From Heptranchias perlo (lineage: Eukaryota), in NCBI RefSeq assembly GCF_035084215.1, contig NC_090351.1:23994001-24058000 (forward strand): DNA of 64,000 bases, written 5' to 3'. The translations under genes and the position numbers were made by a program. Position 1 is the first letter of the stretch. Each line of letters begins with the position of its first letter. Below, one piece after another: positions 1 to 64,000 of the stretch. The notes under the pieces are model-generated. The model searched no databases. It was given only the letters and a program-made list of their open reading frames with translations, and was not told where the DNA came from.

Positions 1-223
1 CTTCCGTTGGTTTTTACCTCAGGCGTACGCTGACGAGATTCTCATGAAATTTCCGTGTAAGCTGCTGGTGGCAAGGTTAGCACAGAAACTGATGTAAATT
101 TCGGGATAATTTTGGCATAAATCAGATCGAGGCGATTCTTTCTCTCACTATATTGTTGAATATAAAAAACTTTCTGTTGAAACTTATGCTGCAATTTTAT
201 TGCTAGGATCTGTCAAAGACAGT

Positions 224-1579
224 GGGGTAGATTTTGACTTTTGGGCAGCTGACTGATGGGGTACACTGGTCGGCTGCCCATTGCTGCAGTGAAGAGGCCT
301 TCTGTCGTTAAGAGGCTGCCGCATCATTTAAATTGGGCAGGCGAGCTTCAGGGCGCCAAACAGGGATCGAGATCATGATCATGGCGGGTGAGGGTCCTGG
401 GGCAGCAGCGGCCCAGATTATTTTTGTGGGCCCTGGAGCTCCCCACAAAAATAATTGAAGACTTACCTTTACAGGGCCTCTTCACTTTCATCACCCATGG
501 AACTGCACAAGCTCCGATCAGTTCCTACCTAAAATGGCAATTGAGGTCCTGTTTACATGCTAGGACCCTGATTTCCATATTAATAGAGACCTGAAACAGG
601 TGGGCATTTTGGACACCCGGTGGCAGGCCCCTTTTAAAATTGAGCTGGTCGCATCGTATGTTAACGAGATGGTAAGGCCAACGACCCCATTTTGAGGCCA
701 TTACTGCCCAATGGGCAAAACTGTGGCAAATGGAATTCAATGTAGGCAAATGTGAGGTCATCCACTTTGGAACAAAAAAGGATAGAACAGGATACTTTCT
801 AAATGGTAAAAAGTTAAAAACAGTGGATGTCCAAAGGGACTTAGGGGTTCAGGTACATAGATCATTGAAGTGTCATGAACAGGTGCAGAAAATAATCAAT
901 AAGGCTAATGGAATGCTGGCCTTTATATCTAGAGGATTGGAGTACAAGGGGGCAGAAGTTATGGTGCAGCTATACAAAACCCTGGTTAGACCGCACCTGG
1001 AGTACTGTGAGCAGTTCTGGGCACCGCACCTTCAGAAGGACACATTGGCCTTGGAGGGAGTGCAGCGTAGATTTACTAGAATGATACCCGGACTTCAAGG
1101 GTTAAGTTACGAGGAGAGATTACACAAATTGGGGTTGTATTCTCTAGAGTTTAGAAGGATAAGGGGTGATCTGATCGAAGTTTATAAGATATTAAGCGGA
1201 ACGGATAGAGTGGATAGAGAGAAGCTATTTCCGCTGGTTGGCGATTCTAGAAGTATGGGGCACAGTCTAAAAATTAGAGCCAGACCTTTCAGGAGTGAGA
1301 TTGGAAAACATTTCTACACACAAAGGGTGGTAGAAGTTTGGAACTCTCTTCCGCAAACGGTAATTGATACTAGCTTAATTGCTAAATTTAAATGTGAGAT
1401 AGATAGCTTTTTGGCAACCAAAGGTATTAAGGGATATGGGCCAAAGGCAGGTATATGGAGCTAGATCACAGATCAGCCATGATCTTATCAAATGGCAAAG
1501 CAGGCACGAGGGGCTGAATGGCCTACTCCTGTTCCTATGTTCCTATTAACGCCAGGTTAGGACATTCAAAATCGACTCC
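224..1579. mobile_element. Non-autonomous Harbinger-type element (MITE) interrupted by a CR1 insertion
   Basis: TIRs ggggtagattttga (224-) and tcaaaatcgactcc (-1579); 3-bp TSD AGT at 221-223 and 1580-1582. Confidence 0.75.
711..1546 (+). mobile_element. 5'-truncated CR1 (HER1-like) LINE: RT C-terminus and 3' UTR
   Basis: ORF 730-1464 WQMEFNVGKCEVIHFG...LYKTLVRPHLEYC...RGDLIEVYK...FYTQRVV; 3' tail cctactcctgttcctatgttcctat. Confidence 0.92.
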
Positions 1580-2123
1580 AGTGATGTTCCCACTGGAGGT
1601 GGTACATGCAACAAAAGAGTTGGTTTCAGCTGGTATCTCAAGCAACAGTGTCACCTCTAAAGGCAATATAAGCACAGATCTGCTTTATCAAGTGGAGACG
1701 GAGATAAATTCTGGTTGCTGACAGTAGGAGCCAGTTGAAGTATTATAGTTCTGTATAAGCCAGTGAAGTAGTTTTGCTATTGCAGTCTGTATGATGCTTC
1801 CCCAGGAGTTAGGAAAAGTACAATCATCTGCACAGAGATCCTCTGGGCGCTACATATAGCAAAATCATTGGTGCGTTCTTTAGAACATGTTTGCGAAATT
1901 ATTATACATAGCGTACAGTAGAAACCTTCCCTAACAGAATCAGAAAAAGGTAATATGTTGGCTCTATCAGTAGCACATATATTCCTAATAGATAGTCACA
2001 GTGACTTTAAAGCAACTGCATATTCGCTAGCTGGCATAGGTTCAGTTGTTTTAAAGTGGAACTGGCTGTTGTAGAACTGCTCTGCAATATAAATAAATTT
2101 GAGAGACCTTGATCACAAAGGAG

Positions 2124-2154
2124 GCTTCTCGGCCTTTTGGCTAAGATCAAGTGT
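2124..2154 (+). ncRNA. U2 snRNA 5' fragment (nt 4-34) heading the Tx1 element; not a complete gene
   Basis: gcttctcggccttttggctaagatcaagtgt is identical to nt 4-34 of vertebrate U2; the rest of U2 is absent. Confidence 0.9.
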
Positions 2155-2302
2155 GTTCCTATTCGGGCTTATTTTGGATCTGAGCTAATCGGAATGCTGG
2201 CTGCGACCTCATGCGCTCGTAAAGTGCGGACTTTGCTGCGATTGTTCAATTTGTGTGCTGGCTCCGCCCCTAAATTTGCATAGGGATTACATCAATACTA
2301 CA

Positions 2303-3821
2303 ATGACAGTGAAGGGCACCTGGGCACTAGGCCATGGTGTGCCAAACACCGTCAGGGTGACGGTAAAGACAGTTGAAAGCGTTACGCCGATGGATCGTGC
2401 GTTTTTTATGAAACGAGTTTTGTTCGACTGTTGTGGATTCGAAGCAACGGACATCTTCTGCCTACAGATTTCCCTCGAAGCGGATATTTCGATGTCACCT
2501 TCAAGACCATCGCTGGATGCCAGAAATTTCTTCAGATGTTCAAGGAAAAGGGGAGCGAAGGACCTCTGGCGATTCTCACTGCGGAGCTGGTCTTCACCCT
2601 CCCAACGCAGAGGAATTGGAAGCTGATTGTACACACTTACAACCCACACATCCCGGTCGTCGATGTGCTGACGTTCCTCGCCAGATACATCAACGGGGCG
2701 GAGAACAGCGTTGATGTCAACGATCGTTTCGGGATCTGGACCAGTAAGAGGGAGGTCACAGCAACGTTGAGAGTGGTCGCCCACGGCAACATCCTCCATC
2801 CCCCTCCAGCTTCGCATCGGAAGAATTCGAGGGTACATCATGTACGTGGGGCAACCCAGAGTCTGACGCACCTGTGGCAAATCCAGCCACGTGGCGGCCT
2901 CCTGCACTGCAACTGTCTGCAAGAACTGCAAGCAGGAAGGGCACCAGACTAAGGACTGCAAAGAGAGCAAGCACTGCAACCTGTGCGGGGAGGATGGCCA
3001 TCTCTACAAGGTCTGCCCCAAACGCAGCTTCAGCTACGCCCAGGCGGCCAAGAGCAACACAGCGGAGGAGGAGGGGGCAACAAGCAAGGCTGCCTCAAAG
3101 AAGGCCAAGAACCCTCGCCCCACCGCGACCCCCCCCCCCCCCCCCCCGAGAAGGCCCCGACCCAGGAAGACAAGGAGCGAGGAAAGGCTCAAGCCGAAAA
3201 CTGCCAGACCCCGACACCGAACTCTGAGCCTTCCCACCAGAAGACAGAGTCCATGGACGAGGAGGCAGCAGAGGAAGAATGGCAGATTGTGAGCAAGAAG
3301 AACAGAAGAGGAAGCCAGAGGAAAGGAAACGAGATCCTGCCGACACTGCAACCAGGGGTAAAAGTGCGCTCGAGTCGCAATCGGACTACAGCGACTACCC
3401 CACGTCTGACGAGGAGGGACAACAGGAGAGAGGCAGCCAGGCTTCTCACTGAAAGCGTCAAAACTTCCAAGGCAACAGTGACGGGATCGACACCCCTATC
3501 TCCAGAACAATGGAAGCGACAACGCCTCCAGCACCCTCCAGCTCCGGGACGCTGGGAGCAACACCGCAGAGAGCGAAGACCGGCTCCAGGAAACTGGGAG
3601 CAGCAACAACAAGGAGCCCCAGCCAATCGAGGATCGCACGGGCTCTCCACCCGACACCATGCTGCCGATGTCACCCAGACGGAACGACGATCCCCTGTCT
3701 GAGGCAGAACAGGACTCGTACCTCAGCTCAGGGAGCGTGGAACACTTTGCACAGATCACCTGGATGTAGGGACATGGCCAAGAGCTGGAAAGAGCAAACG
3801 GACTGTCGGTTGAGACTTTAA
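2303..3821 (+). pseudogene. Tx1 ORF1 (gag-like, CCHC zinc knuckles), frameshifted
   Basis: Pieces in ORFs 2255, 2431, 2891, 2983: NTVRVTVK...DFPRSGYFDVTF; CKNCKQEGHQTKDC; CNLCGEDGHLYKVCP; SYAQAAK; EEEWQIVSKK. Confidence 0.85.
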
Positions 3822-3833
3822 ACTGTTGTTAAA

Positions 3834-6800
3834 ATGGGTCTGAAAGTCACATCCATTAACGTGCGTAGCGTTAAATGCACTACGGGATGTGTGCCGACCT
3901 TGGACTACCTGGCCAAGGTCAAGAGCGACCTACTGTTCATGCAGGAGTTCTGGCACCTCAGCAATTACCGGCAATGGTCGCAGCGGTGGGCCCATGGGCC
4001 GTCGATCTGGTCGGGAAGCAATGATCGCCGTGCCTCCGGCCTGGGGATTCTGCTGTGGGGAAGCAACTTCACCATCACCGAAGTAAAGGAGGTGATTGGG
4101 GTTCGCCTCCTCGTAGCAGACATAATGTACAAAAACGCCCCACTCCGGCTGATCAACGTGTGCGCCCAACTCTGAACAGCGAGGGGCTGGCCGTCTTCCA
4201 GCAGCTCCCACTGCTGCTGGCAACGTCCTTGCCGGTCGTTCTCGGCGGTGACTTCAACTGCATCATCGATGCGGCTGGACGATCTGGCAGAGCCGACAAC
4301 AAACTGGACGCCATGTCCAAACTCCTGATGGAAGCGGTGAAAGACGCCAAGCTGTGCGACGTCTTCAGCAACCCTGCAGACGGAGCGGCGTGTCAATACA
4401 CCTGGTCCAGACCAGACGGGTCCGTCCGTTCCAGGATAGACTTCCTGTTTGCGTCCCCAGTGCTCAAGGTCAGATCCACCAAGGTCACACCGGTGTTCTT
4501 CTCTGACCACTGCCTCCTCCTGGCCGACTGTCACCTACAGGACGATCAGAGAGTGGGCAAGGGGGATATGGAAGCTGAACGTGAAACTGTTGACCCCGGG
4601 AAACATTGAGGAACTGAAGAGGGATTACAAAGGTTGGAGAACCGTAAAACCCCTCTTTGATTCCCCAGTGCACTGGTGGGAAGCCATCAAGGCGAACACC
4701 AAGAGGTTCTTCATCCTCAAAGGTGTTCAGAAGGCGAGAGAGAGGCAGTGGGAAACGTCCCGACTCCAGAAAAGCATGCAGAATCTTCTCCTGCTGCAGT
4801 CGATGAGGATTGATGTCGGGGAGGAACTCAGAGAGATGAAGGACCAGCAAACCTCGCTCTTTGCCTCCGAGGCCTTCAAGATCATCTTCCGGTCCAGAGT
4901 CCGCTCTGTGGAGCAGGACGAGACTTGCTCGCGTTTCTTCTTCCAAAAGGTGCACAGAGAGAGCTCTGTGATCAGCAGCCTGAAGGAAGAGGGCAGCTCA
5001 GTCACGTCCTCGCAGCCCGACATACTGAGGATCTGCAAATCCTTTTATGCCGGACTGCACGACGCAAAGCCCACAGACAGCGCAGCCTCCCAATCCTTCT
5101 TGCTGTCTATCACGGAGGTTCTAGACGACAGCAAGCGGGAGAGTCTGGATCACCCGCTAACTCTGGATGAACTGACAAAGGCTGTCCGTTCCTTCAAGAA
5201 GAGTAGGACTCCCGGAAGCGACGGCTTACCAGTGGAGTTGTACTCGGCTCTGTGGGACTGGATAGGCCTAGACCTGCTGGAATTGTACGGGAGTATGCTT
5301 CTGGCAGGCAGCATGTCAGACTCCATGAGGAAAGGCATCATCACCCTTATCTACAAGCGGAAGGGGGAGAGGGAAGAAATCAAAAATTGGCAAACTATCT
5401 CACTACTTAACATGGACTACAAAATCCTGTCCAAGGTCATCGCCAATTGGGTCAAGTCAGCCCTGGAGGTGGTGATCCACCCAGATCAGACCTGCACCGT
5501 ACACGGCAGGAAGATCTCTGATAGCCTGGCGCTACTCAGGGATACGATCGCCTACGTGCAGAACAGGGGGTGAACACATGCCTGATCAGCCTGGACCAGG
5601 AGAAGGATATCCTACACGTACATGATGGACGTGCTCTCCAAAATGGGGTTTGGGGAGGGAATCCGCAATTGGATCCAACTGCTCTACACAGACATCAGTC
5701 GCGCCGTTTCAATCAACAGGTGGGAATCAGAAAGCTTTCCGGTTAAATCTGGAGTCAGGCAGGGCTGACCTATTTCCTCCATCTTGTTCATGTGCTGCAT
5801 CGAACCCTTTGCCGAGTCCATCAGGAGGGATGCAGGCATAGGAGGGGTGACGATCCCAGGCTGCGGAGGCACTCAGGTCAAGGCCTCCCTGGACATGGAT
5901 GACGTCACTGTCTTTTGCTCGGATCAGCTGTCGGTCCGCAGATTGATGAACATCTGCGACCAGTTCGAACTGGCCTCGGGGGCCAGGGTAAATCGTACCA
6001 AGAGCGAGGCCATGTTCTTTGGGAACTGGACCAACCGATCCTTTGTCCCCGTCACCGTCAGGTTGGATTACCTGAAGGTGCTGGGGAGCTGGTTCGGGGG
6101 GGCCGGGGTGTGCACCAAAAACTAGGAGGAGCGTATTGCCAAGTCAAGCAGAAACTGGGACCGTGGGATCGACGATCCCTCTCGAAAGTGGGCAAAAACC
6201 TGGTCATCAGTTGCAAGGTGCTCTTGGTGTTGCTGTACGTGGCGCAGGTCTGGTCCATACTTCGCTCCTGCGCCGCGACAGTCACCCGAGCCGTTTTTCC
6301 ACTTTATCTGGAGATCAAAAATGGACCGTGTCCGCTGGGACACGATGTACAAATCTCCGGAGATGGGGGAAAGGCGTGCCCAACGTGGCCCTCATCCTGA
6401 TGGCCACCTTTGTGTGCGGCTGCATCCAGCTGTGCGTAGACCCTCGGTACACAAACACAAAGTGTCACTACGTGCTGAGGTTCTATCTGTCCCCAGCGTT
6501 GAGAAGGATCGTCCTGGCCATGCTGCCATGGAACGGTCCGTCCAGTTGGACCATTCCGCCCCACCTGTCATTCGTCGAAAAGTTTATGCAAAAAAACACC
6601 CTTGACCACAAGGCGTTCAGCAAGTGGTCAGCACGTAACATCCTCGAGACCCTGAGGGAAAAGGAGATGGTGGATCCTGTCAATTGTTTCCCTGAGCAGA
6701 CTGTCAATGTCATTTGGCAGAATGCCTCATAGCCTAAGCTTTCAAACAAGCACCAAGGCCTAACTTGGCTGGTGGTGAGAAGGGCCCTTCCTGTCAGATC

Positions 6801-7221
6801 CTTCATGCACTCTTGGAGTCTCAGCACCACCGTGCGCTGTCCCCGAGGAGGCTGCGGTGGAGACAAGACCGTCACCCACCTCCTTCTTGAATGTGTCTTT
6901 GCAAAGAAGGTCTGGAGAGAGGTGCAGTGGTATCTGTCCAGGTTCGTCCCGAGCAGTTCCGTAACACAGGACTCTGTGCTCTACGGGCTGTTTCTGGGGA
7001 CGCACACCGAGACGGACATCAATTGCTGCTAGAAGACCATCAACTCGATGAAAGATGCCCTTTGGTCTGCCCGAAACTTGTTGGCCTTCCAATACAAGGA
7101 GCTGTCCTCGACCGAGTGTTGCGGGCTGGCACATTCCAAGGTCCAGGACTACGTGCTCAGGGACGCACTGAGGCTGGGTGCGGCCGCCGCAAAGGCTCTG
7201 TGGGGAAAGGCAACCATTTAG
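3834..7221 (+). pseudogene. Tx1 ORF2 (APE endonuclease, reverse transcriptase, zinc finger), several stops and frameshifts
   Basis: SINVRSV, LFMQE, GGDFNC, SRIDF, SDHC (APE); PGSDGL, ISLLNMDYKILSK, GVRQG, DMDDV (RT); CPRGGCGGDKTVTHLLLEC; ends at TAG 7219-7221. Confidence 0.9.
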
Positions 7222-7906
7222 AGCCTTCCCGCCATTGTATACCGAGGGGCTGCAATCAGGGAAAAACCCCTCGGGCAGAATGTAAAATTCAAATTGATGT
7301 AATGTACCTGTCATGAATCTGTAATGTACCTGTAATGAATCTGTAATCAATAATCTGTATTAAGTGTAATGCATTGAGGCACCCTAGACTGTCATGAACT
7401 GTAATTATGTACAATGCGTTCATTGAACTGTACTTGATGTAACCTGCAAATTGTATTATCTGTATTGTGTACGTTTGGAATGTGATCTGACAACTGTATT
7501 GTATGTATTGCTGCAAATTTTATGAATAAAGTATATTTTTTGAAAAAAAATTTGAACCAGGAGCTGATACTGCAGAAATGCTTCAGGAAATGGTTCTACA
7601 ATATATCTGCACTGAAAAGGATACTTTGTCTTCATACTTATCAGGGAGGGTGCTAGATACACATTTACTTCTGCCTCTGTATTTCTACATATTCTTATTA
7701 CGCACTTGATCTATATTTGCAATGCAGTGCACTATATGTGAAGACAAAGATAAGTCATGCTTCATGTACCTTTTACTCAGAAAGGTACTGTAATGTTATG
7801 ATTGCTATACTTTAGCTGACATTATTTTTGTACACATTTTGAAATATTCCTGACCTCTTTTATCACATGCGTTGCACTCTGATTCTCTGATTACATTGCT
7901 TTTTAG

Positions 7907-7982
7907 TTTTGCTTGCGGTTATGCAAAAATACCTTACCAAGAAAAGGAAGTCCAAAAGTCAGTTAACCCAGGAGCAGCAGTG
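7907..7982 (+). CDS. Possible internal exon of an unidentified host gene
   Basis: Non-repetitive; pyrimidine tract and ttttag acceptor at 7906; GT at 7983; open frames, e.g. FACGYAKIPYQEKEVQKSVNPGAAV; protein not recognised. Confidence 0.25.
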
Positions 7983-8502
7983 GTATCTGACAAGTTGATG
8001 AAATGTTTTAATGCTTATAATAGTATCTTTAGTAGTTTTCCATCATACTCTGATAATCTTCAAAAATTATTTCCATCCAATATTTAATGTTGAATGTTAC
8101 GTAGTAGGATTTGAGCCAGAAGATAATTAACACAAAAGTAGTGAGTTATTAATGTTTAGTTAATGAATGATAGAGACCACACATATCCACGTGGCAGGTA
8201 CAAGTGTGTTATGTGGCTCTTTCTCACGAATGAAATTAAATGAGTGAGGCCATAACACAGTTTAAGAGAAATCAAAGATTAGATTCTGTTCCAACTGTTC
8301 AAAACAAGTATTGTTTCTGAACTGTTTTTTTGCTGAAAGCTTTTTCTTTGATGATATCTTTGTCACAGTTCAAAAACAGAACCATTATATCTAAAAAACC
8401 CTGGAAGATTTGCACGTTCACCAACATCACTGATTTCTGAACACTAACTAGTTTATGTATATTACTTTCTGGTTAGAAATGTAACTTAAAAACAAAAGAT
8501 AT

Positions 8503-8633
8503 GGGGTAGAATTTTTCTGTGGGGGTTCTCCCAATCTGCCGCCATAACTTCAGCAGAAGGTCGATCCTTGGGAAACTGCGTAAACCTCCAAAGTTAAAGC
8601 AGGAGGTCGAAAGAACCACTGCAAAAATTCTAT
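8503..8633. mobile_element. Short MITE-like element
   Basis: Imperfect inverted ends ggtagaatttttctgtgg / ccactgcaaaaattcta; resembles sequence at 1-110 and 61280-61355. Confidence 0.4.
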
Positions 8634-8732
8634 TGGAGCAAGGTAAAGGTGTAATGATAATTGAATAACAAGAAGGTAGGTCAACTGTCCAGCCAGTCAG
8701 AGGCTAGGTCATTGAGTCACTCTTGTGTATGT

Positions 8733-9226
8733 CTTCCAGTACAAGGAGCTGTCCTCCACCGAGTGTTGCAGATTGGCACTTTCCAAGGTCCAGGACTACG
8801 TGCTGAGGGACGCAATGAAGTTGGGTGTGGCCGACGCAGAGGATCTGTGGGGAATGGCTACTGTTTAGTGCCTTCCTGCCATTGTAGGCATTGTAGGCAG
8901 GAAGGCACTAAAGGGGCTGCAATCAGGGAAAAACCCCCTCAGGCAGAATGTAAAATACAAATTTATGTAATGAAATGTAATGTACCTGTAATGAATCTGT
9001 AATCAACAAGCTGCATTGATTGTGTTGCAATGAGGCACCCTAGAATGTCATGAACTGCAATTATGCATGATGTGTAACTGTATTGTTGGAATCATATTTG
9101 AATTGTACTATATGTATCTTGCAAATTGTATAATCTGTATTGTGTACGTTTGAAATGTGATATGACAACTGTATTGTATGTATTGTTACAAATTTTATGA
9201 ATAAAGTATATTTTTTGGAAAAAAAA
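8733..9226 (+). mobile_element. 5'-truncated copy of the same Tx1 family (ORF2 end and 3' UTR)
   Basis: Aligns by eye to 7087-7550 (tacaaggagctgtcc...ccaaggtccaggactacgtgct...tatgaataaagtata, A tail). Confidence 0.9.
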
Positions 9227-10523
9227 TGTTTTATATGTATGGAAGAATGCAGAATGTGACAGTTACAGTAAACTGTCTCAAGAAGATGAAACGTAACCTT
9301 CCTGAATGGTGATAGTTAGTAAGCTTGTCACAAAGGACAGTTTTACTTTGTAGTTGCTTTATGTTGTACCTGCACTTAGTTTTAAAAGATAGTAAAAACG
9401 CTCTATTCTTGGAACTGATATCCCTTATCATGACGAACAATAGAAAAAAATCCCCAAATGAGAAAACTTCATGAAAAAAGACTGTTTTCAGAAGAAATTA
9501 TAAATGACCATATTATGTTGCTTGCTGTAACTCACGGCTACAGCATTAAGTTGAAAGAGCTTTTAACTTTTTTGATTATATATAATGCTGGATTGCAAGT
9601 ACGTTTATCTTAATTCACCGTGTTATTTAATTCTCTGGAGATACAGCGTGGTGTTATACTGTTTTGCACAAATAGAGAAATCTGGCTAAAATTGGACTAT
9701 TAATGTCTAGACCTAGAGAAAGGAAAAATATATGTAACTTTTGCCAGGGAATATGTTACATGTGATTTAAAGTGGAATTATGTGGAACTTAGTGGTTATA
9801 AGCAGCTTCCCCCCAAAAATGTACTAAAAAGGCAATTGGACATAAAAAAAAGGGGAAATGTGTTTTTTATTTATTCCAAGGATCTGTATATTGACAAATG
9901 TTTGTGGCATTTTCCACGAATGATTCATATTTCCACAGTTGTGGTAATCCTATTTTATTTGCTAAATGTTTCCTTTTTATATTTCACATTTTATTCCCCG
10001 AGTGAAAATGTCCTTTTCTTATAATTTCTATTTTTACTCTACTTTGTATTTAGAGTTGTATTCTTGTCACTGCAAGTAAAATATGCTGTGCTGTTTTGCT
10101 TCCTATACCACATGATCTTCAGATTGAGTTCCATTTAAATACTGCCAATACCACTGGATCCCCTGTGACATTCTTCATGGCAAAATGGACTATCCACTGA
10201 TTTATAACAACAACCTGCATTTATGTGGTGCTTCCAAAGCAAAAAAAAAGGCCCAAGGCACTTCAGGAATGAAAATAGATGCCACGCCATGAAGGGAGAA
10301 ATGAAGACAGGAAGATTGTACCATGGAAGGCACTGTGTATTATTCTGCTGCTAAGTTGCTGCAAGTAGACATATCCTGAGATCAATTCGCATGTAATTGT
10401 TTCTTTGCAACTTCTTGCAAATCACCAGTTCACAAGTTCAGAAATAATTGTATTTTTCTTCTTCAAAATGTTTTGACACTTTGAAGGGTGATATCTGAAG
10501 TCTGACAGACACAGGACTTACAT

Positions 10524-10678
10524 ATTTTTTTTATTCGTTCATGGGATGTGGGCGTCACTGGCAAGGACAGCATTTATTGCCCATCCCTAATTGCCCTTGA
10601 GAAGGTGATGGTGAGCTACCTTCTTGAACCGCTGCAGCCCGTGTGGTGAAGGTTCTCCCACAGTGCTGTTAGGTAGGA
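10524..10678 (-). mobile_element. 3' tail of CR1/L2-group LINE family B
   Basis: Reverse complement of the 3' end of the LINE at 49965-51437 (ggcaataaatgctg...cccacatcccatgaacgaataaa). Confidence 0.8.
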
Positions 10679-11140
10679 CTTATATATAAATGTATACCTA
10701 TTATAGTTGTATTAGCTGTGCTCAGATTGGCTTTTTAATCACAAAATCTTGTTGATCTTAATAATATGCTCCATTTTTTATCACAATAAGACTATTTAAA
10801 TATATAAAAATGTACCAAACTCAAGTTGTATGTTCTCCCTTAGCATAAGATGTTGTCAGTTGTAACTTCCAATGTAGAAGCTTGATTTTAAATATTAATT
10901 TACATTTTCTGCTTTTGCACTCAAGGTAATATATACTTGTTGAACATATACTTTTGTTATATAATGCATTCTGGAAAAGTATTAAAAAAGTGCAATGAAA
11001 GTTGATTCATTTTAATATATGCAGCAATATTCCTCTCTGTTTTGTAATTTTAACCCTTCCAACTTAAGTTTCAGGCACTGGAAACAGGCCTTAGAAAAAT
11101 AACTTTGAAATGCATTACATTACCAAAAATAGTGACTATG

Positions 11141-11222
11141 TTTTTTTTTATTCATTCATGGGATGTGGGCATCGCTGGCGAGGCTGGCATTTATTGCCAT
11201 CCCTAATTGCCCTTGAGAAGGT
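11141..11222 (-). mobile_element. 3' tail of LINE family B
   Basis: ttattcattcatgggatgtgggc...ttgagaaggtg, same tail as 10524-10678. Confidence 0.8.
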
Positions 11223-11471
11223 GTAATTTTACCTGTGTATTGTATGAAACCAGACTTTCACTGGGACACCCTAAAATTATCAGTAGTAATTGAGATTTTA
11301 TGATGCTGGATACCATGGTTGCTCAAGGTATTTAAAGTAAAATGCAGAAGGATGAAATCAGCTCACTTCTGATCCTGTCAATTGAGCTATACACATTTTT
11401 GCTGAAGTACCAAATGTAGTGAAAAGTAGGTATTCCACCTAGAGAAACAAATTGCATGTCTTATTTTGCAG

Positions 11472-11524
11472 TTGACTTGGACCAACATGCTGTGCATGCA
11501 GTGTTAGGAGGTGCAGCACTGTGA
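11472..11524 (+). CDS. Possible terminal coding exon of an unidentified host gene
   Basis: ttattttgcag acceptor; short frames ending in stops (xDLDQHAVHAVLGGAAL* or LTWTNMLCMQC*), then AT-rich 3'UTR-like sequence; protein not recognised. Confidence 0.25.
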
Positions 11525-11961
11525 TGAGTGAGTTCTGAGGTACTGAGGAGAGAAGACATGTGTCACCTGAAAGGGAGGGAACGTCAGAAAGGGAGCAAAA
11601 GAAATCTGAATCAAGTCCCATCACTCTAGGACTACTACAGTACAGAGCAGCACAAATGGAAGTCTGAAAGTTGACTGCCCACCAACTATCTCAACGGAGA
11701 AGCCATCTGTGGGGTTTGGGGAATATTGGAACAATCAAGTTCTGATCTTTTTTTAATGGAGTAGACTGTACTTTGCCGTTTTATTATTTGCTTTTGGATG
11801 AAATCATATTTGTTTATATGTTTAAAACATGAGTTGAATTTTCAGTTTGATATATTATCACATCAAATATTTGTAGAAAATGAACATTTTATTACATGAA
11901 AAAACATTTGTTTGGTTTCTGATAAAGTTATGTGTAGCCAAATAGCTTCATCATTATAAAA

Positions 11962-12372
11962 AGAAAGAAAAACTTGCATTTATACAGTGCCTTTCACGAC
12001 TTCAGGACTTCTCAAAGTGCTTTACAACCAATGAAGTACTGTTGTAATGTAGGAAACGTGGCAACCAATTTGCTCATAGCAAGCTCCCGCAAACAGCAAT
12101 GAAATAAATGGCCAAATCATCTGTTTTAGATGTTGGTTGAGGGATAAATTTTTACCCGGACACCAGGAGAACTCCCCTGCTCTTTTTTGAATAGTGCCGT
12201 GGGAACCTTTACGCCTACCTGAGAGGGCAGGTTTAACATCTCATCTGAAAGACTACACCTCCGACTGTGCAGCACTCCCTCAGGTGTCTCAAGTGTTACT
12301 CAAGCGTCAGTCTAGATTATGTGCTCAAGTCTCTGGAGTGGGACTTGAACCCACATCCTTCTGACTCAGGGG
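11962..12372 (-). mobile_element. tRNA-headed DeuSINE (SacSINE1-like)
   Basis: Minus strand: B-box ggttcaagtccc, Deu-like core (gtcggaggtgtagtctttcagatgagatgttaaacc...agagcaggggagttctcctggtgtcc), L2-like tail tataaatgcaagtt. Confidence 0.8.
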
Positions 12373-26173: not shown

Positions 26174-26969
26174 GGGCTTAATTTTGAAATGATGGTGGGT
26201 TGGCAGCGGTCGGGGGGGGCGGGGGGGGGGGGTGGGGGGTGGTGAAGGTGGGGATGGCAAACCCGAATAAACAAACCTTACCATTTCGGATGGAATCGCA
26301 TCGTAATTGAGGTGATTAACGTGCACTCCGGGTTTTGTGCCTTGGCAGCCAGCCTGATTGATATCCGGCGCTGAAACTGAAGATCGGTGGGCGGGGTGGG
26401 GGGTTGGTGGTGGGGGAGAGTGGAAGATCGGGAAGGGGAGAGGGGAAGATTGGGGGAGGATAGGGGAAGATCGGGGGGACATCGGGGGGAGGTGAAGAAG
26501 GGGAGATCGGGGGGACATCGAGGGGGTGGAGAGGGGGAGATCGGAGAGGGAGACATCGGACATTGGAGCAGGGTGGAAAGGTAAGTTGATTTTGTGTGTT
26601 AACTTCGTGCAATGGTTTTTTATTTAATTTATTTAGTTTCTTTTTGCCTGATTCTGCCCTTCACGTCAGGTTTCGCAAGGCGTGAATCAGAAGCTGTGGG
26701 AAAGCCGCCCAGGTAATTTAAAAATCGTTCTAACTACATAATGTGTCACAAGTAAAGTGCCTTAAGTACCTCAGGTACATTTGGCTCTTTAACAATTAAA
26801 GCCGGCAGGACCTCGGGATCCAGGACGCCCGCACGCACACATGTGCGTCCGTCGGGAACTTGGACGTCGGCGGGTTGGAGCCGGGCTCCGAACCTGAATG
26901 GGATTTCCCTGATTTTCAGAGCTATCCTCACTCCCAACGCACCCGCAATTTCCTGGGAAAATCGAGCCC
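26174..26969. mobile_element. Harbinger-type MITE with internal G-rich (GATCG-core) repeat
   Basis: TIR gggcttaatttt / aaaatcgagccc; TSD CTT (26171-26173, 26970-26972). Confidence 0.7.
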
Positions 26970-27837
26970 CTTGTCTTAATTGGCTCCGACCCCAAACCTT
27001 GATTACACTACCTCCAGGCCCTGGACTTCGGTACAGTCACCTCAGGATATCAGAGTTTCTACTGCTGCATGAGGTTGGGGTGGAGTCAGAATCCCCTCTC
27101 CCTGTCCTCCCTGTATACCAAAGCTTCAATATTGGTTTTCATCATACTATATTCATCATTGCTGTTTTGCTGCTGTCTCTTGGCCCCACATATCCCCACT
27201 GCTTCCCCATCTCAGACGGTCCACCCTCCCCACTTCCTGCGACTGGCTCCAATCTTTTCGTTGGTTGCCTCCTGGCCCTGTCCGCTCACCCCTTCCCGGC
27301 ACTTCCACTCACATCTTCCAATCTCTGGCTTACTATTTTCTAGCCCCAGCCTCCTCATTGTCATTATTGATTTACCCACTGTCTCCTAGCCCCCAAACTT
27401 ACACACACTCAGCTTGGACGTAAAAAGGGTCGGTACTGCACTGCGAGGCAGTGGCAGTTCAACCCTAGGGTTCAGATTTCCCAAAGTTCAGATTGTTTAT
27501 TAACTTGAGCACACACTATGAAAAGTACTCATGTGAGTAAAATAGTCGAATACACATAATGCTTGTCAAGCAGCAATGAAAGAGAAATGTGCAATTTTCC
27601 AATGGAGTTGCTGGTTTCGTACATTATGTAAAGGACTCCCATTTCAACCAGGAGTTAAAATAACTGTAGATGCAGGCAAAATTGCATTGTCAGTGGAACC
27701 GCACGTGGTTACGGTTATGGAGAACAGGAGACTTTAAGCAGTCGGGCTGCAAATTCAAGTTTGTTGCTGGGCTGGGAGGATGAACAATAACAACAAGGGA
27801 CCAGAATCAGGGAGGTCAGGAGGCAAAGAAAGTAACG

Positions 27838-28680
27838 GGCCTAGGCAGCTGAAGGCATGGCCGTCAATGGTGGAGTGATTAAAATCGGGGATGCGTAAGA
27901 GGCCGGAATTGGATGAGTGCAGAGATCTCGGAGGGTTGTATGGCTGGAGGGGGTTATAGAGACAGGGAGGAGTGAGGCCATGGAGAGATTTGAAAACAAG
28001 GATGAGAATTTTAAAACTGAGGTGTTCCTGGACCGGGAGCCAATGTAGGTCAGCGAGCATAGGGATGATGGATGAGGTAGGATACGGTCATCAGAGTTTT
28101 GGATAAGCTCAAGTTTATGGAGGGTGGTAGATGGGAAGCCGGAGAGCATTAGAATGGCCAAGTCTAGAGGTAACAAAGGCATGGATGAGGGTTTTAGCAG
28201 CAGAAGAGCTGAGGCAGAGGTGGAGACGGGCGATGTTATGGAGGTGGAAGTAGGCAGTCTTAGTGATGGAGATGATATGAGGTCGGAAGCTCATCCCAGA
28301 GTCAAAATTGGACGCCAAGGTTGCGAACAGTTTGATTCAGCCTCAAACAGTGGTCAGGGAGAGGGATTGAGCTGGTGGTGAGGGAATGGAATTTGTGGGG
28401 GAACCGAAGACAATGGCTTTGGTTTTCCCAATAGTTAGTTGGAGGAAATTTCTGTTTGTCCAGTAAGGGATGTCGGATAAGCAGCATGACAAATTGACAA
28501 CAGTGGAAGGGTTGAGAGAGGTGGTGGTGAGATAGACCTGGGTGTCGTCAGCGTACATGTGGAACCTAACGTTGTGCTTTTGGATGATGTCGCCAAGGGG
28601 CAGCAAGTAGATGAGAAATAGAAGGGGGCCAAGGATAGATCCTTGGGGAACTCCAGAGGTAACAGTGCAGGAATGGGAAG
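27838..28680 (-). mobile_element. L2 LINE, 3' part, split from its 5' part by CR1
   Basis: Minus ORFs: LPLGDIIQKHNVRFHMYADDTQVY; TLIHAFVTSRL; FKILILVFKSLHGLTPP. Confidence 0.88.
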
Positions 28681-30652
28681 AATCATAGAATCATAGAAAT
28701 TTACGGCACAGAAGGAGGCCATTTGGCCTACGTGTCTCTGTGCCTGCCGATAAGGAGTTATCCAGCCGAATTCCACTTTCCAGCTCTTGGTCCGTAGCCT
28801 TGTAGGTTACAACACTTCAAGTGCACATCAAAGTACTTTTTAAATGCAATGAGGGTTTCTGCCTCTACCACCCTCTCAGGCAATGTGTTCCAGGCCCCTA
28901 CCATCCTCTGAGTGAAAACATTTCTCCTCCACTCCCCTCTAATCTTTCTACCAATTATTTTAAATCTATGTCCCTTGCTTATTAACCTCTCTGCTCAGGG
29001 AAATAGGTCCTTCCTATCCACTCTAGGCCCCTCATAATTTATACACCGTAATTAAATCTTCCCTCAGCCTCCTCTGTTCTGCAGAAAGCAACCCCAGCAT
29101 TTCCAATCTTTCCTAATAGCAAAAATTCTCCAGTCCTGGCAACACCCTCATAAATCTCCACCGTACCCTCTCTGGTGCAATCACATCCTTCCTGTAATGT
29201 GGTGACTCGAACTCTATGCGGTACTCTAGCTGTGGCCTAACTAGTGTTTTTTATAGTTTGAGCATAACCTACTTGCTCTTATATTCTATGCCTCGTCTAA
29301 TAAAGGAAAGTATCCGATATGTCTTCTTAACCACTTTATCTATCTGTGCTGCAACCTTCAGGGATCTGTGAACATGCACACCAAGGTCCCTCACTTCCTC
29401 TACACCTTTCAATATCCTTCCGTTTATTGTGTACTCCCTTGCCTTGTTTGCCCTCCCCAAATGCATTACCTCATACTTCTCCGGATTGAATTCCATTTGC
29501 CATTTTTCTGCCAACCTGACCAGTCCATTGATACCTGCCTGCAATGTACAGCTTTCCTCCTCACTATCAACCACATGGCCAACTTTTGTATCGTCTGCAA
29601 ACTTCTTAATCATGCCCCCTACATTTAAGTCTAATTCATTAATACATACCGCAAAATGCAATGGATCTAGTACTGAGCCTCGCAGAACTTCTCTGGAAAC
29701 AGCCTTCCAGTCACAAAAACACCCGTCGACCATTACTCTTTGCTTTCTGCCACTGAGCCAATTTTGGATTCAATTTGCCACATTTCCTTGGATCCCATGG
29801 GCTTTTACTTTTCTGACCAGTCTGCCATGTGGGACCTTGTCAAAAGCCTTGCTAAAATCCATGTAGACTATCTCAAATGTGCTACCCTCATCGACCCTTC
29901 TTGTTACCTCCTCAAAAATTCAATTAAGTTAGTCAGACACAACCTTCCCTTAACAAATCCATGCTGACTGTCCTTGATTAATATGTGCCTTTCTAAATGA
30001 CAATTAATATCGTCCCACAATTTTTTTTCCAATAATTGTCCAACACCGAGGTTAGGCTGACTGGCCTGTAATTACTTGGTTTATCCCTTTCTCCCTTTTT
30101 ATATAACGGTAGCAGTCCTCCAGTCCTCCGGCACCATGCCTGAAGACGGAGAGGATTGGAAAATGGTTGTCAGAGCCTTCGCTATTTCCTCCCTTGCTTC
30201 TCTTAACAGCATGGGTACATTTCATCCGGCCCTGGCGATTTGTCTACCTTCAAAGATGCTAAACCTCTTATTATTTCCTCTCTCACTATGTTTATTCCAT
30301 CCAATATTTTAACTACAATATTTGCATCGTCCCCCTCTTTTGTGAAGACAGATGCAAAGTATTCATTAAGATCCAAACCCACATCTTCTGCCTTGACACA
30401 CAGGGTACCTTTTTGGTCTCTAATAGGCCCTCCTCTTTCCTTAGTTATCCCTTTGCTCTTTATGTATTTATAAAACAGCTTTGGGTTTTCCTTGATTTTA
30501 CTTGCCAATATTTTTTGCTCTCAACCCTCACTATCTCCTCCTTGAATGCCTCCCACTGCTTTGACACTGATTTACCTTCAAGTAGCTGTTTTCAGTCCAC
30601 TTTTGCTAAATCACATCTCAGCTTAGTAAAATTGGCCTTTCCCCAATTGAGA
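28681..30652 (-). mobile_element. CR1 LINE fragment nested in L2
   Basis: IKENPKLFYKYIKSK...KSPGPDEMYP; VLRGSVLDPL...IKKFADDTKV...WQMEFNPEK; (ATTCTATG)n tail at 28681. Confidence 0.92.
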
Positions 30653-30916
30653 AAAGAGAAACCATTGCAGGTGATTCTCTGGCTACAACTTGATAGGTAA
30701 GAATGGAACGAGGCGAGGGCAGTCCCACCTAGTTGAACAACGGAGGAGAGGCGTTGGAGGAAGATGGTGTGGTCAACTGTGTCAAAGGCAGCAGACAGGT
30801 TGAGAAGGATGAGGAGGGATAATTTACCATGGTCACAGTCACATGGGATGTCATTTGTGACTTTGATAAGAGCCGTTTCAGAACTGTGGCGGGGTGGAAA
30901 TCTGATTGGAGGGATT
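30653..30916 (-). mobile_element. L2 LINE continuation (RT core)
   Basis: Minus strand reads ETALIKVTNDI...LLNLSAAFDTVDH. Confidence 0.8.
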
Positions 30917-31262
30917 CATAAGAAACATAAGAATTAGGAGCAGGAGGAGGCCAAACGGCCCCTTGAGCCTGCTCCGCCACTCTTTAAGATCATGGCTGAT
31001 CTTCGACCTCAACTCCACTTTCCCACCCGTTCCCCATATCCCTTGGAGTCCAAAAATCTATTGATCTCAGTCTTGAATATACCCAATGACTGAGAATCCA
31101 CAGCCCTCTGGGGTAGAAAATTCAAAATATTCACGCCCCTCCGAGTGAAGTAATTCCTCCTCATCTCAGTTTAAACTGTTTGATCCCTTATCCTGAGGCT
31201 ACGTCCCCTAGTTCTAGGCTCTTCAGACAGGGGAAACATCCTCTCAGCATCTACCCTGTCAA
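30917..31262 (-). mobile_element. Second CR1 3' fragment nested in the same L2
   Basis: Tail cataagaaacataagaattaggagcagg; body matches the 3' ends of CR1 copies at 711-1546 and 38194-38734. Confidence 0.85.
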
Positions 31263-32789
31263 GCCTGGAGTTTCGGGAAAGATGGGCACAGACTTGGGCA
31301 GCAACAATACATTCCCACGTGGAATTGCCACTTGTGATAGCTTTTAATCTACATTTAATTATTATATAATAAATAATATTCTAACTATTGCTGATATTTT
31401 AAAATTCACTTCAGTTCCATTTGAAATATGATTTCCATCACCAACCATGATCATTTCTGCTTCATCCTTGTTGCACTGATATACTGAGATCCAGTGGCAT
31501 AAGCTGGGCTCATTATATGAATCTGTGAAGAAGGACTGGTAGCTCTCAAAGGGGCAGGTTCAAGGCATGCTGAGTACATTCTTTAGGAGTGGGTTAAAAG
31601 TGGCCTGAAGTGACACCTTGTGATTTTCCTTTCCTGCTTCCTATTGTTCCTGGCAGCATAACTAAGATCGAAAATGTGTTTTATGGGGAAACCACATCCT
31701 TATATTCTGTGGCACAGCATGTTAGACCATTAACTATGGCACAATGCCACCATCGAGTCATACCCAGGCTTTTGTATGATTTAATTGTATGCATTACAAA
31801 GTTAAATAAAGAAGAAAAAGAATAGAATGGTATTTATAATATTGCCATAATGTAAACATCTTGTGTGTGGCTTGCCTAATGGAATACACGTAAAGTACAT
31901 CTACAGAGAGCACAATTTAGACTCTGGTGGGATTTATAAAGCAAGGCATTGAAATCTGTAAACAGCTGTGCCTAGATTAATGAACGAGGCACTGCATCAC
32001 TGTCACTGTGCCATTGCAGTATACACTTAACCAGCAAACATCTGTTTATTTTAATTAAGTGAATGTATATATCTACCAATTTCTCAATCACGAACTACCT
32101 CCTTTGTATTCTGATTGTTGACAAGTTTTTAAGGCATTTGATAAATGGCGTTATGGTGAAACAATTTTTTTATTGCATTCTTTCATGCCTTCATTGTTTA
32201 ACAAGAGGTGTTGCTATGAAAAGCCATGAGGCAGGAAACATTTTTATATTTTATTAAAGAAAGGGACTTCTCATTATTGCTGCTCTTTTTACAAAAAAAA
32301 AATCAAAGTAATACACAACAATTAGGAATCAACTTGAGCAGTTTTGTTTATTCCCCCTGCTTCTGCTGACTTTAACAAATATTACGTATGAATCATACTG
32401 ATCAACTAATGTTGCTCACAGGTCGTCTGGGCTCTAAAGCACAGTTGTGCTATTTCGCTGCTGAGATGTTTAACCTGTCCCATCCCTCTATGGCAAATGG
32501 ACAGATGCTCCCTGTGGGGAAATGTGGTCCAAATAGGAACATTCAGAGATCGATTAGAGGGTAATTTCTGAGGGAAGTTTCTGTATATTCCTGCTTGTAA
32601 ATCCCTGACTCCTACCCTTGGGGAGAGGCCAGGTTATCAACATCAGAAATTATTGGTTTTCTCTCTCTTTCATTTGCTGCTTTTTATACTTTAAAGCATG
32701 ATGACAAGCACTAAATACAAAATGTTTTATAATATAGACGGTGAGTGCTAATGACAGCCTCGGTGGAACTGAGTGGAAAGAGTTAGGTA

Positions 32790-33290
32790 CCGCACCCCCC
32801 ATCCCTCTCAAAACAGCTGTCATCACCCCCCTCAAAAAAAACACCTTTGACCCCTCTTGTAACATACTGCCCTATTCTAACTTTCCTTTCCTCTATAAAG
32901 ACCTTGAACACGCTATTGCCTCCCAAATCCATGCCCATCTTTCTTCGAACTCCACGTTTGAATCTCTCCAATCAAGTTTCTGTCCCTGCTATAGCACTGA
33001 AACAGCCCTAATCAAAGTCACAAATGACATCCTCCATGACTGTGACCATGGAGCACTACCTCCTCTCATTCTTCTTGACCTCTCAGCAGCTTTTGACACA
33101 ATCGAACATACTATCCTCCTTCAGCATTTCTTGTCTGTTGTCTAGATGAGTGGGACTGCCCACTCTTACCTATCCAACTGTAGCCAGAGCATCTCCAGCA
33201 ATGGCTTCTCTTCCAGTCCCCAACTGTTATCTCTGGAGTCCCCCAAGAATATATCCTTGCTCCCCCCGACTTCGATGCCAACATCATCCA
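32790..33290 (+). mobile_element. L2 LINE RT fragment
   Basis: KTAVITPLKKNTFDPS...FESLQSSF...STETALIKVTNDI...LLDLSAAFDTIEH. Confidence 0.88.
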
Positions 33291-33511
33291 AAGACAGTGT
33301 CCCTGATTTTAACTCCCCCCCACCTGGCGAAAACTGGGGTAGGGAGGCAGTTAAAATATTGCAGGTCACTTACCCCCTTCTGACCCGCTGCCTTCCTGCC
33401 ATGTCCCGGTATGAACCTACGCTTTTGAGCAGGCGAGCAGGCCACCCGCAGGAAGGAAACAGGGTCCTATTTTAAATATGCAGATCAGGTCCAATAATGC
33501 CATCGGCTAGA

Positions 33512-34130
33512 CTCCCGATCTCTGCCACAGTCTTCTCCTCCCCCTCCCGATCTCTTCCTCAGTCTTCTCATGCCCCCCCCCATCTCTGCCACAGTCTTCT
33601 CCTCCCCCTCCCGATCTCTTCCTCAGTCTTCTCACGCCCCCCCCATCTCTGCCACAGTCTTCTCCCCCCTCCCGATCTCTGCCACAGTCTTCTCCTCCCC
33701 CTCCCGATCTCTGCCACAGTCTTCTCACCACCCCCCCCCCCCCGATCTCTGCCACAGTCTTCTCTCCCCTCCTGAACTCTGCCACAGTCTTCTCCCCCCT
33801 CCCGAACTCTACGTCTTCTCCCCCCCCCCCACAATCTCTGTCACAGTCTCCTCCCCCTCTCGATCTCTGCCATAGCCATCTACCCACCCTCCGATCTCTG
33901 CCACAGACTTCTCCCTCTTCCCGATCTCTGCCACAGTCTTCTCCCCCCTCCTGATCTCTGCCACAGTCTCCTCCCCTTCCCGATCTCTGCCACAGTTGTC
34001 TACCCACCCCCCGATCTCTGCCACAGTCTTCTCCCCCTCCCAACCTCTGCCTTAGTCCTCTCCCCCCTCCCGATCTCTGCCACAGTCTTCTCCCCACACT
34101 CCGCTCTGCCACAGCCTTCTCCCCCCTCTC
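33512..34130. repeat. Minisatellite with ~30-bp unit (cccgatctctgccacagtcttctcccccct), following a MITE-like segment at about 33299-33500
   Basis: About 20 imperfect tandem units read directly. Confidence 0.9.
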
Positions 34131-34149
34131 CCCTCCCTGCCTCTTCACC

Positions 34150-34326
34150 TCCATCTCCACCTTTAAGACCAACCATTAAACCCACCTCTGAACAATCTTT
34201 TAGTAACCCCTCCTAATATCTCCTTCTTTGGCTCAGAGTCCATTTTTATCTGATTCTGCTTCTGTGAAGTGCCTTGGGACGTTGTTCTATGTTAAACGCA
34301 CTCTATAAATTCAAGCTGTTGTTGTT
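34150..34326 (+). mobile_element. L2 3' tail
   Basis: tgtgaagtgccttgggacgtt...ctataaattcaagctgttgttgtt. Confidence 0.7.
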
Positions 34327-35517
34327 CAAGCTGACAGTGTGAGGGAGATGAATCAACAACATATATGGTTGAACTGATAAGATTGTTAAAGTGCCTTAGT
34401 AATGACCATTAGCTAGCTCTCATTCTGTTGGACTCTAAACTCAATAGGCTGAAGGCTTATTAGAAGAACAGCTTTCTTGGATGGACAGGGTGTTCACTGT
34501 ACGGGAATGATTTGGCCTGAAATCAAAAGCTAGGAATCAAAATTAATTTACTTTAAAGACAAAGGCATTTCAAGAAATTTCTTCTGCATAATGATCCAAA
34601 TTATGCTGAAATATCCCAGCTTTATATTCAATTACTAAGTCCAATAATATTATACTGAAAATAAATACTTCAAAAACTTGTCTGGAGCAAAATCTACAAA
34701 AGTAAAATATTACTGAAGGAAAAACTAGTCATCAGGCTGAAAACCTGCTACCTATCGTGAGTTATAAAACCATGTCTGATTCCCAGTCTATGAACACAGG
34801 CCATCATTCCTATACAGTGAGGTCTACTAGAAAAATATCCCATTTGCCCAGACAAAATGTTCAAGCAAGTTAGATGTTATTGTAACAAGATTCTGTTACT
34901 GATATGGGGGTACAGCCCCAAGACGGTGTGTCACAGATTGATGTGATGTGAGCTCCCAATCTCAGCTGTGCTGTCAGGAGGCCAGAGGGGGAGAGGGAAA
35001 ATTGGAAGGCAAGTCAGCCCCTGGTCTTCTTATGTACCTCAGTCATAGACCGATCTTGGAATTAGATTTTATTCCCCTCTTCTCAACCGGACATTGGAGT
35101 GAAATATATAACGAGTGTGCAAATGGTAAGAATGAGGGTGTCATTGAACACCTCAGTTACCCCCGATAAGCTGGGGTTGACATGATGTTGCCTTGGCTAC
35201 CTTGCACAGCAGCCTGAACTACAAGAACCCGAACTGAGATTGTACGACATTTATGTATTGTTTATAATCAAAATATTTGCATTTCATATCACATTCAAAG
35301 AATTCACACAATGAATGACTTTTAGTGTATAGTGACTGGCCTTAGATAGGCAAATATCTTGAAATGAAACACAAACATATGTGCTAGCGATGAACATTAG
35401 AAAGGGGAAATAATTTAATCGATGACAATTATCAGCAACTACATGATCATTCTCAGTGCCCCTGTTCTATTCACAGTAAGTAAGCCTCTCTTATTCTGTT
35501 TAAAGTATATTCCAGAG

Positions 35518-35890
35518 CCTCCTCCGATGGTTCAGCTGGTAAAGTCAGTGAGTAGTTCAACTATACAGGCCAGGAAAGTCCAAGGTTTGATCTCCGTTGG
35601 TCTCAGACAGAGTGGCTCGAGAGTCACGAAGATTAGCTTCAGTGCCCTTCAATGAAGGAGAGAAAAATAGACCAGAGTTCTCACTCCGGATCACTATTCA
35701 GTGATCTCTGCTGGAAATTTGTGTATTTGACTGAGGACATGATCAGGCTTGACTGTGATGCCTTCTAAGATCGAATAGCCTGTCAAAACCAATGGTCAAG
35801 GTTCACACGTGAGGAAAGTATCGAAAGGTGATCAATGGCCATGGAAGCCTACCCTAACATGGAATCAATGTCTTCAGGAAGGGAGGGCAG
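35518..35890 (+). mobile_element. tRNA-headed SINE (old family; other copies at about 37230-37580 minus and 55460-55740 plus)
   Basis: A-box-like tggttcagctgg, B-box-like ggtttgatc; shared body gaggacatgatcaggcttgactgtgatgcc...gttcacacgtgag. Confidence 0.55.
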
Positions 35891-37229
35891 GCACGGGGAC
35901 GGGAGAGACAAAAATTAGTGACAAAAGAAGGAAACAGGAAACAAGAAAACAAGGAAAATAAACTTCCTGAATTGTCCTAAATGGCGATGGTCAAGGGATC
36001 TTTAATTTTTTTGCAGTATTGATGATTTTGAACTATTTGAAAGATATGAAGGTATAAATTATGCTGCAGTGTGCTACATGCATGCTTAATACATTCATCC
36101 CCTTGTCCACAATTTTAATAGAAACATTACCCATTGTAAATGGGTTCATTCCTCTGTTTAAAAAGTGGATGGAGGAATTTGATGCAAATATACTAAGCAT
36201 GTGTATGATAATATCACACAGTAATTTCCAGACTATAATCTAGAAATTGTTTGAAACATCAATATTGTGAGAATAATTGTGAACATGTTGGACTCCCCCC
36301 CCCCTTCACCACTGCCCACCCCCCTCCCCATCGCCTACTGAATTTGGCTCTGTGGAGTTTGAAAGATAAATGTCCCCTTAAATGGTTGTGCTATCTACAC
36401 ATCTTTAAATTCACTTTGGGAATGAAGCCTCATAAATATTGAAAGGAACACAGAGAACAGGATGCAAATATATCTTCATTAATTTTTTACATCCCTCTGT
36501 TTTAATTCAGTTACAGTCAGAACCTACCCTACCCTGCAATAAAAATGCAATGTGGAATATCATACCCTTTTCAGGCACATTATTATTTAGGCCTACAGAA
36601 TTTACGGGTGATCAAAATTTATCTAAATAGTAATGCTGAGTGATTGGCATATCACCATGGCAGTAAGTTTGCTGTAGAGTGTTATTGATTTCCTCTTTAC
36701 AGAGTAGCAGTAAATGCAAAAGCATCTTAGAAATTCTTGTATGATTTGTCTCTATTTTCTTGGCAGCTTACCAACAAGGTTCCAGTAAATTCAGTAATAT
36801 CCGCATTGGCCACTCATCCTCTGCCAGACTCCCCTTTATTGATGTCAGTGTTCTGCTGAAATAAGTTGTCAGCAAGGTCTAGATAATTGCTGACGTCAGG
36901 GATTGGTGCACCCACTAAACCTCTGTGTGTAAAGGTAACAATGCCTTTTACTCTAACACTGTGTTTTTATCCACTCCATTTACGTCATCTGATGATAATC
37001 TGATAGGAAAGATCATTTTTTAAGTGGCAGTGTGGTAGGACAAGTCTTCAACTGAAAATGAGGCTGACCTTAAAAAACAATTATGTTCATCTTCTGTGGT
37101 ATTAACACATGAACAGGCTAGTTCTCTAACAAGTATATACATATACAATGTCATAAAGTTGGGTAAATTTAATTTGATAGAGCATGTGTATTTCAATATG
37201 CTAAATTTTCAAAGGCAGTTGTGCAATTT

Positions 37230-37582
37230 TTTTCTCTCCAATTGACTCCCTCACTGGAATATGATTAAATAGTGGCTGGGGACTTTCTAGTATCTTGTCC
37301 AAATGACCATTTTCATGTCTGAGCCTTGACAATGAGTATCAGTAGGCTAACTAACTGTGGAAGACAGCACAGCTCAACCCAATACTGTCCTCACCCAGCA
37401 TCCACACATTCACACTTACCATAGGGGTTTCTTTATAACATTTAAGAATGGGAAACCTGGATGATTTTCCCTTTCCTAATTTGGACGCTATCACCAACTA
37501 TAGCACTCTACTACTGCCCTGACTGAAATGAGGTAACTCAGCATAGGCTGAGACTAGAAGCTGAACTCTATGGCTCAGAAAT
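37230..37582 (-). mobile_element. Same SINE family; its head is split by Harbinger H2 and resumes at about 40553-40577
   Basis: Reverse-complement similarity to 35518-35890; gtgtttacctctgagccattgggg follows H2. Confidence 0.5.
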
Positions 37583-38087
37583 AAAGGGCACTAAATTGGG
37601 CCATGTAGCGCCCGTTGTTTCGGAGCTACACAACCTCTCGAACATCCAAGATGGCACCTTGGCTGCGCACGTACGTTTCTAGCGTGACATGCGCCGGACG
37701 CCATTTTGGTACAGGAGTTAACGTGCAAATACCGATCGCTGGAATCATGGAGAAAATGCATGCAATCAGTGTGCAACGCTGATTTAAAGTGATAGACACC
37801 ATTTTGGACCTTAACCCTCAACTCAACGCACTGTCTTAACCACGCACACCTGAACGTGTCTTAGACTGCCTGGAGGACCCCCCCACTAGCGCTGTTTAAA
37901 GGGGCCGTGCAGAATTTACAGGTTAGTTGCTGGATTATTTCTTCTGGCTGCTGGTGGAATAGGAAGTTTTTTTTGAAGCTCCCGATACTGACTGAGAGTT
38001 CCTACAGTACTTTTGAGAGTGGTTTGGCAGGTACTGCCTTCTGGTTCGGAAAGTTACAACTGTGGTTGAGCAACATTCCTGGCAACC

Positions 38088-39151
38088 ATGGGCGGTCTGC
38101 TAGGGCTCCTGCTGGGCATTGAGCACTACTGGGAGCATGCAGAGAGGCCACGCCCAGCAGGTCAAGCTGTGAGGAGAGGGAGGACGAGGAGGCTTAAGAA
38201 AAGTCATTCTTGCTCTCGAGGCAGTACAAAGAAGGTTCACTCGGTTAATCCCGGGGATGAGGGGGCGGACATATGAGGAGAGGTTGAGTAGATTGGGACT
38301 CTACTCATTGGAGTTCAGAAGAATGAGAGGCGATCTTATTGAAACATATAAGATTGTGAAGGGGCTTGATTGGGTGGATGCGGTAAGGATGTTCCCAAGG
38401 ATGGGTGAAACTAGAACTAGGGGGCATAATCTTAGAATAAGGGGCTGCTCTTTCAAAACTGAGATGAGGAGAAACTTCTTCACTCAGAGGGTAGTAGGTC
38501 TGTGGAATTTGCTGCCCCAGGAAACTGTGGAAGCTACATCATTAAATAAATTTAAAACAGAAATAGACAGTTTCCTAGAAGTAAAGGGAATTAGGGGTTA
38601 CGGGGAGCGGGCAGGAAATTGGACATGAATTTAGATTTGAGGTTAGGATCAGATCAGCCATGATCTTATTGAATGGCGGAGCAGGCTCGAGGGGCCGATT
38701 GGCCTACTCCTGCTCCTATTTCTTATGTTCTTATGAGGCGCAGGACACTGAGCAGGAGGCCGTATCCAATGAGGGCCTTCTGGATCCAATTCTCTTACCT
38801 CAACATGACCGAGGAGGATTGCATCCGACGCCTGAGGTTCACCAAGGAAGCCGTGACCGAGATCTGTCAACTGGCGCGGCCACAACTGCAGCCTCAGAGC
38901 AGGGCAAGGACAGCATTGCCTGTGGCTGTGAAGGTCACTGTGGTGCTGAATTTCTATGACTCAGGAACATTTCAGGCCTCTGTTGGCAACATGTGCAACA
39001 TCTCGCCATATGCAGTGCACTGCTGCATAAGGGAGGTCCACAGACGCACCGTACCAGTTGAGGAACAGGTTCATTGCCTTCTCTCTTGACAGAGACAAGC
39101 AGAATGAGCAAGCATGGGCCGCCGTCGTCAACCAAAAGGGTTTCAACTCCC
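38088..39151 (+). pseudogene. Harbinger transposase 5' part, H2, interrupted by CR1
   Basis: MGGLLGLLLGIEHYWE... then SYLNMTEEDCIRRLRFTKEAVTEICQL...TALPVAVKVTVVLNFYDSGTFQASVG...; ends at NQKGFNSL. Confidence 0.88.
38194..38734 (+). mobile_element. CR1 3' fragment inserted in the H2 transposase
   Basis: YEERLSRLGLYSLEFRRMRGDLIETYK; tail ttcttatgttcttat; GAGGC duplicated at 38189-38193 and 38735-38739. Confidence 0.92.
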
Positions 39152-40292
39152 TGAAGGGAGGAGGGAGATGTGGGAAACGAGAAGGAGCATTAGATATGCA
39201 GAGACCCCCTTCATCGGGACCTCCAGCACGGCATGTTGTAACGGCTGCAGAGACGGCCTGCCCAATGATCCGAAGCACTGTCTCCTCTTGGGGGGGGGTG
39301 AGGATGTGTAAGTGTCCCCATCCACCCTCAGGTCTCTCCTGCTGCTGGCTGTTATGTACCACCTTCTCCTGCAAGGCAGAGGACAGTATGTCAGTGAATA
39401 TCCTGCAAGGTGTCTGGGTGATGTGCCTGTTGTGGTCGAATAGCTGCCAGTGTGTGTGAGCTGTGAGTGGTGGTTGTGTGGCCTGCAAGTGTGGTACAAT
39501 GTGCGGGTGAGGTGCAGCATGCCGAGTTTAACATTGCGTATGGATAGGCGTGTTTGTTGGTGGGTGGGTGACGGGGACTGTGATGCGTGGAGCAATGATG
39601 CAGTTGGTTGGATGTGCCACTTGGCACTTGCATTCACCACCTTGACCACTCGTGTCAAATCATTGAACTTGGAATCATAGAATCATAGAATCATAGAAAA
39701 TTGACAGCACAGAATCCTTCTACCAATCACTTTAAATCTATGCCCCCTAGTTATTGACCCCTTCGCTAAGGGAAATAGGTCCTTTCTATCCATTCTATCT
39801 AGGCCCCTCATAATCTTGTACACCTCAATCAAATCACCCCTCAGCGTCCTCTGTTCCAAGGAAAACAATCCCAGCCTATCCAATAGCTAAAATTCTCTAG
39901 TCCTGGCAACACCCTCATAAATCTCCTCTGCACCCTCTCTAGTGCAATCACATCTTTCCTGTAATGTGGTGACCAAAACTGTTCGCAGTACTCAAGCTGT
40001 GGCCTAACTAATGTTTTGTACAGTTCCAGCATAACATCCCTGCTTTTATATTCTATGCCTCGGCTAATAAAAGAAAGCACTGCACTCAAGTGCGTGGTGC
40101 CATGCTCCTGGTGTTCACTTCCTGCGCCATAGCCTGCCAATGCCTGTGGAGCTGCAGTCTGGACGGTCTCCTGCCACCCTGCGGGTACATGTTGGCCCTC
40201 CTTTCGTCCATCCCTTCCACCAGGGATTCCAATGCATCATCTGAGAAGCATGGGGCTCTCTCTCCTGCTGGTCCTGTCATCCTTGCGGTCAT
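39152..40292 (-). pseudogene. Harbinger Myb/SANT-like gene, H2; exon 1 interrupted by CR1
   Basis: ERAPCFSDDALESLVEGM...WQAMAQEVNTRSMAPRT*VQC [CR1] KFNDLTRVVK, donor, then exon 2 EKVVHN...EETVLRIIG. Confidence 0.85.
39672..40077 (-). mobile_element. CR1 fragment inserted in H2 Myb exon 1
   Basis: FISRGIEYKSRDVMLELYKTLVRPQLEYC; (ATTCTATG)n tail at 39672-39698. Confidence 0.9.
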
Positions 40293-42063
40293 CTTTCCCT
40301 CCTCCTAGTGGACTATGCATGTCCCATTTAAAATGCGCACCTGCAACTTTAAGAGGTGCAGGCTGCCAATGGCGTGCGCTAAGCAGACCCAATTTCTGAC
40401 TTCTTCATTCTCTGTGCAGCCTCTCAGCACCGCCACGGAGATATCGTGGTAAATTCACGTGCTGCCTGCATGGGGGCCATCAGGCATAGGGGCATAGCGG
40501 AACGTACCACCCGCACCCAAAAATAGGCCCTATCGATTTTTTTTCCCCCAAAGTGTTTACCTCTGAGCCATTGGGGTGGCTGTATTATGCCAATTTAGCA
40601 CCCCTTCCAATTTAATCCGAGCCTCAATTTGTTTTTGAAACATTCAGAAGAGATGCCCCTCCACTAATTCGTCTCCAAGAAGAGATCCTGCCAACTATGC
40701 ACCCTTATTAATGAACTGAGGTGTCCTACTGGTGCTCCTGAGAACATAGTCAGGTGATTAAAAGTCTAAGTTGATGAGGAACGCAGTAAAATCTGCCAAT
40801 ATAAGAATACTGTGATGTTGCAATCCTGTCTTGGGTTATTACTGGCAATGAATGGATTGGAGGTTCAGCCTTCAGTATTCCAGCATTTGTGGTTGAAAAT
40901 CGTATTCTGAATGCTTGTTTTGGTCCTGATGCACACTGTTCATCGAAGATTGCAGAATCAAGTTTCAGAGACCTATATCAATAATAAATACATTTTGTGA
41001 GCTTTTGTGAACCAATTGAGAATGTGCTTTGCAATCATAAGTAAACGAGATAACGAAGTGTATTTAATGTCAACGGCATTAGGCAGGTTTGCACTGCAGT
41101 AAAAGCTTATGGAAACTAATGGATCAACGACTAAAACTATACCCTTGTAAAATAGCCAAACAGATGTATGCAGAAAATTAGTTGTTACCAATTTAGAAAA
41201 TTCTCTTTAATTTTATTCACCCAATTGTTTTATGCAGAATTTTCGAATGTGATTATCTATTGGTGAGGGCATGTGCTGAGTTTAGCCCAGGTCCTAATGT
41301 ATAGATTTGAAATAAATTAATTATAAGTGCATTCTCCTACCACTCTGGCATATCTTAAATTGTCTTAAGAGTTTTGCTTCAGCATTTTGGAGTCCCTCAA
41401 TTCATACGATGCCCTTTGGAATGGGGCAGGCTCACATCAGAAAAGGCAATGCAATACTTCAAATAGTGTCACATTTTTATTTACAGTCTGTCAAGAACTC
41501 TTGCTAATGCAAACCTGGTGGAGTCAAGGTGGTAACACCAGGCATGTTGAGTACACAGAATTATTTTGTGTTACCTAAGTGTTGAATGAGACTTCAATAG
41601 ATGATTTTTCAGTTCAAGACTTCTCATCTCAGATCAACTGGAATTTCATATGATTAGCACATTAAAAGTAAATTCATCAATCAGAAAGCAACATTTTGGA
41701 TAATGCCATTTTCACATACCTTTTTCAGGATGATGTAAATGGATACCTGACGATATATCATTCAAGCTATTGTTATTCACCTTACTTACTTTGTAACCAA
41801 TAAGAGTTGCTTTTGATATTAACTAGACACACCCTGTTATTTTCCTTTCTATTTGTTTCTTCCCACCCTAAAGGTCTTAGATTAAACATTTTGATGCTGT
41901 TTCACTTTTTGTATTGACTAGCTGTCTAAATAATTTGTTTTGTTTACCAGTATGGTTTGCACTGCACCATTTTATGGGTCAATTTTGTTTATATGCAGCC
42001 TTCTGTAAATCATTTTGGAAGCCTTTGACCAAGGTTTAACCCACTACAAATTAAAAGTCCATT

Positions 42064-42816
42064 GGCCTGGTGGATTGGTACTTATTGGTGCACGCTGACT
42101 TGGGCTTCCTTTCCAAATATATTGGGCTGGAACTTGCTCCGACCGGCGTGGCAAGGCTCTCCACACATCCTGCAGATAAAAAGTATGAAGATACTTATTG
42201 CGTGGCCTACGACGTCCACTTGCTTCATTTTGAATTCTTCTCAAGTGGTGCGCTCCGAGATCAGCGTAGGCCCTCATGCGCATGCATAGACTGTGGGAAT
42301 AGAAGCCCCGCCCACAGGCAAGCAAGTAAAACTCATTCATTTAAAGTGACATTCTCTATGTTAGTCTAAATAAAAATTTAACATACCTTATTATCAAAAG
42401 GCAAGGAAATGATTTATAATGTGCTGAAACATACAAAAGTTAAAAGTTAAAAAAACACTTTTATTTTTTAATATATTTCTTTAATGATCAAAAAATATTA
42501 AAATACGAATAATTAGACATTCCACACCACATTTTGAAAGTTTTATTTTTTGTTGTTTTGCGGTCATTCTCAGTCACCGCTCTTTTAAAAGGTAGTGTAG
42601 GGCTGGTATTTTCAAGCGTACCTTCTCGTGGGATAAGTTTCTTTGTTCCAGCTGGGCGTGGGTGGCCCTTTAATTCATGACTGTCAAACTGCCATTGAAC
42701 TGAGTTCACGATTTCCAGGTTTTACTGCGCATTCGCGAAATTACTCCGATGGATTTGACGGCGGTTGGAGAGGGTGCCATTATGGAGCGGCATCTCAGGT
42801 AAGTAATTTCTGGGCC
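42064..42816. mobile_element. Harbinger-type MITE
   Basis: Ends ggcctgg... / ...aatttctgggcc; TSD ATT (42061-42063, 42817-42819). Confidence 0.55.
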
Positions 42817-43208
42817 ATTATATCTTAATTGGGCATTCCACTCTTTCTCAGGTCACACAAGATAGCTTTAGATTATTTTAGTTTCAATTTCTGATTTATC
42901 TATTTAATAAAAAATCCTCCCTTTTATTTTCCTGATTAAAAACAGGAGGGAGATCAAAATGGTCGTAAATTGCAGGGGGAGGTACTGGGATACTGGACTA
43001 GCTATCTGTGCTATCTTTTAGGTCCTCCATGCGGTACACCACACCTCGATTGAAAGAGTGAGCAGGTAACTGAGGTAGCTCTTCAAACAGCCTCCAAGAG
43101 GAGAGTGAGAACATTGCTGGTTGATTCACGCTCTAATTGTTATCATGGGGTTGACAATTGTAAACAATTTTACAACACCAAGTTATAGTCCAGCAATTTT
43201 ATTTTAAA

Positions 43209-43247
43209 TTCACAAGCTTTCGGAGGCTACCTCCTTCCTCAGGTGAA
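43209..43247 (-). ncRNA. Minimal type I hammerhead ribozyme (mirror copy)
   Basis: Reverse complement of 43257-43295. Confidence 0.8.
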
Positions 43248-43256
43248 TGATCATCG

Positions 43257-43295
43257 TTCACCTGAGGAAGGAGGTAGCCTCCGAAAGCTTGTGAA
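43257..43295 (+). ncRNA. Minimal type I hammerhead ribozyme (Penelope type)
   Basis: Stem I ttcac/gtgaa; core CTGAGGA 43262-43268; stem II ggagg-tag-cctcc; GAAA 43283-43286; palindromic stem III region aagctt. Confidence 0.8.
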
Positions 43296-44684
43296 TTTAA
43301 AATAAAATTGCTGGACTATAACTTGGTGTTGTAAAATTGTTTACTACTGTTATCATGGGGGAAGTGCTTCATCTTCACTTGGCACCTCGCTGAGATAATT
43401 CAGGAAAGATTTGGAACTAACCATATAGGGAAATCATTACAGCATCCAATACTGCACATATCAGGATTTTGAAAAATTAAACATTTGGCAATGTTAAGGC
43501 TGGGACAAAGCACACTGGACAAATTTGCCGCAATGCAGCCTTGAGAGGAAGGATCCACAGAGGTTACCAAGAACATGGGCCCTTTAAGAAAGTTTCAAAG
43601 TACAACTATCAGGCTGTAATGATGTTGTAGCCATATACTTCAAAAAGAACTGGAGATATTTTAAACCTACTCCATGGAAGTTGTTGGCCCAATGATGGGA
43701 CTGCCATGCAGAGCAGCAGCAGGAATACAGCTAGTACTTATGCGCACACAGTCCAACAAAAACTCATTAGAGGACGCTATAAACTTTCAACATATTAATT
43801 GCAAACACGTGTCATCACACTAGTTATAAAGCACAGCAGCAATCCCAGCCACTCTATCCAGGATGCAGCTCCGTCTCTATAACCACAGTGTTTAACTTTG
43901 CCATGTTTCCTTGTATCCCTGTACATCCAGATGAACCAGCAGACGTCTCGTACATCTCTCACTCTGGGTTAAAAAAAAGAATGTTTAAATATTGTTTCTG
44001 AATATTCAGACATACCAAAATATAGAACTGTAAACAAATTATCTGAAGAATTCATTTCTCCTTTAGCAAGGGTCAGCTGTATTTACAAATTCAATTTCAT
44101 TTCTCATTTATTACTCAGGTTTTTCCAGGAAACCTCAGGTATTATGTAGCAGTATAGATAAATTCCTCGCTGTCTAGATTGCTTGATGGAGTCTCTTGAC
44201 TGAACTTGTAATGTTAACTGTGTTGTTTCTTGGCTTTGTTTCCCATAGCAAACATTCTTCTGTGGAAGATGTCCAAAGGATGTGGGGCAGCACTCGCCAC
44301 AGATGGCTTCTCTCTCAGACAACTGGTCATGCCAAATCTGTCTAGTGACTATCTCCCTCAGATTTTCAAATTTTTTCATTGCTACTCACTGACTAAATAA
44401 AGTGAAGGCTTGTAATTTGGGGATTTTAATAATAAGATGTCTGTTGTTTTTTTTCATTAGAACTGTTCAGGCTCATCGGCCTCAATCTTTCTGGTAATAC
44501 ATTCAAAACAAACTGCATTTCGTTCTGTGCATGCCATGTAGGATGATCTTTAAAAAACGAGAAGATAAAATATGCCATTAAAATGTGGTGAATTTTGTGC
44601 TCTTGAGGGAGGGAAATGCTAGTTCTGGGACTAGGAATACAGTTATTTTCCACTTTTCCATCCAATGTCTGCATCAAGCACTCT

Positions 44685-45278
44685 GGGGAGGTGATCTGAC
44701 CAATTTCCCCAGAGTGTGAGGCCCAGGAGATTTTTTCATTTGAATGCCCCGACAAGGACTCCCGCCTGAAGCTGGCGGGGATGATGTCAACACCGGTGGG
44801 CAAGAGTGTAAATTCACGGGAGGGTGTCAGTCCGCCGCAGGGGATCCATGGAAACAGTCCCCTGCGAGAATACGTGAGGAGCAGGCGGAATCGGTAAACT
44901 TCATGATTGTGGAAGGGGGAGGGGGTAAGCTTGGGGCAGGGGACACCCAATAAATCCTTGTGGATTGCTCTTCCTGGCGCACAAGGAACCTTTAAAAAAT
45001 GAAAAAAGAACACTCACTTGGGCTTCCTGTGGCCAGGATTCTGCCTGTCTTCTGGCGTGTCCGAGACTGTCCGGCCCGCAGTTAAAATGGCGTGTTCGCC
45101 CTGTTGGCACCACCAGAACAAGACTTTACCATTTAAATTAGGCCTCCGTTTTTCTGTAGTGGTGGCCTTTCCGTGCCTGATTTAAGATAAGTTAAGATGG
45201 GGGGGTATTGAACCCACCCCATCAACTGAACCTCCCACGTGTCCTGCTCTCGCTGGACGGAGGGGGATAAAACATCAC
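44685..45278. mobile_element. GC-rich MITE-like repeat
   Basis: Composition and motifs (atttaaattaggcctc, cactcacttgggc) resemble 224-710; ends unclear. Confidence 0.35.
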
Positions 45279-45763
45279 TTAAGAATCTCAAAATAAGCTG
45301 TTATGTTGGACTCAAGAAACTGTTTAATGTACTGATGAATACTGTATTGCCCGATTCAGTTTGCTTCCACGTGTCAATTTTTCATATATTTAACAATTCA
45401 TAGTTTAGCCCTTGGTTTGTCAGCATAGTGTTAGAGGGATCAGCAGTATATGATAAGCAATCTGTGCTATATCTAGTATAAATCAACAGTAAAAGGGTAG
45501 CCCTGATACATGGTGCATCCCATTTACAATAAACATGATGTTTAGTTTTGGTCCATAAGAGACGTGGCTCTGCTTTTGTGGTAAACATGAGTAAAGAGTG
45601 TTGGCAGACAGTCTGAATTATAACAGTGAGTTCCACCTCCAAAATGAATGATGGGTGTCAAGGAAACTGGTAAGAAATCTACTTAAACAATCAAACATAT
45701 TTGAACAATTTTTTAAAAAGAAATAGAAAATTTACAATAAAGTAGCTGCTATACATAAAAGTT

Positions 45764-46310
45764 GAGGTAGAATTTGGACCCTAAAACGGATGCAACAAGG
45801 ACCAATTTTGGATGTGCTCCAAGGATGCCTGAAAGATGTCCAACCCAATATTGTGTCAGGCCATTTTTCAGGCTTTCAGGCAGCCAACTGAAACAGCCAT
45901 TAGGCCCTTTCATATGGGAATGAGGGGATGACGCCTGCTTTAGGACCCCTTCGGGAAATTGGGCTGCCCGGAGCAGAGCAGGGGCTCAGTTCAGGTTTTT
46001 CAGGTGTTGATGCGGCCTAGCATCCAGCCATCACTAAAAAGATATGTTGTTTTTTAGGATTGATGTGGAGCCAGGAGGAGCAGGATTATTCCTCCCGGCT
46101 CCACAGCAAGCCTGGGGGCCACTACCGACCCACAATCCACCCCCCTCCTGCTTTCATCCCCTCACCCCTGGGACTTACTGGCAAGGCAAGCGGCCTGACA
46201 TTGATCTTTATAAAATTTGCACTGACTCATCAATTTTTCTCAAAGCTCCAGCAAAGGGAAAAAAAATCCTCTGGCAGCCATCATCCCCGAAAGTGTAAAA
46301 TATAATTCTC
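45764..46310. mobile_element. MITE-like repeat
   Basis: Starts gaggtagaattt, like the TIRs at 224 and 8503; internal ggcccttttcatatg motif; right end unclear. Confidence 0.35.
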
Positions 46311-46849
46311 TGTTAATGCCCACTGTCTTAATGAAGCAAGAACAGCAGTCTCTGCACCCTATCCCCACCCCCCCCCACCAAGCACTCAGCTGGACTCCAT
46401 GGTCCCCCTCTCTGCTTGCCCACTAGGCCTATTTCCCAGCTACCCTTATTCACTGAGCATATTTTCTGACTCCTCCCCTCATTGAATGCCCTCCCCCTCT
46501 AGCATGAAGCTAGAAATTCCAGCACCGAGCCTATTTCCCACTCACGTCCCCTGTCAAGTGAATCTTTTCAGCTTCCCCCACTGACTGTACATACTGACAA
46601 CACCACCCTGCCCCCACTGAACCGTCTCACAGAATGACAGAGATTGCCAGACAGAACCCCCCCTCCCCCCAGTTAGCTGATCATCACTGAACCCCCCCAT
46701 GTGGTTGCCCACTCGATCTGAGCCTATTTTCCAGCTGCCCACTACCTCACTGAAAGTTTTAGTTGGTCACTTCCCCCCAACCATGGAGCCCTCATGCATT
46801 GACCGAGATTACCAACTGCCCCACTGAGCAGCAATCTGGGCTACCCTTT

Positions 46850-47165
46850 CCCTGTCCCCTCCTCTGCCCATCCTCCTCTTCTCTCTCCATCTCCCCTCCA
46901 TGTCCACTTCCCCAACCCCTTTCCTCCATCTTCCTCAACTCCATTCTCCTCGCACTCCCCATTCCCCTCCTGTTCATCCTCCCTATTCTTCTCCCCTTCC
47001 CCATCCACCTCCCTCATCCCCTTCCTCTCTCACCCTCCCCTCCCCTTCACTTACCTCCTCTTCCTTTCCTCCCCCTTCCCCTCCTGTCTTCCCTTTCTCT
47101 CTCCCTCCCTCTCTTCTCTTCACCACCCCATATCCCCTCCCATCTGCCTCCTCCCTCCTGCCTTT
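46850..47165. repeat. Polypyrimidine (CT-rich) low-complexity tract
   Basis: Direct reading. Confidence 0.9.
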
Positions 47166-48896
47166 GACCCCATTCCTTTACTTGGCTCGAAATGACCCCC
47201 CACCCTCTAATCCTACTTGACCTGATTGATCAGAGGAGATCGACTAGTTTAGGAAATAAAGTCAAAATACTAAAAATAGATGAAAGTGAGAATAGGAAAG
47301 AAGCAAGAACAGGGAAAAAAAAAGGCATGGTGAGCAGTGAAGTGCGAGTCTTTTTAAAAGAACCTTCCATTTAAAATTGTTTTTTGGGCTATTTTATTAG
47401 TATGGAGTTAATATTACAACAATAAATCTATTTCTGACATCTCGGCTCTTTTATTACTGTAATATTATAGTTTGTGTCAACACTATGGTATGTTAGCTGC
47501 AAACTTGTAAAAATGTTCAGCCTGCTGTTTCCTGGAGCTGCCAGCAGTTTTGGATTGCTCGAGCAAAGAGCTGGCATGGATGAGATGGGCCGAATGGCCA
47601 CCTTCTGTGCTGTAAGCCTTGATGGTTCTTTGGTTCTCTGTCTAAACCCCAGTTTCAAAGGGAGTCCCCGCTGCTGTGACCTCTGCTATTTCACTTTTGG
47701 CCATTAAGTAACTGGGACCCGTTTCGTACTATTACGTGCTCAGCTGGTACCAAGTTAGGTAATGGCTGGCTGCTGCGGATCAGCATCCACAAGTCGATCC
47801 TCTTGAAATTATACAGACACGCGCTGTTGGTAGTCTGTATTCATCAGCTGAATGCTTTCATTCAAAGTAAAAATTTAGATTCCTGTGGTGATATTTCACA
47901 GTGCCAGCAAGTCATATGTCCCCTAATTCAAGAAATTTTGAGTAAAAAAATATTAGTATGCAAAGGGAAGTACTTTGCATTTAATTACTTCCCCATAGAG
48001 TATCCTTTCCCTTTAACAGCTGTCAGAGGAGGAGATTTTATCCCATTAGTCTGAGATATGTTTGAACTTAGGTCCCAGTGCATGACCCAGTTACCTAAAA
48101 ATATGCTCTTCTTGTGCTGACATGACATAAACCACGCTGTAAAACTATATAATCAATACATAGTGGTTTCATTTCATTGAGCTCTTTTGGGAAGTGGAAC
48201 CTTTACAACTTTCATTTATATAGTGTTTTTAACATAGCAAAACAATCCAAGTGCTTTACAAATAACAGGGGCAGGGCAGGGGGTGGGAGGGTGGGGGAGA
48301 GAAATGGAAACCGAGGGGGAGGTGATAGAAGGCATGGCCAAAGAACGTTGGGGAAACAATATTGCTTTGCATAAAATTCCACAGGGGCAAAATTGGGCCG
48401 TGTAGCACCCGTTATGTAGGCGCTACGTGGACACCTAAGACCTGAAAATGGCGTCCAAGGTGCGCGCGCACACTTCCGACGTGTCGTGCGCAGGACACCA
48501 TCTTGGTAAAGGGGTTTGCGGCGTGCGCCTAATGACTGCCGGCAGCATGTAGAGCAGGGAGATTATGATGCGAATCAGTGTGCAACGCTGATTTGATGCA
48601 GCCGGCGACATTTTGGAATTCAATGCTCCAGCCAAAGCACTGCCTTAACCTCGCACAGCTGAACAGGACTTAAGCGGCATGAAGGACCCCCCACTGGGGT
48701 TATTTAAAAGATCATGCAGGAGTTACAGGTTAGTTGCTAGATTATTTATCCTGGCTGCTGGTGCAATTGTACGTGTTTTTGGAAGTTTCCTATACTTGGC
48801 TAATGTTGCAATATTCTATCGAGAATGATCTGGCTGGTCTTGCAGTACTGTTAGAGGCATTTAAAATATTGTGCTGAAAAAAGTTGTTTCCAGAGA

Positions 48897-49964
48897 TGGG
48901 TGACCTGCTAGAGATTCCTCTGGGAATTGGATATGACTGGGAGAATGAAGAGAGGCCACATAGAGCAGGAGGAGGAGGCGCAGGGCACTCAGCAGGAGGT
49001 CATATCCAGCAAGGGTCTTCAGGGACCAATATTCTTACCTGAACTTCAGTGACGACCAGTGCATCAGATGGCTGCGGTTCACTAAAGAGGTCATGACTGA
49101 AATTTGTCAACTGCTGCAACCAGAACAGCAGCCCCAGAACAGAGCAAGGATAGCATTGCCTGTGGCTGTCAAGGTAACCATGGCGCTTAATTTTTATAGC
49201 TCTGACTCCTTACATGCTGCTGCTGGAAATATAAGCAACATCTTGCAGTTTGCAGTGCACTGCTGTAAAAAGGAGGTCACTGAGGCTCTATACGCACTCA
49301 GAAGCAGATTCATCTTATTCACTCTTGCCAGAGACAAGCAGCAGAAATGAGCACAAGGGTTTGCTTGCATTGCAGGCTTCTCCATGGTGCAGGGTGCCAC
49401 TGACTACATATATATTGCCATGCATGCTTCACATCTGAACTCGGCCTTATTCATGAACAGAAAGGGATTCCACTCCCTCAATGTGCAGCTGGTGTGCGAT
49501 CACACGCAGTGCATCATGCAGGTCAATGCCCGCTACCCTGGTAGCAGTCATGATTCCTTCATCCCGTTGCAGTCCTCCGTGCCACCTATATTTCAACTGG
49601 TACTGCAAGTCAAAGGCTGGCTACTGGGCGACAAGGGTGAAATGAAGCATGACTCTGGTCAGGAAAGCACGCACACATGCACAGAAGGCCTAAGACAGGA
49701 GCCATGCTGCCACATGGAATATTATAGAGCACACCATAGGCATCCTCAAGGAATGCTTCTGTTGCCTGGACCGCTCTGGAGGAGCTCTGCAGCACTCAGG
49801 TGAGCGGCTATCAAGATTTGTCGATGTATGCTGCATGCTGCACAACCTGGCCATTATGAGGGAACAGCCTTTGCCACCGCCTATCAGGCGAGAACCTGAC
49901 CAACAGGCAGAGGAAGAGGTGGAGGAAGTGGAGGAGGAGAAGGAGGAGGAAGTGCAGCAGGAAG
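48897..49964 (+). pseudogene. Harbinger (HARBI1-like) DDE transposase, H3
   Basis: IALPVAVKVTMALNFY; VQGATDYIYI; FMNRKGFHSLNVQLVCD...NARYPGSSHDSFI; GWLLGDKG; IIEHTIGILK; CMLHNLAI; acidic tail; stops and frameshifts. Confidence 0.92.
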
Positions 49965-51437
49965 TGTTCCAGTACAGCTATAACACTGGCATCTACCCGA
50001 CAATGTGGAAAATTGCCCAAGTATGTCCTGTCCACAAAAAACAGGACAAATCCAATCCGGCCAATTACCGCCCCATCAGTCTACTCTCAATTATCAGCAA
50101 AGTGATGGAAGATATCGTTGACAGTGCTATCAAGCGGCACTTACTCACCAATAACCTGCTCACCGATGCTCAGCTTGGATTCCGCCAGGACCACTCGGCT
50201 CCAGACCTCATTACAGCCTTGGTCCAAACATGAACAAAAGAGCTGAATTCCAGAGGTGAGGTGAGAGTGACTGCCCTTGACATCAAGGCAGCATTTGACA
50301 GAGTGTGGCACCAAGGAGCCCTAGTAAAATTGAAGTCAATGGGAATCAGGGGGAAAACTCTCCAGTGGCTGGAGTCATACCAAGCACAAAGGAAGATGGT
50401 AGTGGTTGTTGAAGGCCAATCATCTCAGCCCCAGGACATTGCTGCAGGAGTTCCTCAGGGCAGTGTACTTGGCCCAACCATCTTCAGCTGCATCATCAAT
50501 GATCTTCCCTCCATCATAAGGTCAGAAATGGGGATGTTCGCTGATGATTACACAGTGTTCAGTTCCATTCGCAACCCCTCAGATAATGAAGCAGTCCGTG
50601 CCTGCATATAGCAAGACCTGGACAACATCTGGGCTTGGGCTGATAAGTGGCAAGTAATATTCACGCCAGACAAGTGCCAGGCAATGACCATCTCCAACAA
50701 GTGAGAGCCTAACCACCTCCCCTTGACATTCAACGGCATTAACATTGCCGAATCCCCCACCCTCAACATCTTGGGGGTCACCATTGACCAGAAACTTAAC
50801 TGGACCAGCCATATAAATACTGTGGCTACAAGAGCAGGTCAGAAGCTGGGTATTCTGCAGCGAGTGACTCACCTCCTGACTCCCCAAAGCCTTTCCACCA
50901 TCTACAAGGCACAAGTCAGGAGTGTGATGAAATACTCTCCACTTGCCTGGATGAGTGAAGCTCCAACAACACTCAAGAAGCTCGAGACCATCCAAGACAA
51001 AGCGGCCCGCTTGATTGGCACCCCATCCACCACCCTAAACATTCACTCCTTCACCACCAGTGCACTGTGGCTGCAGTGTGTACCATCTACAGGATGCACT
51101 GCAGCAACTCACCAAGGCTTCTTCGACAGCACCTCCCAAACCCCCGACCTCTACCACCTAGAAGGACAAGAGCAGCAGGCACGTGGGAACAACATCACCT
51201 GCACGTTCCCCTCCAAGTCACACACCATCCCGACTTGGAAATATATCGCCGTTCCTTCACCGTCACTGGGTCAAAATGCTGGAACTCCCTACCTAACAGC
51301 ACTGTGGGAGAACCATCACCACACAGACTGCAGCAGTTCAAGAAGGCTGCTCACCACCACCTTCTCAAAGGACAATTAGGGAGGGGCAATAAATGCTGGC
51401 CTCGCCAGCGACGCCCACATCCCATGAACGAATAAAA
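49965..51437 (+). mobile_element. CR1/L2-group LINE family B, 5'-truncated (RT and 3' UTR)
   Basis: WKIAQVCPVHKK...NYRPISLLS; ALDIKAAFDRVWH; GVPQGSVLGP; MFADD; tail gaacgaataaaa; (A)GGAAG on both flanks. Confidence 0.92.
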
Positions 51438-51917
51438 GGAAGAGACAGGGAGGTTACAAGGTAGAAAGGCCCTGTCTTCCAGGACTCTGCGTGATCAAAT
51501 TATTATTGACTAATACCACTATCCTCAATGTTACCAATCCATTCACCGACAGTCCCACATTCCTTACTTTCCCTCTCTCACATGACCATCAAATCACCCT
51601 CCTTATGATTACACATTTGTTCCTCTCTCAGCTCATTGCAGAAATAAAAACCACCACCAAATGCAAATTGAATTCCACATTTATAAATGAACACGTGAAA
51701 TGATGCAAACAAAATGAAACAATTCACCCTTGTGCATTCCCTCAGTGCTTGTTGTTCGTGTGCCTTTACCTTTCCAAGTGTTCCTATGAGGAGCATCCCC
51801 AGTGGCTGGAGCACGGGTGGTGGAAGGCTGTTGACCTTTAATTGAGGAGAGTGCAGATGGCCTTGGAGGATGATCTCGAGCAGCTCAGGGCCAAGAGGGC
51901 TTGGCTGCAGATTTCAC

Positions 51918-52505
51918 CATAGAATCATAGAATCATAGAAAGTTACGGCATAGAAGGAGGCCATTCGGTCCATTGTGTTCGTGCCGGCCGAAAAAGAGCT
52001 ATCCAGCTTAATCACACTTTCCAGCACTTGGTCCATAGCCCTGTGGGCTACAGCACTTCAAGTGGACATCTAAGTACTTTTAAATGAGTTGAGGGTTTCT
52101 GCCTCTACCACCCTTTCAGGCAGTGAGTTCCAGACCACCACCACATTCTGGGTGAAAAAAATTCTCCTCAGCTCCCCTTGAATCCTTCTACCAATTACTT
52201 TATATCTATGCCTCCTGGTCACTGACCCCTCTGCTAAGGGAAATAGGTCCTCCCTATCCACTCTATCTAGTCCCATCATAATTTTATATATCTCAATTAA
52301 ATCTCCCCTCAGCCTCCTTTGTTCCAAAGAAAACAACCCCAGCCTATCCAAACCTTTCTCATAGCTAAAATTCTCCAGCCCTGGCAACATCCTCATAAAT
52401 CTCCTTTGTACCTTCTCTAGTGCAATCACATCTTTGCTGTAATGTGGTGATCAGGACTGCACACAGTACTCAGACTGTGGCCTAACTAGTGTTTTATACA
52501 GTTCT
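51918..52505 (-). mobile_element. CR1 3' fragment in H3
   Basis: ALEKVQRRFMRMLPGLENFSYE...RGDLIEIYK; (ATTCTATG)n tail. Confidence 0.92.
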
Positions 52506-53200
52506 CGCAAGGGACCTAGTACTGAGCCCATCTCGGACTGGGTTGCAGCAGTCTGGCCTGGCTGGCTGACAGGCAACAACAAGGCAGAGTGGCAGAGGTG
52601 GGAGCAGGAATGCTGTCATCCTAAGAGAGGACAGCAGGTCCATGTTCCATGGCGCCACTGCCACTCTCCCAGGGCAGCGCCTCAACAATCCAGGTGATCT
52701 GCTGGAGAACAGATTGCTGTACTGCTTTGATGCCTGGAAGCACCTTTCAACAGTATTACCCAGAACTACGATAGCAGCAGTTTGAGCGTCAAAGGCAGCA
52801 TTCTGAGCTCAAAATGCAGCAGTCAGAACTTTGATGGCAGTGGCAGTTTGTGTTGCAATGGAAGCTGTGACATTGGTCATCAGATGCTGCATCTTGGTGG
52901 TTTCCACGGGTATGCTGATGGGGGTGACCACCCGTTCCATGTGGGAAAGGATAGGCTCCAAGCTCTGCACCAAGTTGGAGCTGGACTCCTCCATGCTCCT
53001 TGAGATTGTGCTCAGGCTTTCTGGCAGGCTTTCCAGTGCACCAAGCATTTGGTGTGTATGCCCATCAGCCGTCTTCTGTAGACTGGCCCATTGAAGTCAT
53101 CATCTGACTCTTCGGCAGCAGAACTAGTGTGCGACCTCACCCTTTGACGAGCTGGCACCTGTGGTATTCATTCCCCCCACCCTCCCTCCTGTGCACTCCT

Positions 53201-53767
53201 GTCAGAAATGGGGATGTTCGCTGATGATTGCACAGTGTTCAGTTCCATTTGCAACCTCTCAGATAATGAAGCAGTCTGTACTCGCATGCAGCAAGACCTG
53301 GACAACATCCAGGCTAGGGCTGATAAGTGGCATGTAACATTCGCACGAGACAAGTGCCTGGCAATGACCGTCTCTAACAAGAGAGAGTCTAACCACCTCC
53401 CCATGACATTCAAAGGCATTACCATCGCTGAGTCTCTCACCATCAACATCCTGGGGGTCACCATTGACCAGAAACTTAACTGGACCAGCAACATAAATAC
53501 TGTGGCTACAAGAGCAGGTCAGAGGCTGGGTATTCTGTGGCGAGTGACTCACCTCCTGACACCCCAAATCTAGAGTCAAGTCAAGAGTGTGATGGAATAC
53601 TCTCCACTTGCCTGGATGAGTGCAGCTCCAACAACACTCAAGAAGCGCGACACCTTCCAGGACAAAGCAGCCCGCTTGATTGTCACCCCATCCATCACCC
53701 TAAACATTCACTCCCTTCACCACCAGCGCGCCGTGGCTGCAATGTGTACCATCTACAAAATGCACTG
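53201..53767 (+). mobile_element. LINE family B internal fragment, truncated at both ends
   Basis: Diverged match to 50521-51101 (MGMFADDCTVFSSI...LGVTIDQKLNW). Confidence 0.88.
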
Positions 53768-54489
53768 AGGTTGTGTCTGGAGGGCCTTCAACCCCCCTGC
53801 GGATATAGGACGCCCTCCATCTGTCCACCTCTTCCACCAAGGCCTTTAGTGCATCATCCAAGAACCTTGGTGCACGCTCTCTCGCAGGCGCAACCATCCT
53901 TCATCATGTTGCAGTACAGGTTTACTTCACAATTGGCTTCCACCACTTCCTGCAGCCACAGTGCACCTCCCCTTTAAGAGGTGCAGGCCGCCTATAAGTA
54001 GTGCTAGCCACTCCTGATATTGGGTCCCCTTGCTGATGCGTGCAGCCAATTAACTGCGCTTGTGGTGCTGACTGCACGCAGCAATCATTTAATTAATCAG
54101 GCAGCACGAATGTTATGTGCTGCTTGCATCACAACAAATGGGCGCGGATTAAACGTGCACTGCGATCCCAGTGCCCATTTTCAAGGGTTATCCAGTATAA
54201 ACCTCACATCTTTTAAAATTAGACTTTGTAAAAATTACAGCTGAGTATTAAGCAACAGATATGCAGATTAATATATTCTGAGGGAAATGAAATACATTTT
54301 CAAAATTATTTTTTAAGAAACTGCTGGCATCTGCAAAAAAGGGTTAATGTTCCATCATAGTAATTAGTGCTTTTTGATTTAAGATTATAAAATACTTTGT
54401 TTCGCCAAATTCTCCCTGCACAGTTTGTGCTGACCTATCCAAGAGACCGAGTGGGTGACCTGCTCCTAGTTTCTGCCAGTGATGCTCAT

Positions 54490-54970
54490 TACTGGAAAAT
54501 GTATAACACTGGCCTTTCAACAACTCTTTTGCATCCTTTTGTAAAACTAGTCAAGCACGGCCTGCCCTTCACTAATCTACGCTGACTGTCCCTGATTAAT
54601 CCGTGCTTTTCAAACCGTTCATTAGCATGGACCCTAGCGGGGTAATAATATGATTTTGCGCTGACAGCAAGGAGCTTTGTCCACCGGTGGAGCATATTGG
54701 AAATTTGGGTGTGGGCTGTGCATGATTTCCTGACCATTATGGTTGAAAAATCATGTGCAGTATACACTCAAATTCCCAATATGTGCTATTAGTAAGCAAG
54801 GCCCGCGCCAGCAGTGCAAAGTCCGAATATTACCTTGAAGAACCCACAACTGCGGTAAGACTAATTGGTCTACAAGTTCCTCATTTTTCCTTTTCTCCTC
54901 TCTTGAACAGAGGTGTAACATTTGCTACCTTCCAGGCCTGTGGTGCAATTCCTGTTTCCAAAGATTAGTG
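54490..54970 (-). mobile_element. Old CR1 RT fragments split by another repeat
   Basis: Minus: KHGLIRDSQRRLVKGRPCLT; W...NVTPLFKRGEKE-like segment at 54850-54970. Confidence 0.55.
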
Positions 54971-55812
54971 AAGTATTATTGGCTTAGCATTACCACAATT
55001 AAATTAATAACTCTGAGCTGGTACTTATGGATTTTGTGAAAGTTAAAGATTGGATGACTTATGCTAATTAATATTAAATTATGTTAATTAACCTCTGCAC
55101 ATAAATTAGATTATGAAGCATGCTTACCCACCCCCACAGAACAAAACCTTAATGAGCACAAGTCCTAATTACTTAAAACTTGTCGAGCATCTTTGTTACT
55201 TTGTTATGCTGAAAGGGACAACGTATAAATAAATATGCTAATTAGACCTGATCTACATAACTAAACCAACTGAATTAGAAAATTGGCTTTTTCCAGTAAT
55301 GGAGTTGTAAGTCCTGACTTAATGAAACTCAGGGTATATTAATTTTGCTTTAAAGGATAACCAATTAATAGGATATGTTAATTAGATCTTATTTAAAACT
55401 ACAAATCACATTTATTAGAAGAAAGAGTTTTAACTGTAACTCAAAGATTATACTGGCTGGGCTTCCCTAGTGGTTTAGCAAATTTATTTAGTGACAAGCT
55501 GAGCTACAAAGACTAAGAAACACCCCGAAGTTAGGATTCCTGCTTCTGCTTGTGGTTCAGTTATTCCTGCTAGGACAATGTGCTGATGTGGATGTCAGGT
55601 GATTACCTCAGCTCACACATGAAGAGTGGCCGCTTGAGCAAGCTAACAGAGATCTGCGCCCCAGTGGGCCCAAAGCTTCTGATGGTCTGGTAGGGTGTAA
55701 ACCCAGCAGATCGAATTGGAGTGGGGATGGGAATTTGGGACTTAGAGAGGATCCACCAGTTTTATGGCACTTTTAAGTTTCCTCTTAAATTCTGCTGGAT
55801 GTAAGAGAGGGT

Positions 55813-55937
55813 GTGATGTGGAGATGCCGGTGATGGACTGGGGTGGACAAATGTAAGGAATCTTACAACACCAGGTTATAGTCCAACAGTTTTATTTGAA
55901 AATCACAAGCTTTCGGAGGCTTTCTCCTTCGTCAGGT
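55813..55937 (-). mobile_element. Penelope-like pLTR fragment with hammerhead core
   Basis: Related to the 43160 arm; minus strand CTGACGA-aggagaaagcctcc-GAAA-gcttgtga at 55903-55935. Confidence 0.8.
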
Positions 55938-56639
55938 TCACTCTAGCTAAAGTGCAGCCAAGCAAATTTTGCATTTAGATGCAAAGGATGCTATCATGTC
56001 CTAAATTCTAACATTTATACCCCAGGTTCCACCAATCTAACTTCTGCTACGAGAAAACAGGATAACTTAGAATAGCATCTGAGTAAGGCTGATATCTTAA
56101 AGGGAAATTGCTGAGTTTCATTGTGCTTTTAGATAGAGGCTCATAACTTTACTCTGTATTGGTCTTTTAGCAATTTTTTGTGCTCTATATTTTGGAGACT
56201 CCTAGCTTCATTTGGAAGTCTCTTTTGAGACTGTCTCTTGTTTGGGGAATTTCCTTACAATGAAGGGGAAGGCTGCAAAATGTTTTTCTTCATGGGAATT
56301 CCCATCTTTATCATTTATTTATAGGAGAAGGAAAAGGAGGAAGAGCAGGCAGCCCAGGAAGCCAGACTTATAAGATAGCACTACAGGAGATCTAGACCCT
56401 CCTGCTGATACCCAGGTACAAAGATGTGTAACCCCAGAAGATCATTCCTTACTATATAAATAGAATTATGTCTGTTTTCTGTGGGTTGTGTCCAGAAGTC
56501 CCTGGACTTGTCACTCACTCCAGGAAACTGCATTGTAGAGATGCCCTCTCTGATAGTGCCACAGAGGATGGCATTGGACGCTGCCACTATCCTTGGCATC
56601 TGCCACACATCTTTGGGACGTCTTTGCAATGCCTTTATA

Positions 56640-57440
56640 TGGTACTGACATTAAAAGGGTGACCAACGTGGCAAAGAGAGACCTGGAAAAAGGCATAGCA
56701 GATGAAGCAAAGCAAGGGCAGCTACTCTCACCTCTCCTCTAACATTCAGCTCCTGTGCCCATGTCTGGATCAAGGCTGGAATAAGGTCTGGAGCACAGGG
56801 ATTCTGGTGGATCTGAGTGTTGCTGATCAACTTATTGGTGAGTAGGTGTTGCTTGATAACTCCTTCCATCACTTTACTGGTGACTGGGGGAGGCTAATAG
56901 GGTGGTAATAGGATAGGTTAGATTTATCCTGTTTTTTTGTGGATTATACATGCCTGGGCAATCTTCCACATTGTCAGGTAAATGCCAGTACTGGAACAGC
57001 TTGGCTAGGGAAACTGCTAACTCTAGTGCAATGGTCTTCAGTACTTAAGCTGAGATGTTGTCGGGGCCTACAGCCTTTGCTGTGACTTGTGCACTTAGCC
57101 GCTCTTAATGTCAAGTGAAATGAACCGACTTGGCTGGACACTGGTATCTATGATGGTAGGGACCTTGGGAGGAGGATCATCCACTTGGCACTTTTGGCTG
57201 AAGGCACTTGCAAACACTTCATATCACTTGCACTCATGTGCTGGGTCCTACTGTCGCTGAGGAAGGGGGATGTTAATGGAGCCTCCTCCTCCTCTTAGTT
57301 GCCTGGTTGTTGACTGGATATTAGAGGGCTACAGAGCTCTGCTATGATCCGTTTGTTGTGGAACTGCTTTGCTCTGTCTATAGCCTGCTGCTTTTGGTGT
57401 TTAGCATACGGGTAGCTCTGTATAGTAGCTTCACAAGGCT
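56640..57440 (-). mobile_element. Older LINE family B RT fragment
   Basis: MEGVIKQHLLTNKLIS...APDLIPALIQTWAQELNVRGEVRVAAL. Confidence 0.8.
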
Positions 57441-60400
57441 TTCTTTGTCCCCCTCCCCCCAAAGGAATTACCCGGTTCTTCTAATGTATCTGGGCAGTTG
57501 ATGATGGGACATGTGCTTTTGTCCCACCCAGCAATATTGAAATTTGCTGACCCCGGGATTAAGGACGGGGTCCACCATTTGGGTGGATGGAAGTCCTACT
57601 CTGCCACACTTACAGAGGTGGATTGTGGAACTCTGAGTTTAAGGGCCAGTGATTTTAAGAAAGGAAGGTAGATAATTGAAGAAAACAAAAACACAGGAAA
57701 ATTTGTTTCAAAAAATATTTTAAAAAACAAAGGGAAAATTTAACAGCAGAATTTAGCAACAACTTGGGCTGCTTATAGTCATTGGTTACAGAGTACTATT
57801 AGAGGTTTGGGAACAAGATTGTAGAGCAAAAATATTTTAGAAATACAAATAAAGAGAAATAATGCTAGCTAGGACTTAAAATAATACATTTTAAACTATT
57901 CACCATTAATGTTCAGCAGATTTTAATCCATGCTATTACTATGGTTTAGCTTATTTCAAAGTGCTAAAAGCCCACAACAGGTGTGCTTTTTACCAACTGT
58001 TTTTGTGAAAAATATCAAAGCAGATTTACTGTGCCAGGCTTGGGTAATAATTCATTAATCTGATAGTTTTGTTCGGAAAAAGGTCTTTTACATCTGTTTC
58101 CCGTGGACAGCCCCGTAGCAACAGCAGGACATGCAAGAGCTTTGGAAAATAACAGGCGTTCTAAATGTCCTGGGACCAGTCAGTTATACACATTCTGCCA
58201 CCTGCCCATCTTTTGGAAAGTTATGTCATGCAGGTGGCCTGTCACACCAAGCATAAAATGACCACTCCAAAACCCACTTATAATTGGAGGCTACAGGGTC
58301 TCTGGGCCTTCTGCTTCTCTTGGCGGGTGTTCCTTTCTCAGTGAGCCGTGCTATCAGCTTTTACTTTGCACACCATAGCAGATCTTTTTACTTTTGTTTG
58401 ATATCTGCGATCGGCTTGTATAATTCATTGACCGTTTTCATTTTTTGGCAGATATTATAACATCAAATATTATAATTTCTTTCCTCCAACAACTTGAAAA
58501 AGGTATAGGCAATGCACTGATGGCTCATGACCTCTGAACTGAGGGCCTCCTCAGGCCCCCATTTTACAAATGTTTGATTCCTTTAAATGAATTTAACAAT
58601 GACTGCAGCACCTTTATTGATTTCAGCCCCAGTGCTTTTAAATACATACAGAACCATCATTTGGATTTTTTTGTTTTGCTTTTTTTTTTACTATCCTTTA
58701 ATCCTTTAGATCTCCATAACCCCATTCTATTTCAAGAGGGCAGGCAGAATATCCGCTTAAAGGTGTGTGCTTTTACTGCTCTGTACCCATTTACTAGAAG
58801 ATGCAACAGAGTTGTTTGTGATAATGGGGTCACTGATCTTTACCCGATCTTTACGATCTTCTAGAGGCCTTCACTCTTTCCAAATTGGGCCCAACTCTTA
58901 CTGCTGAAGGTCTTGCTCTCAGCGGAGGCCTACAGTGGGAGCCCAATGCAGTCTTCAGGGCATTCTGCTCTTTTTAAGATCCCTTGCCACCTCTTTGGTG
59001 CTGCAGTGGCATCAGGTTTCTCTTCTTTGCATTGACAGGCTACCTCTTGGCAGCGGGAATCCAACAGGGAGCCCGCCATGCATCAGAAACAACCCCCTGA
59101 CCCAGGGAAATGGGTCAGAGTGAACTCAGTGGGTGGGTAGAAGTCCCCAAAGAGGACAAACACAGCTGTGATGTCAGAAGTACGACCTATGTGCACTTTC
59201 TGTAAATGTCGCACTTTCTGTAAATGTCACACTTACTTTCTGTAACACTTTCCCCATCATACTTTGCCCATTACCCGTCAGTATATACTTCGAATCACTG
59301 TATGCAACACCAAGGAAGACCAGACAAGCACATTTTGTGTACTGGTATAATATCTCAAAAGAAAGGCAGAGTTCACTGTCAAACTCAATCCAGAGTGGAG
59401 TCCATGCTGAATCCATTTCAGTCTGAACAAAGTGATGTAAGTATAATACGAATGGGACTCATTCATTTCACTTCTCACTTAACTACATTTAGTTTCTTGC
59501 ACAGAAACATGTCAGCATCATCCAAAGAAGTCTGAGGTGTGACTTTTTAATTTATTGATTGAGTATAAATGTAAGAATATTACAAAAACAATGGTTGCTG
59601 CAATCCAATTCACCCGATTTAACAAAACAGTGATCAATTATCATACCAGGTCAGGCAACAAAGGATCTAGCAATGAGACAAAGGATAGAAGTTCTCAGCC
59701 CTCAAGCTCATTATCATATTTATAAGATACTATTGGTGAGGTGCGTGAATTCATTTTTAAAATGATATACACATAAAGCAAAAAAAATCTGTATGTTAAC
59801 TTTCAAAGAACATTTCATTTAAAAAATAGAAATTGGCACTTGACCTATAAAATATTTTTCCTGCAGTGCACGATCACAATTATGTTTGCCTGTTGGCTTT
59901 GTGTGGTTTAAAGTGAAAGACAGATGTCTGAAGTCTATATAACCACATACAATGAATACCAGGTAGTCTGCACAAAAGAGTACTCACTGTCCACATATAG
60001 CACTACAAACCAAAAGCTAGATGCAGGAAAATATACAAAGAGCATTCTGACAATTCACACCATTGTGGTCAGCGTGACAACAATATTAAGGCATCTTTTT
60101 TGGTGTGAGTCAGTGTTAACTGCTTTTAGTGCTACTTTCAGCAGATAGCACAACACTTTGAGTTCACATCAGGTTTGGTGCTATGAGCCACACTGAATTC
60201 AATATACCATCATCTACGTTGAAGACTTCAAAAAGTTGAATTGAACATGAAAAGAAATTCCTTATTCCAGTTAAGTATTGACAGATAAAACAATTAAGAG
60301 CCTAAACCACAAAAGGTTAGTTACTACTCAACTACTTAACATCGCCATGAAGTAAATTGTTGCTGATGCGGTACAGGAAACAGTTACTTCACTTGCACTC

Positions 60401-61439
60401 TTCTGCCCAAAACAACGCTACATGATTAGCATAATGATCTCTGATGTTAAACTTTTGTGGGTTAATGACCTTCGGTTGAACCCAGCCTAATCCAATACAG
60501 TGTTTCATTGACAGCAAGAGTTACGTGTGTGTCCGTGTATGTGTGTGTGTGTTGCACCCCCGAGGCAATTTCTATTGAGAGCACTGATGACTAAAGTGGT
60601 CAATAATCTGAACTACCACTTTAGAGACAAGTAATAAAATGAATACGATTACCACCAATAGGAAAATAATTTCAGAACTACTTACAATCTTCTCACTCAT
60701 CTCACCAGTTTGTATGTTATAAATATAATATTGACCTCGAGGGCTGAGAACTTTTTCCCTTTGTCTCATTACAAGTGCAGCTGCCCTGTAAACCGCTCCT
60801 CCTATCCATTATGACCTTGGTCTTAAAACCTCACACAGGTCAGTGATCTGTATAATCCATTTCTTTGGAGTTCAAAGGTATTAAGAGAGCTTAATAAAAA
60901 GTAAGTGATACCATCTGTGGTGCTCAGGGATCTGTGTTTATTGACCCAAATGGGCTCTAATTGCTGAAGGAACCTCCTGCAACTAGTTTTCATGTTTACT
61001 CCACGTGATCGATGTATTAAAATATGGCAAAAACTTTTTGTGGCTTCCCTAGACTGCATTAGACATGCTTCAAAAATTGAAACAACTGCCCCACCCCACA
61101 TCTCCCCTCCTCTCCTGAAAGCAAATTTAAATAACTCTCTTCTAAATTCAAGATGCACTTGCCAATGAAACACATACTTGAAGAAATCGCAGCATGTTTA
61201 ATTAATTGGCCTGACTAGTCCCTTAAGCATTTGGTGGGTAACCAACCAATTAATCATCGCAATAATGTACCGAGGTAGGCGTAAATGCCGTTTCCGCTGA
61301 TCTCTCACCAAAGTTACGGCAGCTGATCAGGAGAAGCCCTGACGAAATTCCCGGCAATTATTTCTGTCAGCAAACTGTTTTTTTAATTTTCCCTGGCAAA
61401 AATCAAAAGAACCTTTGCCAAACTAACCAAAAATGCTTT

Positions 61440-61583
61440 GGCTGGGAAATTCCTCAGAGTTGCTGCTGCCCTGCTACTGCTCTGCTGCTGTAAATTCACC
61501 GTAAGTGTGGCGGTAACCTGGTTTATGCTGATGGACGGGATTTCCGCCACACTTTTGGTGAAGTTCTGAGGAATTTCCCAGCC
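61440..61583. mobile_element. 144-bp MITE
   Basis: TIR ggctgggaaattcctcaga / tctgaggaatttcccagcc; flanks ttt and ttc. Confidence 0.7.
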
Positions 61584-61859
61584 TTCATTTTTGTCACCAC
61601 AGTAATCCTCTGGCATGGCAGCTAAGTGGCCATTTGTCATATGAAAACCATGAATATTGGCAGGCCATCCAAACATGGAAGGCACCTCAGCCAAGTCTGA
61701 TCCTGTTATTATCAGATATTCATATACAGGAGTCACTGGAATACAATCAGGAGTGGAAATTCTGTCCTCTTTTCCTATCCATAACTCAGGGCTTCTTAAG
61801 CCACTAACACTACTACTACTATTACTACTACTATAACAAGCATAGTTAATGTGGAAGAT

Positions 61860-63085
61860 CATTCAAAGGCAGTTCAGAGGCATGAGGAAAAAAAATGTGT
61901 GCCAAACCAAAGAAGGAAATAATAGGAGGAATAATCAAAAGTTTGGTCAGAGAATCAGGGTTTGAGGAGAGGAAGGTTGAGCAATGGAGGGATTTAGAGA
62001 GGGACTTCCAGAGTGTGGGGCCTAGGCGGGTGAAGGCATGGCCACCAATGGTGGAGCAAAGGAAGGCCAAAGTCAGAGTAATGGAGAGCCTGTGGGGATT
62101 GTAGCACTGGAGAAAATTATAGAGATAGAGTGGTGAGAACATGAAGTGATTTGAACACAAGGATGAAAATGTTATAATTGAGGTATGGGGCGGGGCGGGG
62201 GTGACAGAGGACTGGTGGGTGCCGGGAAACAATGTAGGTCAGCGAGAACGGGGGTAATGGGTGAGCAGGGCTTTGTGCGAAATACAGGCAGCAGAGTTTT
62301 GGATGGGCTGAAGTTTACACAGGGTGGAGGATGGGTGGCCGACCAGGAGAGCGTTGGAAGAGTCAACTTTGGAGGTGACAAAAGCACGAATGAGGGTTTC
62401 AGCCACAGATGGGCTGAAATAGGGGTGGAGGTGGGTGCTGTTATGGGGCTGGAAGGAGGAGTTCTTTGTAATGGAAAGGATATAGGACCTGAAATGCAAC
62501 TTTCAGTCAAACAGGACCATAAGCTTGTGAACGGTCTAGTTCACCCTGAGGCAGTGGGCAGGAGAGGGGGGATTAAATCAGCAACAAGGGTGTGGAGTTT
62601 GTGGCAGGGGCCGATGGTGATGGCTTCAATCCACCCAATGTTTAGCTGGAGGAAGTTATGGCTTACCCAATAATGGACAAGTTGAGTGACAGGACAAAAA
62701 CAGTGGAGGAGTCGAGAGAGGTGGTAGAGACGTAGAGATGAAGAAGCTGACGCCATGTCAGCAAATGATGTTACCAAAGGGCAGTATGTTAATTAGGAAG
62801 AGGTGGGGGCCAAGGATGGAAAGAAAAGTCATTAGTACAGAGGCGCTTCTGACAATCAGATAGTTATGAACGGAAACAAACAAGGGCTGCGCCATTAAAT
62901 TGGACAGTAGAAGAGAAGTGTTGGAGGAAGATAGTCTGGTTGACGATGTTAAAGGATACAAAAAGGTCAAGGAGAGATAATGCACCATAGTCACAGTGAA
63001 TGCTATTTGTGTTTTTGGCTAGGGCTTTTTCAGTGCTGTGGGAAAGGCAGAGATTTGATTTGAGCGCTTCAATCAGGGAGTTATG
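61860..63085 (-). mobile_element. Decayed L2 LINE
   Basis: AETLIRAFVTSKVDSSNALLVG...LQPIQNSAA; NFLQLNIG; 3' UTR resembles other L2 copies. Confidence 0.82.
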
Positions 63086-64000
63086 GGAGAGATGGGAAGG
63101 GCTACTACCTGTGGTAGGTTGTGTTTACACAGCCTGCACACCTCTGCCTAGTAAAATGGCTTGCCCCAACATTTATGGCAAGGCCAGCATCATGTCCTGA
63201 AGGGGAGCAGAAGTCCTGCTGCTCCTCAATTCCAATGGTGTGACAGCATTGGTGTGTGGAATTTCAAGCCCTTTGTCTTTTAATTATTACTGATGAAACC
63301 ATCTCATAAAATGTAAAAAACAACCAATTTTCAGAGGCACTTTCAAAATATCATACAAGTCACCCCATTAACAGCCCTAGAGACATGCAGTAAAGATTAA
63401 AAGCTTCCTCCTGTGTCACTCCTTTCCTAGGATTACATTGCTCTGCTACTGGTACCTTACTGGGTCTAAAAGCAACTTAATACACTGATCTGGTGTTGGT
63501 ATGGGAGGAGAGGGGGTTCAGCTGTATGTCAGATTAATTCCTATAATTTGTTTATCTGAGATGAATCTGCTCCTTTATTTTAATGTTTTGTTTTTCTTTC
63601 ACAGGGGAATACTCATATAGAGTTCTGGCAGGATTGGGTTTCAGCCAATTCTATCACACAGATCCTGTTCTAAACCAGAACCAGATTCACTCCAGTACGA
63701 CCCTGCTAGTGTAAACAGGTTTTTAATCAGTTCTGCTTCTGTTGAATCTATGTTTGAATCTTCTCTTTTGTAACCTTGTCTTTTAAAGTACTTCTGTTTT
63801 ATGCACTTTGTGAAATAAAAGATGCTTAGATGCAGCATGTTGTTATATAATGGTACAACAATGGCCACGCAAAATAAATTACATGTTATTGCTATTGCAA
63901 AAGCAGCATGAAGGTTAAAGTTCAGTTGTTTCTGGACAAATAAAAGAAGCAGTGGCTCGTTAAAAAATTGCAACGTTCATGGTCGCAGCAGTTGGAAACA

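Follow-up and report, generated by a model that had tools for sequence, protein, structure and literature searches.

The window, a 64,000-nt stretch of contig NC_090351.1 of Heptranchias perlo, carries near its beginning a LINE whose 5' end is built from pieces of two snRNAs (Table 1). The body of this element, 2155-7550, aligns to 1-5452 of an intact relative at 89.7% identity and represents a full-length Tx1-type element. Both reading frames survive as remnants: the ORF1 of L127, a relative that lies inside a U2 gene, matches in several frames, and its ORF2 matches in four frame pieces at 80-86% (tblastn). Pfam searches of the window pieces and of the intact L127 frames recover an AP-type endonuclease and a reverse transcriptase in ORF2 and a CCHC/RNA-binding ORF1, the latter presumably a mark of Tx1. 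At 5.45 kb and with remnants of two ORFs, the element falls outside the SINEU class, whose members are non-coding and shorter than 500 bp. The first octamer of the body, gttcctat in the window and GTTCCTTT in young copies, is conserved. The window copy itself is dead, and ordinary in effect.

Table 1. Parts of the snRNA-headed element, counted from the first letter of the window
Feature	Position	Strand	Basis
5' TSD AAATTTGA	2095..2102	+	identical to 7548-7555; last 2 nt common with the U1 head
U1 snRNA nt 18-41 head, 5'-truncated	2101..2124	+	match to own U1 genes, blastn
U2 snRNA nt 4-34 head	2124..2154	+	match to own U2 genes, Rfam
5' UTR	2155..2302	+	aligns from nt 1 of U2-resident L127; same junction in other copies
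ORF1, frameshifted; two ZCCHC3-type RNA-binding domains and CCHC knuckles	2303..3829	+	Pfam PF23057/PF23058/PF00098
ORF2, with stops and frameshifts; AP-type endonuclease, reverse transcriptase, zf-RVT	3834..7221	+	Pfam PF03372, PF00078, PF13966
3' UTR, AATAAA at 7525-7530	7222..7542	+	sequence
Short A tail	7543..7550	+	sequence
3' TSD AAATTTGA	7548..7555	+	identical to 2095-2102

The U2 piece is free of mismatches to the genome's own U2 gene (Rfam U2 match of 31.7 bits, E 1.4e-4; a scan of the window against Rfam at the gathering score gave 0 hits), so the fusion of U2 to the 5' end of a near full-length Tx1 element, the core of the original prediction, stands. The head does not begin with U2, as had been supposed. 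The U1 piece lies directly 5' of it and differs from the genome's own U1 genes at 1 of 24 positions (blastn E 1.3e-6); the G at 2124, which is U1 nt 41, is common to both pieces, and so is a near-homology at their junction, G(C)TTCTC. With the U1 piece included, a target site duplication that had earlier seemed lacking adjoins both ends of the U1-U2-element unit; it is 8 bp long, and a match of such score at such a place is seen in 1.0% of mismatched flank pairs. Since this duplication encloses U1, U2 and the element, all three arrived by one insertion. Two smaller details of the earlier reading find other explanations. The recurring aggag taken for a flank repeat corresponds on the 5' side to U1 nt 36-40 and, judging by the sequence, is chance on the 3' side, and gttcctat, taken for U2 with 7 nt missing, belongs to the element itself, being its conserved first octamer. 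Copies that lie in U2 genes pick up U2 again at nt 38/39 past the tail, so the loss amounts to only 3-4 nt instead of 7. The earlier placement of the element outside a U2 gene was sound: its 3' flank is not U2, and neither a U2 promoter, a U1 promoter nor a U2 3' remnant lies near it.

The U2 head is a family trait. A survey of the 3.25-Gb genome with the first 301 nt as query yielded 973 candidates, 40 of which were scored; after removal of one duplicate and one copy resident in U2, 36 of the remaining 38 carry at least 12 nt of U2 ending at nt 34, with a variable 5' start, a fraction that is not an unbiased rate because the survey queries contained U2 letters. The original prediction had named a U2 promoter and downstream U2 remnants at the orthologous empty site, or a lack of other U2-headed members, as signs against it; neither sign was seen. 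The U2/element junction is constant in old and young copies alike. Sequence from upstream of U2 is absent at positions -12 to -1 in 78 of the 80 copies fetched in full, and L193 and L208 have a short extra U2 piece ahead of +1. Of the 55 copies with both ends, 34 have target site duplications of 7-30 bp directly at the head, against 1% in the null, a count that leaves out L032, L208 and L211-L216 (shared flanks), L066 and L217 (both in U2 genes) and copies whose 3' end was not recovered. A U2 head without its promoter, together with copies that carry the 3' half of U2 and its flank, makes the head likely to be the 5' end of the host gene, co-transcribed with the element.

Where do the active copies of this family reside? 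Exact junctions between the family tail and U2 nt 39 number 120 in the genome and 0 in a reversed control, and the elements at U2 junctions match the window element at 85-92% over long stretches. Their 3' flank, TCTGTTCTTATCAG, is the site that defines Keno, whose target is described as this same U2 position (PMC6136364, PMC4640811). Judged by the target sequence, then, the family is Keno-type, and the window copy is off target. L127 shows the arrangement in a real U2 gene: 260 bp of upstream sequence, U2 1-34, the full-length element, and U2 38-191 with its flank. Together with L134 and L135, which also lie in U2 genes, it forms a set 99-100% alike, whose open frames span 541 and 1139 aa; these three are the copies with both frames open among 27 aligned. 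The window copy is about 90% alike to the three, and most dispersed young copies share 97-99.6% identity with L127. Among 88 young junctions, the first 30 include 18 with the upstream sequence of a U2 gene, and both upstream types of the young junctions also precede uninterrupted U2 genes. Past the tail, all 17 of the cluster tail-U2 loci examined continue into gene flank, and all 13 of the dispersed ones examined run through U2 38-191, some 95-100 nt of gene flank and an AATAAA-like signal into an A run. The dispersed U2 read-through copies represent 3' transductions, which places active sources in U2 genes, and the simplest reading is that their RNA starts at U2 +1.

Insertion is far from confined to U2. 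The family tail motif occurs at 1320 exact places in the genome, against about 120 U2 junctions, the two numbers coming from different patterns. The 47 tails sampled at 40 loci on two contigs (C1 and C2) all belong to family members, 88-98% alike; 1 of the 47 abuts U2, no other snRNA adjoins any of them, and no single repeat is common to their 3' flanks. The strict U2 specificity of Keno is thus not seen here, most copies being off target. Dispersed sites are weakly U2-like (2.12 of 6 vs 1.62, p about 0.001), mostly through A|T. The motif GTTCT, placed 4 nt past the nick, agrees with both the U1 and the U2 site; it is not enriched in 52 dispersed flanks and was therefore dropped as a general targeting rule.

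The U1 piece in the window head led to a prediction: a U1-resident source would leave family tails beside U1 sequence near nt 41. Hits to a tail-U1 pattern join U1 at nt 35-42 in 15 of 17 cases, the other 2 being chance; 13 of these joins retain U1 identity to nt 101 and 2 break off early. Four clusters of U1 genes contain family tails directly against U1 nt 35-41, and dispersed U1 read-through copies show the same contact. L253, a young, full-length, U2-headed copy, stands between a U1 promoter that reaches to -48 and is deleted from there, and U1 35-164 on its 3' side; L248, L258 and L260 stand ahead of U1 3' parts in three other clusters, with the U1 5' part absent. Under generous assumptions the number expected by chance is 0.0009. 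The 5' part of the target gene is also missing in many copies in U2 clusters. Among the best 22 matches to the read-through U1 flank, 12 consist of Keno tail and U1 from nt 35-43, another 8 begin within U1 or its flank through 5' truncation, 1 is rearranged and 1 is a real U1 gene. Twenty dispersed copies, besides the rearranged one, carry a unit of Keno tail, U1 35-164, U1 flank and an older Tx1 tail, in part or in full. Target site duplications of at least 10 nt surround the whole unit in only 3 of 7 U1-tailed copies tested, and no U1 head lies upstream of the U1-tailed copies, all 6 loci being 5'-truncated and too short to show one. The feature is real: the family is Keno-type, targets loosely and has a second site in U1 genes.

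Copies headed by U1 form a lineage. Exact U1-head matches number 5, all dispersed. Four copies have exact U1-U2 heads (the window copy, L031 and L032 with shared flanks, and L034), and further U1 heads are found in L056 (U1 only) and L263 (decayed). Seven C21 hits have no snRNA head and were left out of this count. The U1-headed copies make up a clade on the 5' 1400 nt of the body (5 rows, 98/90) and on the 3' 950 nt (4 rows, 98/91). U1-tailed copies fall outside that clade on the 3' 950 nt, L250 lying near young copies. The ORF2 tree of 54 rows has a branch (96/88) with all nine U1-linked copies, six U1-headed and three U1-tailed, to one side of it; this branch is short (0.0025), the tree is unrooted and its bootstraps are unsettled. 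Diagnostic sites are present in the U1-tailed copies at only 4/11, 4/11, 3/7 and 1/2, and U2-tailed L094 also has 3/7. The position of U1-headed and U1-tailed copies on one side of the ORF2 branch makes a U1-resident source the likely ancestor of the window copy. The U1 junction takes several forms within the clade, at nt 41, at nt 37 with 4 additional nt, and at nt 39 without U2, and the U1 piece is doubled in L031 and L032; this variety keeps template jumping a live rival.

On balance, the window holds a broken, off-target Keno-type LINE whose U1/U2 head probably stems from transcription off snRNA-gene promoters, in a lineage that likely moved from a U2 to a U1 gene. The head would combine U1 and U2 because the family is likely read from the promoter of whichever snRNA gene holds it. 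Transcription would start at the snRNA +1 and yield a chimeric snRNA-LINE RNA. A U2-headed copy would have inserted at U1 nt 35, duplicating U1 35-41 and leaving a source of the form promoter-U1(1-41)-U2(5-34)-Keno-An-U1(35-164). Heads that stop at nt 41 and tails that pick up U1 again at nt 35 would then mark the 5' and 3' borders of a single insertion that duplicated 7 bp. RNA from this source would have been inserted at the window locus by target-primed reverse transcription, stopping 17 nt short of its 5' end. The earlier idea of a source transcribed from a U2 promoter, with its chimeric RNA inserted off target, agrees with the family, given the intact copies in U2 genes, the promoterless dispersed heads and the 3' read-through. 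It fits the direct parent of the window copy less well: the U1 head, the target site duplication and the U1 target site make a U1-resident parent more likely than a U2-resident one.

Could the U1 piece have been added without residence in a U1 gene? A U2-resident source could have supplied the U2 head, and the reverse transcriptase could have jumped onto free U1 snRNA at G(C)TTCTC, the chimera then spreading from another promoter or arising repeatedly. The junction near-homology, the three junction forms and the doubled U1 piece of L031/L032 are consistent with such a jump, as is the extra U2 piece before +1 in L193/L208, and Kojima's proposal for SINEU heads is of this kind (PMC4494074). A present-day element joining U1 promoter, U1 1-41 and Keno, the U1-resident parent, was also not found in the genome search. 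Independent jumps, however, would scatter over the tree, whereas U1 heads form one clade; they group with U1 3' read-through copies on the ORF2 branch, and they end at nt 37-41, within the nt 35-41 stretch of the U1-gene insertion. Template jumping is accordingly an unlikely origin of the U1 piece.

A second alternative is more improbable still: that U2 stem-loop I became fixed as the family's own head, with an internal promoter that makes it independent of snRNA genes. The constant junction in old and young copies, the closeness of dispersed young copies to U2-resident ones (97-99.6%) and the off-target position of most sampled tails (1/47 at U2) would all suit it. But U2-resident sources also give a constant junction, the three copies with both frames open among the 27 aligned lie in U2 genes, and U2 3' read-through copies need a U2-gene source. 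Further, snRNA genes are described as having upstream promoters, with no internal one reported (PMC4494074). The self-contained U2-headed LINE that the original prediction had entertained is therefore unneeded, and less likely than a source in a U2 gene. That Keno simply inserted into a decayed U2 gene at the window locus can practically be dismissed: U2 nt 4-34 does stand where the 5' part of the target gene would, yet U2 promoter, 3' part and flank are all absent near the element and the target site duplication lies outside both the U1 and U2 pieces.

Descent from snRNA-gene-resident sources, the preferred reading, invites a broader and more tentative proposal. Keno may aim some 35-40 nt behind snRNA-type start sites, and such a positional aim would let it hop between snRNA genes, swap promoters and stack 5' ends, which could account for the origin and transcription of U1/U2-headed LINEs and SINEU. 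This is a possibility somewhat less probable than not. A target-specific LINE here uses a second snRNA gene at a nearly equal distance from the start, at sites that share little sequence, and landing in both U1 and U2 bears on how Tx1-type elements choose and change targets.

Several known elements share parts of this behavior. Keno itself belongs to the Tx1 clade and is described as a U2-specific LINE with an AP endonuclease (Kojima and Fujiwara 2004, cited in PMC6136364 and PMC4640811); the present family resembles it in its 3' target in U2, AP-type endonuclease, two ORFs and intact copies inside U2 genes, and differs in that most copies are off target, that a second recurrent site lies in U1 genes with a U1-headed lineage, and that U2 and U1 gene 3' read-through is carried to new sites. 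Utopia is reported to target the same U2 site, also with loss of the target gene's 5' part on insertion, and to have weakened specificity in reptiles; it has a restriction-like endonuclease and belongs to another clade, and the passages on it in PMC4640811 describe no U1 site. Dada-U1 elements target U1 snRNA genes (PMC3706591, PMC8869645) but, as described there, are DDE DNA transposons that use another U1 site and no RNA intermediate. Elements targeting snRNA genes were listed in 2015 as Keno, Utopia, Dada-U1 and Dada-U6 only (PMC4640811), and the legend of Fig. 3 in the SINEU paper also names U5 as a Tx1 target (PMC4494074). No non-LTR element targeting U1 was found in a literature search of open-access article text. 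Dependence on host gene transcription has a precedent in R2, the 28S rRNA-specific LINE (cited in PMC4494074), although its Pol I co-transcript is described as trimmed by a ribozyme (PMC5035012), whereas here the 5' end of the host gene stays on the copies.

The closest parallel is the crocodilian Tx1-Mar group, autonomous Tx1 elements that cluster with Keno and carry a U1 head (Tx1-2_Crp, Tx1-2B_Crp, Tx1-4_AMi) or a U2 head (Tx1-11_Crp), and SINEU-1 and SINEU-2 have stacked heads, U1 then U2 (PMC4494074). Autonomous Tx1 families with a U1 or U2 head, the stacking of such heads and loose targeting have thus already been published (PMC4494074, PMC4640811). Tx1-Mar families differ in preferring Mariner-N4_AMi, and their heads were ascribed to template switching with the promoter left open; the same paper names the transcription of snRNA-headed retroelements as an open question (PMC4494074). 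Unlike for Tx1-Mar, the genome studied here displays copies resident in snRNA genes as well as 3' read-through. It offers a testable answer to that question, in sources resident in snRNA genes, promoterless daughters that keep the 5' end of the gene, and daughters with 3' read-through.

Keno-type Tx1 elements can take snRNA sequence with them as they move. At one locus in the same genome (L299), a complete U1, starting at -10, comes after a truncated Keno copy, and flanking sequence and a tail come next. A 10-bp TSD surrounds the whole, and here an entire U1 has been carried along by the element. At four other loci (L252, L254, L261 and L262), the older Tx1 tail, the one found behind U1 genes, is itself fused to nt 35 of U1; read-through RNA from U1 may therefore have inserted at this same U1 site. 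Read-through of U2 is seen on contig C38, where a unit made up of a rearranged Keno 3' piece, U2 nt 38-191, flank and an A tail (L136-L139, together with many tail-U2 junctions) recurs many times. The two units checked share the same downstream flank, and these repeats likely represent one transduction multiplied via segmental duplication.

Many units of certain U2 arrays hold an insert of ~215 bp, placed between U2 nt 33 and nt 38/39 and consisting of a Tx1 3' UTR, which has 86% identity over 86 nt to L127 (an intact young Keno copy), and a long A tail. These inserts could be a U2-headed, SINE-like form with the U2 promoter upstream. Keno copies are also hosted by a second class of U2 genes (L175, L132-L135, L066), which has variant bases and unrelated upstream sequence. 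Copies elsewhere are stacked in tandem, each directly behind the tail of another (L041, L058, L067, L181, L206, L248), and in four (L040, L044, L047, L063) the C-terminal region of ORF1 holds long tandem arrays grown from a unit of 41-42 bp.

Locations of LINE-like pieces in the window and of snRNA-associated copies elsewhere
Feature	Location	Strand	Loci
RT-like frame open between stops over 262 aa	window ~716-1546	+	
Second Tx1 3' fragment	window 8731-9226	+	
~215-bp U2-array inserts	C12:65.90-65.95 Mb; C1558		L344-L347, L351
Truncated Keno with complete U1	C10:18.24 Mb		L299

Two other LINE-like pieces lie in the window. The second, more distant Tx1 3' fragment (78% to L127) is found 1.2 kb downstream of the main Keno-type element, and its tail is of the same kind. 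The RT-like frame, which gave no match in Pfam, resembles the 3' end of a CR1-type LINE.
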